Of a DNA stretch of 64,000 nucleotides, positions 1 through 64,000 are shown in pieces. Under the pieces are notes generated by a model that was given only the letters and a program-made list of their open reading frames with translations, made no database searches and was not told where the DNA came from. Position 1 is the stretch's first letter; every line of letters starts with the position of its first letter. The stretch is taken from the NCBI GenBank assembly GCA_963827935.1, contig CAWHCN010000011.1, positions 433,183-497,182 of the forward strand. The letters run 5' to 3'. The position numbers and the translations under genes were made by a program. This DNA is from an uncultured Planctomycetota bacterium (lineage in GTDB: Bacteria > Planctomycetota > Planctomycetia > Gemmatales > Gemmataceae).

Positions 1-281
1 TGCGTCCGAGCCATCAACGCAAAAACTCCGGCGGGAAACCGCCTCCGCGCCGTGTCGGAAACCTCACCGCGAAGGCTGAAGTCGTGGTTGCCCCAAACAC
101 CGACCGCATTGGCGTCGAGCAGCAGCGCCGCGACTTCCGCAGCTCCTTCAGACCGGGCAAACGCATCGACGGTATCACCGATTGTGACAACACGATCAAC
201 GCGGCGCTGACGGAAAAGGGAAAGAGCGCGGGCCAACTCGGCCGGGTGGCTGTGAACATCGGTAACCAATCCCAGTCGCAC
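1..281 (-). CDS. metallophosphoesterase (calcineurin-like), N-terminal part; gene continues past the window start
   Basis: Reverse-complement translation of 1-281 gives ...GLVTDVHSHPAELARALSLFRQRRVDRVVTIGDTVDAFARSEGAAEVAALLLDANAVGVWGNHDFSL. It shows the D-x-H, GD-x-x-D and GNHD phosphoesterase motifs. A GTG start is preceded by an AGGAGG Shine-Dalgarno. The ORF is not in the track because there is no stop inside the window. Confidence 0.55.
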   Translation of the reverse strand, partial: MRLGLVTDVHSHPAELARALSLFRQRRVDRVVTIGDTVDAFARSEGAAEVAALLLDANAVGVWGNHDFSLRGEVSDTARRRFPAGVFALMART

Positions 282-283
282 GC

Positions 284-580
284 CTAACCTCCTCCGCCGT
301 CTATGAAGTTGACAGTCAAGCCCCAACAGGCATCTTTTCCACTTCGTCCCGGCCGGCGCGGACCATCCACGCGGCCGGCCTCGTAGCAGGTACACACCGG
401 GGCCTCGGCGGGCAGTCCGAAGCGGGCCTTGGCCTTGGCGATCTCCTCCTGCAGTTTGGCCAGGCTGTGCGCCGGCATCGAGCGGATGCGCGGCTTCTCG
501 GCGGCTTCGGTCGCGAAGCCCAGCAGCCACTTGTCCTGGCCCAGTTCGAGGGCGACATACAGCGTCGTGGTAGTAGTCAT
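284..580 (-). pseudogene. IS110-family transposase N-terminal remnant (about 70 aa of the DEDD domain, then truncated)
   Basis: LYVALELGQDKWLLGFA...APVCTCYEAGRVDG resembles the IS110 N-terminal domain (VGIDVSK...vvmEATGrY). The remaining ~270 aa of a full transposase are absent. Confidence 0.45.
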
Positions 581-796
581 GAATCGGTCTCCGTAATCAG
601 GTTAAGGGTGTCCTACCTGATGGAGACTTGTACCACCTCCGATACCGCGCTGCCTACATGGTATCGAACGACCCGGCTCAGCAGCCGGCTCACGCGGGAA
701 GAGACGCAATGTCTCGACTAACCTTCATTCGCGTGGCCGGTCGGCTGCAGCGCCTGGCTCGGCGCGTTCGCCATGTCGCGGGGTAAGACAACCATG

Positions 797-1144
797 CTAT
801 GCATGTTCAAAGTGTCGCCCCAACCTGACGGCAGTGATCAGCACGACAACAGTCCATACCACTGCCATAATAAACACTGGCCCCGTGACCAAAATGATCA
901 ATCCACCTGTTGATCCCGACGGATGCTGGTACTCCGCTCGGGTAGCGAGAGCCGCGAGTATTCCCTCTAACACCAAACCCAGTGCGCCTGCAACAAGCAG
1001 CAGTTGGGCGGCCCGAAGCGCTACACCAGAGCGTGTAAACAGCAGGCAGCCAGCTAGTGGCCTTGGCACGAAATAATGCAAGAAATTCCAGCTGCAGCTG
1101 CTACCCTGGGAATGGAGGCCCATCAGGTGTAGGAGGCTGCCCAT
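797..1144 (-). CDS. hypothetical small membrane protein
   Basis: 115-aa ORF with two hydrophobic helices (LLLVAGALGLVLEGILAALAT and LIILVTGPVFIMAVVWTVVVLITAV). Local GC is lower than background. Confidence 0.3.
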   Translation of the reverse strand: MGSLLHLMGLHSQGSSCSWNFLHYFVPRPLAGCLLFTRSGVALRAAQLLLVAGALGLVLEGILAALATRAEYQHPSGSTGGLIILVTGPVFIMAVVWTVVVLITAVRLGRHFEHA

Positions 1145-1806
1145 GCGTGGTCGAAGGCCTCGCCCTTTGACGCTCGATTCCGATGATGTCGCTATCCTCC
1201 AGTGGCTTGCGCGCTGCCGCTCGCAACCTTGGTTCCAGATTCAACATGCTCGCATCCTCCTGGGGATCGCCGCTGGCAGGCGCGTCAAGACCCTGGCCAG
1301 CGAGTTGCAATGCGACGCGGCCACGGTCTGGCGGGTCTGCCGTGGCTACGAACAGCACGGCCTCGATGTCGTGCTGTGGGAGGCCCCCCGGCCGGGTCGC
1401 CCGCCGCAGCTTTCCCCCCTGCAACGCGCTCAGATCGTGCAGTTGGCTTGTCTGCAACCCATCGCCAAAGGGTTGGAACGTCACGCACTGGAGCAGCGCC
1501 GACTTGGCGCGACAAGCCATCAGCGATGGCATCGTCAAGACCGTCAGTCCGCGTGCGGTGCGACAGATCTTGCATGGCGTCGATCTGCAGCCACACCGCA
1601 CCCGATACTGGAAGACGAGTCGCCTCGACGCGGAGTTCAAGGAACGGGCCGAACGGGTGCTGTGGTGCTACGGAAATGCCGAGCGTTTGGCCGCGCGTGG
1701 GCTCTGGGGCGTTTGCGTCGATGAGATGCCCAACCTGCAGATTCTGGAGCGGCAGCCGATCCGGCGCGCGCGGCCTGGCTGCATCGAACATCAGGAGTTT
1801 GGGTAG
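1143..1806 (+). pseudogene. IS630-family transposase remnant: N-terminal HTH plus the start of the DDE domain, internally frameshifted (~1480) and cut at 1800 by another insertion
   Basis: Frame 1143: ILQWLARCRS...ILLGIAAGRRVKTLASELQCDAATVWRVCRGYEQHGLDVVLWEAPRPGRPP. Frame 1183: KGWNVTHWSSADLARQAISDGIVKTVSPRAVRQILHG...LWGVCVDEMPNLQILER. The second frame is colinear with the intact IS630 transposase at 29520-30850 (VSVDEATSLQAIER). Confidence 0.6.
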
Positions 1807-1813
1807 TGGGCGA

Positions 1814-2086
1814 TTAGTGTGTTGACGCGGATCGCTCGCGATGGCGGCGAAGCCCCTCTTCGAGGGCAAGGAACAGATCAGCCTTCGCTGCGCGAGGAGA
1901 AACAAAAGACCCGTTCGAGTTCGCATAGGTGCCATCGTCGGCGTCGTCCATCCGCCAGCGATAAGCCCCGTTGCTGCCCGTAACTTCGAGAGTCATCTTC
2001 TCCATGACGCATCGGCCGGTGTCGCCTTGCCAGAAAGGGGCCGCAAGGATCAGTTCTAGCCGACGAATGTTCTGTTCGGCGTTCAT
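1814..2086 (-). CDS. DUF1508 (YegP-like) small protein, passenger of the insertion element
   Basis: LEVTGSNGAYRWRMDDADDGTYANSNGSFVSPRAAKADLFLALEEG resembles the YegP/UPF0339 repeat (dG.yrFrLka.NGe...SegY.sk). Confidence 0.35.
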   Translation of the reverse strand: MNAEQNIRRLELILAAPFWQGDTGRCVMEKMTLEVTGSNGAYRWRMDDADDGTYANSNGSFVSPRAAKADLFLALEEGLRRHRERSASTH

Positions 2087-2557
2087 GTCAAAGCTCCCTG
2101 TTCATGCGTGGCCGCTCCTGGGTGGCAGACCTAGATGGCCATTTCACAAGTTCCTGAGCAGCTTTTCAGCCGTAAGTCGTTGGCCTGTAACGTCCGAAGC
2201 TGCTCATGGATTTACGAAACGGTCATCTAGCCCTGATCCGGTTCGTCCTTGATGAACAAGCCCGCCAGTTCCGCCCAGCTCATTCGCCTGGACAGTTTGC
2301 CGTTGTTTGGCCACCAGCGTATCCCGCCGACGCTGACGATCATGGTGCCGAGCTTGCGCTCTTTCTTTCCCATTTGTCCCAGACATCAAATTGAATCCCG
2401 GCCCTCCCGAGCCAGATTGGTTCCTGGATGCTCGCCTTCACGTACTTGGTAGGCCGACCCTTCTGTCTGCCTCGCATGACGACTCCTCGTTGAGTGATGT
2501 CGGGGTGATGCGTGACCGCTCTTGCTATTCTACGCGCGGCGAAGGATAATACCCAGC

Positions 2558-2824
2558 ATGGCCAAGAAACCCCGCAAGCCGAAGACCCCTGACCCGGCAT
2601 CCTTCGCATTCGGCGTGCTCCAGCACGTCATCGAGGCTACGGGCGACACGCCGGCCGAGCCCCCGGCCCCGCCGGCGGATGTCGGCAAGGACCCTGCCGC
2701 CGTCGCCCTGGGGCGCAAGGGCGGGTTGAAGGGTGGGCCGGCCAGGGCGAAAAAGCTCGGCAAGAAGAAACTCCGCGAGGCGGCCAAGAAGGCTGCGGCG
2801 GCCCGTTGGGGCAAAGCCGAATGA
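2558..2824 (+). CDS. small basic protein with a GRKGG...KGG...AAARWGK C-terminal motif
   Basis: MAKKPRKPKTP...ALGRKGGLKGGPARAKKLGKKKLREAAKKAAAARWGKAE. This is a KGG-like basic tail seen on small mobile-element or stress proteins. An antisense ORF overlaps it. Confidence 0.3.
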   Translation: MAKKPRKPKTPDPASFAFGVLQHVIEATGDTPAEPPAPPADVGKDPAAVALGRKGGLKGGPARAKKLGKKKLREAAKKAAAARWGKAE

Positions 2825-2829
2825 ACTCA

Positions 2830-3198
2830 CTAGATCAGGTCTTGCTCATCGAGCACTTTTCGACATTCTTCGGGTAGTCGGTGACTATTCTGCAAAGCCC
2901 CGACGCGGAGCTTCTTCAGTAAAGTGGCAGAGCATGGCTTATGAGGCTTCAGCAGCTTCGCTTTGCGTAGAGTTTCGAGAGCGGCCAAGGATGTAACTCT
3001 TGCTCGCTCGTATGGCACATATGTCTTATGGCCAACGAAAGGGTGCTCGCCCTTTTCTACAATACAACCTGCCTTGTCGCCAACCGTGTGTGTCGTAAAA
3101 TTTACGATAACGACATTATCTGAATCTATATTCGTTTCAGATATGATGATCCACAGATGATGGTACATGCCATCAATAAATGTGTCGCCAGGGTTCAT
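2830..3198 (-). CDS. putative toxin partner of the Panacea antitoxin, with a loosely MazF/PemK-like pattern
   Basis: 122-aa ORF. Its start overlaps the upstream Panacea gene stop by 4 nt. GDTFIDG...HLWIIISE...VVIVNFTT...ERARVTSLAALETL loosely fits the PemK/MazF pattern (GD.v.vdf..pvlVlS..vvvvPiTs..dqirtid.rL). The region is AT-richer than background. Confidence 0.35.
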   Translation of the reverse strand: MNPGDTFIDGMYHHLWIIISETNIDSDNVVIVNFTTHTVGDKAGCIVEKGEHPFVGHKTYVPYERARVTSLAALETLRKAKLLKPHKPCSATLLKKLRVGALQNSHRLPEECRKVLDEQDLI

Positions 3199-3762
3199 TT
3201 CTTCCTTGCAAATAGCTTGTCAAAATAGGCTTTTTCTTGAGCATCTTGAAGAATGGCGTCTTTGTCCTTCAATCGGCCAACCGCCTCAATCAGATGCTCA
3301 AAGGGAATGGCAGTTGACGTACCTTTATGGTAGTTTTTCTCCCATTCCTCGAAGTGAGTTTCCCGAGCGATGTCAAAGTCGTCTTGTCCAAGACGCGCGG
3401 CCGACACCTCGTTCAGCAAGCTGACTTCCTGGCGGGATAGGGCGGAAGGGCTGAGGTCAGTAACAAGACTAATGAGATAGTCTTCATTCTGGAAATGGCG
3501 GGACCATTCAGCTTGGTCCGAGTGAGAAGCCCTTTATGAGATCGTATACCTCGCTGTGAATTGGACCGTAGTCCATCGCGCACAAGCGACCGCCGACAAT
3601 TGGCCGACCCCTCCTCTTGAGACTTTCGCGGTCCGCAATGTAAAGAAGGGCCAATAGCCGTTTCCGGCCCATGATTCGATGGGGGGCGAGCCGCAACAGT
3701 GTTGCCGCTGCTTCAATCGCCTTTCGCGTGTCGATGCGGAAAATCATGGCGGTGCTCCTCAA
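3195..3762 (-). CDS. Panacea-domain (DUF4065) antitoxin-like protein PanA, apparent +/-1 frameshift near 3515
   Basis: N-terminal frame: KRLLALLYIADRESLKRRGRPIVGGRLCAMDYGPIHSEVYDLIKG matches the Panacea/SocA/GepA core (KLqKLLYfa....g.pl...f.AwahGPV.pevY). The C-terminal frame continues SHSDQAEWSRHFQNEDYLISLVTDLSPSALSRQEVSLLNEV.... The two frames overlap at 3511-3533. Confidence 0.55.
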
Positions 3763-3935
3763 TCGGTTAGACGGCCCGAAACGTCTAAAGGTTCAGAGCG
3801 GTCACGTCTCCTAGCGGCGATCACCGTGCGCATTCTCCGGCTTTCTACGAAAAAATCCAGCGAATTGTTCTTGCCATGCGTGAGCGGTCACGTATAATAA
3901 GTATGTGGTGTTGATCGTTACCGGGAGCAACTCAG

Positions 3936-4925
3936 ATGCAATGCCCGACCTGCCAGAACGAAGCCCGCAAGTTCGGCCGCGACCGAGCCGGCAACCAGCG
4001 CTACCAGTGCCAGGCGTGCCGCAAGACGTTCTCTGACCGCCCGGTCCGGCCCCTGGGCGAAATGCGCCTGCCGCTCGACAAGGCACTGCCCTGCCTCCAG
4101 CTCCTGACAGAAGGCAACAGCATCCGGGCCACGGTGCGGATCAGCGGCGTGGCGAAAGACACCGTGATTGCCCTTCTGGTCGCGGTCGGGGAGAAGGGCG
4201 AGGCGTTGCTGCGGGAGAGCTTGCGGGGCGTTCCCGCACGGGACGTGCAGCTCGATGAAATCTGGGGATTCATCGGCATGAAGGAGAAGACGAAGACCCG
4301 GAAGGCGCTGGAGACATCGGACATTGGCGATGCGTATTGTTTCGTCGCCATCGAACGGACGACGAAACTGGTTCTCGCGTGGTATCTCGGCAAGCGGGAT
4401 CAGGGCAGCACGCGGATATTCCTTGAGGACGTGGAGCGCTCCACGCGCGGTCGGGTTCAGTTGAGCACGGACGGCTTGAAGTGCTACCCGTCGGCCGTTC
4501 AACTGGCCTTCTCGGAATGGGAGGTTGACCACGGCACGTTGGTCAAGGAGTACGCGACGAAGGCGGATGAGCACCGCTATTCGCCTGGTGAAGTCATTGA
4601 GACTATCAAGGGGGTTTGCTGTGGCAACCCCGACCCGGCAAAGATTTGCACGCGCCACGTCGAACGGCATAACCTGTCGATGCGGATGCAGAACCGGCGC
4701 CTGACCCGGTTGACGAACGCGTTCAGCAAGAAGTGGCAGAACCATGAGGCCGCGCTTGGCCTGTACTTCGCCGTGTACAATTACGTCCGGCCGCACGGTA
4801 CACTTACGCATGACGCAGAGGATCGGCGGAAGACGACCCCGGCGATGGCTGCCGGGTTGACCGATCATCCCTGGACCTTAGTGGAGCTGCTCCAGGCGGC
4901 GGCCAGTGCGGCGTCAACACACTAA
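3936..4925 (+). CDS. IS1595/IS1-like family transposase
   Basis: N-terminal Zn-ribbon CPTCQNEARKFGRD...YQCQACRKTF. DDE region DEIWGFIGMKEK...DGLKCYPSAV. C-terminal ERHNLSMRMQNRRLTRLTNAFSKKWQNHEAALGLYFAVYNYVRPH is typical of IS1595/IS1 transposases. Confidence 0.75.
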   Translation: MQCPTCQNEARKFGRDRAGNQRYQCQACRKTFSDRPVRPLGEMRLPLDKALPCLQLLTEGNSIRATVRISGVAKDTVIALLVAVGEKGEALLRESLRGVPARDVQLDEIWGFIGMKEKTKTRKALETSDIGDAYCFVAIERTTKLVLAWYLGKRDQGSTRIFLEDVERSTRGRVQLSTDGLKCYPSAVQLAFSEWEVDHGTLVKEYATKADEHRYSPGEVIETIKGVCCGNPDPAKICTRHVERHNLSMRMQNRRLTRLTNAFSKKWQNHEAALGLYFAVYNYVRPHGTLTHDAEDRRKTTPAMAAGLTDHPWTLVELLQAAASAASTH

Positions 4926-5057
4926 TCGCCCACTACCCGATTTTTTTGGTTTCTCCGGCCAATGCGTGCAGCGGGACCTTCGGACAGTGGTTCAGCCTGA
5001 GCGGCCAGCACGCTTTGCTCAAACTGATCCTTTATCGCCAGCGCGTGTCTGCACGCG

Positions 5058-5157
5058 CGGAATTATATGCGACCTGGCGCCTGGCGCTGAAATGTGAAGG
5101 CGCATGTCCTGATTTGACAAGGGATTGCGACTCGCGCGCCAGGTCGCATATAATTCC
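5058..5157. repeat. perfect 23-24-bp inverted repeat (GGAATTATATGCGACCTGGCGC ... GCGCCAGGTCGCATATAATTCC) with a ~50-bp spacer
   Basis: Read directly in the sequence. The AT-rich arms contrast with the flanks. It may be an insertion-sequence or MITE end remnant, or a strong hairpin. Confidence 0.6.
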
Positions 5158-5663
5158 CGGCGAATTCAGTACGACATGGCAATTTCCAGGGAACCGGCAG
5201 CGCCTTCCGTCTCCTCGAACCGGTTCGCGAGGCGGCGAAGCATTCCGGCGAGTAGGCGGGGGTTGGCAGGCCAGCCCTGCGGGAGCTTCTTGGTTCCCGT
5301 GAGCCCAGCGGTGTCGGTGAGGCGTGCGAGAAGGTCGCGGACGATGCCTTCCCATGTCCCGCCCTTGTCATGTAACGGTTGGCGGAGGGGCGGCGCGATG
5401 GCCGAGGTGTCGAGGAAGGCCGTTGCTGGGTGAGGTACGATGAGGCGTCATTGACATTTCTCCCCAGAGCGGTCGGGGGAACGCGTGGTCCGGTGAGGTA
5501 CAATCCCGCGAGGGTTCTTTTGCGGGGCCGTTGGCCATGCAGTGCCGCGCCAGTTCCTTGACGATGCTCCGGGGGATGTATGGGCTGCGCCCCAGCCTGG
5601 GGCTGAGCGGGGCGGCAAAGTGACCTGATCGACCGCGGGCGACGTTAGTCGAGGTCGGCGGCG

Positions 5664-5888
5664 TTACTTCTTGCCATTGAGCCAGTCCTCGATTTCCCAG
5701 GCCCTGAAGCGGATCGTGCCGCGCCGGCCAGGGCTCAGCTTAAGCGGCCCCGGGAACCGCCCCGCGGACACGGCGCGTTCGATAGTACGGCGGGTGAGCT
5801 GAACCAGTTCGCAAACGTCAGCCATCGAGAGGAGCTTGTCGATCCGTCCTTGACGCGGAGCTACGGCGGTTTTCGGTGCGGCGAGCAT
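5664..5888 (-). CDS. alpA: AlpA/Xis-family excisionase-type HTH regulator
   Basis: LLSMADVCELVQLTRRTIERAVSAGRFPGPLKLSPGRRGTIRFRAWEIEDWLNGKK is a typical AlpA/HTH_17 prophage regulator sequence. Confidence 0.7.
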   Translation of the reverse strand: MLAAPKTAVAPRQGRIDKLLSMADVCELVQLTRRTIERAVSAGRFPGPLKLSPGRRGTIRFRAWEIEDWLNGKK

Positions 5889-6241
5889 GGCCTGCCTCGG
5901 TTTGTTCTGGGCGAGGATGCCTGTGTCGGCTTGCGGCGTATCACGACGCACCCAAGTCTAACCGGCGAAGGACGGAGAGTTGAGGGGACTAGGCGGACAG
6001 CAGCGATCTTTTGAGTGCCGGCCGGCGGCGTCTATGGACCTTGTCGAGAAGGTTGGACTATAACGGAGTGTTTGTGTAGCGTTAACGGCCCAGCGCCACC
6101 CCCAGCGCTACACCGCGATGACCGGAATGTGTCGGATTGAGTCGTAATGTGTCGTGTGTTTTGTGGGTCGCAACCCATTGCCGTAACAGAGGTTGTCGCA
6201 TCCGGACGCATAACATCGGCATGTGTTGCATAGGGGACAAT

Positions 6242-6287
6242 TCGGATTGCAAATCCGCCATCCCCGGTTCGCATCCGGGAAGGGCCT
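6242..6287 (+). other. tRNA-Cys(GCA) 3'-half remnant (anticodon arm, T-arm, 3' acceptor strand) with no pairing 5' half; putative integrative-element att site
   Basis: CGGATTGCAAATCCG is identical to the E. coli tRNA-Cys anticodon arm. The loop is TTGCAAA (U33, GCA anticodon, A37). The T-arm is CCCGG-TTCGCAT-CCGGG. The following AAGGGCC has no complementary 5' strand upstream. Confidence 0.5.
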
Positions 6288-6499
6288 CTTTCCTCTCAGC
6301 CCGTCTCACGGGGCCGCAAACCCTGTCATCTCCTGCCACCTGACCACCCTGCCACGCGTGGACCAACGCGCGCGAAATGACGACAACTCAGGCCCGGCTC
6401 GGTAAGAAAGACGCTTGAACAGAACCGCCCTCCCTGACCCTGTGGATGGTTCATGGGGGCTTTCCATCGTAACCCATCGGATTGCGAGCGGCACCTGCC

Positions 6500-8602
6500 A
6501 TGCGATGCACCTCTTCCTTGTCCCTGACCCTGTGCTTCCTGCTGCCCGGCCTGGCCGGCGCGGCCCCGCGGGATGGCGCGACCCTGGAACACCTTCTCGG
6601 AGCGCCGTTTCCCACGGCCCTGACGGCGTCACCCGCGGGAGGCCATGTCGCCTGGGTGGCCAACGACCGTGGTCGGCGGAACGTCTGGGTGGCGGAGGCA
6701 CCCGACTACAGAAGTCGCGCCCTCACCAGCTATACCAAGGACGACGGACAGGACCTGGCCGATCTCGCCTGGACAGCGGACGGCCAGAGTGTCTGTTATG
6801 TCCGGGGGAGTCTGGGCCACGATGGCGACCCGTTCAATCCGCGCAGCCGCCCGCGCACACCGGAGCAGGCGGTCTGGATCGTCGCCCGCTCCGGCGGTGC
6901 GCCGCGCCGGCTCGGCGCTGGACACGCCCCAGCCGCCGCGCCCCGGGGCGATCGCGTCGCCTGGCTGCACAAGGGCCAGGTCTGGGCCGCCCCGGTCGGC
7001 GGGCGAGCCGAGGCGGCGCAGCTCTTCCAGGTCCACGGGCAGGTTCAGCAGCTCCGCTGGTCGCCCGACGGCACAACCCTGGCGTTTGTCTCTGACCGTG
7101 GCGATCACAGCTTCATTGGCGTCTATCGGGGATCGGAGCAGCCTATCCTTTGGCTCGATCCGAGCGTGGACCGCGACAGCGAGCCGGCCTGGTCGCCCGA
7201 CGGTCGGCAGATCGCCTTCCTGCGCAGGCCGACCTCGCGCGAGCCGTTCACCTTTGGCCCGCAGCCGACGGCCGAGCCGTGGTCCCTCCGCGTGGCGGCG
7301 GTCGCCGACGGCAAGGGCCAGCAAGTCTGGAAAGCCGATCCCGGAGTCGGCAGCGCCTTTCGCGGCGTCGAGGCGACCAACCAGATCTTCTGGGGGGCCG
7401 ACGACCGCCTCGTCTTCCCCTGGGAGGCCGACGGCTGGACCCACCTCTACGCGGTTGCCGCGACGGGCGGCAAGGCGACCCTGCTCACCCCCGGCAAGTT
7501 CGAGGTGGAAGCGGTAAGCCTGAGCCCGGATCGCCGCCGCCTTGTTTACAGCTCCAACCAGGGCGACATCGATCGCCGACACATCTGGACTGTCCCCGTC
7601 CGCGACGGCGAGCCGGAGCCGCTGATGAAAAGCGTCGGCATCGAGTGGTCGCCCGTGATGACCAGCGACGGCAAGGCGATCGCCTTTCTCCGTTCCGATG
7701 CCCGCCGCCCGGCCCGGCCGGCCATCCGCGTTGGGACGGCGGCCGTCCGCGACCTGGCCGCGATTCCGTCGGACTTCCCCGCCGACCAGCTGGTGATTCC
7801 GTCGCGGGTGACGATCACGGCCGTGGACGGGAAGAAGGCGCCGGGGCAACTCTTTCTGCCGCCCGGCTTGAAGCCCGGCGAACGCCGCCCCGCCATCCTT
7901 TACACGCACGGCGGGTCGCGCCGCCAAATGCTCCTGGGCTGGCACATGATGGCCGGCTACACCAATCACTATGCCCTCAACCAGTACCTGGCCCTGCACG
8001 GCTTCGTCGTGCTGTCGCTCAACTACCGCAGCGGCATCGGCTATGGCCTCGATTTCCGCGAGGCGCCTGGTTACGGCGCCCACGGGGCCAGCGAGTTCAA
8101 CGACCTGCTCGGTGCCGCCCGTTACCTCAAGGACCGCCCGGACGTGGATGCCGGCCGAATCGGTCTCTGGGGTGGGTCCTACGGCGGCTATCTGACCGGG
8201 CTCGGCCTGTCTCGCGCCTCCGACGTGTTTGCCGCCGGTGTCGACATCCACGGTGTCTACGACTGGAACGTGGTCATCCGCAACTTCGAGCCCGGCTACG
8301 ATCCCCTGGCCCGCCGCGAAACGGCCCGCCTGGCCTTCGAGTCATCGCCGGCCGCCTCGATCAAGTCGTGGCGGTCCCCGGTCCTGGTCATCCACGGTGA
8401 GCACGATCCCGACGTGCCCTTTTCCGAGAGCGTACACCTGGTGGAAGACCTGCGGAAGCAGAAGGTGGAGGTGGAGCAGTTGATCTTCCCGGAGGAAGCC
8501 CACGGCTTCCTGACGCACGAGGCGTGGCTGCGCTGCTTGACGGCGACCGCGGAATTCCTCGAGCGCCACCTGGGCAGTCCTGGCCGGAAGGCGATGCCCT
8601 GA
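6500..8602 (+). CDS. S9-family serine peptidase (prolyl oligopeptidase/acylaminoacyl-peptidase type) with an N-terminal beta-propeller and signal peptide
   Basis: Signal peptide MRCTSSLSLTLCFLLPGLAGAAP. WD/TolB-like repeats (WSPDG...). Catalytic GGSYGGY serine motif and a C-terminal His/Asp region (IHGEHDPDVP). Confidence 0.85.
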   Translation: MRCTSSLSLTLCFLLPGLAGAAPRDGATLEHLLGAPFPTALTASPAGGHVAWVANDRGRRNVWVAEAPDYRSRALTSYTKDDGQDLADLAWTADGQSVCYVRGSLGHDGDPFNPRSRPRTPEQAVWIVARSGGAPRRLGAGHAPAAAPRGDRVAWLHKGQVWAAPVGGRAEAAQLFQVHGQVQQLRWSPDGTTLAFVSDRGDHSFIGVYRGSEQPILWLDPSVDRDSEPAWSPDGRQIAFLRRPTSREPFTFGPQPTAEPWSLRVAAVADGKGQQVWKADPGVGSAFRGVEATNQIFWGADDRLVFPWEADGWTHLYAVAATGGKATLLTPGKFEVEAVSLSPDRRRLVYSSNQGDIDRRHIWTVPVRDGEPEPLMKSVGIEWSPVMTSDGKAIAFLRSDARRPARPAIRVGTAAVRDLAAIPSDFPADQLVIPSRVTITAVDGKKAPGQLFLPPGLKPGERRPAILYTHGGSRRQMLLGWHMMAGYTNHYALNQYLALHGFVVLSLNYRSGIGYGLDFREAPGYGAHGASEFNDLLGAARYLKDRPDVDAGRIGLWGGSYGGYLTGLGLSRASDVFAAGVDIHGVYDWNVVIRNFEPGYDPLARRETARLAFESSPAASIKSWRSPVLVIHGEHDPDVPFSESVHLVEDLRKQKVEVEQLIFPEEAHGFLTHEAWLRCLTATAEFLERHLGSPGRKAMP

Positions 8603-8612
8603 GGTGGATCGC

Positions 8613-10406
8613 CTACAACCGCTCCAGCGCCGCGTCGGCGGTCCGGCTCGTTTCGGTGTCGTCGTTGTCCGTCAAGGCGGCCAGGGCCTGGCGGATACGG
8701 CGATCGGAGAGGGTGAGGAAATAGCGGCCGGCCTGCACGTCGCGGCCCAGTTCCACGGGGTTGCCGTTTCCCACGGTCAGCAGATGGTCCAGCCGCGCCA
8801 GGGTGCAACTCGACGCATAGAGTTCGCAGGCCGCATCCGCGATCCGCTCGTGGAGGTACTCGCTGGGCAGGAACCGCTCGACCGAACCGCAGTGCCGCAG
8901 GACCCACTGGACGGCCAGGCCGAAGTCGCGGACACGGTGGCCCAGACGGCTGGCCTCCGCACGGAGGGCGGTGCTCTGCACCGGCACGTCCGGCGAGGAA
9001 AGGCGGGCGGCCAGTTGCTCCTTGCCGAAGCGCCACAGCCGGCCTGCTTCCTTCAGCGGGCTCTTCACCGCGTGCATCACCGCCAGCAGCCCTTCGCCGA
9101 CGGCCCGCGAGCCGACCACGCTGATGAAGGCCCGCAGGACGTCGTTGGCCCCCTCGCCGATGGTGTTGATGCGTGCGTCGCGCATCATGCGCTCCAGCGG
9201 GTCGGTGGTGAAGTACCCCTGCCCACCGTAAATCTGCAAGGCGTCGTTGACGATTTGCCAAAGCGCGTCGGTCGACCAGACCTTGAGCATGGCCGTTTCG
9301 AGCATGAAGTCGTCGATGCCGCGGTCGATGAACGAGGCGCACTCGGCCGTGGTCGCCTCCATCGCGAAGGCACAGGCGGCCATGGTGGCGATCTTCTTCT
9401 TGACCAGCTCGAACTCGGCGATCGGCTGGCCAAACTGCTGGCGACGCTTGGCGTGCCGCACCGCCAGGCGCAGGCAGGTCTTGGCGGCCCCGGTGCAACT
9501 GGCGCCGAACGTGGTGCGGCCGAAGTCGAGCACCGTCAAGGCCACGCGCAGTCCTTTACCGATCGGGCCCAGGACATTCTCCTTCGGCACGCGCATGTTG
9601 CGGAACGCGAGGCGGGCGGTGGCGGTCCCGCGGATGCCGCACTTCGGCATGCGGGCCTCGACTACCTCGAAACCGGGCATGTCCGGGGTGACCAGGAAGG
9701 CGGTGACTTTGGACTCCCCGGGCTGACGCCCGGGGCTCGCTTCCACCGGTGTGCGAGCCATGACGGTCAGCACGCCGGCAATGGCGCCGTTGGTGATGTA
9801 GCGCTTCTCGCCGTTGAGAATGTAGGCGTTGCCGTCGGGCGTGGGTGTGGCCGTGGTCTGAACATTGGCGGCGTCGGAGCCGGCGGCGGGCTCGGTGAGG
9901 GCGAAGGCGCCGAGCTTCCTACCGCTGACCAAGTCCGGCAGCCAGCGCGCCTTCTGCTCCGCCGTGCCGAACAGCAGCAGGGCCCGGATGCCGATCGAGT
10001 GGTGGGCATTGACGAACACCGACACGCCGGCATCGTGCCCGCCGATCAGCTCCATGATCTTGAGGTAGCCGAGCTGCGAGAAACCGCGTCCGCCGTACTC
10101 CGTGGGCGCCGTCATGCCCAGCACGCCCAGCCGGGCCAGGCCCGCGATCACCTCGGGTGGAATGTCGGCCTGGCGGTCGATGGCGGCAGCATCCACCTGC
10201 TCGTCGAGGAAGCGCTGCACCTCGGCCACCGCCTGGCTGACCCGGTCGCGCTCGCCGGCCTTGATCTCGGGGTAAGGGAAGAGCAGGGGGCCGTTGAAGT
10301 GGCCAAAGAACAGCGCCTTGGCGAACCCGAGTTGCTCGGGCGTGGCCCCCAGAATTTCCTCGGCCTGTTTCTGCTGCTGGGCGACCTGTGCGGCGGTCAG
10401 GGGCAT
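8613..10406 (-). CDS. acyl-CoA dehydrogenase, long form (~600 aa, ACAD with C-terminal extension)
   Basis: MPLTAAQVAQQQKQAEEILGA... followed by ACAD N-terminal, middle and C-terminal domains (AFALTEPAAGSDAANVQTTA, YITNGAIAG, IYGGQGYFTTDPLERMMRDARINTIGEGANDV). Confidence 0.85.
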   Translation of the reverse strand: MPLTAAQVAQQQKQAEEILGATPEQLGFAKALFFGHFNGPLLFPYPEIKAGERDRVSQAVAEVQRFLDEQVDAAAIDRQADIPPEVIAGLARLGVLGMTAPTEYGGRGFSQLGYLKIMELIGGHDAGVSVFVNAHHSIGIRALLLFGTAEQKARWLPDLVSGRKLGAFALTEPAAGSDAANVQTTATPTPDGNAYILNGEKRYITNGAIAGVLTVMARTPVEASPGRQPGESKVTAFLVTPDMPGFEVVEARMPKCGIRGTATARLAFRNMRVPKENVLGPIGKGLRVALTVLDFGRTTFGASCTGAAKTCLRLAVRHAKRRQQFGQPIAEFELVKKKIATMAACAFAMEATTAECASFIDRGIDDFMLETAMLKVWSTDALWQIVNDALQIYGGQGYFTTDPLERMMRDARINTIGEGANDVLRAFISVVGSRAVGEGLLAVMHAVKSPLKEAGRLWRFGKEQLAARLSSPDVPVQSTALRAEASRLGHRVRDFGLAVQWVLRHCGSVERFLPSEYLHERIADAACELYASSCTLARLDHLLTVGNGNPVELGRDVQAGRYFLTLSDRRIRQALAALTDNDDTETSRTADAALERL

Positions 10407-10546
10407 GTGATGACTCCCGGTCGTCCGCCCCGGGCGGAGGGCGGTGCGGTCCCTCTCATGGTAGAGCATGGAGGACGGCGGTGGGAAGTCAACCCGGGGA
10501 AGCGGGGCCGGCCTTCTCGGCCCGCCAGAAGGGAAAACCACCACGG

Positions 10547-10762
10547 CTGGGTGGCACGCCCTGAGGTACTCCGAAGGGCGTGCTTTACTGGCAGGCTTGC
10601 TTGTTAGCCCGACGCGCTAGCGAGGGTGGGCGAGTCGTTCCCTCGCTGGCGCGTCGGGCTAACATGCACGCCCTTCGGAGTACCTCAGGGCGTGCCACCC
10701 GCCGAAGGGCGTGTTGCAGTGCATGCACGCGCTTCGGAGTACCTCAGGGCGTGCCACCCGCC
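10547..10762. repeat. palindromic intergenic repeat cluster: family A (GGTGGCACGCCCTGAGGTACTCCGAAGGGCGTGC), one forward and two reverse copies, plus one family C hairpin (CCAGCGAGGG...)
   Basis: The same 35-bp unit recurs at 35169-35303, 44722-44803, 58775-58903 and 59700-59781. Copies form long inverted pairs. Confidence 0.8.
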
Positions 10763-10776
10763 GCGGTCAGCAGTTC

Positions 10777-10998
10777 TTACGCCACAGGTAGGGCCAGTTC
10801 CTCTTCCGGCTGGAGCGGCACAACATCGTCGCCGCGAACACGGGCATGGAAGTCACACTGACACCGGGGACACAGGAACGTAACCACCCGCTTCGTCGGC
10901 ACAGCCGCGTCCCAGACATGGCGGTCGTCTCGTGCGAGGAGATCACCGGACCAGTGGCAGCCGATGCGCGGACAGGTTACCCAGTAGCTGGTCAACAT
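10777..10998 (-). CDS. small Cys-rich (zinc-ribbon-like) hypothetical protein
   Basis: 73-aa ORF with CPRIGC...CPRCQC, sitting between the repeat cluster and arfB. Confidence 0.3.
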   Translation of the reverse strand: MLTSYWVTCPRIGCHWSGDLLARDDRHVWDAAVPTKRVVTFLCPRCQCDFHARVRGDDVVPLQPEEELALPVA

Positions 10999-11192
10999 TT
11001 GCCGGCCTCCGTGAAGTGAAAAGAGAGGACGAACGGCACAGGGAAGTCTAACAGACGATCCCGGACCGCGTCAAAGAAAATACAAGAAGATTTGCCGAAC
11101 AACCCTCGCCCTCGCGCCCGGCGGGGTGTCTTCTACAATGCTGTTTGTGGTTTGAATCGGTCCGGGCCGCAGCTCCCAAAGGGGTGATCGCC

Positions 11193-11612
11193 ATGCTCGA
11201 AATCAACGCCTCCCTGCGCATCCCCGACGACGAGTTCACCTGGACGTACGTCCGTTCGAGTGGGCCGGGCGGGCAAAACGTGAACAAGGTGGCGTCCAAG
11301 GCGGTGCTGCGCTGGGGCCTGTCGGCCAGCCCGAGCCTGCCGCCCGACGTGAAGGCCCGCCTGCGCGCCCGCGAGGCCAACCGCATCACCGCCGACGGCG
11401 AGCTGGTGCTCACCTCGCAACGCTTCCGCGACCAGGAGCGCAACCGGCAGGACTGCCTCGACAAGCTACGGGCCATGATCGCCGGCGCCGCGGCCCGGCC
11501 CAAGAAACGCCGCAAGACCAAGCCGACCCGCGGCTCCCAGGAAGCGCGGCTGCGAGAGAAGAAGCGACGGGCAGGGACGAAGGCGGGACGCCGGGGTGGG
11601 GTTGAGGAGTGA
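11193..11612 (+). CDS. arfB: peptidyl-tRNA hydrolase ArfB (alternative ribosome-rescue factor B)
   Basis: GPGGQNVNKV GGQ motif, followed by a basic C-terminal tail (KKRRKTKPTRGSQEARLREKKRR). Confidence 0.85.
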   Translation: MLEINASLRIPDDEFTWTYVRSSGPGGQNVNKVASKAVLRWGLSASPSLPPDVKARLRAREANRITADGELVLTSQRFRDQERNRQDCLDKLRAMIAGAAARPKKRRKTKPTRGSQEARLREKKRRAGTKAGRRGGVEE

Positions 11613-11701
11613 GGCTTCCTCCCCACCCCGTGGCATCCCCCGCCTGCACGCCCTATAATGCGGCACGGTTCTTGGATCGCCCGTCACCAGGCAGTCACCG
11701 C

Positions 11702-12274
11702 ATGCCCCATCCCACCCAGATGTCCGCCGCCGACACCGGCCTGCTCGTGATTGACGTGCAGGAGAAGCTGATGGTCAAGATCCCCCAGGCGTCGGCCCTG
11801 GTACGCGACATCGGCTTCCTCGTCGATGTCGCCCGCCTGCTCGACATGCCGGTGCAGGCGACCGAGCAGTATCCGAAGGGGCTGGGCCCGACCGTTGCCG
11901 AACTGGCCCGCCGGCTGCCGAACCGTCCCGACAAGACTGGCTTCAGTTGCTGTGCCATCCCGCGCATAGTCGAAGCATTCCATAGAGCGGCCCGGCCGAA
12001 GATTGTGCTGGCGGGGATCGAGGCCCACGTCTGCGTGCTGAATACGGCGCTTGATCTCCTGGCCCGGCAGTTTCGCGTGTACATCGCCGCTGACGCCGTG
12101 GCCAGCCGGTATCTGATCGACCGCGAGTTCGCGCTGCGCCGGCTGGAACAGGCCGGGGCGATCTTGACGACGGTTGAGACGTGCGCGTTCGAGTGGATCG
12201 GCGGCTCAAACCATCCGCAGTTCAAGGCGATCAGCGCCCTGATCCAGGAGCGGGCGAAGGGGATACAACAGTAG
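11702..12274 (+). CDS. isochorismatase-family cysteine hydrolase
   Basis: [11 protein letters not shown]...[19 protein letters not shown] has the isochorismatase fold with the catalytic Cys. Confidence 0.75.
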
Positions 12275-12353
12275 CGGCCGCTTGCGGCTTAGCGTTCGGG
12301 GCATCGAGGGATGGTGTTCACGCGAAGCCGCAAGCGGCCCAAGGAAACCCACC

Positions 12354-13533
12354 ATGCCACTCCCCGGTCAGCTCAATCCTTCGCCGCGTGTCCTGCTCGG
12401 CCCGGGCCCCAGCGATGTCCATCCGCCGCGTGTTGACCGCGATGGCCACGCCGCTGGTCGGCCATCTCGACCCGGAATTCCTGGTCCTGATGAATGAAAC
12501 GCAGGAGATGCTGCGCCAGGGCTTCCGCACGCAGAACCGCCTGACGTTCCCGGTGAGCGGCACCGGGTCGGCCGGCATGGAGACCTGCGTCGTCAACCTG
12601 ATCGAGCCGGGCGACCGGATGGTGGTCTGCGTCAACGGCGTGTTCGGCCAGCGCATGACCGACGTGGCCCAGCGGGCCGGGGCCGCCGTCACCACCCTCG
12701 AACGGCCCTGGGGCGAGGTCTTCGACCTGGACGGGATCCGTGCGATGCTGCAGAAGGTGCGGCCCAAGGTGCTCGGCATCGTCCATGCCGAGACCTCCAC
12801 CGGCGCCTGGCAGCCGCTCGAAGGCCTGGGTCAGCTGTGCCACGAATTCGACACGCTGCTGCTCCTCGACACCGTCACCTCGCTGGCCGGGGTGCCGGTG
12901 GAGATCGACGCCTGGGACGTGGATGCCGTCTATAGCGGAACGCAAAAGTGTCTGAGCTGCCCGCCCGGCCTGGCTCCGGTGTCGTTCAGCCCGCGGGCCG
13001 TCGAGACGATCAACCGCCGCAAGACCAAGGTGCAATCGTGGTACTTGGACATGACGATGGTCCAGCGCTACTGGGGCGAGGAGCGCTTCTACCACCACAC
13101 GGCCCCGATCACGATGATCTATGCCCTGCGCGAGGCGCTGCGGCTGGTCCTGGAGGAGGGGCTGGAAGCGCGGTTTGCCCGGCACCGGCGGAATCATCAG
13201 GCGTTGAAGGCCGGACTGGCGGCGCTGGGGATCACCTATGCCGCGGCGGAAGGGCACCAGCTACCGCAGCTCAACGCCGTCCGCATCCCGCCGGGGGCCG
13301 ACGACCTGACGACACGCAAGCGCCTGCTGGCCGAGTTCGGCATCGAGATCGGCGGCGGACTGGGCGATTTCAAGGGGAAGGTCTGGCGCGTGGGCTTGAT
13401 GGGACACGCCAGCCGGCCGGCCAATGTGCTCCTCTTCCTGGCGGCGCTGGAACAATGCCTGGTCGCCCAGGGGGTGAAGGTGACGGCCGGGGCGGGCGTG
13501 GCGGCGGCCAACAGGGTCTACGCAGAAAGGTGA
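12354..13533 (+). CDS. class-V aminotransferase (alanine-glyoxylate/serine-pyruvate type), 1-bp insertion frameshift near 12428
   Basis: [24 protein letters not shown] in one frame. [18 protein letters not shown]...[10 protein letters not shown]...[19 protein letters not shown] continues in the next frame. Deleting one C from CCGCCGCG restores DVHPRVLTAMA. Confidence 0.8.
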
Positions 13534-13618
13534 CACAAGCCCCGAGCGCGAGCGAGGGGGGCCCACTCCCCTCGCTCGCGCTCGGGGCTTGTGACTTCGG
13601 CGACAGAGGGCCGCCCTC

Positions 13619-13933
13619 ATGTTGCAACACCGCGAGGAAGTCCGCTTCCGCAAGGTCTTCGCCAAAGAGCTGAAACGCCTCTGCAAGGACGCACTCGACG
13701 AGCTGGGATGGCGCTGGGAGATGGACGGGAGCTGGCGCATCGTGGCCTATGTGCCACGCACTTTCTCCTCCTGGGGCGAATGGCTGGTCGTGGAGGTCTA
13801 CGATGAGGAGCTGGTGGTGCTGAGTCATTGCAGGGTCCGCAACCAGCTCGTCGATTGGGGCAAGAACCGTCAGAATGTGCAGCGGTTCCTCGATAGCGTC
13901 GACGACATCCTGGAGGAAGAAGACGACCGATGA
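13619..13933 (+). CDS. hypothetical protein, paralog 1 of a tandem pair
   Basis: 104 aa. It aligns with the next ORF: W.I.A.VP....WG....VY..EL.VLS.C.....GKNR..V..FL. The stop overlaps the next start (ATGA). Confidence 0.55.
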   Translation: MLQHREEVRFRKVFAKELKRLCKDALDELGWRWEMDGSWRIVAYVPRTFSSWGEWLVVEVYDEELVVLSHCRVRNQLVDWGKNRQNVQRFLDSVDDILEEEDDR

Positions 13934-14346
13934 TCGTCCATGCCCTCCTCTGGTCGGCGCGAATGGCGGCGTGGCGGCGCCGATGGCGGGCCTGGCTGCG
14001 TGCCTTGATCCCGACTGAGCCTGCGCACCACGAGGTCCGCGTCTGCTACGATGACGCCTGCGAAGAGGATCTTCGCGCAGCCGCGAAGTTTGTCCTCACG
14101 TGCCTGCGCTGGAAATGGACTGAGGCGCGGCCTGGCACGATCCTGGCGCGAGTTCCAATCAACTGGCGAACCTGGGGACAGCGGTTCACGATCAGAGTCT
14201 ATCCGCGCGAACTGCGGGTGCTCAGTGCGTGCGTTATGCAGCGCTTTGATGGTGGGAAGAATCGGGACGATGTGGACCTGTTTCTGGCCCACCTGCATAC
14301 CCTTCTTTGTATCGAGCCTGTCCGAACCATGAGGCAGCTGCCATGA
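13930..14346 (+). CDS. hypothetical protein, paralog 2 of the tandem pair
   Basis: 138 aa and homologous to the preceding ORF. Its stop overlaps the hemB start (ATGA). Confidence 0.55.
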
Positions 14347-15338
14347 CTGCTCCCGCATTTCCTGATAGCCGCCTGCGCCGCCTCCGACACAATCCCCTCG
14401 TTCGCCAGATGGTCCGCGAGACGGCCCTGGCACCCGACGATTTCATCCTGCCGCTATTCGTGCGCCCCGGCCGGGGCGTTCGCAACGAGATCGCCTCGAT
14501 GCCGGGCAACTACCAGCTCAGCGTCGATACCCTTGTCGATGAGGTCGGTAGCGCGGCCGACCTGGGTATCCGCGCGTTCATGCTGTTCGGCGTCCCCGCC
14601 CACAAGGACGCCACCGGCGCGGTTGCTTGGGAGGACGAGGGGATCGTCCAGCAGGCGCTGCGGGCGTTGCGGACGGCTTACAAGGACGACGTGGTGCTCA
14701 TTACCGACGAATGCTTCTGCGAGTACACCGAGCACGGCCACTGCGGCGTGCTGTCGGAGTACGGCCGGCGGCGCGACGTGGACAACGACGCCACCTTGCC
14801 CAACCTCGCCGCCCAGTGCGTCAGTCATGCGAAGGCGGGCGCCGACATGGTGGCTCCGAGCGGCATGCTCGACGGCATGGTCGGCGCCATTCGCCGCGGC
14901 CTGGACGCGGCGGGCTTCGGCTGGCTGCCGATCCTGAGCTACGCCGCCAAGTACGCCAGTGGTTTCTATGGCCCGTTCCGCGACGCGGCCGAGTCCCCGC
15001 CACAGTTCGGCGACCGCGGCGGCTATCAGATGGATCCTGCCAACGGCGACGAGGCGCTGCGCGAGGTGGCCCTCGACCTCGGCGAAGGCGCGGACCTGGT
15101 CATGGTGAAGCCGGCCCTGGCCTACCTGGACATCATTCGCCGGGTCAAGGAGCGTTTCGGCGTGCCGCTGGCGGCGTACAACGTGAGCGGCGAGTTCGCC
15201 ATGGTCAAGGCCGCCGCCGCCAAGGGCTGGATCGACGAACGCCGCATCACAATGGAGATCCTCACCAGCATCAAGCGGGCCGGGGCCGACCTGATCCTGA
15301 CTTACCATGCCTGCGACGCGGCCCGGTGGCTACGCTAG
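14343..15338 (+). CDS. hemB: porphobilinogen synthase (delta-aminolevulinate dehydratase)
   Basis: LPLFVRPG...[18 protein letters not shown]...[16 protein letters not shown]...[16 protein letters not shown]...[13 protein letters not shown] are canonical HemB blocks. Confidence 0.9.
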
Positions 15339-15544
15339 TCGTGGCCGGACCGGTCGGCCTGCCTCAGCGGGCGGAGCCAGCCCGATGCCCGGCCACACCC
15401 AGGTCGGCGGACCAGAAGCCATCCGGGCAGGCCACCGGCTGACGCGAGCCGCTGCGGTTGGCGGGCGGCAGCTGCAGATCGCTGAACGGGTCCATGATGT
15501 TGCCTCCGCTGGAATTCAGATGTCCGGAAGAGTGGGTGCTATGA

Positions 15545-15690
15545 CGGTGCCACGACAGTGCCACGATGGTGCCACCACCCTGCCACGATGGTGCCGCCAC
15601 GGTGCCACGATGGTGCCAGAGGGTGCCATCAGGGTGCCACGATGGTGCCATCAGGGTGCCATAATGGTGCCACGGGGTGTCCAAGAGTGG
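15545..15690. repeat. degenerate ~12-bp tandem repeat (GTGCCACGATGG)n, about 11 units
   Basis: tgccacgacagtgccacgatggtgccaccaccctgccacgatggtgccgccacggtgccacgatggtgccagagggtgccatcagggtgccacgatggtgccatcagggtgccataatggtgccacgg. It lies intergenically between hemB and the O-methyltransferase. Confidence 0.75.
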
Positions 15691-15825
15691 TGGTGGCACC
15701 CTGGACTGACGGGCCTGGACCCTTCCTTATATCGACTCCCGGGGTAGGCCAGGCCAGCAACCATCCATACGTATGCGAGCGCGGCGTCATTATTTGCGAA
15801 CGCTGTCCAACAGGGGAAGACCATC

Positions 15826-16858
15826 ATGTCATCCGCCGCTTCGCCGCCTGATCCCACCCCGGTGCTGGACCTGCTCGAAGCATTCCGCCGCTCCAAGGCG
15901 ATGTTCGCCGCCCTTGACCTGGGGGTGTTCGATCAACTGGCGGGCGGCGGGCTCTCACTGTCGGCCCTCGCGCAGCATCTGCACGCCGACGCCGGTGCCC
16001 TGGGCCGGCTGCTGGATGCCTGCGTCGGCCTGGGTCTGCTGGCGCGGCAAGCGGATGGCTACGCCAACACCCCGGCGGCGGCGGCCTATCTCACCACGTC
16101 CAGTCCGCTGCGGCTGACGGGCTATGCCCGCTATTCCGACGCCGTCCTCTGGCAGCTCTGGGCTCACCTGGCCGATGCCGTGCGCGAGGGGACCCACCGC
16201 TGGAAGCAGGGCTTTGGCCTGGAAGGGCCGATCTTCGACCACTTCTTCCGCAACGACACCGATCGCCGCGAGTTCCTGATGGGGATGCACGGCCTGGGCC
16301 AGATCAGCTCGCCGGCGGTGGTGGCAGCGTTCGACCTGTCGGCGTACCGCTGCCTGGCGGACCTGGGGGGAGCGACGGGCCACCTGGCCGTCGCCGCCTG
16401 CCGGCGTTACCCAAACCTGCGGGCCGTGGTCCTGGACCTGCCCGGCGTCTTGCCGCTGGCCCGCGAACTGACGACTGAGGCAGGAATGGGCGGCCGGATC
16501 GACATCGTCAGCGGCGATTTCTTCGCGGACCCGCTCCCCGGGGCCGACCTCTTCGCCCTGGGCCGCATCCTGCACGATTGGTCGGAGGACAAGGTCCGGC
16601 AGTTGTTGCGCACGGTGTACGACAGCCTGCCGCCGCGCAGCGCACTGCTAGTGGCAGAGAAGCTGCTCGATGACGATCGCACCGGTCCGTCCGTAGCCCT
16701 GTTCCAGTCCTTGAACATGCTGGTGTGTACCGAGGGGAAGGAGCGCCACCTTCGGCGAATACGAAGCTCTGCTGCGCGAGGCCGGCTTCGCCCGGGTGGA
16801 GGGGCGACGGACCAGCGCCCCACTCGACGCGGTGCTGGCGGTCAAGGGCGGCTCCTGA
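15826..16858 (+). CDS. class I SAM-dependent O-methyltransferase (family 2), 1-bp insertion frameshift near 16752
   Basis: Dimerisation domain plus LADLGGATGHLAVAACRRYP (SAM motif) plus DLFALGRILHDWSEDK. After ...VCTEGKER the protein continues in the +1 frame as TFGEYEALLREAGFARVEG...AVKGGS*. Confidence 0.8.
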
Positions 16859-16994
16859 ATCATGCCGGCTTGCGGGCTCCCAAAGTTCCTCTCGGCGCCG
16901 GTCGCCTGGGCGGCTATAGTCCGCGCGCCGGGGCGGACGGTTCGCTTGCGCCGACCCCGCGGCCGACCCATCTTCCGAAGCGAGGAGTCCCTTC

Positions 16995-18035
16995 ATGTCG
17001 ATACGGATGTCGCTGGTTTCCCTGCTGGCCCTGGGCCTGGCGGCCACCTCGGCGCTGGCGCAATCCGGTGCCGCCGGGCTGCCGCCGCTGGCTGCGACCG
17101 AGGACAAACTCTCGAACGACCCGGTGGCCAAGGTCAATGGCGAGGTCATCACCGAGACAGCGGTTCGCCGCGCCTTTCGGGTTCAACACGTGACCCGCGA
17201 AAACCAGGCCAGCGCTCGGGCCGGAGTCATCCAGCTCCTGATCGACAGCGCGCTGGTCGATCAATACCTGGTTCAGCTCAAGGTGGCGGTTGACAAGAAG
17301 GAGGTCGAGGCTCGCCTGGACAAGATCGCGGCCGAGATCAGCCAGCACAACGAGAAGTTCGAGGACGTGTTGAAGGAGCTGATGTATACCGCGGCGGAAT
17401 TCCGGGCCCATGTCGAGGCCGATTTGCGCTGGGAGAAGTTCGTCAACGACCAGGCGACGGACGAGAAACTGACGAAGTATTTCGAGTCCAATCGCGAGAC
17501 GTTCAATGGGGCTCAGGTGCGGGCGCGGCATATCCAGATTGCGGCAACAACGCCGGATGCGAAAGCCGCTGAGGGCGTGGTGGCCCGCTTGCAGCAGATG
17601 AAGAAGGATGTGGAGGCGGCCGGTGCCACGGCCGTGGCCAAGCTGCCGGCCAATGCCGACGCGTTCACGAAGAAGCAGATGTTCAACGAAGGGGTTGAGT
17701 CGACGTTCGCGGACTTTGCCCGGAGCAATTCGATTTGTCCCAGCAAGTCGGCCGGAGGCGATGTGGGTTGGTTCGAGCGCAGTGCCGGCCGGGCCGAGCC
17801 GTTTGCCCGGGCCGCTTTTTCCCTGGAACCTTACCAGATCAGCGACGTGGTTCAGACGAAATACGGCTACCACCTGATCCTGGTCACCGACCGCAAGGCG
17901 GGACGGGATGTGAAGTTCGAGGACGTCAAGAACGACGTGAAGGAAGTCTACGGGTTCCGCCTTCGCGATGCCGTGATTGCAGCAATGCGGCCGCGGGCCC
18001 AGATCGAGCTCATGCCGCCGCCGGCGGCGCAGTGA
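16995..18035 (+). CDS. parvulin-type peptidyl-prolyl isomerase (SurA/PrsA-like), secreted
   Basis: Signal peptide MSIRMSLVSLLALGLAATSALA. PpiC domain GGDVGWFERSAGRAEPFARAAFSLEPYQISDVVQTKYGYHLILV. Confidence 0.85.
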   Translation: MSIRMSLVSLLALGLAATSALAQSGAAGLPPLAATEDKLSNDPVAKVNGEVITETAVRRAFRVQHVTRENQASARAGVIQLLIDSALVDQYLVQLKVAVDKKEVEARLDKIAAEISQHNEKFEDVLKELMYTAAEFRAHVEADLRWEKFVNDQATDEKLTKYFESNRETFNGAQVRARHIQIAATTPDAKAAEGVVARLQQMKKDVEAAGATAVAKLPANADAFTKKQMFNEGVESTFADFARSNSICPSKSAGGDVGWFERSAGRAEPFARAAFSLEPYQISDVVQTKYGYHLILVTDRKAGRDVKFEDVKNDVKEVYGFRLRDAVIAAMRPRAQIELMPPPAAQ

Positions 18036-18071
18036 CCCGGGCCCATAGAACCGCCCCCCTGCGGGTGGCAG

Positions 18072-19989
18072 CTAAACCCCGGCCAGCGCCTGCCGCACGG
18101 CAAACCAGAGCTCGTTCATCTTGAACGGCTTGCGCAGTACGCCGGCGGCTTCGCGCGCCGCCGGGTCGGCCAGGAGTGCTGCCGGCGGCAGGCCGGTGCA
18201 GAGCAGGACGGGCAACTGCGGGCGCGCCTGCCGCAGCCGCTGCAGCGTGGCCAGGCCGTCCTCGCGCGGCATCATTAGGTCGAGAATCACCAGATCGATG
18301 TCGCGCCCTTTCGCACCTGTTCCAGCGCATCGTGGCCGTTGGTAACGGCCACGATGTGATGCCCGGCAATCTCCAGAAAACGGCCCACCACGTCGAGGAT
18401 CGCCTCCTCGTCATCCACCACCAGGATGGTCCGGCCCGGTGTGGCCTCGGGCTCGACGACCTGTCCGGCCTCAAAGTCCGGCCGCCAGGCTGGGTCGGTC
18501 GCAGCCTTGTCCAGTCGCGGCAGATACATGCCCACGCACGTCCCCTGTCCCGGCGTGCTGTCGATGGTCAGATACCCCTGGTGCCCCTGCACGATGCCGA
18601 AGACCATCGGCAGACCCAGGCCCGTTCCCTGCCCGACTTCTTTGGTGGTAAAGAAGGGATCGATGGCCTGGGCCAGCACCGGCGCCGTCATGCCGCAGCC
18701 CCGATCCTGCACCTCGACTATGACATAGTCGCCGGGCGGCACGTTCTGGGGAAAGGCCTTCAGCTCGGCGTTCAGCAGCAGCGGCCGAACACGGAAGGTG
18801 ATGGTGCCCGGGTCCGGATGTCCCTCAACCGAGCGCCCGCCGGGCGCGATGGCGTCGCGGGCATTCAGGGCCAGGTTGACCAGGGCCTGCTGCAGCTGGT
18901 TGACATCGGCGGCAATGAGCACGGGCCCTTCACGAGCGGGAGCCTCCAGCTCGACGCGCAGGCCCAGGGTCTGGCGGATCAGGTCGAGGGTGGCCGCTAC
19001 CATCTCGACAACCGCCGTCGGGTGCCGAATCAGGTCCGGTTTGCGAGCGTAGATCAGCAGCTGCCGGGTTAGATGGGCCGCCCGTTCCGATAGGGTGACA
19101 ACATGGCCCACGAACTCCGTAGCGGTGGCCCCCAGGTCCAGCTCGCGCAGGGCCAGGGAGGCGTAGCCACTGATGCCGGCCAGCAGGTTGTTGAATTCAT
19201 GCGCCACGCCGGCCGCCAGCGTGCCAACGCCCTGCATCTTCTGCGCCTGGAGCAACTGGCGTTCCAGATGCTTGCGTTCGCTGACATCGCGCAGGATCCC
19301 CGTCAGATGCGTCAATTGACCCTGGGCGTCGAGCACCGGCGAGACGGTGAGCGAGACCTCGACCAGCCGGCCGTCCTTGCGCCGATTGGTCAGCTCGCCT
19401 TGCCAGGAGCCGCGGGCCAGCACGGTATCCCAGAGCTTCTTGTAGACCTCGGTGGGGTGCAATCCACTCTTGAGGAGGCTTGGTTTCTGGCCGACCAGCT
19501 CCTGGCGGCTAAAGCCGGTGAGCAGCTCAAGCGCCCGGTTGACATGGATGATGGTGCCTTGCAAGTCGGTGACCATGACGCCGTCGCCGGCCGACTCCAG
19601 GGCGGCCACCAGCAGGCGATTGCTCTGCAGCAGGTGATGGCGCGTGACCGATTCACTCACGCGCTTGGGCAATTCGGCCAGGAAGGCCAGGGCTCGGTCC
19701 TTGACGACATAGTCAAGGGCACCGGCGCGCAAGACCTGGCTGGCCAGGTGCTCATCGCCGTGCGCCGTCACCATCAGGGCCGGCACGAGGATGTTCTCGC
19801 GCGCAGTGCTTGCAGCAGCTCGACGCCGGACAGATCGGGCAGCTTCTGATCGAGCAGCACCAGGTCGAACGTCGTGTGCCCCAGCACCGTCAGGGCGTCG
19901 GCGCCGGTTCGGCAACGCGTCACCTGGTGCCCGGCCCGCTCCAGGCTCTTGCGTACCAGCAGGGCGATATCGTCGTCGTCTTCGACCAC
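18072..19989 (-). CDS. hybrid sensor histidine kinase REC-PAS-HisKA-HATPase-REC, two 1-bp deletions (near 19800 and 18290)
   Basis: N-terminal receiver: DLVLLDQKLPDLSG...VPALMVTAHGDE. PAS: ALESAGDGVMVTDLQG. Kinase: H-box VAHEFNNLL, with N and G boxes. C-terminal receiver: ILVVDDEEAILDVV...DLVILDLMMPREDG. Three track ORFs join after single-base corrections. Confidence 0.8.
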
Positions 19990-20013
19990 GAACAGACGCA
20001 GGCTTCTCGGTCG

Positions 20014-20769
20014 TCATGACGCGGATCCTCGGACCCCATCGCCGGTCAGGACTCGCGTCGCACCGGCGAGCGGACATGTGAGGAGAATCGTGGCGCCCCG
20101 GCCGGGTCGGGCTTGCAGGCGAGCCGTGCCGCCCCAGCGTTCCGCGAGTTGGCGCACGAGGAACAAGTCGAGCCCCCGGTCCTCGCCGCCGGCGACGGGC
20201 TCGAATAGCCGCTCGCAGGGGAAGGTCTGCCCCTCCGCGGCCACACAGATTTCGGCAGCGGTCGCGGCGGGGCGGAGGCTCAAGACGATCCGGACAGGGC
20301 GCTCGTCCGTGCCGGTGGTCGCCGCCCACTGGAGCAGGTGGACGAGGGCTTTGCGAAGGGTGGTACGGGGTGCGGCCAGGAGGAGTGTGCGATCCGGGCC
20401 ATGATACTCGGCCGGCCTGCCTGCTGCCAACTGTTTCGCCAGGGCGATGGCCTCGGTGGCGACTTCGTCGAAGTCCACCGTCTCGATGGGCTCGGGCGGC
20501 CGACCCAGGCGGGCCACCTCAGCCAGCGAGGCCACCAGGGCGTGCGCTTTCTCCGCGGCGGCCGTCAGCCGCCTCAGATAGTCCCGCCCATCCGCGCCCA
20601 GCCGCTCCCCCTCCTCCAGAGCCAGGAGGCGGGCGAGTCCTTCGACGGCAATCAGCTGGTTGGGCAATTCGTGGCCCAGGCCCTGCTGCAAAACGGTCAG
20701 CAGCGGCAGCAGCCGCGCCCCGTCGGCTGCCTGGGTCACGGGCGTGGTGACGTCGAGATCGGTGTCCAT
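20014..20769 (-). CDS. cytoplasmic sensor histidine kinase (no TM), immediately upstream of the hybrid kinase
   Basis: H-box LGHELPNQLIAVEGLARLL plus a HATPase_c region. The gene ends 24 nt before the hybrid-kinase start. Confidence 0.65.
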   Translation of the reverse strand: MDTDLDVTTPVTQAADGARLLPLLTVLQQGLGHELPNQLIAVEGLARLLALEEGERLGADGRDYLRRLTAAAEKAHALVASLAEVARLGRPPEPIETVDFDEVATEAIALAKQLAAGRPAEYHGPDRTLLLAAPRTTLRKALVHLLQWAATTGTDERPVRIVLSLRPAATAAEICVAAEGQTFPCERLFEPVAGGEDRGLDLFLVRQLAERWGGTARLQARPGRGATILLTCPLAGATRVLTGDGVRGSAS

Positions 20770-20830
20770 CGGATCACCTCCCACCCGTTCGGCTCCGCCT
20801 TCTCACCCACGCACCGCGGGCCAGTGCGAG

Positions 20831-21220
20831 CTAAGCTCCCGTTAGTCGCAGGCGGCGCTCGCGGCGTTGTTCGTCCAGCAAGAAGACCCACAGAGCCTTG
20901 TCGCGTGCTTCCTGGGCCTCGATATCGTCCAGGGGCAGGAAGCGCAGGCCAAACTGCCTGCTCTCGCCGTCGACGCTTCGGTGCACGACCGTCGAGGCCA
21001 GCGCGAAACGACGCAGCCCATGCGGGATGCCGAAATGGGCGGAAACGGGGTCGGTGGGAGGGAAGCGGCAGGATGGGTCGTCCAGGGTGACACCGATGCC
21101 GCCCACCGACATGTCCCTGATCTGGCCGATCGCCCGCCGGCCTGCCGGCCAGACCAGTTCGACGCGGAGTTGGTCGTCGGGCGCAAAGTGATGGCGGTAA
21201 TCGGAGCGGCGGTTGCTCAT
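20831..21220 (-). CDS. PilZ-domain c-di-GMP-binding protein
   Basis: RRSDYRH (RxxxR) and DMSVGGIGV (DxSxGG) motifs. Confidence 0.7.
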   Translation of the reverse strand: MSNRRSDYRHHFAPDDQLRVELVWPAGRRAIGQIRDMSVGGIGVTLDDPSCRFPPTDPVSAHFGIPHGLRRFALASTVVHRSVDGESRQFGLRFLPLDDIEAQEARDKALWVFLLDEQRRERRLRLTGA

Positions 21221-21372
21221 GGAGGACTCCTGCGCAGAGGGGAGAAGGGTAGTTTGCGGAAACGCTGCGGGGAGGGGATTCGGCTACCCCCGATCATCGG
21301 AAAAAACGGTGCGGCCGTCAAGCCCAAGAAAATTGATGCGACCCGCACGACCCCGACGATAGTAGGTCTATC

Positions 21373-22139
21373 ATGCGCTACTCCGTTCATGTTGTCTGGC
21401 TTCTGCCCCTCCTCGGCGTGGCCGTCCTCGGCGTGGCTGCCCCCGGCGCCGACGATCTGCCGCAACCGAGGAAGGACCCCAGCGCCCCGGCCACTTTCCC
21501 CGATTTGCCCGGGCCCGGAGCCCTGGGACCAGGGGGACCCGATGGCGATGGGACCGAGCTGTCGCGTCTGCTACACCAGCTTCGCGCGAGCGCGAGGCCC
21601 TACGCAACGAGCGGGCCACCCCGGATCGCGATAGCCCTGGCGCGGGTCCGATCACCGGCAACGAGGCCGAGATCGCCCGCCTGCGCAAGCGTATGAAGGA
21701 GCTGGCCGCACACGGACCGGTCAGCCGTCCGGAGGTCTCGGACCCGCCGCTGCGACCATTGCAGCCCTCCGTATCCCCCGCGGCATCCACCGAGATCACT
21801 AGCCACAACGGCGTCATCGATCCGGTCGCCGTGGCGCAGAATTACTTCCGCGCGAGCGATTTCGAGGCAGCTCTCGAGGCATACCGCCGCGTGCCGACGC
21901 GGGGCGCGCTGGCCGAGGAGCGAGCGCCGGTGCAATACATGATCGCCACCTGCCTGCGCAAGCTCGGCAAGCACGAGGAGGCGGCCCAGGTCTATCGCGA
22001 GGTGGTGGGCATCAAGGACGATCCCTTCCTCGCCGACTGCGCCCGCTGGCAGCTGGAAACCCTGACCTGGCGGAAGGACGTCGAGACCCAACTCGCCTCC
22101 CTGCGTCAGCGCCGCAAAGGACTGGAAGGCAAGCCATGA
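21373..22139 (+). CDS. secreted TPR-like hypothetical protein; either frameshifted near 21590 or two translationally coupled ORFs (21373-21696 and 21693-22139)
   Basis: Signal peptide MRYSVHVVWLLPLLGVAVLGVAAP. The downstream frame reads like real protein well upstream of its Met (REREALRNERATPDRD...EIARLRKRMKELAAHG). The tail of ORF 1 is Arg/Pro/Ala junk-like. Confidence 0.45.
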
Positions 22140-22501
22140 TCCGTACCGATCCCGCGGCCGAGACTGCCCTGTGTGCCGCCTATCGCGAACAGGCCGCCCG
22201 CTACCGCCAGGCGGTAGCCCTGGGCGAGGAGCTGCCAGCGCTGCTTCAGAAGGGCGGCGAGGCGCATGCCGACCACCTCAGCCGAGTCATGGCGCTGTTG
22301 GCCGACATCGCGGCGATCGAGGCGGGGATTCGGACAAGCAAGGAGCACTGGGTCGCCAGGGGCGGCCGGCCGGGAGCCGACTTGCGGACCGTCCTGGAAG
22401 AGGTGATGCAGTTGCTGGAACGTCTGCGCGCAGCCTGGCGGCTGCCGAGGCCGAGGCGGCTGCCCGGCAGGCCCGCCTGGCGCCCCAAGTCGAAACGATG
22501 A
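22136..22501 (+). CDS. hypothetical protein (possible flagellar-chaperone-like helical protein), C-terminus uncertain
   Basis: Start overlaps the upstream stop (ATGA). The helical N-terminal 100 aa look genuine. The last 20 aa may be out of frame. Confidence 0.3.
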   Translation: MIRTDPAAETALCAAYREQAARYRQAVALGEELPALLQKGGEAHADHLSRVMALLADIAAIEAGIRTSKEHWVARGGRPGADLRTVLEEVMQLLERLRAAWRLPRPRRLPGRPAWRPKSKR

Positions 22502-22603
22502 GTCGCGGCCGGAAGATGCGGCGGGCCTATGGCTTCGCGTGAGAGAGCCGGTGCGTTTCGCCATTGTCTGCCAGGTGGCGCTACATCCGCCGGAGCGAAT
22601 GCG

Positions 22604-23524
22604 TCACGCCGCAACGCCAACGTCCTCCACTTCCTGCGCCGTTTCCGCTAGTATCTCCTCCGCTTGCTCGAGAAAGCTCCTCTCCCCTGGGACCAGCGGC
22701 TCAAGCAGGGGCCAGGCCGGGTTGCTCGCGGCGTCGTACCCGTCTGTCCTCTTTTCGCGGTGGAAATAGTTGGCCATGTGGTCGGCCAGCGCAACAAGGG
22801 CCACCAGCGGCCGGTGTTCCTCGGCGGCGTCCGGGGCGTGATGGAACTGTACCGCGCTAACCAGCGAGCCCGGCAGGTTATTCAGGTTGGCAAACCAGGC
22901 CCCAAAATAGCAGTGATCGGTCCCGAGCACCTCCTGTTCGTGAAGGAGAAGGTCCGGGCCTTCGATGAACTCCATTGGGTCGGCGGCCTCGGCCTGGTCC
23001 GGTGCGCCAAGTCCAATGAGCACGCGGCCGATGTCGTGCGACAACCCGCAGGTGAATTCCTCGCCTTCGAAGCCCAGGCCCAGGCCCTTGTTGAGGCGGC
23101 GGCACAAGCAGCCGGTCATGAACGAGTGGCGCCACAGCCCCTCGAACCGCACTTGCCGGACGCGCGGGACGTTGCGGAACAGGCTGCGCATGCCGACGGC
23201 GAGAACAAGGTTCTGGCACTCGCGCACGCCCAGGCGGACGACGGCCTGGTGCAGGCTGCCGACGCTGTAGGTGGTCCGGTACAGCGCACTGTTGGCCAGC
23301 TTGAGGATGCCTGCGGCCAGGGCCGGATCGCGCTCGATGACCCCCGACAGCTTGGCCAGCGAGCTGTTGGGATCCTTGGCGACAGCCATCGCCTTGGTGG
23401 CCGCATCCGGCAGCGTCGGCAGTCGGTTCAGGTTGCCGACCGTCCTCTTCAATGTCTCCAAAACAGGCCGCGCCTCCGCGGGGGGTGGCTCTTTGTGGCG
23501 GCGCATCCATTCGGGTAGGTGCAT
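22604..23524 (-). CDS. HDOD-domain signalling protein
   Basis: TLPDAATKAMAVAKDPNSSLAKLSGVIERDPALAAGILKLANSALY...CGLSHDIGRVLI is a typical HD-related output domain. Confidence 0.7.
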   Translation of the reverse strand: MHLPEWMRRHKEPPPAEARPVLETLKRTVGNLNRLPTLPDAATKAMAVAKDPNSSLAKLSGVIERDPALAAGILKLANSALYRTTYSVGSLHQAVVRLGVRECQNLVLAVGMRSLFRNVPRVRQVRFEGLWRHSFMTGCLCRRLNKGLGLGFEGEEFTCGLSHDIGRVLIGLGAPDQAEAADPMEFIEGPDLLLHEQEVLGTDHCYFGAWFANLNNLPGSLVSAVQFHHAPDAAEEHRPLVALVALADHMANYFHREKRTDGYDAASNPAWPLLEPLVPGERSFLEQAEEILAETAQEVEDVGVAA

Positions 23525-23841
23525 GGCCGGTCGCTTCCCGTAGTCAGTGACGGTGACGAACGTCGGTAGAGACCCTGAGCCGGGCGGACTCGATTCAAGC
23601 ATAGGTCATGCACCGCTCGGCGCACCAATCCCTCTTCAATGGGCGAAGCCACCGCCCGCGAGCGGGGTTGACAGGCCCGTGTCAGTTCGGGTCCGGCGAC
23701 AATTCTGCGGCGGCGGCGCAGGCGCGGGCCAGCTCTCCCGCAATTCCCCGGATTTTTGCACCCTACCGACTTGACACTGCGGATTGTGTGCTATGGTCCC
23801 TGCATCTTTGCGTCACAATCCGTGCTTCAGGACCCGGCATA

Positions 23842-25272
23842 ATGCTCCCCCCGGCCTTCTCCCCGGCCGTGCCCCTGGGCCAGGCGTCCGCGCCTGCCGA
23901 CCCCACCGGCGCCCCGAACGAATCCGCGCCCGCGTCGCCAAGCCAGCGCCGCCCCGACGACTTCGTGGACGAGCTGGACATCGCGCTGGCGGGCAGCACT
24001 CAGGTCACCGCCAGCGCACCGCCCCCGCCGCTCGAAGCCAGTGGGGACAGCGTCACGTCCAGTCCCGACACCCAAGTCAACGCCGCAATATACTCCCAAC
24101 AAGCGAGTGACGAGCCTGCTGCCGCCACGTCGGCGGCTCAGGGCGGGGGCAGCACAGCTCAGGCAGGGACACCGGCCTCCGCCGCGACACCCAAGACCCA
24201 GGCCAAGCTTGGCTTCAGCGCCGCAAAGACGGACTCTTCGGCCGCTCCGGCTGCGCTGACTGCCACTACCCCCGCGCCACTCCCAGCGGCGGCCTCCAAC
24301 GCCGGGGCTAATCCAAACGTCCCGCCGCTGCCGGGGGCCGCCCTCCCGGAGGCCAGGACCTTGCCGCCGGTACCGGTCGCGCCGGCGCCGACGTTCCCGC
24401 TGTTGCCGAAATCACCGGCGGTAACGGTTCCCATTCATATTCCGACCACCGCGCGGCCGACTACAGCCTCGTCGGCTCTGCCGTCGGCCCGTCTGGCCAC
24501 CCCGCCGTCCGCCGGATCGGCCGCTCCGACTAACCGGCCCGGCGGCGCGGCGCCGGTCAGCAATGCTGCCGATACCAGCTCGACATCCACCTTGATCGGC
24601 ACCCCCAGCACGGACAACGCGTCAGACTCGGCGGCCGTCTTTCAGCCGCTGCTCACTCGCGTTGAATCGGCCGCCATCAACGGCCCGGCAGCGGGCGTAA
24701 GCGTGGCCCAGGTCGCGGTCGGGAACCTGGGCAGCGCGGCGCCCAGGCGTGGCGAGACCGCCGGGACCCAGGCTGTCTCCACGACGGGTGACTCTCTGCC
24801 GGCTGGCGCTTACGCCGCGACCCCGCCGCAGGGCCTGGCAACGAGCGACGTTAGCCCGGCCGCCCCCTCGGTGGCCGAGCAGATCAGCAGCGCGGTGCAG
24901 GCAAACCTGGAAAGCACGCCGGACCAGGGCCGGATCGACTTCCATCTGCGCCTCGATCCGCCCGAGTTGGGAACCGTGCGCGTGCAGCTGACGCTGTCCG
25001 AGCAGACCCTGACGGCGCGGCTGGTGGCCCAGGATCGCGCGACCCGGCAGTTGATCCAGAACCAGATGGACACACTGCGACAGCGCCTGCAAGAGACCGG
25101 CCTGGGGCTGGGTCACATTGACGTGAGCGGCGGGGGCGGGCGAGGCGGCCAGCGACAGCAACCTCTGCTGGCCTTCCCCGACCTCAGCGCGGGCGCGGGA
25201 CCAGCGCCCCCAAGGCTAACTCTGCCTGTGGCGACCCCGGTGGCCACCGGCCGGGTTGACGTGATGGCCTGA
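23842..25272 (+). CDS. fliK: flagellar hook-length control protein FliK
   Basis: Ala/Pro/Ser/Thr-rich N-terminal region. C-terminal Flg_hook domain: DQGRIDFHLRLDPPELGTVRVQLTLSEQTLTARLVAQDRATRQLIQNQMDTLRQRLQETGLGLGHIDVS. Confidence 0.75.
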   Translation: MLPPAFSPAVPLGQASAPADPTGAPNESAPASPSQRRPDDFVDELDIALAGSTQVTASAPPPPLEASGDSVTSSPDTQVNAAIYSQQASDEPAAATSAAQGGGSTAQAGTPASAATPKTQAKLGFSAAKTDSSAAPAALTATTPAPLPAAASNAGANPNVPPLPGAALPEARTLPPVPVAPAPTFPLLPKSPAVTVPIHIPTTARPTTASSALPSARLATPPSAGSAAPTNRPGGAAPVSNAADTSSTSTLIGTPSTDNASDSAAVFQPLLTRVESAAINGPAAGVSVAQVAVGNLGSAAPRRGETAGTQAVSTTGDSLPAGAYAATPPQGLATSDVSPAAPSVAEQISSAVQANLESTPDQGRIDFHLRLDPPELGTVRVQLTLSEQTLTARLVAQDRATRQLIQNQMDTLRQRLQETGLGLGHIDVSGGGGRGGQRQQPLLAFPDLSAGAGPAPPRLTLPVATPVATGRVDVMA

Positions 25273-25362
25273 GCGCGACCAGGGAGCCCGATCGTCCGGA
25301 GAAGCCGGAGGCGTCAAGGAGACGACGCCCTACCATCCCACTGGCATAAAGGAGTCCGAGCC

Positions 25363-25773
25363 GTGGCCATAGCAGCGGTACCGCCGAGCACTAGCACGAC
25401 CGCCCAGGCGAGCACGACGAGCACCGGCCTCGCCGGCATCAGCACCGCGGATTTCCTCAACCTGTTCATCACGCAGCTCCAAAACCAGGACCCGCTCAAT
25501 CCGACCGACAGCAACGACTTCCTGACGCAAACCGCGGAGTTTTCGGAGGTGCAGGGGATCACCCAACTCAATCAGAATGTGAGTCAGCTGCTGTCGTCGC
25601 AGCAACTGACACAGGCCGCCGCCCTGATCGGCCAGACCGTGACTTACCAGCCGGCGAGCGGCGGTAGTACGCAGTCGGGGACGGTCAGCGCCGTAAGCAT
25701 GCTGAACGGTCAGGCCCAGCTGACCATCGGCTCGTCCAGCGTACCGTTGACTCAGGTCGTCAGCATTCAATAG
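25363..25773 (+). CDS. flgD: flagellar hook assembly/capping protein FlgD
   Basis: DFLNLFITQLQNQDPLNPTDSNDFLTQTAEFSEVQGITQLN is the FlgD signature. Confidence 0.85.
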   Translation: MAIAAVPPSTSTTAQASTTSTGLAGISTADFLNLFITQLQNQDPLNPTDSNDFLTQTAEFSEVQGITQLNQNVSQLLSSQQLTQAAALIGQTVTYQPASGGSTQSGTVSAVSMLNGQAQLTIGSSSVPLTQVVSIQ

Positions 25774-25907
25774 GCCCATCCTCGGGCCAGGGACCGGAGG
25801 AGGCCGGTATCAACGCCGGCCTCTCCGGAACGGGACCAGGCAGGTCCCCAAGGTGGTTTAACTCCCATGATGACGCTTCCTAGATCCATTCAACAGGGGA
25901 TGCAGCA

Positions 25908-27629
25908 ATGGCAGGCTTCGGCTCGATCCTGGCCGGCGTGACCGGCCTCAACGCGAACCAGCAGATGCTGGACATCATTGGCAATAATCTGGCCAACTCG
26001 AATACGACCGCTTTCAAGGGGCAATCGGTAAGTTTCGAGGACCTCTTCTACCAAACGCTCCAACCGGCGACGCCCTCGACACTGAACGTCGGCGGCATCG
26101 ATCCCATTCAGGTCGGATTCGGCACCAAGGTGGCCAGCATCGACAATGACATGTCACAGGGCACGTTGACGCCCACTGGAAACGATCTGGACATGGGCAT
26201 CCAGGGGTCCGGCTTTTTCGAAGAGAGCGACGGGACCAACACGTACTACACGCGCACGGCTCGTTTGCGGTCGATAGTGAGGGCTACCTGCAGGACCCGG
26301 CGACGGGCTTCAACGTCCTCCGTTTCGGCAACGTCGGCGAGCCGACTGCCGCCGGGCCGGGCTTCCAGGTGCCCGGCGACGACCGCATCCAGATTCCGTA
26401 CGGCAGCAGCATTCCGGGAAACATCACCCAGAACGTCACGCTGCAGGGCAACCTCGACGCCGCCGCGGCCGGCGCCGCCAGCGGCCAGGCCACGGCCAAT
26501 GTCACGCTGGCCGGCACGCTCGACTCGGCGGCCTCCAACGGAACCACGGTGAATGGCACAATCCAGATCTACGACTCGTTGGGGGCGCCTCACACCCTCA
26601 GCGCGACGTTTACCAAAGTCGGTGTGGATGCCCAAACGAACGACGACGAATGGTCGCTGGCCACCTCGGTGCCCGCCACGGAAGGTTCCGTCTCCGCCGG
26701 CACGCCGGTGACGCTCAAGTTCGATCCCAACACTGGTGCCCTCGTAACTCCGCAGTCGGGCACGGCGTCCCTAACCCTGGATTTCAGCCCGAGCGGCGCC
26801 TCCAGCAGCCAGCCCGTCACGCTCAGCCTGTCCGGGCTGTCGGAGGCCAATTCCGTCTCAACGGCGGCCGCGACCAGTCAGGACGGTACAGCGGCCGTGG
26901 CCGGTGCCACCGTCCCCGCGGCCATTCAGATCTTCGACTCCAAGGGGACAGGCCATACTCTCACCCTCACCTTCACCAAAACCGCCGCCAACCCGAACGC
27001 CAACCCACCGATTCCTGAATCGTGGAGCATTGCCGCTTCGATCCCGGCCAGCGAGGGGACGATCAGCGGCACCCTGGGTCCATCACGTTCAACACCGACG
27101 GCTCATTGGCCTCCACAGGGTCTACCAGCCTGACCTTCGACTTCAGCAATAGCGGAGCTTCGTCCAACCAGGTCATCAATTTCAGCGAGGGGGTAGTCAA
27201 GGGGTTCACCGGACTGACCGAGTTCGGGGGCAACTCCACGGCCGCGGCCATCAATCAGGACGGGTTCGCCTCCGGCACGTTAAACACCGTGAGCATCGGC
27301 GTGGATGGGACCATCGACGGCGTCTTCACCAACGGAAAGACCACGCCGTTGGCCCAGCTGGCCGTGGCCCAGTTTGCCAACGCGGCCGGCCTGTCCCGTC
27401 AGGGGAACAACCTCTTCAGTGCCACCACGCAGTCGGGCCAACCCTTGGTCGGCGCCGGCCAGAGCGCGGGCGCGGCAGCGTCCAACAGGGAGTCCTGGAA
27501 CAGTCGAACGTGGATGTGGCCCAGGAGATGACGCAGCTCATCATCGCCCAGCGCGGCTACGAGGTGAACGCTCGCACGATCACGGTGAGCGACCAGGTGC
27601 TGCAAGATTTGACGCAGATCATTCGGTAA
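25908..27629 (+). pseudogene. flgE: flagellar hook protein FlgE with at least 3 frameshifts (near 26262, 27075, 27485)
   Basis: MAGFGSILAGVTGLNANQQMLDIIGNNLANSNTTAFK (Flg_bb_rod) ... SFAVDSEGYLQDPATGFNV ... hook repeats ... SLEQSNVDVAQEMTQLIIAQRGYEVNARTITVSDQVLQDLTQIIR (Flg_bbr_C). The segments are spread over three frames. Confidence 0.8.
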
Positions 27630-27635
27630 CGAAAA

Positions 27636-27709
27636 GGCGAGCGGGGTGGCGTTAGCCCCCCGGTGATGACATCATCATCAGCGGGGGCTAATGCCACTCC
27701 GCTCGCTCC
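27636..27709. repeat. family B palindromic repeat (GGCGAGCGGGG.GCGTtAGCCCCCCGGTGA ... TCA.CGGGGGCTAA.GCC...CGCTCGC), terminator-like hairpin after flgE
   Basis: Related copies at 39450-39516, 40265-40327 and 52100-52161. Confidence 0.7.
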
Positions 27710-27752
27710 AATCGCTGCTGATCCCTTCGGCGGCAACGGCGCCAACCCGGCA

Positions 27753-28349
27753 TCAGATCAATTCGATGCGACCGCAGACGTACGCCGGCGCCAGCTGCCG
27801 CCTTTGCGTGGACGGGTCAACGGTGTACTGGATCGCGGAATGATCGAGGAAAACTCGCCAACCGTATTGGGTCAAGAACTGCTGGCCGAGGAGCACCGAT
27901 GTCGGTCGCGGGCCGCCCGGGTCCGATTGTGGGAAGAGCGCGACGAAGGGAAACGCTGCATAGCCTGATGGGCGCAGGCGGTTCATAACCCATACTGTCG
28001 CGGTGCCGACCTTGCAAACCACCCCGCGCCAGCGCGGCACCGGGCGGCCTTGCCATCCCAGAGGCGCCGGCCCCGGTGTCAGGCTGTACTGCAGCTGAAT
28101 CGATCGAGGGATGACCGAGTAAGGCAACTCGGGGGTTACGACGGCGAGGACAGCGCCGGGGCAAGGATAGACGCCAGATCCGGGGTCAGCAGACGCGTGA
28201 AGAGTCCGAAGCGAACCACGGGCGATCCCAACCCGGGGCCGCCGCTCCAGGTGTCCTCCACGGCGAGCAGGGAGGCCCGAAACCAGGCACGGCGGCGCAG
28301 ACAAGCCATGGTCTTGAACCAATCCCCGCAGAATACCTGGAACCCTCAC
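27753..28349 (-). CDS. retropepsin-like aspartic peptidase (putative, frameshifted)
   Basis: C-terminal frame: PTSVLLGQQFLTQYGWRVFLDHSAIQYTV (LLG.dfL..y...iD). The overlapping frame 27817-28164 has SIDSAAVQPDTGAGAS (DTGA active-site-like). Confidence 0.3.
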   Translation of the reverse strand: MRVPGILRGLVQDHGLSAPPCLVSGLPARRGGHLERRPRVGIARGSLRTLHASADPGSGVYPCPGAVLAVVTPELPYSVIPRSIQLQYSLTPGPAPLGWQGRPVPRWRGVVCKVGTATVWVMNRLRPSGYAAFPFVALFPQSDPGGPRPTSVLLGQQFLTQYGWRVFLDHSAIQYTVDPSTQRRQLAPAYVCGRIELI

Positions 28350-28365
28350 ACCAAACGCCGGGTCG

Positions 28366-28665
28366 CTAAACGCCCCGCTCCTCCGGCCGCCGCGCGGGCG
28401 TGTTGCCGAAGAATTCCGGGTCGAAGCCGACGGGAGCCACGACGCTCATCACCAGGACTTCATCGTGCGGCGGCAGGGATCGCTTCTCCACTTCCGCCTG
28501 GCGTTGCGCATCCGCCAGCGCGGCCGGATAATCGTCGCCGCTGCCGAGAACTCGTCTCTGGTGCAACAGAACGATCCGTCCCGCGCATCGGGCGACGAGG
28601 TCGGCTTGGCTGAGGAACCTGGCGTAGTCAGTTGCCGAATCCTGGGACCTTTTCATCAGTAACAC
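28366..28665 (-). CDS. hypothetical protein
   Basis: 99-aa ORF with moderate coding look and no recognised domain. Confidence 0.25.
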   Translation of the reverse strand: MLLMKRSQDSATDYARFLSQADLVARCAGRIVLLHQRRVLGSGDDYPAALADAQRQAEVEKRSLPPHDEVLVMSVVAPVGFDPEFFGNTPARRPEERGV

Positions 28666-28886
28666 CCCTTGCGCGTGGGTAGTGTCGAGTCATGGCGATT
28701 AGCTCGCCGGCCTCGTCGTACTGTAATCCAGGTGAATGGGCGGAGCAAGCGAGCAGCGGGAGCGAATGGGAATTCATGGCTTGGGGAAAAGATGGAGCGC
28801 GCGTAGATTGCCGGCTAGTTCAGCTTTGACCGAAAAAGGGGAGATTACGTCTACGCAGTCCCCGTGATCGGCGTTTGGGTCCAGGG

Positions 28887-29427
28887 ATGCCTACGTTCAT
28901 TGACGAGTCGGGTGAAACGGGCCGAGTGTCCCCTTATTTCCGCCTGGCCGCGGTTTGGCTGCCCACGCAAGCGGCGGTTGAGGCTTACCGAGCGGGCATC
29001 CGGCATTTTCAGCAGCAGATCGGCCTTCAAGGGTACGAGTTCAAGTCGAGCAAATCCCTCTCACCGGCGCGACGTGTTGCCTACTTCCAAGCCGCGATGG
29101 CGCACCCGTTTCAATTCGCCGTCGCCTCGGTGGACAAGCAACACCCCGAATGGCAAGAGGCGGGTGGGTCGGTCCTTCACTGGGCCTGTGCCGTCTCCCT
29201 GGCGGTTAGCCTGCGTGACTGTTATCTGAAAGAAGAGACACGCCGAGCTGCCGAGGGTGGCGGCGATCGCCCGCTGAACGAACTGGTCGTGGTGGATGAC
29301 AACCAAGACCGTGACTTCCTTGCGGTTATCAAGTGCAAGTTCCGCCAACTTGGTTCCGGGGTACGGGCAGGTTCGCCCCTGGTGGGTAAAGTGAAATTCC
29401 GCGGTTCTGGACCTGAAGAGCTGATCC
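28887..29427 (+). pseudogene. DUF3800-family gene, 5' portion, interrupted by the IS630 insertion (reads through into the transposase frame)
   Basis: MPTFIDESGETG... carries the DUF3800 N-terminal hallmark (IYIDESG). A possible C-terminal remainder follows the IS at about 30871-30965. Confidence 0.45.
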
Positions 29428-30876
29428 AGCTAGTGCCACACCGCGGAAACGGCGTAGCACGAAAACTGGACATGGCGTATCTTGCCTGGTCCCTCGATTG
29501 TGAGGCGGGAGATCGACCTATGCCAGGGAAGGCCGCGAAGATCATCGTCAGCGAAAGGCAGCAGGTTCTGCTGCAGGAATTCAGCAAGTCGCGTACGGTC
29601 GCCAAGTGCGTGGTGCAGCGGGCGACGATCATTTTGCTGGGATTCGCCGGCCTGCTGAACGAGGAGATCGCCTCGCGGGTCGGCCTCAACCGACTGCAGG
29701 TGGGCCTCTGGCGGCAGCGCTGGCGGGACGCGTGGGATTCGCTGTGCGTGTGGGAATGTACCGAACCGCACCGTCTGCGTGAGGCGATCGTCAACGTCCT
29801 CTCCGACGCCCCGCGACCGGGTGCCCCGGCGACGTTTACCGCCTTTCAGGTGTCCCAGATCGTGGCCTTGGCGTGCGAACCGCCGAAGTTGTCGGGCCGG
29901 CCGATCGACCACTGGACGCTCCGGGAACTGCGTGACGAGGCGATCACGCGGCAGATCGTGGAGGATATTTCCGTGTCTCAGGTTGGCCGCTTCCTGCAGC
30001 AGGCCGCCGTGCAGCCGCACCGCAAGAAAATGTGGCTCAACACCACGGAGAAGGACCCCCAGAAGTTCCAGGCCGAGGTCGAAAATGTTTGCCGAACCTA
30101 CCTCGAGGCGCCGGCGAAGGCGGGCGCTGGCACGCACACGGTGAGCGTGGACGAGGCGACCTCGCTGCAGGCCATCGAGCGGAACGCCCCCGACAAGCCG
30201 GCCCAACCCAACAGCGTACCGAAGCAGGAATTCGAATACACCCGGCACGGGACGACGACGCTGACCGCCGGTCTGGACGTGGTGACGGGGATGATCGTCT
30301 GCCCAACGCTGGAGGCGACCCGTACCGAAGCGGAGTTCGTCGCGCACATCACCCGCACCGTGGACACCGACCCCGCCGCCGAATGGCTCTTCGTGGTCGA
30401 CTGCCTCAACACGCACATGTCGGAAAGCCTGGTGAAGTTCGTCGCCGAACGCTGCGGCCTGCCCGAAGAGCTGGGAAAAAAAACGACAGCGGCATCCTCG
30501 CATCGATGGCTACGCGGAAGGAGTTCCTGTCGGACGCCGCCCACCGGATCCGCTTCGTCTACCTCCCGAAGCACAGTTCGTGGCTTAACCAGATCGAGAT
30601 CGTGTTCGGGATCATCCACCGGAAGCTGCTGCGGTGCGGAAACTTCACGTCGGTGACGGACCTGGAAGCGCAGTTGCGAGAATTCATGGACTACTACAAC
30701 GCTACGATGGCCCACCCCTTCGCCTGGACTTACACCGGCAAGCCGGTGCAGAAGCAACGCCGCGCGAGCTTCGTCGCACCGCACCGCCGCCTCAAACTGG
30801 GGAAAATCCAGCGACTGGCGGAAGCCGCTGCCTTATGCAATGATGCTTGAGAGATGCGGCACTAGCTGACATGATC
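29428..30876. mobile_element. IS630-family insertion sequence (boundaries approximate; 11-bp terminal inverted repeat CAGCTAGTGCC / GGCACTAGCTG)
   Basis: The inverted 11-mers at 29428-29438 and 30866-30876 bracket the transposase gene. The element sits inside a DUF3800 ORF. Confidence 0.5.
29520..30850 (+). CDS. IS630-family transposase, frameshift inside an A8 homopolymer near 30477-30484
   Basis: HTH: IIVSERQQVLLQEFSKSRTVAKCVVQRATIILLGFAGLLNEEIASRVGL. DDE region: TVSVDEATSLQAIER...WLFVVDCLNTHMSESL, then after GGGAAAAAAAACG the +1 frame gives ...FVYLPKHSSWLNQIEIVFGIIHRKLL...YYNATMAHPFAWTY. Confidence 0.8.
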
Positions 30877-31196
30877 TGTGGTGCCGTGGGGGATTTCCTC
30901 AACGGTGATGCCACGTGCTACAACATCATCGCTGCTCGGGACTTGGGGATTACGCGCATCCCATGAACGAGGAAGGGCGGGATAGCACCTCGGCCATCCC
31001 GCCCAGCCGAATTCAATCAGCACAAAGCCCGGAGTTACCCGAACCCTGTCCGAAACAGGTCAATTCATAGTTATCAGCCGGATGGCCTTGCAGCCCCGGC
31101 ACCTGCCCGTAAGTGCCTGTATCACTATCGGCCTTTTCCCGCCCGGGGTCAAGGGGCGTTTGGAGTTTATCGGCGAGAAATAGGGCGCGACGCGGC

Positions 31197-32804
31197 CTAT
31201 CCCTTCGGCGGCGGAGCCCCCGCCCCCTCCGTCGCCCGCGTCCCGTTCCCCGGCGTCTCCGGCGAGAACCGCGCCACGTACTCCGGCATCTCCACGCCGC
31301 CGATGTCCTTCATCACCTGCATCATCGGCGGCATCACCCGGGCCAGGTTGTGCAGGAAGTTGGCCGTGTTGGTGCTGCCGTTGGCGTGGCCGTTGCCGTT
31401 TTCCCAGACCACCACCTTGTCGAACTTGATGTTCGAGATGGCCTGGGCGGAGGCCTGGGCCAGGGTGTCGATGTGCTCCAGCATCAGGAGCTGGAAGGCC
31501 TGCTGGGCGCCGCCGCAGGCGTCGATAATCATTCGCAAACCCTCGCCCTTCTTGGCCAGGATTTCGTACTGGCCGCGGGCCTCGGCCTGGAGCTTGGCGA
31601 AGATGGCCGACGCCTGGCCCTCGGCCTCGACGCGGCGCTTTTCGGCCTCGGCCTCGGCCTCGACGATGATGCGTGCCTTCTCGGCCTTGGCCGGCGCCTC
31701 GACGGCGGCGCGGCGTTCGGCCTCCACGCGCTCGGCCTGGGCCAGGGCGGCCTTGGCCATGGCCCGGTTCTGCGCCTCCTGCACGGCGGCCTCGGCCTCG
31801 CGCTTGCGCGTCTCGCCCAGCTGATACGCCTCGGCCTGCTTGACCTGCAAGCCAGCCTGGGCGCCAGCGACCCGGGCCTGGGCCTCGGCCTCGCCGGCGA
31901 TCGCCTTGGCGTTGGCGTCGGCCAGGGCGATGCGCATGGCCCGCTCGGCATCCTTCACCTGGGCCTCGCGCTCGAAGCCGGCCTTCTGTTCGCCGACTTT
32001 CTGCTCCTTGTCCAGCTCGGCGACGCGCACCGCCTGCTCGCGGACTGCCTCGCGGGTGCCGATCTCGCGGAGCTTGGTGGCGTTGGCGACGCTGATCTGT
32101 TTTTCCTTTTCCGCCTCGGCGATGCCGATGTTGCCCAGCTTCTCCTGCTCGGCCACGGCGATCTTGGCCTGCTGGATGGCCTGGGAGGCGGCCTTGCGGC
32201 CGATGGCCTCGATATAGCCCGATTCATCCGTGATGTCGGTGATGTTCACGTTGATCAGCACCAGGCCGAACTTCTTCAGCTCCGGCTCCAGCGACATCTG
32301 GATGTTCTGCAGGAACTTGTCACGATCGCGGTTGATCTCCTCGATGTGCATCGAGGCGATCATCTGGCGGAGCTGACCGAAGATGACGTCGCCTGCTTGT
32401 TGCTTGACCTCATCGGTGCGGAGGCGAAGCAGGCGGATGGCCGCGTTGTTCATCGTCTCCAGGTCGGTGCCGATGGCCACGGTGAAGACGCTCGGCACGT
32501 TGACGCGGATGTTCTCCGCCGACAGGGCTCCCTTGAGGGGGATTTCGATCTGGATCGGCTCGAGGCTGAGGTAAGCGTGGTCCTGGATGAGCGGCCAGAC
32601 GAACGCGGCGCCGCCGTGGATGCAGTGGGACGTATTGCCGCCGGCCACCTTGCCGAAGATGACCAGCACCTGGTCGCTCCGGCAACGCTTGTAGCGGTTC
32701 ACCACCAGCATGAACATGCTGAAGGCGAAGATGACGGCAAAGACAATCAGCACCACCAACCACTCGAGACCTGACGGCAGATCGGCGAAGAGAGGGCTAA
32801 GCAT
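31197..32804 (-). CDS. flotillin-family SPFH/band-7 protein (FloA/YqiK-like)
   Basis: N-terminal TM, then the SPFH domain, then a long Ala/Glu-rich coiled coil (AEAEKEKQ...EAQARVAGAQAG...). Confidence 0.85.
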   Translation of the reverse strand: MLSPLFADLPSGLEWLVVLIVFAVIFAFSMFMLVVNRYKRCRSDQVLVIFGKVAGGNTSHCIHGGAAFVWPLIQDHAYLSLEPIQIEIPLKGALSAENIRVNVPSVFTVAIGTDLETMNNAAIRLLRLRTDEVKQQAGDVIFGQLRQMIASMHIEEINRDRDKFLQNIQMSLEPELKKFGLVLINVNITDITDESGYIEAIGRKAASQAIQQAKIAVAEQEKLGNIGIAEAEKEKQISVANATKLREIGTREAVREQAVRVAELDKEQKVGEQKAGFEREAQVKDAERAMRIALADANAKAIAGEAEAQARVAGAQAGLQVKQAEAYQLGETRKREAEAAVQEAQNRAMAKAALAQAERVEAERRAAVEAPAKAEKARIIVEAEAEAEKRRVEAEGQASAIFAKLQAEARGQYEILAKKGEGLRMIIDACGGAQQAFQLLMLEHIDTLAQASAQAISNIKFDKVVVWENGNGHANGSTNTANFLHNLARVMPPMMQVMKDIGGVEMPEYVARFSPETPGNGTRATEGAGAPPPKG

Positions 32805-33475
32805 GGGTCACTTTCTCCGTTTCGGGAGCAGGTGCGACTTCCACCGTATCGCGGCCGATGACGGCGGTGACGACGACCTTGGTCCCGTTGGGCAGGGTCG
32901 GGTGCGCGGTGACGGCCTGGCACTCGACGGTGCGGTTTTGCAGGTTGAGCTGGACCTTGCCGACGCCGGCCTTGTTGCCCGGCACGGTCAAGTACACGGT
33001 GCCGCTCTTGCCGAGGGCCCGCTCGATGCGGGCAGTCCCCTCGGCGTTGAGGCGGGCCAGGGAACGCATGATCCAGGCGACGATGAACATGGCCCCTGCG
33101 CCGATCGCCAGGGCCACGGCCAGGACGAGCCAGGGATTGCCCGTGGTCTGCGAGGCCGCCAGCCCAGCCAGGCCGAAGAAGGTCAGGGCGGCGACGACGG
33201 TGCGGAATGTGATGACACCGACCAGCCAGTTGGCCGGACCGGGATGCTGCGCGGGGTGCGACTGGTCGTGTGCCTCGTGCCCCCCGGCGTCATGGCCGCC
33301 GGCTTCATGGCCTCCCAGGTCGTGCAACTCCGCCCCACCGATCTCGTGGTCGCCGCCGCCGAACTCGTGCTGCCCGCCCAGGCCTAGGATGCCGAGCACG
33401 AACTGGCACACCATGAGCGTGCCGCCGATCAGGAAGCAGACCAGGAACACGTAGTACAAGACACCGAGGTCCATG
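32797..33475 (-). CDS. NfeD-family membrane protein (YqiJ/YuaF-like flotillin partner) with a His/Gly-rich insert
   Basis: MDLGVLYYVFLVCFLIGGTLMVCQFVLGILG TM helices. His-rich loop GGGDHEIGGAELHDLGGHEAGGHDAGGHEAHDQSHP. C-terminal OB-fold GTVYLTVPGNKAGVGKVQLNLQNRTVECQAV. It overlaps the flotillin start by 8 nt. Confidence 0.7.
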
Positions 33476-33691
33476 ACCTTACCCTCCCTCCGGGGACAGG
33501 ACTTGGGGCGCGGAGGCGGTTGTTGACGAGACTGGTGAGCCCCATGATGGGCGCCCAGGGGCATGGCGTCAACACCTTTCCCCAAGTGCCGAAGCGGCAA
33601 AGCCGCACCGCGGACGCGGCGCGTGCGGCCTGTGCCGTGCGGGGCAGACAAATCGCATCGCAAACCGTCGCGGTGAGGATCTGGCAGCCCG

Positions 33692-33768
33692 AAGCGCCAG
33701 CGAGGGTCTGGGCTGGATCCCTCGCTGGCGCTTTGGGCTGCCCGGCGACCAGGCCGGCGCTGTTTCCC
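33692..33768. repeat. family C palindromic repeat (CCAGCGAGGG-n-CCCTCGCTGG)
   Basis: Copies also at 10596-10662, 55441-55482 and 56434-56495. Confidence 0.6.
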
Positions 33769-33916
33769 AGACGTAATTCGCCGGGAGGCGCGACCTCTTG
33801 CATTATTGAGCGGAGCGGCTGACGATTTGCGATTGCGGGGATCGTTTAGCCTCCGCCCCGCGGGCGGCGTGGCAAACTGCGCCGCCCTCCGGGCGGCGGC
33901 TAAACGAACGGGGGCT

Positions 33917-34525
33917 TTACCCAACGGCATTGAGGGACTGACGTGGCGATGGGTTGCGGGTCACCGGAATGGTGCCCGAGGCGTGGGTGGCCCGGCGCAG
34001 GCGGCCCATCGCCCGGTCAAAAATCTGCCGGACGCGCTCGCCGCTCAGGCCGACATGCTCGCCGATCTGGGCGAAGGACATGTCGCGCCAGAAATACATT
34101 TGGAAGATGGCCCGCTCGCGAGCCTGGAGCAACCGCAGCAGCCGGGTGACGCGCTCCTTGCCTTCCGAAAGCATGGCCGCGGCGTCCGGCGACTGGGTGT
34201 GGCCGTCCTCGGAATCGAATACCGTCCCCTGGGGACTGACGGGCAGGCCGCGGAGCATGCGGAAACGCCGGGCGGTAAGCACGTTTTGCAGGTGGTGGCG
34301 GACCGCGATGCACGCGAAACTGCTGAATTGTGTGCCCAGGCTGGGGTTGAAGCCGTGACTGGCCCGCAACAGGCCAACGACCGCTTCCTGATGCAGATCC
34401 TCGCGGGTCAGGCCCAGGGCCCGCGCCCGGCGAGTGTAGAACTTTGCGATGTGGAACGCGAGGCGGATGTTGTCGGCCGCCAGGGTGGCGGCGGTGGGGT
34501 AGGTCTGCGGATAAGGGGCGGCCAT
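33917..34525 (-). CDS. sigma-70-family RNA polymerase sigma factor (group 3/4, FliA/ECF-like)
   Basis: Region 2: DLHQEAVVGLLRASHGFNPSLGTQFSSFACIAVRHHL. Region 4 HTH: SFAQIGEHVGLSGERVRQIFDRAMGRLR. Confidence 0.7.
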   Translation of the reverse strand: MAAPYPQTYPTAATLAADNIRLAFHIAKFYTRRARALGLTREDLHQEAVVGLLRASHGFNPSLGTQFSSFACIAVRHHLQNVLTARRFRMLRGLPVSPQGTVFDSEDGHTQSPDAAAMLSEGKERVTRLLRLLQARERAIFQMYFWRDMSFAQIGEHVGLSGERVRQIFDRAMGRLRRATHASGTIPVTRNPSPRQSLNAVG

Positions 34526-35168
34526 AGAGGGCCCTCGCAGGGACTGCGGATAACGCTGCGCCGCTGCACATGGGTTGAGCGCGAGCCGGTCCGCCTGGCT
34601 CGCGTCCCAGGACCAGTCCTCTTCTCTAGGCCGCAGTCCATCGGCCTACCGTGCCGCCCCACACCGTTCCGATGCGTCGTGACCCGGGCGGCAAGCGTCG
34701 GCCCGTATGCCGACGAATGCACCACTGCTGCCCTCGACCCAGGAGTGCAACGACCTCGCAGGAGGTCTGAGTTCCGGCCCCGCGTTAACCTGGGTTTCAG
34801 GTAACCGTGATGGAAGAGTGAATCGCAATTAGCGCGCAAGACTTACCGGCGTTACAATTGTTTCAAGAGTCAATGCCGCAAGTTGCGAAATGTGCTATAG
34901 ATATGCGGGCGAGCCTATCATTTCCGTCGTTACGCACTGTCCCCTCAGATCCGGGTTGGCTCCAGCTGCATCGGCGAAAAACTGATCGCGCGGCGAAAAA
35001 TTCGCCGCAGCTCCGGGTTCGACGGCGAGTTGCCTGCCACCCCAGTGGACGGGCGTTCGTTTCCGGAGAGGGGGTGTCCGAGGGGTGCTGAAACGAATGA
35101 TCACAAGTCATGGCGCAGCATTAACTTGGGACATGCGATTCGTTTCAGCTCCGCCTTCAGAGGAAGAG

Positions 35169-35303
35169 GCAGGGTGGCACGCCCTGAGGTACTCCGAAGG
35201 GCGTGCTGCACTGATAGCACGCCCTTCGGAGTACCTCAGGGTGTGCCACCCAGATTGTTGGACCGTCAGCACTCCTTTCGGAGTACCTCAGGGCGTGCCA
35301 GCC
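35169..35303. repeat. family A palindromic repeat cluster (one forward, one reverse and one partial copy)
   Basis: gggtggcacgccctgaggtactccgaagggcgtgc ... gcacgcccttcggagtacctcagggtgtgccaccc ... ctttcggagtacctcagggcgtgcc. Confidence 0.8.
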
Positions 35304-36598
35304 CCCTGACGCTTTAGCAATGTCGCCAGCAACCGGCGATCGCAAGGGTCGATCGCCTGGTCCCAGGGATGCGAGGCCTCGCCCAGCGGGGTCTCGATCA
35401 GGTCGCCGGGATGGGGGCTTGGCTCGGGAGATATGGCGTCGGTCGCCTGGCGAAGCCACGGGGGCAAGTCGTCCAGCCGCAGCGTCGAGCCAGCGTCCGC
35501 TGCACCCAGGGCCTGTCGCAAGACGGCCTCCAGTTGGCGGGTATTGCCCTCCCAGGGCTGCCGTTGCAAGGCCTCTACCACGCCGGGCTCGAATGGCCGC
35601 GCCGGCCGGTAACGGCCGGTCTGCAGGGTGTCGAGGACATGCTGGGCCTGCCGGGCGATGTCTTCCGGCCGGCCGCGCAGCGAGGGCAGCGGGATGCGGA
35701 ACAGGCCCAGGCAGGCGGCCAGGTCCGGATCGAACACCCCATCCAGGACCTGCTGGCGCAGGGCGCCCTCGGTCGCCGCCAGGATGCGCACCTCCGGCGG
35801 CCGCCGTTGTGCCGTCCGCTGCAAGATGGCTTGCAGCGGTGTGTCCAGGCTGGCGATGTGGTCCAGAAAGAGTGTCCCGCCGCTGGCCGCCCGCAGGAGA
35901 TCCTGCCAGCGGTCCGTTTGCGGACCGGGGCTTAGGATCCGCTTCATGGCACGGCAATCCAGGGCGAAATAGGGCATGCGGATGGCGGTCGGGTCGAGGT
36001 AAAGGATGGCCGAGGCCAGCCGTCGCCGCGGCGTCCCCGCTTCGCCCTCGATGAGCACCGGCAAGTCGTGGAAGCGGTTGGCGCGGACGGCGCGGCGGAA
36101 GACGTTGTGCATGGCCGCGCTGGCGCCGACCAGGTTGTAGGGTCGGAACAGGCCGGCCCGGGCCTGGTCCTCGCGCAGCCGGCGGCGCAGCGCTCGCCCC
36201 AGCTCGGCCACCTGGTGACAGAGGGTATCGCCGCGCCTTGGGCCAGTGGCGAGGAATCCGCGGGCCCCGGCAGCCAGCGCCCGTTGTCGGACTGCCTCCG
36301 GAACGGCCCCCGAGTCGGCGTAGAGGTAGACGGCGATGCGGCGGCCCCGCTCCCGCAGGAAGGCCAGCAGGGGCTCCACGCCGGCCCCGGCGGGCAGCGG
36401 CAGGACCGCGGCCGCCGGCGCCCGGCGCCGACACTCCGCGACGGCGGCTGCGAGGTCGCCGGGCGGGAGCACTTCCACTTCGCGGGGCGCGAACGCAGCC
36501 GACGCCCCGGCGCAGGCCGGGCGGGGCTGCAAACAGCAGCGGCGTGTCCATGCGTGGGGATCCGTAACAGGGATGGTGGGCTCAGGGGACCAACCCAA
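35288..36598 (-). CDS. sigma-54-interaction (AAA+) domain regulator with a degenerate Walker A and a receiver-like N-terminus
   Basis: LVGASAAMHNVFRRAV...LPVLIEGEAGTPRRRLASAI (GEAGT instead of GESGTGKE), GTLFLDHIASL, RILAATEGAL, C-terminal CDRRLLATLLKRQGAG (Fis-like). The start codon is uncertain and the N-terminus overlaps the repeat. Confidence 0.55.
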   Translation of the reverse strand: MGWSPEPTIPVTDPHAWTRRCCLQPRPACAGASAAFAPREVEVLPPGDLAAAVAECRRRAPAAAVLPLPAGAGVEPLLAFLRERGRRIAVYLYADSGAVPEAVRQRALAAGARGFLATGPRRGDTLCHQVAELGRALRRRLREDQARAGLFRPYNLVGASAAMHNVFRRAVRANRFHDLPVLIEGEAGTPRRRLASAILYLDPTAIRMPYFALDCRAMKRILSPGPQTDRWQDLLRAASGGTLFLDHIASLDTPLQAILQRTAQRRPPEVRILAATEGALRQQVLDGVFDPDLAACLGLFRIPLPSLRGRPEDIARQAQHVLDTLQTGRYRPARPFEPGVVEALQRQPWEGNTRQLEAVLRQALGAADAGSTLRLDDLPPWLRQATDAISPEPSPHPGDLIETPLGEASHPWDQAIDPCDRRLLATLLKRQGAGTP

Positions 36599-36915
36599 GA
36601 TCGCATCAGCGGGGGCGGCTGGATGCGGGGGGAATAAATCCGGAGCCGACGGAGCGAGCCGCCCCCCAGATGAACCCGCCTTCCAGACGCCCTCCGTCCT
36701 ACGATGCGAATGCGGGGTGGGTATCGCACCTGGCGTGCCAAAGCCGCGCCTGCGGCTTAAGATGAGCCGTAAGCCTTCATTTCACAAGGAGATAGGAAAA
36801 GAGATGTTCCCGGTCGGTTGCGCACGCTCCGTGGAGCCTGCTTGTAAGATCGCCACAGTCGGCCGGGATGGGCGGTGGGGAATCCGTCGCCCGGTGAAGA
36901 GTTCGCCGCAAACTG

Positions 36916-39432
<2,517 letters not shown>

Positions 39433-39524
39433 GGCGAATATCCCTCAGCGGCGAGCGGGGAGGCGTAAGCCCCCCGGTGACGCGAAAAACCGGGGGGCTA
39501 ACGCCCCCCGCTCGCCGGTTGCTT

Positions 39525-39896
39525 CTACGTACTATGACCCAACAGCCCCTCGATCGCCTCTAGTAGCTCATTCTCGTCGAGGATCGGCTTGGAGACATAG
39601 TGATCGAACCCCTGGGCCAGGTAGCGTTCGCGGTCGCCGGTCATGGCGTGGGCCGTGAGGGCGATGACGGGCAGACCGCGGAAGGCGGGCTCGGAGCGAA
39701 TATGCCGCAGCAGTTCGGTCCCGTCCATGCCCGGCAGGGAGATGTCGAGCAAGACCAGGTCCGGAGGAGCGAGCCTCATCCCTGCCAGGGCCTCGGCGCC
39801 GGCATCGTATTCGACGATCCGATAGGTGTCGGCCAGGATGGCGCTGAGGAGCAGGCGGTTGTCAGCATTGTCTTCGACGACGGCGATGGTTTTCAT
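39525..39896 (-). CDS. single-domain response regulator (CheY-like receiver)
   Basis: MKTIAVVEDNADNRLLL...DLVLLDISLPGMDG...LPVIALTAHAMTGDRERYLAQGFDHYVSKP. Confidence 0.8.
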   Translation of the reverse strand: MKTIAVVEDNADNRLLLSAILADTYRIVEYDAGAEALAGMRLAPPDLVLLDISLPGMDGTELLRHIRSEPAFRGLPVIALTAHAMTGDRERYLAQGFDHYVSKPILDENELLEAIEGLLGHST

Positions 39897-40243
39897 GGAT
39901 TGAGCCCCTGTTTGCGGTCGCTGAGGAGTTGGCGTGCTTGCTGCCAGGATTGTTCCAGGTCGTCGAGCTGTGCGGCCAGGTCCGCCGCCCCGCCGGCCGC
40001 CTCTCGTTCCAGGGCGTAGGCCGCCTCCTGCATCTGGCCGGCGCCGAGGTTCCCCGCGCTGGAAGCTAAGGCGTGCGCAATCCGCGCGATCGGCTCCGCA
40101 TCCCCGTTGGCCAGGGCGGCTTGGGCCGCCGCCAGCTTGCCCGGCGCTGTGTCCAGCAACAGGTCGATCAGGTCGCGGATGAGCCGATCGCCGCCGATGC
40201 GCCGCAGCATGGCCCACCGCGCTTCCAAGGCATCGTGAGACAT
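39893..40243 (-). CDS. Hpt (histidine phosphotransfer) domain protein
   Basis: IARIAHALASSAGNLGAGQMQEAAYALE has the H-x-x-K/A-x-S-x-x-x-G-A Hpt signature. The stop overlaps the REC start (ATGA). Confidence 0.7.
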   Translation of the reverse strand: MSHDALEARWAMLRRIGGDRLIRDLIDLLLDTAPGKLAAAQAALANGDAEPIARIAHALASSAGNLGAGQMQEAAYALEREAAGGAADLAAQLDDLEQSWQQARQLLSDRKQGLNP

Positions 40244-40264
40244 GGATTCTCCGCGCACACTCTC

Positions 40265-40327
40265 GGCGAGCGGGGGGCGTCAGCCCCCCGGTGATCTCAC
40301 CGGGGGGCTGACGCCCCCCGCTCGCCT
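40265..40327. promoter_or_regulatory. 28-bp perfect palindrome (family B) in the divergent Hpt / NtrC-like intergenic region
   Basis: gagcggggggcgtcagccccccggtga tc tcaccggggggctgacgccccccgctc lies between the Hpt start (40243) and the regulator start (40378). Confidence 0.5.
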
Positions 40328-40377
40328 CTAGCCACTTTAGACTTGAAACGGCTCCCTTGAAACGGGAAACTGACCGC

Positions 40378-41829
40378 ATGCCGACTCTTCTAGTGATCGA
40401 CGACGAACCCGATGTGCTCCTGTGCTTCCGCGCGGTGTTCGGCGGGGGCGAGGTGACCCTGCTGACGGCGGCCTCCGCGGAAGACGGGCTGGGCCAGCTG
40501 TCCCGGGTCCGGCCCGATGCCGTCATCCTCGACATCCAGCTCCCCGATCGCTCCGGGCTGGAGACCTTCCGGCGCATCCACGAGCACGATCCGCGTGTAC
40601 CGGTGATCTTCATCACCGGCCGCGGCACCGCGGAAACCGCCATCGAGGCCATGCGCCTCGGAGCTTACGAGTACCTCCTCAAGCCGCTCGACCTGGACCA
40701 TCTGCGCGAGGTAGTCCACCGGGCCTTTGGCATCAGCCGCCTGATGTCGGTGCCGGCGGTCGTGCCGGAATCGGGCACGGAGGAGGAGCGGTCCGACCTG
40801 CTCATTGGCAGCGGCACGGCGATGCAAGAAGTGTACAAATCGGTGGGCCGCGTGGCGCCCCAGGACGTAACCGTCCTGCTGCGCGGCGAGAGCGGCACCG
40901 GCAAGGAACTGGTGGCCCGCGCCATCTATCACTACAGCCGCCGGGCCGACAAGCCGTTCCTGGCTATCAACTGCGCCGCCATCCCGGAGGCGCTGCTGGA
41001 AAGCGACCTGTTCGGCCACGAGAAAGGGTCCTTCACCGGCGCCGACCAGCGGCGCATCGGCAAGTTCGAGCAGTGCCACGGCGGCACCCTGTTCCTTGAC
41101 GAAATCGGCGACATGACGCCGATGACCCAGGTCAAGGTCCTGCGCGTGCTCCAAGACCAGCAGTTCCAGCGCGTCGGCGGCAACGAGGTGATCCAAACCG
41201 ACGTGCGTCTCATCGCGGCCACCAACCGCGACCTGGAAGCGATGGTCGCCGCCGGCAGCTTCCGCAACGACCTGTATTATCGCCTCAACGTCTACACCAT
41301 CCCCCTGCCGCCGTTGCGCGAGCGCGGCGAGGACCTGCCGCTCCTGGTCGGCTACTACCTCAAACGCTTCAATCAGGACCTGGGGCGGGAGGTGCGGCGG
41401 ACGGCCCCAGAGGCCATGGCGCTGCTCGAACAGTATCCGTGGCCCGGGAATGTCCGCGAGCTGCAAAGCGTGCTCAAGCAGGCCCTGCTTCAGGCGACCG
41501 GCTCGGTGCTGGCGCCCGAGTTCTTGCCGGCAGTGGTCCGCAAGGACGGACCGCCGCTGCCTGCGGCCCCATTGCCGCCCGGCATCCCATCGGCTGGTCC
41601 GGTCCTGGCAGAAGGGGATCTGACGCGCTTTGTCCGCGAGCACCTGGCAGCCGGGTCCACAAACCTCTACGAGGAGTACGCCGCTCTGACCGAGCGCCAC
41701 CTGTTCGTGGAAGTGTTGGCGCACACCAGCGGCAACCTGACGGCGGCGGCGAAGGTGCTGGGCATCAATCGCGGCACTCTGCGAACCCGGCTGGAGGCGC
41801 TGGGGATTCGACAGGAGTCGGGGGTCTGA
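40378..41829 (+). CDS. sigma-54-dependent Fis-family response regulator (NtrC-type: REC, AAA+, HTH)
   Basis: [11 protein letters not shown]...[35 protein letters not shown]-like [21 protein letters not shown]-terminal [26 protein letters not shown]. Confidence 0.9.
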
Positions 41830-42508
41830 CCGATTGCAGAATAGTGCCGGCCTCCGCAACGCGCGCCGCAAAGGCGGCGTTCGACCACGGCCAGGTCGGC
41901 GGATGGGCCGGCGGTGGTCCGGCGCCGGCGGCCCATTGCTCTGCCACATCGGGAATCGCTGCTGCAATAAGGACAGCCAAGTGGCCGGCGACAACCTGAT
42001 GGTCTCTTTGCAATCGCTTCGCCGGACCTGTACCCTCCCGGTAGTGCATCTCGTCGTACATCCAGTGGCGGAGGAAATTGTCTTCCTCAGGGGACAGTCT
42101 CATGAGGGGAGGCTTGCTCAGCATAAGTGTAGTTCCCCAGGGGCAGATAGGTGCCGGGCGCAGGAAACGGTAGCGCAAGGCCCAATCCGGTAGTGAAGTC
42201 GTCGCGGGCTCACCGTCCGCGTCTCGTTTTGTCTCTAACTCAGCTCGGCCATATCGAAAAACCGGCCAGCCGGATTCCGGGACCTGAACCTGCCCCTTAT
42301 CATCGAAGCCGATCAGGCCCCCGCAATAAGGACAGGCCAGAGCCGCGCCCGCCCGTTGCAGCACAAGCAGAACATAGCCGGGATCGGCCCTTCGCTGGGC
42401 CGGCACGCATTCCAGCAGCGCGTCCGCAAGATACCCGTTACACCAGAGGCAATAAATGCTCCAGTATGGCACGCCCGTTCCCTCACAAGGCGGATGCCCA
42501 CCTCTCAA
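41765..42508 (-). CDS. hypothetical Cys-rich protein; last gene of the Bat-like operon, C-terminus uncertain
   Basis: 247-aa ORF with CEGTG...CLWCNGYL...CPYCGG motifs. Its 3' end overlaps the convergent regulator gene by ~65 nt, suggesting an earlier true stop or a frameshift. Confidence 0.35.
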   Translation of the reverse strand: MRGGHPPCEGTGVPYWSIYCLWCNGYLADALLECVPAQRRADPGYVLLVLQRAGAALACPYCGGLIGFDDKGQVQVPESGWPVFRYGRAELETKRDADGEPATTSLPDWALRYRFLRPAPICPWGTTLMLSKPPLMRLSPEEDNFLRHWMYDEMHYREGTGPAKRLQRDHQVVAGHLAVLIAAAIPDVAEQWAAGAGPPPAHPPTWPWSNAAFAARVAEAGTILQSVRPPTPVESPAPPAGFAECRD

Positions 42509-42688
42509 TCACAGTAACAATCGCATTCCCCGCGCTCAATGCTTCGCTTGCGGAATGTCTTCCGCGCGGGTGCCGGACAGCGTGGCGCCTAGCCGAGCTT
42601 TTGGGATCGCTTGAGCAGTGACATGAGGGGCGCGACGGAGTGTAGCAGCCGCGCAAATCGGAAGTCAAGGGATCGCCTGAGGCGCAAT

Positions 42689-44683
42689 TCAGGCCACGGC
42701 CACGGGCAGGCTGGCAATGATCTGGCCCATGAGCTGTCGGGCATAGGCGTCCAGCTCGGCGGGAGCCGCGGTGACCAGGCCGGGGGCGAACTCGGCGGTT
42801 TCGCAGGTGTCGAGTAAGGCCGCAAGGGAGCGTGCCAGTCCAGAAGCCACGCCGCCCTGGCGCAGTGCGGCCTCGGCATCGCGCGAGGTCACCTCGCCGG
42901 TTGTCGTCAGAAAGTGGCGCCGCAGAAAGTCCTGAAGCGACTGGCGCACGCGGGCATAAGTCGGCGGCGGGGGCAGCGGCCCCGGACGGACCACAGGGAT
43001 CGCCACGGGCAGCGGCTCAGGAGGCGCGATGGGTGGGCGGCGCGATCGGCGCCATCGGCCCGCGACCCAGAGCATCGCACAGGTCATCAGGACCGCGGCC
43101 ATCGCCAGTTCTACCCACAGCATCACGCCGGCGGACCCGGAGTCGGACTCCGGGATCGCCTCCTCGATAGGCGGCGGAGGCGGCGCGGCGGCAGCGGGGG
43201 CCGGCGCCGGCGGCGGTGTGGCAGGCGTCAGATTGGGGGCCGGGGTCACCCGCAGGGGGATCGGTTCGCTCCGCGTGGTGGCGAAGTGCTTGGCCTGCGG
43301 ATCGAAGTAGCTGACCGGCACGGGCGGGATTTCGGTCACCTGCTCGTTGAGCGGCCGCAGGGTGTAGGTGAACTCGCGGGCCTTCTCGCCGGCCGAGTGC
43401 GCTTCGCCAGCGCGGACGCGGAAGCGCTGGGCAAACTCGGGCCGCGCCGCCAGGTCCGGGCCGCCCGCCGCAATCACCGACCCATTGCCCTCCAGGCGAA
43501 CCGTCAGCGTGAACGGCGTTCCGGCGGCCATCTCGGTGGCGCTGGCCTGGGCCGTGACGCGGACGTTGCCGACCACCCCGGTGAAATCGGCCGGCCTGCC
43601 GGCCTGGCGGCGCAGGTCCAGCACGGAGAACGTCAAAGGCGCACTGGCCGCGACAAACGGCTGCCACCGCCCCTTCCTGGCGTCCAGGGCCACGTACACC
43701 TCGCCGGCGGCGTGGGCCGGACCAAGGGTCACCTCGCCTCCCTCACGGAGGCGCAGCGGGATAGCCAGGCGGCGGCGGTAGCGGGCTGGGTCGAGGTCCG
43801 CCGCGCCGGCCGGCTCGTGCTCCAGCTTCACCTCCCCGGCGAAACCGTTCACCCGGAACCCGTGCTTGCCCGGCTCGATGGCGTTCGCCTGGACGAACTG
43901 CTCCAGCGGTTGTGCCAGCTCGAGCTGCGGCAAGCCGTCCAGCGCCGGCAGCGTCAGCGACATCTTGCTGAGCGGCAGGTAGGGATAGGTCTTGCCGCCA
44001 TAGACCACCTGGCCGCGCTCGATCAGCAGATCGAGGTACAACTTGACTTCCTCACCCACCTGCGGCGTCGCGTTGGACAGCGACAGCCCGACGCGAACCC
44101 ACGGTTGGGCCCGCGCCTCGGTCACCGTGATCGACAGCGGCTGGGTGGTAAGCGCCTGGCCACGCGTCGTGACGGTGAAGGCCGGGATCGCGAGCGGTCC
44201 CGGGCGCTGGGGAGTCACCAGATAGGTGAAGGAGTAATCGTTGGTGGTCAGTCCGGCGATGGCCTGGGCCGCCTGCATCTGACCGCGCAGCAGACTCGGG
44301 TCCCCGAGCAGCTGGGCCAGATCGGGATCGAGCTTGGCCGGGTCGGGCATTTGCCCCAGGCCGCGCAGGGCATTGACGAGGTGTTGCCCCCGCCCGGCGT
44401 GGAAGACGCCCTGGGCTTCCAGGTCGGCCGCCAGGGTTGGTACCACGGCCGGCGGACCCACGGCGGTCAGCGGCACGCCGGCAACCACCGGTGGCTTCAC
44501 CGTGGGCGCCTCCTCGGCACCACGCACGCGGACAGTCAGCAACACCGGTTGACCGACCTGAGCCTCCTTGCGATCGGCCTGCACCGTCACCCGCGGTGGT
44601 GCGGCCAAGGCCGGCGCAACCACCCAAAGCAGCGCAAGCAGGACGATGGTCGAGCGACTGAGGGGAGAACGGTGGCCGATCAT
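42689..44683 (-). CDS. batD: BatD-family protein (aerotolerance operon), signal peptide plus C-terminal TM
   Basis: Signal MIGHRSPLSRSTIVLLALLWVVAPALA. Long beta-rich extracellular region, Pro-rich linker, TM (VMLWVELAMAAVLMTCAMLWVAG) and a cytoplasmic tail, as in BatD. The ORF's N-terminal extension is read-through of a family A repeat. Confidence 0.65.
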   Translation of the reverse strand: MIGHRSPLSRSTIVLLALLWVVAPALAAPPRVTVQADRKEAQVGQPVLLTVRVRGAEEAPTVKPPVVAGVPLTAVGPPAVVPTLAADLEAQGVFHAGRGQHLVNALRGLGQMPDPAKLDPDLAQLLGDPSLLRGQMQAAQAIAGLTTNDYSFTYLVTPQRPGPLAIPAFTVTTRGQALTTQPLSITVTEARAQPWVRVGLSLSNATPQVGEEVKLYLDLLIERGQVVYGGKTYPYLPLSKMSLTLPALDGLPQLELAQPLEQFVQANAIEPGKHGFRVNGFAGEVKLEHEPAGAADLDPARYRRRLAIPLRLREGGEVTLGPAHAAGEVYVALDARKGRWQPFVAASAPLTFSVLDLRRQAGRPADFTGVVGNVRVTAQASATEMAAGTPFTLTVRLEGNGSVIAAGGPDLAARPEFAQRFRVRAGEAHSAGEKAREFTYTLRPLNEQVTEIPPVPVSYFDPQAKHFATTRSEPIPLRVTPAPNLTPATPPPAPAPAAAAPPPPPIEEAIPESDSGSAGVMLWVELAMAAVLMTCAMLWVAGRWRRSRRPPIAPPEPLPVAIPVVRPGPLPPPPTYARVRQSLQDFLRRHFLTTTGEVTSRDAEAALRQGGVASGLARSLAALLDTCETAEFAPGLVTAAPAELDAYARQLMGQIIASLPVAVA

Positions 44684-44721
44684 GGGGTCCTCGTCTACTG
44701 CGACTGCGCAGTCAAGGCTTC

Positions 44722-44803
44722 CGGGTGGCACGCCCTGAGGTAATCCGAAGGGCGTGCTACACTGACTGCACGCCCTTCGGATTACCTCAGGGCGTGCCAC
44801 CCT
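44722..44803. repeat. family A palindromic repeat pair (variant TAATCC)
   Basis: gggtggcacgccctgaggtaatccgaagggcgtgc tacactgact gcacgcccttcggattacctcagggcgtgccaccc. Confidence 0.8.
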
Positions 44804-44824
44804 CGCTAAACGTCAGCGCATTGG

Positions 44825-46293
44825 TCACGCACTCCTCAATAAAGTGCATTCACCAATCCCGCTTGAGGCCCGAGCCTGGATCGTCGTGCTTTCCGGCTTC
44901 CGGAAGACGGCGGCTGTCGCGGCCGAGCTGGATGCGCTGCACCGCCTGGCGCAGCGCCGCGCCGCCGCTCGCTCCACGGGATCGCCGCTGCCGTCAACCA
45001 GGTCAGCGTCCGGAGCTGCGCCGAACTGACCCGGGCCGCTGCGGCCCTGCCCCGCGATCGCACCTCCCGGGCCCTGCCCGGTCCGGTCGTTGGGCCGCAG
45101 CGTTCCCGGCTTGAAGAGTTTGTCAACCTCGGCAGGCGAAGGTGGTTCCTGGTTATTGACTTGTTGACCCGCATCGCCGGGAGCCCCGGGGCGTGTGCCG
45201 TCCTTGCCGCCGGGTTGCGGAGGTTGCGGATCGTTCTTCGCCCCCTGGCCGCCGCCAGACTGCCCATCGCGCGACGAGCTGGTCTGCTGATCCTTGGTGC
45301 TGCCGTCGCTGCCCGGCTTCGTGCCTTCGGCTGTACTTTTCTTGTCGGCCCGGGCGTTCTCGTCCACGGGGCCGGTGCCCGGATCCTTAGCGTCGCCGAC
45401 GCCGTTCTTTTGGCCGGGGTTGGGCTTGCCGCCCTGGCCGGGCTTACCAGGCCCGGAACCTGGATCGGGATGCTTGGCCTCCTGCGGACTTTTCCCCTGG
45501 CCGCGTGCTTGCCCGTTGTCCGCCTGCCCCGGGTTCGGTTTGGGGCCGTCGCCCTGGTTCGATGGAGAAGGTCCCGGTCCCTTGCCGGGGTTCTTCTTGC
45601 ACTTCGGGCAGCCGCCCCGCTTGCACTCCTTGGCTTGCTGGTCCTTCTGCTCCGCCTTGTCCGACTTCTTCTCGGCATCGGCAGTCTTCGGCTGGCCGTT
45701 CTTTTCAGGAGGATGTGCGGCATTGGCGGGCGAGAAGGGGTCGTCCGCGGCAGGTGCCGGCTTGTCCGCATCGGGTTTGTCGCTGTCGGGGCTTGCCGGT
45801 GCGAGCTGGGCAAACTCCGCGAGGATGAGCTTGGCCAGCTCCAGGTTATGCCGGGCATCGTCGAAGAGCGGACCGGCGGGCGGGACCTGATCCTCCAGCG
45901 CCAGGCAAGTCTCGTAGCGGGCAACCGCCTGCTCCAGCAGTGCCGGATCGGCCGTCCCCTCCTCCGCGCACCCCTGAGCGAAGGCACAGTTGCCCCGGTC
46001 GTAGGCGGCGCGGGCGGCATGGGCGGGTTGGTCGTCGGCCGAGCGCCGATAGCCACGGTCGGCGTCGTCGAAGCGAGCCTGGCGATAGATCGCCGCCGCT
46101 CGGTTGGCGGCTGCCTGGGAGTGGTCCGCGCGCTCGGCTCCGCCTGGCGGAAGCGGGCCTCGGCGCGGGCGAAGTCGCCGGCATTGTAAGCGGCCAGGCC
46201 CGCCGCTGACGCGGTATCCGCCGGCCGGTCAAGCCGCCGACCCGCTTCCAGGAGCACCAGCCCGATCACTAATCCGATCAAGATGCGTTTCAC
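44825..46293 (-). pseudogene. BatC/BatE-like TPR protein with a long low-complexity Lys/Pro/Gly/Asp-rich tail; at least 1 frameshift (~46135)
   Basis: GTG start. Signal/TM KRILIGLVIGLVLL. TPR AAGLAAYNAGDFARAEARFRQAE. After a -1 shift: ERADHSQAAANRAAAIYRQARFDDADRGYRRSA...AVARYETCLALEDQ (TPR), then a K/P/G/D-rich tail with CKRGGCPKCKK. Confidence 0.55.
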
Positions 46294-46299
46294 GACCGC

Positions 46300-46512
46300 G
46301 TTCCTTTCCTCTTAGCAGCTTGCGACGGTGCAACGGCGCAGCTGATTCGTTGCATCCTTGCAGTGCAAGCTTGCAACGATGCAACGGTGCAGCTGATTCG
46401 TTGCATCGTTGCATGCATTGCATGAATTGCACTGCAATGCATGCATTGCAGTGCAATGCAGGGCTGATGGGATGGCTGCAACGGTGCAACGATGCAATGC
46501 CATCCATCTCCT
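46300..46512. repeat. TGCA-rich repetitive intergenic element inside the Bat operon (49-bp direct repeat plus reiterated TTGCA/TGCAA palindromic words)
   Basis: gcaacggtgcagctgattcgttgcatc occurs twice, then ttgcatgcattgcatgaattgcactgcaatgcatgcattgcagtgcaatgcagg. It is AT-richer than the genome. Confidence 0.7.
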
Positions 46513-47652
46513 TCACGCCGAACTCTCGCCCCGATATTCCTGCGCGAGAGGAGAAGCCTTCCGGCGGCGTCCCAACCAGGTGAAGTACCCCGTACCCCGG
46601 GGCGCCTGGTTACCAGTGCGAGCATCGCGCAGCAGGAATTCTAACAGAAGCAGCGCCAGCGCGGGTAGCAGGAAGAGCTGGTAGCGCTGCTTGAAGCGTG
46701 GACCGTGGCTGTCGGCCTCCAGCTTCCGCTGCGTTTTCGAGGCCATCAGCTCTTCCAACCAGCGATCCAGCTCGACAAATCCGGTGCCGACGCTCAGGTA
46801 TTCGCCCCCGGTCCGCTGGGCGATGCGGCGCAGGACATCCTCTTCCAGGTAAGTGCGGACCGGTTGGCCCTGAAATTCGAGGTGGCCCCGTCGGCCGTCG
46901 CGACCGACCACCGGGATGAAGACGCCGGGCGACGGACCGCCCAGGCCGATGGCGTGGACGGGCACTCCGAGGTCCTTCAGCTCGTCCGCGGCGGTCAGCG
47001 TATCCTCTTCCATGTCGCCGCCGTCGGAAATCAGCAGGACGTCGGTGTAAGGAGCCACCTGCCGCGGGATGGCCTGGGCTGCCCGGTGCAGGGCCAGGCC
47101 GATCTCGGTGCCGCCTTCGCCGCCGTTATCGCCACGCCGGCGCAGCGTGTCCACGGAGGCCCGGGCTAGCTCTTCCTCGAAACAGCGAAAATCGGTGGTA
47201 AGCGGGCAAAGGAGGGAAGCACGATCGGCAAAGGCGACCAGTCCGATGCGATAGCCGCCCTGCCGTTCGAGGCTGGCGGCCAGGTCGCGGATGTCGGCCT
47301 TGGCACGGGCCAGGCGGCTGGGGGCCACGTCCTCGGCGAGCATGCTGCGGCTCACGTCCAGGACGATCATGACGTCCCGGCCCTGGGTCGATGGCTCGGA
47401 TGGCTCTTCGGCAATCTGGCCCCACTGCGGGCCGAGGAGGGCGAAGGCCGCCAGTCCCGCCGCTGCGAGGAGCAGCCCGGCCTTGGCCAGGCGCCGCGGC
47501 CGACTAACCAGGAGCAGTGGTTTGGTGGTAGGCTCGTCTGCCAATCGGCGCAGCGCGCGGCGGCGGCGCAGCCAGGCCAGGGCCAGCAGGCCGGCCATCG
47601 CGCCCACGACGAGAACACTCGCCGGGGTCAGGAGGGGATAGGCGTAGTGCAT
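46513..47652 (-). CDS. batB: BatB-like von Willebrand factor A protein
   Basis: N-terminal TM. vWA MIDAS: VMIVLDVSRSMLAEDVAPSRL...GTEIGLAL...LLISDGGD. C-terminal TM. Confidence 0.75.
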   Translation of the reverse strand: MHYAYPLLTPASVLVVGAMAGLLALAWLRRRRALRRLADEPTTKPLLLVSRPRRLAKAGLLLAAAGLAAFALLGPQWGQIAEEPSEPSTQGRDVMIVLDVSRSMLAEDVAPSRLARAKADIRDLAASLERQGGYRIGLVAFADRASLLCPLTTDFRCFEEELARASVDTLRRRGDNGGEGGTEIGLALHRAAQAIPRQVAPYTDVLLISDGGDMEEDTLTAADELKDLGVPVHAIGLGGPSPGVFIPVVGRDGRRGHLEFQGQPVRTYLEEDVLRRIAQRTGGEYLSVGTGFVELDRWLEELMASKTQRKLEADSHGPRFKQRYQLFLLPALALLLLEFLLRDARTGNQAPRGTGYFTWLGRRRKASPLAQEYRGESSA

Positions 47653-47703
47653 CGTTCCACCGATCACGCCGCCACATCGTTCCGCGCGAAACGATGAATC
47701 AGC

Positions 47704-47829
47704 TCAGCGTCCGGCCACATGCCCGACCAGCATGTACAGCCACACAAGGCTGCTGGCGAACACAGCAATCACCAAGAAGGCCAGGGGACAGGAGCGATCC
47801 TCCGCCGTGGTTGGGATTCTGGTCTGCAT
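47704..47829 (-). CDS. possible small membrane peptide between batA and batB
   Basis: MQTRIPTTAEDRSCPLAFLVIAVFASSLVWLYMLVGHVAGR, 41 aa with one TM. Confidence 0.2.
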   Translation of the reverse strand: MQTRIPTTAEDRSCPLAFLVIAVFASSLVWLYMLVGHVAGR

Positions 47830-47867
47830 TGGGAAGCCCTCTCTCCGCGTTCCGAAAAAAACCTGCC

Positions 47868-48893
47868 TCACGGGATTCGTAGCAGCCGGCCGGCGGCCAG
47901 CGTCTGTTCCACAAGCAAGAGAACGACGGCCGGCAGCAGTGCGGCCAGGAACCACTCGCCGTGGGTGACACGCACCGTCCGTTCCATGTGTGTCGTTTCC
48001 AGGCGGTCGATTTCCTGGTAAATGTCCGCCAGGCCGTTGGTATCCGTGGCCCGGTAATACTGTCCGCCGGCGCGGGCGGCCATTTGCTGCATCAGCGGCT
48101 CGTCCACCGAGTCGCCCGCCAGCCGCAACCCCTGGGCCTGGCGCAGCATGTCGGCCAGCGTCTGGGCCGGCTTGCCGAAGCGGTTGCCCACGGCGCCGAT
48201 GGTGTAGACCTTGATCTTCAGGTCCGCCGCGAGCTGGGCCGCTTCCACAGGCGGCATGCCTTCCTTGACGTTGTGTCCGCCGTCGGTCAACAGGACGACC
48301 ACCTTTTGCCGGGTCGGATCGTCCCGCAGACGGTCCAGGGCCCAGGCCAGGGCGTCGCCGATGTTGGTGCCGACCGGCGGGGCGAGCTTGATGTCGTTGA
48401 CGGCGTCGAGCACCGCCTGGTGATCGAGCGTGAGGGGGCAGACGACATCGGGATCGCGGGCAAAGGTAATGACGCCGACCTTGTCGTTGGGCCGTCCCGC
48501 CAGGCCGTGCTCGCCGCCGGCGACGAACAAGCGCACGGCGTGTTTGACCGCATCCAGCCGCGAGATCGACTCGTCACCAAGGTCGTAATCGCGGTTGCGC
48601 ATGCTGTAGCTGTTGTCAATGACCAGCTGGATAGCGATGCCGTCCGCATGCGTTTGTTCCAATGCGTTACTTGTCTGCGGTCGGGCCAGGGCGACGATTA
48701 CGAGCGCCAGCACGCCCGCCCGCAGGGCAGCCATAATCAGAGGGCCCCAGTGCGCCCAACCCGCAGGCAGCCGACCCGCCAACCCGAGTGCCGAGAATCG
48801 CGCCGCACCGCGCCGCCCGGGACGGAGCGACCACCACAGGGCCAAAGGCACCAGGGGCAGCAGCAGGAAGGCCTCGGGGTTCGCGAAGCGCAT
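47868..48893 (-). CDS. batA: BatA-like von Willebrand factor A protein
   Basis: MRFANPEAFLLLPLVPLALWW TM. vWA MIDAS: IAIQLVIDNSYSMRNRDY...GTNIGDALAWA...VVVLLTDGGHN. C-terminal TM. Confidence 0.8.
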   Translation of the reverse strand: MRFANPEAFLLLPLVPLALWWSLRPGRRGAARFSALGLAGRLPAGWAHWGPLIMAALRAGVLALVIVALARPQTSNALEQTHADGIAIQLVIDNSYSMRNRDYDLGDESISRLDAVKHAVRLFVAGGEHGLAGRPNDKVGVITFARDPDVVCPLTLDHQAVLDAVNDIKLAPPVGTNIGDALAWALDRLRDDPTRQKVVVLLTDGGHNVKEGMPPVEAAQLAADLKIKVYTIGAVGNRFGKPAQTLADMLRQAQGLRLAGDSVDEPLMQQMAARAGGQYYRATDTNGLADIYQEIDRLETTHMERTVRVTHGEWFLAALLPAVVLLLVEQTLAAGRLLRIP

Positions 48894-49054
48894 CGGGGAG
48901 AGCCCGGGCGAAATGGGGAGAATGGGCGGCAACGTCCTGTCGCGACAACCGTGCCTTTGGTGCCGTCTCTACTATAGTTCACGAATGTGAGGGAAGCGAG
49001 GAATGTGCCGATTCTTCGGGCTGCCCGGGCAACTCCGATCCAGCAGGCGTGAAC

Positions 49055-49801
49055 ATGCGTATCATTCCGGTGCTCGACCTCAAGAACGGCGTCGTAGTAC
49101 GCGGTGTGGGGGGACGTTGAGACGAGTATCGGCCCGTCGTCAGCCGGCTCACGTCCTCACCCGACCCAATGGCCGTGGCCCGCGCCTTCCGCGATCACCT
49201 GGGCCTGGTCGAACTCTACCTCGCCGACCTCGACGCGATCGCCGGGGCCCGGCCGGCCACGGCGCTGTATGCGGAGCTGGTTGCCGCGGGGACCGTCCTC
49301 TGGGTGGACGCCGGAATCCGCTACTGCACCGAACTGCCCCAGGTGGCAGCGACCGGCGTGCAGCGGATCGTGGTCGGCCTGGAGACCATTCTCGGCCCCC
49401 AGGAACTGGCCCTCTGTTCTTGCGAACTGGGCGAGCGGCTCGTCTTCTCGCTCGACTTGAAAGAGGGCCGGCCCCTAGGCGCTCCCTGCTTCTGGGAGAG
49501 TTCAGACGTTCTCGGCATCGCCGCTGAGGCCATCGACCTCGGCGTCCGGCGAATCCTGGTGCTCGACCTGGCCCGGGTGGGCGAACGGCAAGGGACCGGG
49601 ACCGAGGAGTTGTGCGCCGCCCTGGCCGCGCGACATGGCGGTGTGGAGCTGGTCGCCGGTGGAGGCATTCGGGGGCTGGACGATCTGCGGCGGCTGCAGG
49701 CCTGCGGCGTTTGCGCCGCCCTGGTGGCGTCGGCCTTGCACGATGGCTCGCTAACACGCTCCGACCTGGATCAGCTACGGCCGCCACTCGACGGTCGCTG
49801 A
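49055..49801 (+). CDS. HisA/HisF-family TIM-barrel protein with an in-frame TGA at 49118-49120
   Basis: MRIIPVLDLKNGVVVRGVGGR-TGA-DEYRPVVSRLTSSPDPMAVARAFRDHLGLVELYLADLDAI...VDAG...GGGIRGLDDLRRL. The same frame runs before and after the stop. Confidence 0.6.
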
Positions 49802-49804
49802 TTG

Positions 49805-50482
49805 CCCAATCTCGTTCCCAAACTCCGTTTGGGAACGCCGGAGCGAAACTCTGTTTCGCGTCCGCAGATTGGAGCCGCTTACGTCAGCGCCAGTCCGTGA
49901 TCACATCGATCAGGCCCAGAACGCCTGCATAATTGCGCGCTGGAACAGCGCCAATGCACGGGATCGTCAACATATCCGCGCTTTACCGGGTTATAATGAG
50001 CATATTCCAGTTTCTGGATCATCATCTCGTCGTCCTTGATCTGCTTGGGTTTGCTGCCCTCCTCCCAGACCTGGTAATCACTGTTTGTCTTGTGCCGTAG
50101 CTTGAGCGCGCGAAGTTGCTTCAGAAGAACCGTGGCCCCACGAGCCTCCAGCAGATCGACGATCTGACGCGCGGTGTACATCTTGAAGCTCTTGATGACG
50201 CTCGAGATGTCCGGCGCCGATGCGATAAGGTGCAGATGATTCTCGAGGATGACGTAGCCATACAGGCGAAAGTCCTTTTCCTTCCTCAAGAAGTTCCACG
50301 AGTCGAACACGATTTGAACGGCTTCAGGCCGCGTGAATACAGCGAGCCAGCCGACGATCGTACAGGTCAAGAAGTAGGGGTATTCGTTCTCGTAAAATCG
50401 GTAGCGAGTGCGGGTCATGGGAAGCCTCGCAAACGCGAAACGGAGTTTCGCGGGGTGCGTTCCCAAACGGAGTTTGGGAACG
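49805..50482. mobile_element. REP-RAYT-REP unit (REPtron-like): IS200-like tyrosine transposase flanked by inverted palindromic REP pairs, with 58-bp direct repeats outside
   Basis: Left end: gttcccaaactccgtttgggaacgc...gagcgaaactctgtttcgcg. Right end: cgcgaaacggagtttcgcg...gcgttcccaaacggagtttgggaacg. The flanks 49742-49800 and 50487-50545 are identical except for 1 mismatch. Confidence 0.7.
49879..50418 (-). CDS. REP-associated tyrosine transposase (RAYT, IS200/IS605 Y1 family)
   Basis: MTRTRYRFYENEYPYFLTCTIVGW...RLYGYVILENHLHLIASAPDISSVIKSFKMYTARQI has the HxH motif and the catalytic Tyr. Confidence 0.8.
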   Translation of the reverse strand: MTRTRYRFYENEYPYFLTCTIVGWLAVFTRPEAVQIVFDSWNFLRKEKDFRLYGYVILENHLHLIASAPDISSVIKSFKMYTARQIVDLLEARGATVLLKQLRALKLRHKTNSDYQVWEEGSKPKQIKDDEMMIQKLEYAHYNPVKRGYVDDPVHWRCSSAQLCRRSGPDRCDHGLALT

Positions 50483-50516
50483 AGGTGAGGGGCTAACACG
50501 CTCCGACCTGGATCAG

Positions 50517-51005
50517 CTATGGCCGCCACTCGACGGTCGCTGATTGCCCGATATTCTCTTCCACTTCAACGCGCAGCACCTCGGGAACGAACTGATGGTG
50601 CTTGCGCAGGTCCTCCAGCAGCCGCTGGGCGATGTAGCGGGCCAACAACTCGGCGGTGGTGTTCTCGATGGGCAGCAGGACGCAATCGTCCCGCGGAAAG
50701 AGCCACTGCCGGTCGCGATAGCGAACGCTGACGCCGCGCGCACCTTCCTCCAGGACGATGTGCGGATTGCGAGTGGCCAGCATCATGCGATGGTCCAGCT
50801 CATCGGTGATGGCCTTGGTGCGGTGCTTGAGGGCGATGAAGTCGAAGACGTACTGGTTTTTGTCGAGGGGACCCTCAATCTCGACCGCGGCGCGGTAGTT
50901 GTGGCCGTGCAGCCGTTCGCAACGGTCGCCCTCATAGCTGATGAAGTGCCCGCTACAGAACACCAGGTGGTCCTTCGTGACTCGGACCTTGAAGCGCTCG
51001 GACAT
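50517..51005 (-). CDS. queD: 6-carboxytetrahydropterin synthase QueD / 6-pyruvoyl-tetrahydropterin synthase family
   Basis: CSGHFISYEGDRCERLHGHNY carries the CxxxHGH zinc motif. Confidence 0.75.
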   Translation of the reverse strand: MSERFKVRVTKDHLVFCSGHFISYEGDRCERLHGHNYRAAVEIEGPLDKNQYVFDFIALKHRTKAITDELDHRMMLATRNPHIVLEEGARGVSVRYRDRQWLFPRDDCVLLPIENTTAELLARYIAQRLLEDLRKHHQFVPEVLRVEVEENIGQSATVEWRP

Positions 51006-51223
51006 GGGAAGCTGGGTCGGGATGACGGTTTCGCAACTCACGGGGTCTATCTTACGAATCCAGGGTGAAGAGGTCGAATGGGGGGTGACCGGATCGCGTT
51101 ACCCGGATTGGCCATTTCGCCAGTCTTGGCCACCGCCTGCGGCAAGAGCTCTTTAGAGAAACTCGAATAAAGTTCGCGCCGCCGCGTGCCGATGGACAGA
51201 AGAGTCGATACTCTCGGCCCATC

Positions 51224-52087
51224 TTGACCCGGAGGCACACCCAGCCAATGAACGCAATGGTTCTAGTCCGCGGCGTCAGGTACTCCCCGTCGTTTCGCTT
51301 CTGCAAGAAGGCCGGGAAGCGGGTCATCCCCCTGGTGCTTGGGATCGTGTTCGTGCCTTATGTGCTGGCCTTTTATGTCGCCGTGGGCCTGCTCGACGTG
51401 TTGCGGAACCAGCACCGGACGTTGAGCACCCTCGATCGCTACTTCGCCGGCAACGGCTTCTTCACCTGGCTGCTGGCACCCTTCAATCTGCTGGCGGATG
51501 TGCTGACGCTGCCTTACCAGAACAAGAAGGTCTACAAACTCACCGATCTACCTGTCCCCTACCGGCAGGAGATCAACGCGGTCGTGGAAGCGGCCGGGCG
51601 CAACGACCTGGTCGGCAAGCTGCAAGCGCGCATGGGCGGGAAAAAACGCGGGATGATCTTCTTCAAGTGGTACGGCAAGAACGTGCAGACCAGCGTGGAC
51701 ATCCCCGAGTACCATCAGCGGTATCGGTACATCCGCACCATCGGCCTATCGATCTTCAACACCAAGCAGTCGACCACGAAGCATTTTGGCCCGCTGCGGC
51801 TTACCTTGCGCGTGCTTTACAACATCAACGACATCGACAGCGAGCAGGTGTACATCAAGGTCGGCAACGTGGTCAATTACTGGCGGACGAACAAGCTGTT
51901 CATTTTCGACGATACGTTGCAGCACCAGTCGTGCAACCAGTCCGACGAATTGCGTTATTGCCTGTTCGTGGACATCCTCCGGCCCAGCCTGATTCCGGGC
52001 GTGCTGAGCGCCCTCCTGGCCGCGGTCCGCCTGGCGATGGCCCCGTTCAATGCCATTTTCTACCAGCACTGGACGTTTCTGAAGTAA
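51224..52087 (+). CDS. aspartyl/asparaginyl beta-hydroxylase-family (LpxO-like) membrane protein
   Basis: N-terminal TM (VIPLVLGIVFVPYVLAFYVAVGLL). C-terminal cupin block HFGPLRLTLRVLYNINDIDSEQVYIKVGNVVNYWRTNKLFIFDDTLQHQSCNQSDELRYCLFVDILRP. GC is about 10% below background. Confidence 0.65.
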   Translation: MTRRHTQPMNAMVLVRGVRYSPSFRFCKKAGKRVIPLVLGIVFVPYVLAFYVAVGLLDVLRNQHRTLSTLDRYFAGNGFFTWLLAPFNLLADVLTLPYQNKKVYKLTDLPVPYRQEINAVVEAAGRNDLVGKLQARMGGKKRGMIFFKWYGKNVQTSVDIPEYHQRYRYIRTIGLSIFNTKQSTTKHFGPLRLTLRVLYNINDIDSEQVYIKVGNVVNYWRTNKLFIFDDTLQHQSCNQSDELRYCLFVDILRPSLIPGVLSALLAAVRLAMAPFNAIFYQHWTFLK

Positions 52088-52099
52088 TCCAAAAGCCCT

Positions 52100-52161
52100 G
52101 GCGAGCGGGGGGCGTAAGCCCCCCGATTGAACAATCAGGGCGATTACGCCCCCGGCTCGCC
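52100..52161. terminator. family B palindromic hairpin between convergent genes
   Basis: ggcgagcggggggcgtaagccccccg...cgattacgcccccggctcgcc. Confidence 0.5.
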
Positions 52162-52166
52162 ATTTC

Positions 52167-54354
<2,188 letters not shown>

Positions 54355-54488
54355 TTCTGGTTAGTCTCCTGAGGGATACGGCGCGTCCAGGGGCCGCAAG
54401 CCCTCGGCCGATGTCGGCGGTAGGATGAGGAAGCACCGGCGTGCCGATACCGCTCTGACCTTCGGCCACCCGGCGGGAGAGTTAGGTC

Positions 54489-55406
54489 TTAGATATGAAG
54501 CCGCTCCGGCAGAGTCCAGGGATGGGAAGGGGGCAAAGTCAGGTGGCCCTCGCGCAGTGCGACGAAAATGCTGGCTGTTACTAAGTCCGCGGTCGTGCCG
54601 GGGTTACGGCCGTGCCCCTCGGCCCGCAACCAGGCGTCGAACTCGCGGAACAGGATGGAAGAGTCGGCGCGGGGCCAGCCGGCGTCCCGCAGGGCACGAG
54701 CCCGGCGGCTCGCTTCCTCCGCCTCGGCCAAACCGCGCTTGCGGGCGATCAGGCTGTCGGGGTGGGTCGCCATGAGTGACAGATGGCACGTGATGATGGC
54801 ACCTTCCAGGCAGCCGGTGACCTCCAGGCCGCGGAGGAGTGCAGGGACGCCCTCGTCGAACACCTCGCGGAACCCGTTGGCGTACTGCCGGGCGACCAGG
54901 TCGCGGTCGGCGGCCAGGGCCATGACTTCGCGGAGAGGGAGGGTGGGTTCGGCGGAGATGTCTTGGTTTTCGACCTGGCCTAGGCCAGCCGGCCCGGCAT
55001 AGCGGATCGCCTGATAAACGTACTCCGCATCTTTCTGATCGAGGCTTGCCAGGACGCACTCGATTCCATCCCGCAGCGGCATTCCGTCGGGGGCTTTCGC
55101 GAGTGGGGCGAGCAACAGGGCAATGCCCAGGTTGGTGTTCGTGTTGACGTAGCATCCTCTCAAGAAGACGACATCAAGCACCAACCGGCTCACGCGCGTA
55201 CGCCGCCCTCCAAGTAGTTCCGCCTCCTGAAAGACCGCTTGCAAGGTTGCAGCGCTGGTCTGGAAATCGAGAAAGCATGCGTCGTCAAAATCGCGATAGC
55301 GGTGGACGTTTCCCGGCTTCCGCGCAGTCACTTCCCAGAGACAGGCGAGCCCTGCGTATAGGCCGGCAAGACGGACCACAGGGTATTGGGGTGGATCATC
55401 CGCCAT
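54489..55406 (-). CDS. triphosphoribosyl-dephospho-CoA synthase family (CitG/MdcB-like)
   Basis: YVNTNTNLGIALLLAPL and GRNPGTTADLVTASIF motifs. No citrate-lyase or malonate-decarboxylase ACP genes are nearby. Confidence 0.6.
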   Translation of the reverse strand: MADDPPQYPVVRLAGLYAGLACLWEVTARKPGNVHRYRDFDDACFLDFQTSAATLQAVFQEAELLGGRRTRVSRLVLDVVFLRGCYVNTNTNLGIALLLAPLAKAPDGMPLRDGIECVLASLDQKDAEYVYQAIRYAGPAGLGQVENQDISAEPTLPLREVMALAADRDLVARQYANGFREVFDEGVPALLRGLEVTGCLEGAIITCHLSLMATHPDSLIARKRGLAEAEEASRRARALRDAGWPRADSSILFREFDAWLRAEGHGRNPGTTADLVTASIFVALREGHLTLPPSHPWTLPERLHI

Positions 55407-55476
55407 GGCGTGGAGGCAACTCCAGCGCGGAGCCCGTGGCGTCAGCGAGGGCGCTCCGCCGAAACCCTCGCTGACG

Positions 55477-56094
55477 CTACGGGCTCTGACTCGTGGGATT
55501 GTTGCCCAGGTAAAAGCGACCGACTCGCTCCTCAAACCACACCATGCGTGGGTCGTCCAAAGCCGCCACCGTCTGCCATTCGGTTCGGACCGGATCGAGG
55601 TCCAGTTGGCCCTGGTTGCCGGCCAGCAGGTTCTCGATGTCCACCTGATCTTGAAGGCGAAAGGCCAGCAGTTTCATAAGGATGAGCCCTTCCGCGGTAG
55701 CGACGAGGACCGGGTGACCGAACCAGTCCTCAAGAAATGCCTGGTCAAGCACGTGTTGATACGCGAGTAGCGCCGGCTTGAGCCAATCGATCCGGACACC
55801 GTGGAACGACATCACCGTCATGCTCTCGCGGGTCCATTCGCGGATGGCGACATCCGTCTCAAATGCAAAACCGCGGGCGCGCAACTCATCCAGCAGCCCC
55901 GGCAAGGTGATCTGCGGAACCTGGAGCAATAGGTCCACATCCTCGGTAAACCGGGGTCGGCCACGATAGGCCGCGGCTAACCCGCCGATCAGGGCATACT
56001 TGATCCGTCGCGCATCCAGCGCTTCCGTCAGTTGCCGCACGCCGTCGAGCAGGTATTCCGGGAACTCAACAGTTTCAGGTTCCATGACGCGCAA
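55477..56094 (-). CDS. Pol-beta-superfamily nucleotidyltransferase-like protein
   Basis: IKYALIGGLAAAYRGRPRFTEDVDLLLQVP is a GG/S-x(n)-DxD nucleotidyltransferase-type motif. Confidence 0.45.
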   Translation of the reverse strand: MRVMEPETVEFPEYLLDGVRQLTEALDARRIKYALIGGLAAAYRGRPRFTEDVDLLLQVPQITLPGLLDELRARGFAFETDVAIREWTRESMTVMSFHGVRIDWLKPALLAYQHVLDQAFLEDWFGHPVLVATAEGLILMKLLAFRLQDQVDIENLLAGNQGQLDLDPVRTEWQTVAALDDPRMVWFEERVGRFYLGNNPTSQSP

Positions 56095-56308
56095 ACAACT
56101 CCTTCTGGATTCGCTGCCACTCGGCCTCCTGCAGAAGCCGCAGCTTGCGACCGGCCTCGCGCTGCGGTGAATGCTCCAGCAACTTCACGCCAGATCCAAT
56201 CAGGTCCAACAGCCTCAGGAATCGTTCCCGCGACGACAACCGCCGAAACGCCTCGGCATCCCGGCGAATCACCTCGGCCTCGTTCGGGAAGCGGTAGGGA
56301 AGTTCCAT
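56075..56308 (-). CDS. small hypothetical protein overlapping the nucleotidyltransferase start (possible cognate partner)
   Basis: MELPYRFPNEAEVIRRDAEAFRRLSSRERFLRLLDLIGSGVKLLEHS... It overlaps the downstream gene by ~20 nt. Confidence 0.35.
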   Translation of the reverse strand: MELPYRFPNEAEVIRRDAEAFRRLSSRERFLRLLDLIGSGVKLLEHSPQREAGRKLRLLQEAEWQRIQKELFARHGT

Positions 56309-56681
56309 GCGATTTCTCCGACAAGCGAGCACCTGCGCGAGTCATCGTGATTATATCGCCGCGGCCTGTGCCTTGCGAGCGTCTTCGGCTATCCCCCCCG
56401 GTTCGCGATTCAGCCGTCGCCAGAGCCAAATCGGGCAGCCCGACGCGCCAGCGAGGGATTCCGGCCAAACCCTCGCTGGCGCGTCAGGCTGCCCGGACCG
56501 GCCGCTGGTGGGGCAATTGCAGTGCCGTCCGTGAATGTAACCGAACCCCGCCCGGCAGTACCTTGTGGTTGTGGCATAATCGCTCCTACGGTAACATCAA
56601 CCAGTGAACACCCGACCGGGCGCGGGGCAGTCGGCCCTGGCCCGGCATCCTTTCCCCGAGGAATGCGAGGCTTCTGGACCA

Positions 56682-58780
56682 TGCCGCGAACGCACGCTTC
56701 CCGTCAAATCACTGTCGCTCCTCCTGGTCGGCCTGGCCGGCCTGTTTCTGATGCCGGCACCCACGCCGGCCGAACCACACATCGGCAAGCAGGACCCTGC
56801 CGTCGCCAAGCTGGTCTGCGAGTTCCTCCACGGCGGGCCACCTCAACCGCCCGGAAATCGGCGACGAGATGTCCAAACGCCTCTTCCGCCGCTTCCTCAA
56901 GGGCCTCGATCCCACCAAGCTCTATTTCCCAAGAGCGACATCGACGAGTTCAAGAAGCACGAAACCGACCTCGACGATCAGCTCCTCAGGCCGGCGACTC
57001 AGCTTCGCCTACAAGGTTTACGAGCGTTTCATCGACGCGCGTCGCCGAACGCCAGAAGCTGATCGAGGAACTGGTCGAGGCCAAGCACGATTTCACCGTC
57101 GAAGGAAAGCCTGGACACCGAATCACGACGCGATGCGACTACGCCGAGCAACGAGGCCGAGGTCCACGAGCGCTGGCGGAAGCGGATCAAGTTCGACCTG
57201 CTGGTGCAGCGCATGGCCGAGAAGCCGATGCCCGAGGCCGAGGCCAAGAAGAAGATCCTGACCCGCTACCAGAGCGTCCTCAAGCGCTGGAAGCAGGTGG
57301 ACAACTCCGATCTCCTGGAACTCTATCTCGCCGACCTGGCCACCAGCGTCGATCCGCATTCGACCTACATGTCGCCGACCACGCTGGACGATTTCGAGAT
57401 CGCCATGCGCCTGAACCTGGACGGCATCGGGGCGGTGCTGCGGCAGGAGAACGGCCAGACCATCATCGTGGAAGTCGTGCCCGGCGGCGCGGCGGCCAAG
57501 GACGGCCGGCTCAAGCCCAAGGACAAGATCGTCGGCGTGGCCCAGGGCGACGACAAGTTTGTCGACGTGATCGACATGAGGCTGCGCGACGTGGTCAAGC
57601 TGATTCGCGGGCCGCGCGGCACCAAGGTGCAATTGAAGGTCGTCCCGGCCAGGCAAGGTCGACCGCGTCGTCTACGACCTGACCCGCCAGAAGATCGAGC
57701 TGAAGTCGCAGGAGGCCCGCGGCGAGATCGTCGAGCAGGGCAAGAAAGCCGACGGCAAGCCGTACCGGATCGGCGTCATCGACCTGCCGTCCTTCTACGC
57801 CGAAATCGACCCCGGCGGCGACGGCAAGCCGGACGCCAAGAGCGCCACCGAGGACGTCCGCAAGATCCTCAAGGAGTTCGATGCCAAGGGGGGCGTGGAC
57901 GGCGTGGTGCTCGACCTGCGCCGCAACGGCGGCGGCTTGCTGACGAAGCCCTGCGCCCTGACCGGGCTGTTCATCGACCAGGGGCCGGTCGTCCAGGTGA
58001 AGAGACGCCGCAGGGCCGGGTCGCACCATCAGGACGACCCGGACAAGGGGATCGTCTACGGCGGGCCGCTCGTGGTGCTAGTCAGCCGATTCAGCGCCAG
58101 CGCGTCGGAAATCCTGGCCGGCGCGCTTGCAGGACTACGGCCGGGCCCTGATCGTCGGCGACTAGCACCACCTACGGCAAGGGGACGGTGCAGACGATCA
58201 TCGACCTGGGCATCGAGGCTTCGGACCAGAACCCGCGCCAAGCTGGGCGCCCTGAAGCTCACCATCCAGCAGTTCTATCGCCTCAACGGCGACAGCACGC
58301 AGGATCGCGGCGTGCTGTCCGACGTCGTCCTGCCGTCGCTGACCGAGTACATCACCAGCGGCGAGAAGGAGCAGGAGTTTGCCCTGGCCTTCGACAAGGT
58401 CAACCCGGTGGAGCACGAGGAGTTGGGGCTGGTGCCGGCCGACCTGAAGGCGGTCCTCAAGGAGCGTTCCGCCAAGCGCGTCAAGGACTCCGCCGATTTT
58501 ACCAAACTGGCCAAGGACATCGAGCATCTTCAAGGCACGCAAGGCGAAGAAGAAGCTGCCGCTCAATGAGAAGGAGCTGCGCGAGCAGACCAAGAAGGAC
58601 GATGCCGACAAGCTGGAGCAGAAGATCAACGATCTGGCCCCGCCCGAGGCTCCGTCAGGCGATGCTACCTTCAAGTTCAAGCACAACTACATGAACGACG
58701 AGGTCCTGCGGATCATGGAGGACTTCATCCAGGGCAAACGGCTGGTGGCGGGCGCTGAGGCGGCAGCTGTCATTGGGGTG
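56682..58780 (+). pseudogene. prc: tail-specific (C-terminal processing) protease Prc/S41A-like, split over at least 7 frame changes
   Basis: Signal peptide and fragments across three frames: DIDEFKKHETDLDDQLL, SFAYKVYERFIDARR, LIEELVEAKHDFTVEGKPGHRITTRCDYAEQ, LLVQRMAEKPMPEAEAKKKILTRYQSVLKRW...IAMRLNLDGIGAVLRQENGQTIIVEVVPGGAAAKDG (PDZ), GVVLDLRRNGGG...VVLVSRFSASASEILAGAL (S41 catalytic Ser region), LGALKLTIQQFYRLNGDSTQ. The 3' end merges into a family A repeat. Confidence 0.65.
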
Positions 58781-58903
58781 GCACGCCCTGAGGTACTCCG
58801 AAGGGCGTGCTGCCTCATGAACACGCCCTTCGGAGTACCTCAGGGCGTGCTGCCTCATGAACACGCCCTTCGGAGTACCTCAGGGCGTGCCACCCTGCAT
58901 TTC
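58775..58903. repeat. family A palindromic repeat cluster (one forward and two reverse copies with identical spacers TGCCTCATGAAC)
   Basis: ggggtggcacgccctgaggtactccgaagggcgtgctgcctcatgaacacgcccttcggagtacctcagggcgtgctgcctcatgaacacgcccttcggagtacctcagggcgtgccaccc. Confidence 0.8.
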
Positions 58904-59235
58904 GGCGGCGACGCAAGTCCAGGTTCAGGTTCAGGTTACTACGATCCATCCTCCCGCTCACCCACTCCCCCGATTTTTTCCCGATTTTTTCCTTGACATT
59001 CCCCCCCGAGACATTACCATCGCCCTATCTCAACGGCCTCTTCTCTGTTCCGGCCCCGCTGTTCGACGTGCTTGCACGGAGTTCAGCGGGGTTTTTTCAT
59101 GCGCCCGTGTCCTGTCTCGACTTGAGCAAAAAGCCGCGCCTCAATTCCCAGGGTCCCCCGAGCCGATGGAACGATCGACACGGCTTGCCGGAACTCCCGG
59201 CAGCCACTCCGTCCGCGCCCGGGGAGGCTTAACGC

Positions 59236-59715
59236 ATGAACGCCAATGGGAACCGTCAGTACCGTCCGCAACTTGAATTGCTGGAAGACCGGTTCCTTCT
59301 GAGCGGCTATCGCCGGATCGTCCTGCTGCCTGCGCCGCAGATTCATCCCATCGTGCCGGCCACGCGCGGGACGGGCACACCAGCGGATATCCACACCATC
59401 GTCAACCCGGCCAACGTCGTCACGAGCTCCGTTTCCATCGTGCCCCAGCACATCAGCCTGGGCTTATTCGACCAGCCGACCCCAATCACGATCAGCGGCG
59501 TCGATCCAGGATTGACCACGCCGGGCCTGCCCGTGGTGACAAACTTTGCCAGCGATCCGGGCCTGACGATGCCGGGTTTGCCCATCTACTGCGCCGTCAC
59601 AGCCTGTGATGCCCCCTCCCTTGCAGGTAGGCGGACTCACGCTTTCGCCCGAGGGCATCATCAGCGGCAGCTTCCCGTAAGGGCCCTCAAATCAAAGATG
59701 GGTGGCACGCTCTGA
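59236..59715 (+). CDS. small secreted hypothetical protein with a Gemmata-type N-terminal LEDR motif
   Basis: MNANGNRQYRPQLELLEDRFLLSG..., then Pro/Gly/Thr-rich repeats (GVDPGLTTPGLPVV / ASDPGLTMPGLPIY). Confidence 0.5.
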   Translation: MNANGNRQYRPQLELLEDRFLLSGYRRIVLLPAPQIHPIVPATRGTGTPADIHTIVNPANVVTSSVSIVPQHISLGLFDQPTPITISGVDPGLTTPGLPVVTNFASDPGLTMPGLPIYCAVTACDAPSLAGRRTHAFARGHHQRQLPVRALKSKMGGTL

Positions 59716-59781
59716 GGTACTCCGAAGGGCGTGCAGTTAGTGCAGCACGCCCTTAGGAGTACCTCAGAGCGTGCCACCCGA
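59700..59781. repeat. family A palindromic repeat pair (variant)
   Basis: gggtggcacgctctgaggtactccgaagggcgtgcagttagtgcagcacgcccttaggagtacctcagagcgtgccaccc. Confidence 0.8.
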
Positions 59782-60101
59782 CGCTCGCGGAACTCCTGTC
59801 GAGATACCTGCGCAAATCACTCGCACGCACTGGGTATTCGATTGCTCAGTCGCGGCGGCGTGCTCATTGGCTCGGTGATTCCACGCAAATCTTGGGCGTC
59901 ACTTCTCCGCTCCGCCGGTGTGTCTGACACTCCGGCACGCATGCATGCATCACGAACTCCCCCGGTTGGCACGCCGGTTGCACTTTCATCAAGGGCGGGT
60001 GGCAACGGTTCTGCCCGTTCCATCCCGGGATTTCCAGGCCCCACGAGCGGGGCCGCTCATGTCGGGGTCGCGCACGACCCCCTCTACGAAGGAGTGCGAT
60101 C

Positions 60102-60605
60102 ATGGCGAATACGAGCAACCGGGGCGACGCACCGATGGGCCAGGCTCGACAGCAGGCGGACGAGGCGATGGGGCATCTCCAGCAAGCGGGCAACGAGGCT
60201 CGGCAGGCGGCCTCCGCGGCGGCTTCCGGGCTGGGGCAGAAGGCTCAGGAGACGGCCGCCAACCTGGCGGACAAGGCCCGGGAGAAGGCGTCGAACCTCT
60301 CCCAGCGGACCGGCGATCTCGCCCGCAAGGCCGAGGATCGCGCCGACGATGCCCTCGCCTCGATGGGGCAGCGCATCACCTCGATGGGCGGTTCGATCAG
60401 GCAGGCGGCTCCGCGGAGCGGGGTGGTCGGCTCCGCGGCCGGCGCCGTCGCCGAACGCCTCGAAAACAGCGGCCGCTACCTCCAGGAGCATGGCGTCAGT
60501 GAAATCACCGACGACGTGGCCAGCACCGTCCGACGGCACCCGCTGCCGGCCCTGGGACTGGCCTTCGGCGTCGGCATCCTTATCGGCATGCTCGCCCGGA
60601 GGTGA
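60102..60605 (+). CDS. DUF883 (ElaB/YqjD-family) membrane-anchored stress protein
   Basis: Ala/Gln-rich helical region, then C-terminal HPLPALGLAFGVGILIGMLARR. Confidence 0.7.
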   Translation: MANTSNRGDAPMGQARQQADEAMGHLQQAGNEARQAASAAASGLGQKAQETAANLADKAREKASNLSQRTGDLARKAEDRADDALASMGQRITSMGGSIRQAAPRSGVVGSAAGAVAERLENSGRYLQEHGVSEITDDVASTVRRHPLPALGLAFGVGILIGMLARR

Positions 60606-60608
60606 GCA

Positions 60609-61013
60609 ATGGCGGACCGCATTCCGACCGACACCGCGCCGAGCGTGACGTCCCTGCTCGGCGGCATCGTCAGCGACATCCAGACGCTCATCCATCAGGA
60701 GATCGCGCTGGCGAAGACCGAGATGCTGCGGGAGTGGGACAAGGCCAAGACCGCGGCCGGCGCGATGGCGGTCGGGGCGGCCTTGCTGGGGCTGGGCGGC
60801 ATCCTGCTGTGCCTGACCGTGGTTAGCGCCCTGCACGAGGGGGCCGGCCTGCCCTGGTGGGCCTCGACTCTGATCGTCGGCGGCGTCCTGGCCGCGGCCG
60901 GCGCGGTGCTGCTCGTGGTCGGACGCAGTCAGGCCGCGCGCATCCATGTCGTCCCGCCCCAAACCGCCGAAACCCTGAGGGAGAACGTGCAATGGATCCG
61001 CAACCAGAGATGA
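60609..61013 (+). CDS. phage-holin-family / YqjE-like (DUF1469) membrane protein
   Basis: Two TM helices (AGAMAVGAALLGLGGILLCLTVV, WWASTLIVGGVLAAAGAVLLVVG) directly after a DUF883 gene, as in the E. coli yqjD-yqjE arrangement. Confidence 0.55.
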   Translation: MADRIPTDTAPSVTSLLGGIVSDIQTLIHQEIALAKTEMLREWDKAKTAAGAMAVGAALLGLGGILLCLTVVSALHEGAGLPWWASTLIVGGVLAAAGAVLLVVGRSQAARIHVVPPQTAETLRENVQWIRNQR

Positions 61014-61666
61014 TCCGCCAACAGATCGACCAGACGCGCTCCTCCCTGACCGAAAAGCTCGAAACGCTGGAGGCCGAGGTGAAGGGGACCGTGCAAACCG
61101 CCCGGGAGACCGTTCACGACACCATCAGCAGCGTCAAAGAGACGGTCCAAAGCGCCAGGGAAACGGTGAAACGCACCTTCGATGTGGAGTACCAGGTGGA
61201 CCAACATCCCTGGGCCATGCTGGGCCTGTCCCTGGTCTCCGGCGTGGCTGTGGGCGCCCTACTTGGCCCGCGGCTGCGGCCCGCCAACTCTGTCGCGCGG
61301 CGGATGGCCGAGGCCGCCGCCCCGCCAATGGACCGCGCAGGAGCGGCACCCGCCACGGCCTGGTCGCGGCTTAGCCACGATCAGGGCGCTCGGCCTGGCT
61401 TCCTCGACAAGCTGGGCCACCAGCTGGGCGAAGAACTCGACAAGGCCCAGGACCTGGCCATCACCACGATTGCCGGCGTCGTCAGCGACGTGGTCAGACG
61501 GTCGATCCCGGCGGTGGGGTCGGCGGTTGAGGAGATGATGGTTCGCGCCGCCACTCAGTGTGCGCGCCGCCGCAGCAACTCGCCGAGGAACGCCGCCCGG
61601 GCCAGGCCGGAGCCCGCTACCAGACCCCGCCCCCGTTCTGATCGATCGATAGTGCAACCGCCATGA
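60992..61666 (+). CDS. second DUF883/YqjD-like protein with a C-terminal extension
   Basis: MDPQPEMIRQQIDQTRSSLTEKLETLEAEVKGTVQTARE...QHPWAMLGLSLVSGVAVGALLG. The C-terminal ~100 aa are Arg/Pro-rich and of uncertain frame. Confidence 0.5.
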   Translation: MDPQPEMIRQQIDQTRSSLTEKLETLEAEVKGTVQTARETVHDTISSVKETVQSARETVKRTFDVEYQVDQHPWAMLGLSLVSGVAVGALLGPRLRPANSVARRMAEAAAPPMDRAGAAPATAWSRLSHDQGARPGFLDKLGHQLGEELDKAQDLAITTIAGVVSDVVRRSIPAVGSAVEEMMVRAATQCARRRSNSPRNAARARPEPATRPRPRSDRSIVQPP

Positions 61667-61675
61667 GGTGTCCGG

Positions 61676-61718
61676 AGCCGGCCTCGTTCGCTCCGGACAC
61701 CTCGTGCGCTTCCTGTGA
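61676..61718. terminator. GC-rich hairpin downstream of the yqjD-like gene
   Basis: ggtgtccggagc cggcctcgttcg ctccggacacc. Confidence 0.4.
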
Positions 61719-62213
61719 GCTCCCTTTGCGCGGTACTCACTGAGGAGGCGTAAGGCGAACGGCAGGAGATAATCTCCCCTCGGCCCGGTGCTCCGACCGA
61801 GTACGGGGGGCTGGGGCGACGATCCCTCGCCCTGCGGCGAAGGGGCCCGTCGTAGCGCTCCCGCACACATCGGACTTCAGTTCAACCTGGCGATTTTTGC
61901 TGAGTTGCGAAGGCACATGTCGTTATTTACCAATGGCTTGCGGTGTCCGCGCCAGGTTGAACAGAATTCCCGGTCACTTCAGTTCAACCTGGCAACGCGT
62001 GCGGTGCCGGCGGGCGGTCGGAGATGCGCTGCCGAGGGCTACTAACTCCTGCCGGTCGCCTAATGACGCGGCTCGTGATTTGGATACTTGTCGTTCTCTT
62101 CCTGGCCTTCACCTATATTGGGTGTACAGGTACACCGGAGCCGCACGACGAGTCGGTGTTCAACAACCCTCGGGACTCATCGGCTCCGTGAGCCACTGAA
62201 GGGCAAGCACGCC

Positions 62214-62666
62214 ATGATTCAATTCGAGGGCGATCGGGACTTTGCCCATCCGCCGGCCCTGGTTTGGGGCCGCCTCAGCGATGCACGCTTCCTGGTGACC
62301 TGCGTCCCCGGGGTCGAATCGGTGGCCCGAGCGGAGCCCGGCGAGACCGTCTTCACGATTCGGCCCGGCTTCTCCTTCATCCGCGGGACCCTGGACATTA
62401 CCGCGCGGGTGGCCGAGGCTGAGCCCGAGAAGTCGGTCAAACTTCTCCTCCACAGCAAAGGGATCGGCAGTTCCAGTGTCGCCGAGGTGCTGCTCGCACT
62501 GGCACCGCACAATGGCGGCACCCGCGTCCACTGGCAGGTGCAGGTCACGGAGCTGGGCGGTCTGCTGAAGCTGGCCCCGCAAGGATTGGTCCGGGCGTCC
62601 GCCCAGAAGGTCATTGCCGATGCCTGGGCAATGGTGGAGTCGCAGCTCAGCAAACCGAAACTTTGA
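62214..62666 (+). CDS. CoxG-like SRPBCC-family protein
   Basis: MIQFEGDRDFAHPPALVWGRLSDARFLVTCVPGVESV...GTLDITARVAEAEPEKSVKLLL... fits the CoxG fold pattern. Confidence 0.6.
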   Translation: MIQFEGDRDFAHPPALVWGRLSDARFLVTCVPGVESVARAEPGETVFTIRPGFSFIRGTLDITARVAEAEPEKSVKLLLHSKGIGSSSVAEVLLALAPHNGGTRVHWQVQVTELGGLLKLAPQGLVRASAQKVIADAWAMVESQLSKPKL

Positions 62667-62730
62667 CGAGCCGGAAGCGTAAGCGACGGTTCGGCTTGAC
62701 AATCCGTCGCTTACGCTTCCGGCTCGTACC
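62655..62730. terminator. 21-bp-stem palindrome between convergent coxG-like and nnr genes
   Basis: gagccggaagcgtaagcgacgg ttcggcttgacaat ccgtcgcttacgcttccggctc. Confidence 0.5.
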
Positions 62731-62743
62731 CGAAATCACTGCA

Positions 62744-63388
62744 CTACTGTAGCGCCGCCCGCGGCGCACCGATACCGACCACGTGAACAGCCCCAGTCCA
62801 TTCCCTTGAGGCCGGGTTCGCGAATCCTTTCTTTTCCGCCACAAACGTCACCGCGTGTTGCGCCTTGATCGTGGCCCCGAGTGGCGCGCCGGTGTCGCAG
62901 TCGAGGCCGGAAGGGATGTCCACAGCCAGCACCTTGACGCCGCTGGCGTTGATCGCGTCGATGACCTGGTCAAACGGCGGACGCACCCCTCCGGCCAACC
63001 CGGTGCCGAAGAGGGCATCGACGATCCAGTCCGCGGCGGCCAGCCCCGGCCCCAGCCCGCCGGCATCGCCGTGCACTTCCAGCGGAAGGCCCGCTCGCTT
63101 GACGATCTGGTAATTGATGGCCGCGTCGCCGGTGAGCTGTTCGGGAGCGGCAAAGAGCAGGATGCGAACGGTGATGCCGTGAAGGTCGAGGTGGCGGGCG
63201 ATGACGAAGCCGTCGCCGCCGTTGTTCCCCTTGCCGCAGCAGACGATCACGGGGCCGCGAACGCCCAGGGACAACAGGACCTCGGCCGCGCCACGGCCGG
63301 CGTTTTCCATCAGGACCACGCCGGGGACGCCGAATTCGTCGATGGCCCGGTGATCGATGGCCCGGACCTGGTCGCGGCTGAGCATCAT
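62744..63388 (-). CDS. nnrE: NAD(P)H-hydrate epimerase (YjeF N-terminal domain)
   Basis: VLMENAGRGAA...VIVCCGKGNNGGDGFVIARHL...VDALFGTGL...VLAVDIPSGLDCDTG. Confidence 0.8.
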   Translation of the reverse strand: MMLSRDQVRAIDHRAIDEFGVPGVVLMENAGRGAAEVLLSLGVRGPVIVCCGKGNNGGDGFVIARHLDLHGITVRILLFAAPEQLTGDAAINYQIVKRAGLPLEVHGDAGGLGPGLAAADWIVDALFGTGLAGGVRPPFDQVIDAINASGVKVLAVDIPSGLDCDTGAPLGATIKAQHAVTFVAEKKGFANPASREWTGAVHVVGIGAPRAALQ

Positions 63389-63428
63389 GACGGAATCCCT
63401 GATGAGGCGAACGCTACGCCGCAAGTGG

Positions 63429-64000
63429 CTAACGGCTAATGCGCAGCCCGCCGCCCTTGACGACGGCCTCGACCTCGTCGCGGGTGACCCAGGCGAAGTC
63501 GCCCGGCAAGGTGTGCTTGACGGCACTCATCGCCACGCCCCAGTCGAGCCCCTTCTGCACGTCGCCGTCGAGCAGGCCGTGGATCAGCCCCGCGGCGAAT
63601 GAATCGCCGGCCCCCAGGCGGTCCACGATTTCGACCTCGTAAGTGCGCGTTCGGTAGACCGTCCCAGCGCGAACAGCGATGGCGGTCCAGCGATTCTTCC
63701 ACACCAGCGGGTTGTCGCGGAGAGTGATGGCCACCGTGTCCAGCGGAAACCGGCGGGCCAGCTGGGCGGCCACGTCCTCGAAGTCCTTCCCCTTGATGCC
63801 GAAGACACGGTCGGTGTCCTCCTCGGTGGTGACCAGAACATCGCACCACTGCATGAACTCGGTCATCCAGCGGCCGGCCTCGGCATTGCTCCACAGCTTG
63901 ACGCGATGGTTGAGGTCGATGCTGGTTTTCAATCCCGCCGCCCGGGCCGCCTGAAGGGCTTCGCGGGTGGCCTCGGCGGCTCCCGTCCCCAGGGCGGGCG
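63429..64000 (-). CDS. PfkB-family sugar kinase (KdgK-like), C-terminal part; gene continues past the window end
   Basis: DTDRVFGIKGKDFEDVAAQLARRFPLDTVAITL...GAGDSFAAGLIHGLLDG (PfkB signature 2). Confidence 0.75.
   Translation of the reverse strand, partial: PALGTGAAEATREALQAARAAGLKTSIDLNHRVKLWSNAEAGRWMTEFMQWCDVLVTTEEDTDRVFGIKGKDFEDVAAQLARRFPLDTVAITLRDNPLVWKNRWTAIAVRAGTVYRTRTYEVEIVDRLGAGDSFAAGLIHGLLDGDVQKGLDWGVAMSAVKHTLPGDFAWVTRDEVEAVVKGGGLRISR

Follow-up and report, generated by a model that had tools for sequence, protein, structure and literature searches.

A REPtron of about 680 bp lies between two convergent genes in the 64,000-nucleotide stretch of planctomycete DNA analysed here (the window). 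REPtrons are made of a RAYT gene, which codes for a Y1 HUH transposase, and of two REP hairpins at each side, set in inverted orientation. The unit was very probably inserted into a 27-bp overlap between the convergent genes, and the insertion was accompanied by the duplication of 61 bp of target DNA.

RAYT (TnpA-REP) genes with flanking REPs or REPINs have been described as REPtrons in Escherichia coli, Pseudomonas and Stenotrophomonas (PMC3116915, PMC5581495, PMC8266576). The literature presents RAYTs as domesticated, non-jumping transposases, which keep to the same extragenic space and for which there is no evidence of mobility, and describes the arrival of REPs and RAYT genes at new sites as still unknown (PMC8266576; bioRxiv 10.1101/2021.07.10.451892). 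The locus in the window offers an example of arrival dated by comparison, and combines an empty site in relatives, a foreign-looking composition and a clean footprint.

A preliminary description of the window had recognized a REP-RAYT-REP module bounded by near-identical 58-bp direct repeats, and had viewed the long repeat as an insertion footprint. The present analysis agrees on both points, and adds the frameshift found in the RAYT gene and the recurrence of the layout at other RAYT loci of the family. The span initially given to the module (49742-50545) is a few bases short at its end, since the second copy of the repeat extends to 50552.

The RAYT gene and its hairpins

The RAYT gene (49879-50418, minus strand) measures 179 codons and is the sole ORF within the insert; tyrosine or serine recombinases are absent. 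The product matches the NCBIfam model NF047646 (REP-associated tyrosine transposase) with 95 bits, over a cut-off of 80, and Pfam Y1_Tnp with 20.7 bits only, under the cut-off of 23. The HxH motif noticed earlier corresponds to H61-L-H63. Both histidines and the conserved tyrosine Y139, found in the motif LEYAHYNPV, fall in invariant columns of an alignment with 10 homologues, which measure 178 aa. The reading frame is not intact. A -2 frameshift at codon 162, located in a GC run (about 49935-49940), substitutes another sequence for the conserved tail, and the C-terminal SSARNYAG...TDWR residues can be read only in another frame. The ancestral frame stops at the TGA at 49884-49886, and the alternative frame reads ARNYAGVLGLIDVITDWR followed by a stop. 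The protein also carries a Tyr158-to-Cys change. The gene is probably decaying.

Inverted pairs of REPs flank the gene, as initially proposed. The outer hairpin a (49811-49838; GTTCCCAAAC-TCC-GTTTGGGAAC) abuts the first copy of the direct repeat, and is the left arm of a 28-nt inverted repeat, the right arm of which is hairpin a prime (50457-50484); the two arms are 100% complementary. The inner hairpin b (49843-49861; GCGAAAC-TCT-GTTTCGC) and hairpin b prime (50433-50451) are the left and right arms of a 19-nt inverted repeat, and are 95% complementary. Every arm is a hairpin by itself, and pairs of hairpins folded as single-stranded DNA reach -20 to -22 kcal/mol, with z values of -5.5 to -7.6. 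The REP sequence GTTCCCAAACTCCGTTTGGGAAC is located at 49814-49836, and its reverse complement at 50459-50481. The REP sequence CGCGAAACGGAGTTTCGCG is located at 50434-50452, and two positions differ in the left copy. A filler of 7 nt, GTGAGGG (50485-50491), separates the right REP from the second copy of the direct repeat, and has no match in the target or in the inverted repeat.

Searches for copies of hairpins a and b throughout the 64-kb window retrieved only those flanking the RAYT gene. These REPs are indeed distinct from the abundant repeat families of the window, as had been stated earlier. The other repeat clusters of the window lack flanking direct repeats, and a promoter and terminator scan detected nothing at the REPs. 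A hairpin with the core TTCCCA...TGGGAA was found at 116 of 169 loci of the RAYT family, typically at both sides of the gene; at some loci of relatives, extra copies of the hairpin reside away from the RAYT gene.

The GC content is 53.9% in the RAYT ORF, 55.4% in the whole unit and 65.8% in the window, and the RAYT value is among the lowest 1% obtained for 540-bp windows. According to gene lists, the closest RAYTs (P0002 and P0003, 84% identical at the amino acid level) reside in other gene neighbourhoods. The best RAYT match in the genome-contig collection is 74% identical, and RAYTs in the plasmid collection are all distant, with identities not exceeding 43%. A recent arrival of the unit from a donor of lower GC content is probable.

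Direct repeats, overlapping genes and empty sites

The insert is bounded by direct repeats located at 49750-49810 and 50492-50552, which can be aligned over 61 nt with 2 mismatches (97% identity), or over 58 nt with 1 mismatch. The repeat occurs twice in the 64-kb window, at the RAYT gene in both instances, and no copy is expected in shuffled sequences; a spread of the 58-mer independent of the RAYT, which would have spoken for a repeat family in its own right, was not observed in the window.

The gene at the left (49055-49801, plus strand) belongs to the HisA/HisF family (Pfam His_biosynth PF00977, 1e-31), and its best NCBIfam match is TIGR00734 (hisAF_rel), under the cut-off of the model. 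The gene features an in-frame TGA at 49118-49120, at codon 22, where relatives have Arg. The gene at the right (50517-51005, minus strand) belongs to the PTPS/QueD family (Pfam PF01242, 8e-23), measures 162 codons from the ATG, and its product is 100% identical to a 162-aa database protein (P0121).

Copy 1 of the repeat contains the last 52 nt of the HisA/HisF-like gene, with its functional 3' end (stop at 49799-49801), as well as redundant last codons and the stop of the PTPS-like gene (49775-49777, minus strand). Copy 2 contains the last 36 nt of the PTPS-like gene, with its functional 3' end (stop at 50517-50519, minus strand), as well as the redundant last 17 codons of the HisA/HisF-like gene. 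The preliminary description had correctly assigned one copy to the native end of the hisA-like gene, and missed that the other is the native end of the PTPS-like gene. The convergent genes overlapped before the insertion, which is why the repeat includes both 3' ends. Both stop codons are present in each copy, in the overlapped arrangement, and the overlap therefore predates the duplication. One mismatch between the copies is a synonymous change (CCG to CCA) in the copy belonging to the PTPS-like gene, the other is located beyond the stop of the HisA/HisF-like gene, and both fit with drift following duplication.

RAYT sequences are absent between the two genes in three relatives (L001; L004-L007; L168). 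In L001 and L004-L007, the PTPS proteins of which are 91% and 89% identical, respectively, to that of the window, the PTPS gene (6001-6489) and the His_biosynth gene (6463-7209) are convergent, their ends overlapping by 27 bp, and nothing separates them. This overlap falls inside the sequence repeated in the window. The site is empty also in L168, where the genes are 22 bp apart. DNA of L001 and L004-L007 carries one copy of the sequence, which aligns with both repeat copies of the window and runs on into each flank. The HisA/HisF-like proteins of the empty-site relatives are 63-73% identical to that of the window. The nearest RAYTs reside in other contexts, and the genomes compared do not include close strains of the source; timing of the insertion is loose because the empty-site relatives are not close.

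According to the reading we favour, the REPtron would have entered the overlap between the 3' ends of the two genes, and insertion would have brought about a 61-bp target duplication covering the entire overlap. As the duplication covers the whole overlap, the left copy completes the HisA/HisF-like frame, and the right copy the PTPS-like frame. The tails of the genes no longer overlap, and a strong hairpin now follows each of them. The locus also illustrates a route by which two overlapping genes can be separated, neither being lost.

The same layout at other RAYT loci

About 130 analysable RAYT loci of the family were surveyed for recurrence of this organization. The order repeat-REP-RAYT-REP-repeat was found at five other loci, where the repeats range from 70 bp to about 358 bp, are not REPs, and correspond to local gene ends. 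The flanking repeats measure 147 bp (98% identity) in L013, 70 bp (90%) in L029, 328 to about 358 bp (91%) in L030, 107 to about 131 bp (87%) in L114, and 203 bp (98.5%) in L146. L075 is counted only as a looser sixth case, because its 99-bp repeat is located 170-240 nt away from the REPs. Of 81 RAYT positions, 9 had non-palindromic flanking repeats of 35 bp or more, versus 1 of 120 shifted control positions. About 95% of the RAYT loci of the family lack such repeats, including L170, which carries the same REP sequence. Nine loci (L023, L031, L036, L071, L090, L124, L141, L154 and L162) were excluded after hairpin mapping, as the long matches proved to be REP arrays or REPIN-like units.

In the window, as in the five loci, the unit is located where the two repeat copies meet. 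Repeats at different loci are unrelated, and each is built from its own neighbouring genes. The distance from REP to repeat ranges from 0 to 20 nt at the RAYT-upstream side, and from 0 to 49 nt, occupied by unrelated filler, at the other side; this variability argues against precise, enzyme-defined ends. No shared cleavage or flanking motif was found at the junctions of the six clean-layout loci, a small sample. The REP foot (CTCGTTCC) shows only an imperfect likeness to the native sequence beside one junction (CTCTTCC). An end in GGGAACGAGGTGAG apparently shared by the window and L013 was dropped as a candidate, being located at opposite sides relative to the RAYT gene.

A long, recurring footprint provides a searchable signature of recent REPtron arrivals, and constrains models of insertion.

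Insertion models and known systems

The duplication probably arose together with the insertion, in a single coupled event. The two strands may have been broken tens to hundreds of nt apart, and the gaps subsequently filled in. Alternatively, the element may have been joined in single-stranded form at a replication fork, to a 3' end on one side and to a displaced 5' flap on the other. To our knowledge, IS200/IS605-type HUH Y1 transposases insert without target duplication, which counts against coupled insertion. Homologous recombination between REP-bearing segments, also raised at first, has no support because the repeat contains no REP sequence.

The copies of the repeat are not identical (97% identity here, 87-98.5% at the other loci), and mismatches could denote divergence between donor and recipient, had a circular or transferred DNA, carrying the REPtron and a diverged gene junction, recombined homologously with the resident junction in a Campbell-type event. 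The outcome would resemble prophages carrying a replacement 3' end. The low GC content of the unit suggests foreign DNA, and a repeat which consists of a gene end and restores that gene is typical of attL/attR sites. This history is nevertheless unlikely. Drift under selection explains both mismatches in the window, the RAYT is the only ORF in the insert and an integrase is missing, and repeats differ by locus and derive from local genes, so that such a history would be needed each time. Moreover, it only shifts the problem, as an earlier event must have placed a REPtron beside a copy of the junction.

Quite unlikely, too, is a succession of two events, in which a 61-bp tandem duplication first parted the overlapping gene ends, and the REPtron later landed in the non-essential junction. 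About 34 bp around the duplication junction would have been free of coding constraint, and insertion there would be tolerated. Ordinary intergenic DNA, however, offers far more room for insertion than tandem-duplication junctions, which are rare, and at all six loci the unit lies where the copies meet, not at a haphazard position within or beside one of them. Among the relatives compared (L001, L004-L007, L168), none carries the duplication without the REPtron. The view that the 58-bp sequence is a dispersed repeat in its own right, or that it forms the terminal direct repeats of a larger mobile element, is largely refuted and most improbable: the 64 kb contain no more than two copies, the three RAYT-less relatives have the sequence once, as conserved coding DNA at the orthologous junction, and unrelated repeats made from neighbouring genes flank other RAYTs; it is therefore an insertion footprint with complete gene ends.

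The inserted unit shares with REPtrons a Y1 HUH protein of about 178 aa which scores above the NCBIfam RAYT cut-off, the inverted palindromic REP hairpins around the gene, and the family-wide core TTCCCA...TGGGAA. It differs from described REPtrons in the 61-bp target duplication, the low GC content and the frameshift. RAYT genes are usually single-copy and vertically inherited, and their cognate REPs recur at many sites of the genome; the unit may depart from this too, being absent from the corresponding site of relatives, none of them a close strain, and having REPs with no other copy in 64 kb.

Elements of the IS200/IS605 type are not known to duplicate their target, feature different left and right subterminal hairpins in place of terminal inverted repeats, and insert beside a fixed target motif of 4-5 nt. 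The unit resembles them in the single-domain Y1 HUH transposase and in the hairpin-forming ends. As in these elements, whole units have apparently moved or been copied within single MAGs (L013 and L021; L025 and L027); the copies in L013 and L021 are 89% identical over 738 bp, and are bounded by the outer REPs. In contrast, the 61-bp duplication, the perfect 28-nt terminal inverted repeat, accompanied by the second one of 19 nt, and the sub-cut-off Y1_Tnp score set the unit apart from IS200/IS605, and the lack of a shared flanking motif at the six loci may be a further difference.

Integrative elements which replace gene ends, such as tRNA-targeting islands and prophages in protein-coding genes, are similarly surrounded by direct repeats of the 3' end which keep the frames complete. 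In contrast to them, the unit has no tyrosine or serine recombinase, and the repeat varies by locus, being made from whatever genes are local. Target duplications of bacterial ISs are typically 2-14 bp. Long or variable duplications, comparable to those seen here (58 to about 358 bp), result from widely staggered strand attacks in CRISPR repeat duplication by Cas1-Cas2 and in LINE-1 target-primed insertion. The likeness is an analogy only, the enzyme class being unrelated.

REPtrons of the family may possibly, though we hold this as a tentative view, be still mobile as whole REP-RAYT-REP units, and duplicate tens to hundreds of bp upon insertion, leaving a footprint that would have no described counterpart among HUH Y1 transposases. 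If so, the units would be expected to insert where DNA is single-stranded, in gaps or flaps, or where breaks in the two strands are widely staggered. Since interrupted gene ends are restored by the duplication, gene-dense sites could be entered without inactivating the neighbours of the unit, and overlapping genes and operon junctions would be among the accessible sites. The RAYT family is widespread, with members in Planctomycetota, Methylococcaceae and Chromatiaceae.

A REPtron inserted into overlapping gene ends

The REPtron inserted into the overlapping ends of two genes, and a 61-bp target duplication left both genes complete. The two copies of the direct repeat (49750-49810 and 50492-50552; 61 nt, 2 mismatches) lie outside the hairpins that surround the RAYT gene. 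The left hairpin directly adjoins the left copy; on the right, 7 bases of filler (GTGAGGG, 50485-50491) intervene between hairpin and copy. The module and its flanking repeats are as the preliminary description had them, with coordinates right to within a few bases. Copy 1 is, as proposed there, the native end of the hisA-like gene, which lies on the plus strand and encodes a His_biosynth domain: it holds the TGA stop (49799-49801) and the 17 codons before it. Copy 2 provides the final codons and stop (50517-50519) of a minus-strand gene of the PTPS/QueD family. The top NCBIfam model of the former gene is TIGR00734 (HisA/HisF-related), with a score under the model's cut-off. Both stops are found in each copy, 27 bp apart, so the tails of the two genes must already have overlapped when the duplication arose. 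One mismatch changes CCG to CCA, synonymously, in the copy of the PTPS-like gene; the matching position of the other copy belongs to an Arg codon of the HisA/HisF-like gene and is thereby constrained. The second falls just beyond the stop of the HisA/HisF-like gene. Both are consistent with drift following the duplication. An in-frame TGA occurs at codon 22 of the HisA/HisF-like gene (49118-49120; GGR*DEYRPV); the codon is Arg in two relatives, and the TGA marks a pseudogene or else a sequencing error. An alternative start further downstream, the ATG at 49169, would give a protein devoid of the N-terminal strand.

The hairpins derive from two inverted repeats nested around the RAYT gene, every arm being palindromic in itself. 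The outer arms (49811-49838 and 50457-50484) measure 28 nt and are 100% complementary, the inner arms (49843-49861 and 50433-50451) measure 19 nt and are 95% complementary. As single-stranded DNA, the hairpin pairs reach -20 to -22 kcal/mol (z -5.5 to -7.6 versus shuffles).

The native junction was found free of a RAYT, in single copy, in relatives which are not close strains of the source. In L001, a contig on which the PTPS protein is 91% identical, and in four MAG contigs (L004-L007; 89%), the PTPS (6001-6489) and His_biosynth (6463-7209) genes lie on opposite strands and overlap by 27 bp, with nothing in between. A single stretch of their DNA aligns to both repeat copies of the window, and the alignment continues into each flank. 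Within the data covered, the 61 bp is thus native target that has been duplicated, and neither a repeat family nor part of the element. In a third relative, L168, the two genes are 22 bp apart, also without a RAYT; the PTPS gene of L002 and L003 lies next to another gene. The neighbours of the pair in L004 (1-5916) and L168 (884-4987) encode methenyl-tetrahydromethanopterin cyclohydrolase, ATP-grasp and CitG-like proteins, suggesting that both interrupted genes are part of a methanopterin-related cluster.

Recurrence of the layout in the RAYT family

The same repeat-REPtron-repeat layout recurs elsewhere in the RAYT family. Loci carrying relatives of the window RAYT (160; 80 from species-representative genomes, 80 from metagenomes) were searched for direct repeats with palindromes masked, at least 35 non-palindromic bases being required; positions 1.4-2 kb away within these loci served as controls. 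Flanking direct repeats were detected at 9 of 81 RAYT positions, versus 1 of 120 control positions. Several of the nine are REP arrays, according to hairpin mapping, and L075 is a looser case. In five clean loci the repeat lies just beyond the outer hairpins and is composed of local genes: the end of a membrane-fusion gene, the spacer after it and the opening 66 bp of an AcrB-type pump gene in L013 (147 bp, 98% identity), the end of a CBS-domain gene in L029 (70 bp, 90%), an entire DUF6429 gene in L030 (328 to about 358 bp, 91%), the end of an Eco57I-type methylase gene in L114 (107 to about 131 bp, 87%), and the start of cas4, of which 19 bp overlap cas7, in L146 (203 bp, 98.5%). The footprint reading put forward earlier is supported and extended. 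Some repeat-flanked loci reside on contigs of several hundred kb, which makes an assembly artefact unlikely. Most RAYT loci, including L170, which has a hairpin identical to that of the window, are not flanked by such repeats. The L146 REPtron (2689-3999) separates cas7 from cas4 in a CRISPR-cas operon, and the duplication keeps both genes complete.

L013 and L021, from one MAG, are 89% identical over 738 bp, and the identity ends at the outer hairpins, marking REP-RAYT-REP as the unit copied. A hairpin core, TTCCCA...TGGGAA, is found in most RAYT loci collected, about 50-100 nt on each side of the gene (at about 2930-2960 and 3570-3600 in most of L008-L167). The core (TTCCCA..C-loop-G..TGGGAA) is kept on both sides of RAYTs only 45-84% identical to that of the window, in Planctomycetota, gammaproteobacterial methanotrophs and purple sulfur bacteria. 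The L170 hairpin sequence matches that of the window exactly, yet the L170 RAYT is just 75% identical; two genes for group II intron-type reverse transcriptases (4654-6687) lie shortly downstream of it.

Formation of the duplication and known systems

The duplication probably forms during insertion. The unit lies where the two repeat copies meet in all the clean cases, as expected if duplication and insertion were one event. One candidate route is fill-in after breaks on the two strands at a distance of tens to hundreds of nt from each other; in another, the single-stranded element would be joined at a replication fork, to a growing 3' end on one side and to a displaced 5' flap on the other. 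The spacing of hairpin and repeat is not constant (0-20 nt upstream of the RAYT; downstream, 0-49 nt of filler of unrelated sequence), and the repeat/hairpin junctions of the clean loci show no shared motif; both points speak against exact cutting by an enzyme. Filler and variable repeat length fit repair synthesis better than exact cleavage. Decay of the redundant repeat parts would follow insertion, which would explain why few loci still have repeats, and why identities range from 87% to 98.5%. A tandem duplication entered later by a REPtron is possible, but less likely than duplication upon insertion, since the position at the copy junction in each clean locus is not expected if duplication came first. 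Homologous integration of DNA already carrying a copy of the gene junction is likewise a possible, less likely source of the two copies. That the 58-nt core is a dispersed repeat, widespread independently of RAYTs, is effectively excluded, as exactly two copies occur in the 64-kb window (0 in shuffled sequence) and relatives hold it as single-copy native DNA.

By protein and hairpins the unit qualifies as a REPtron, but several of its features do not match published accounts. PMC8266576 states that evidence of tnpA-REP mobility is lacking; according to bioRxiv 10.1101/2021.07.10.451892, RAYTs keep the same extragenic space without mediating their own transposition, and PMC5581495 gives low RAYT duplication rates that differ by RAYT group. 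Mention of long flanking target duplications was found in none of the three papers. Its target duplication and symmetric inverted-repeat ends set the unit apart from IS200/IS605 elements; no target motif was found among the six loci with the clean layout, a sample too small to dismiss one. The rebuilding of gene ends by the repeat is the sole likeness to integrase-borne islands; the unit encodes no integrase.

The RAYT gene, its origin, and other repeats in the window

The product of the RAYT ORF (49879-50418, minus strand) is 179 aa long and has the motif H61-L-H63. Against the NCBIfam model of REP-associated tyrosine transposases it reaches 95 bits (cut-off 80), and it weakly matches Pfam Y1_Tnp (20.7 bits, cut-off 23). 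Nearly all homologues measure 178 aa and end in ...HWRYSSARNYAGxPGLxxVxTDWR; the window protein departs from them after residue 161. The conserved tail ARNYAGVLGLIDVITDWR and its stop are present in a different reading frame, which points to the loss of two bases within a GC run, at about 49935-49940. The HUH motif and Tyr139 are intact; position 158 features Cys in place of a near-invariant Tyr. With its frameshifted tail and this substitution, the gene is probably decaying. Two proteins of the family, P0014 (75% identical) and P0071, are also out of frame near the C-terminus, apparently via different changes, and their reading continues into the REP (translated ...AFPNGVWER). Either C-terminal frameshifts are common in the family, or the tail is dispensable.

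GC content is 53.9% in the RAYT ORF and 55.4% in the entire unit, versus 65.8% in the window, and the ORF falls in the lowest 1% of the window's 540-bp segments. In six other genomes the RAYT is just 3-5 GC points under its flanks. The closest RAYTs (84% identical in aa) adjoin unrelated genes, and no further copy of either hairpin was found in the 64-kb window. Low GC, the different context of the nearest RAYTs and the lack of further hairpin copies together suggest that the unit arrived fairly recently, perhaps from a different genome. The sole other low-GC patch of the window (2700-3900 and 3936-4925; 46-55% GC, small ORFs) adjoins an IS-transposase-like ORF with a zinc-finger-like N-terminus, and may be another mobile insertion.

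The RAYT-flanking REPs differ in sequence from the abundant repeat families of the window, as previously described, and no flanking direct repeats were found at the latter. An abundant 35-nt palindromic repeat, GGGTGGCACGCCCTGAGGTACTCCGAAGGGCGTGC, unrelated to the RAYT hairpins, forms REPIN-like inverted doublets at five sites (10545-10760, 35168-35310, 44719-44803, 58769-58898, 59696-59780). No cognate transposase is visible in the window for two other palindromic families, GGCAGCCCGA.GCGCCAGCGAGGG... (33679-33745, 56430-56496, 55455-55485, 10606-10626) and GGCGAGCGGGGGGCGTCAGCCCCCCGG.... (40265-40326, 52100-52161, 39489-39516). A tandem array of GATGGTGCCAC-like units, with an 11-bp period, spans 15521-15694.
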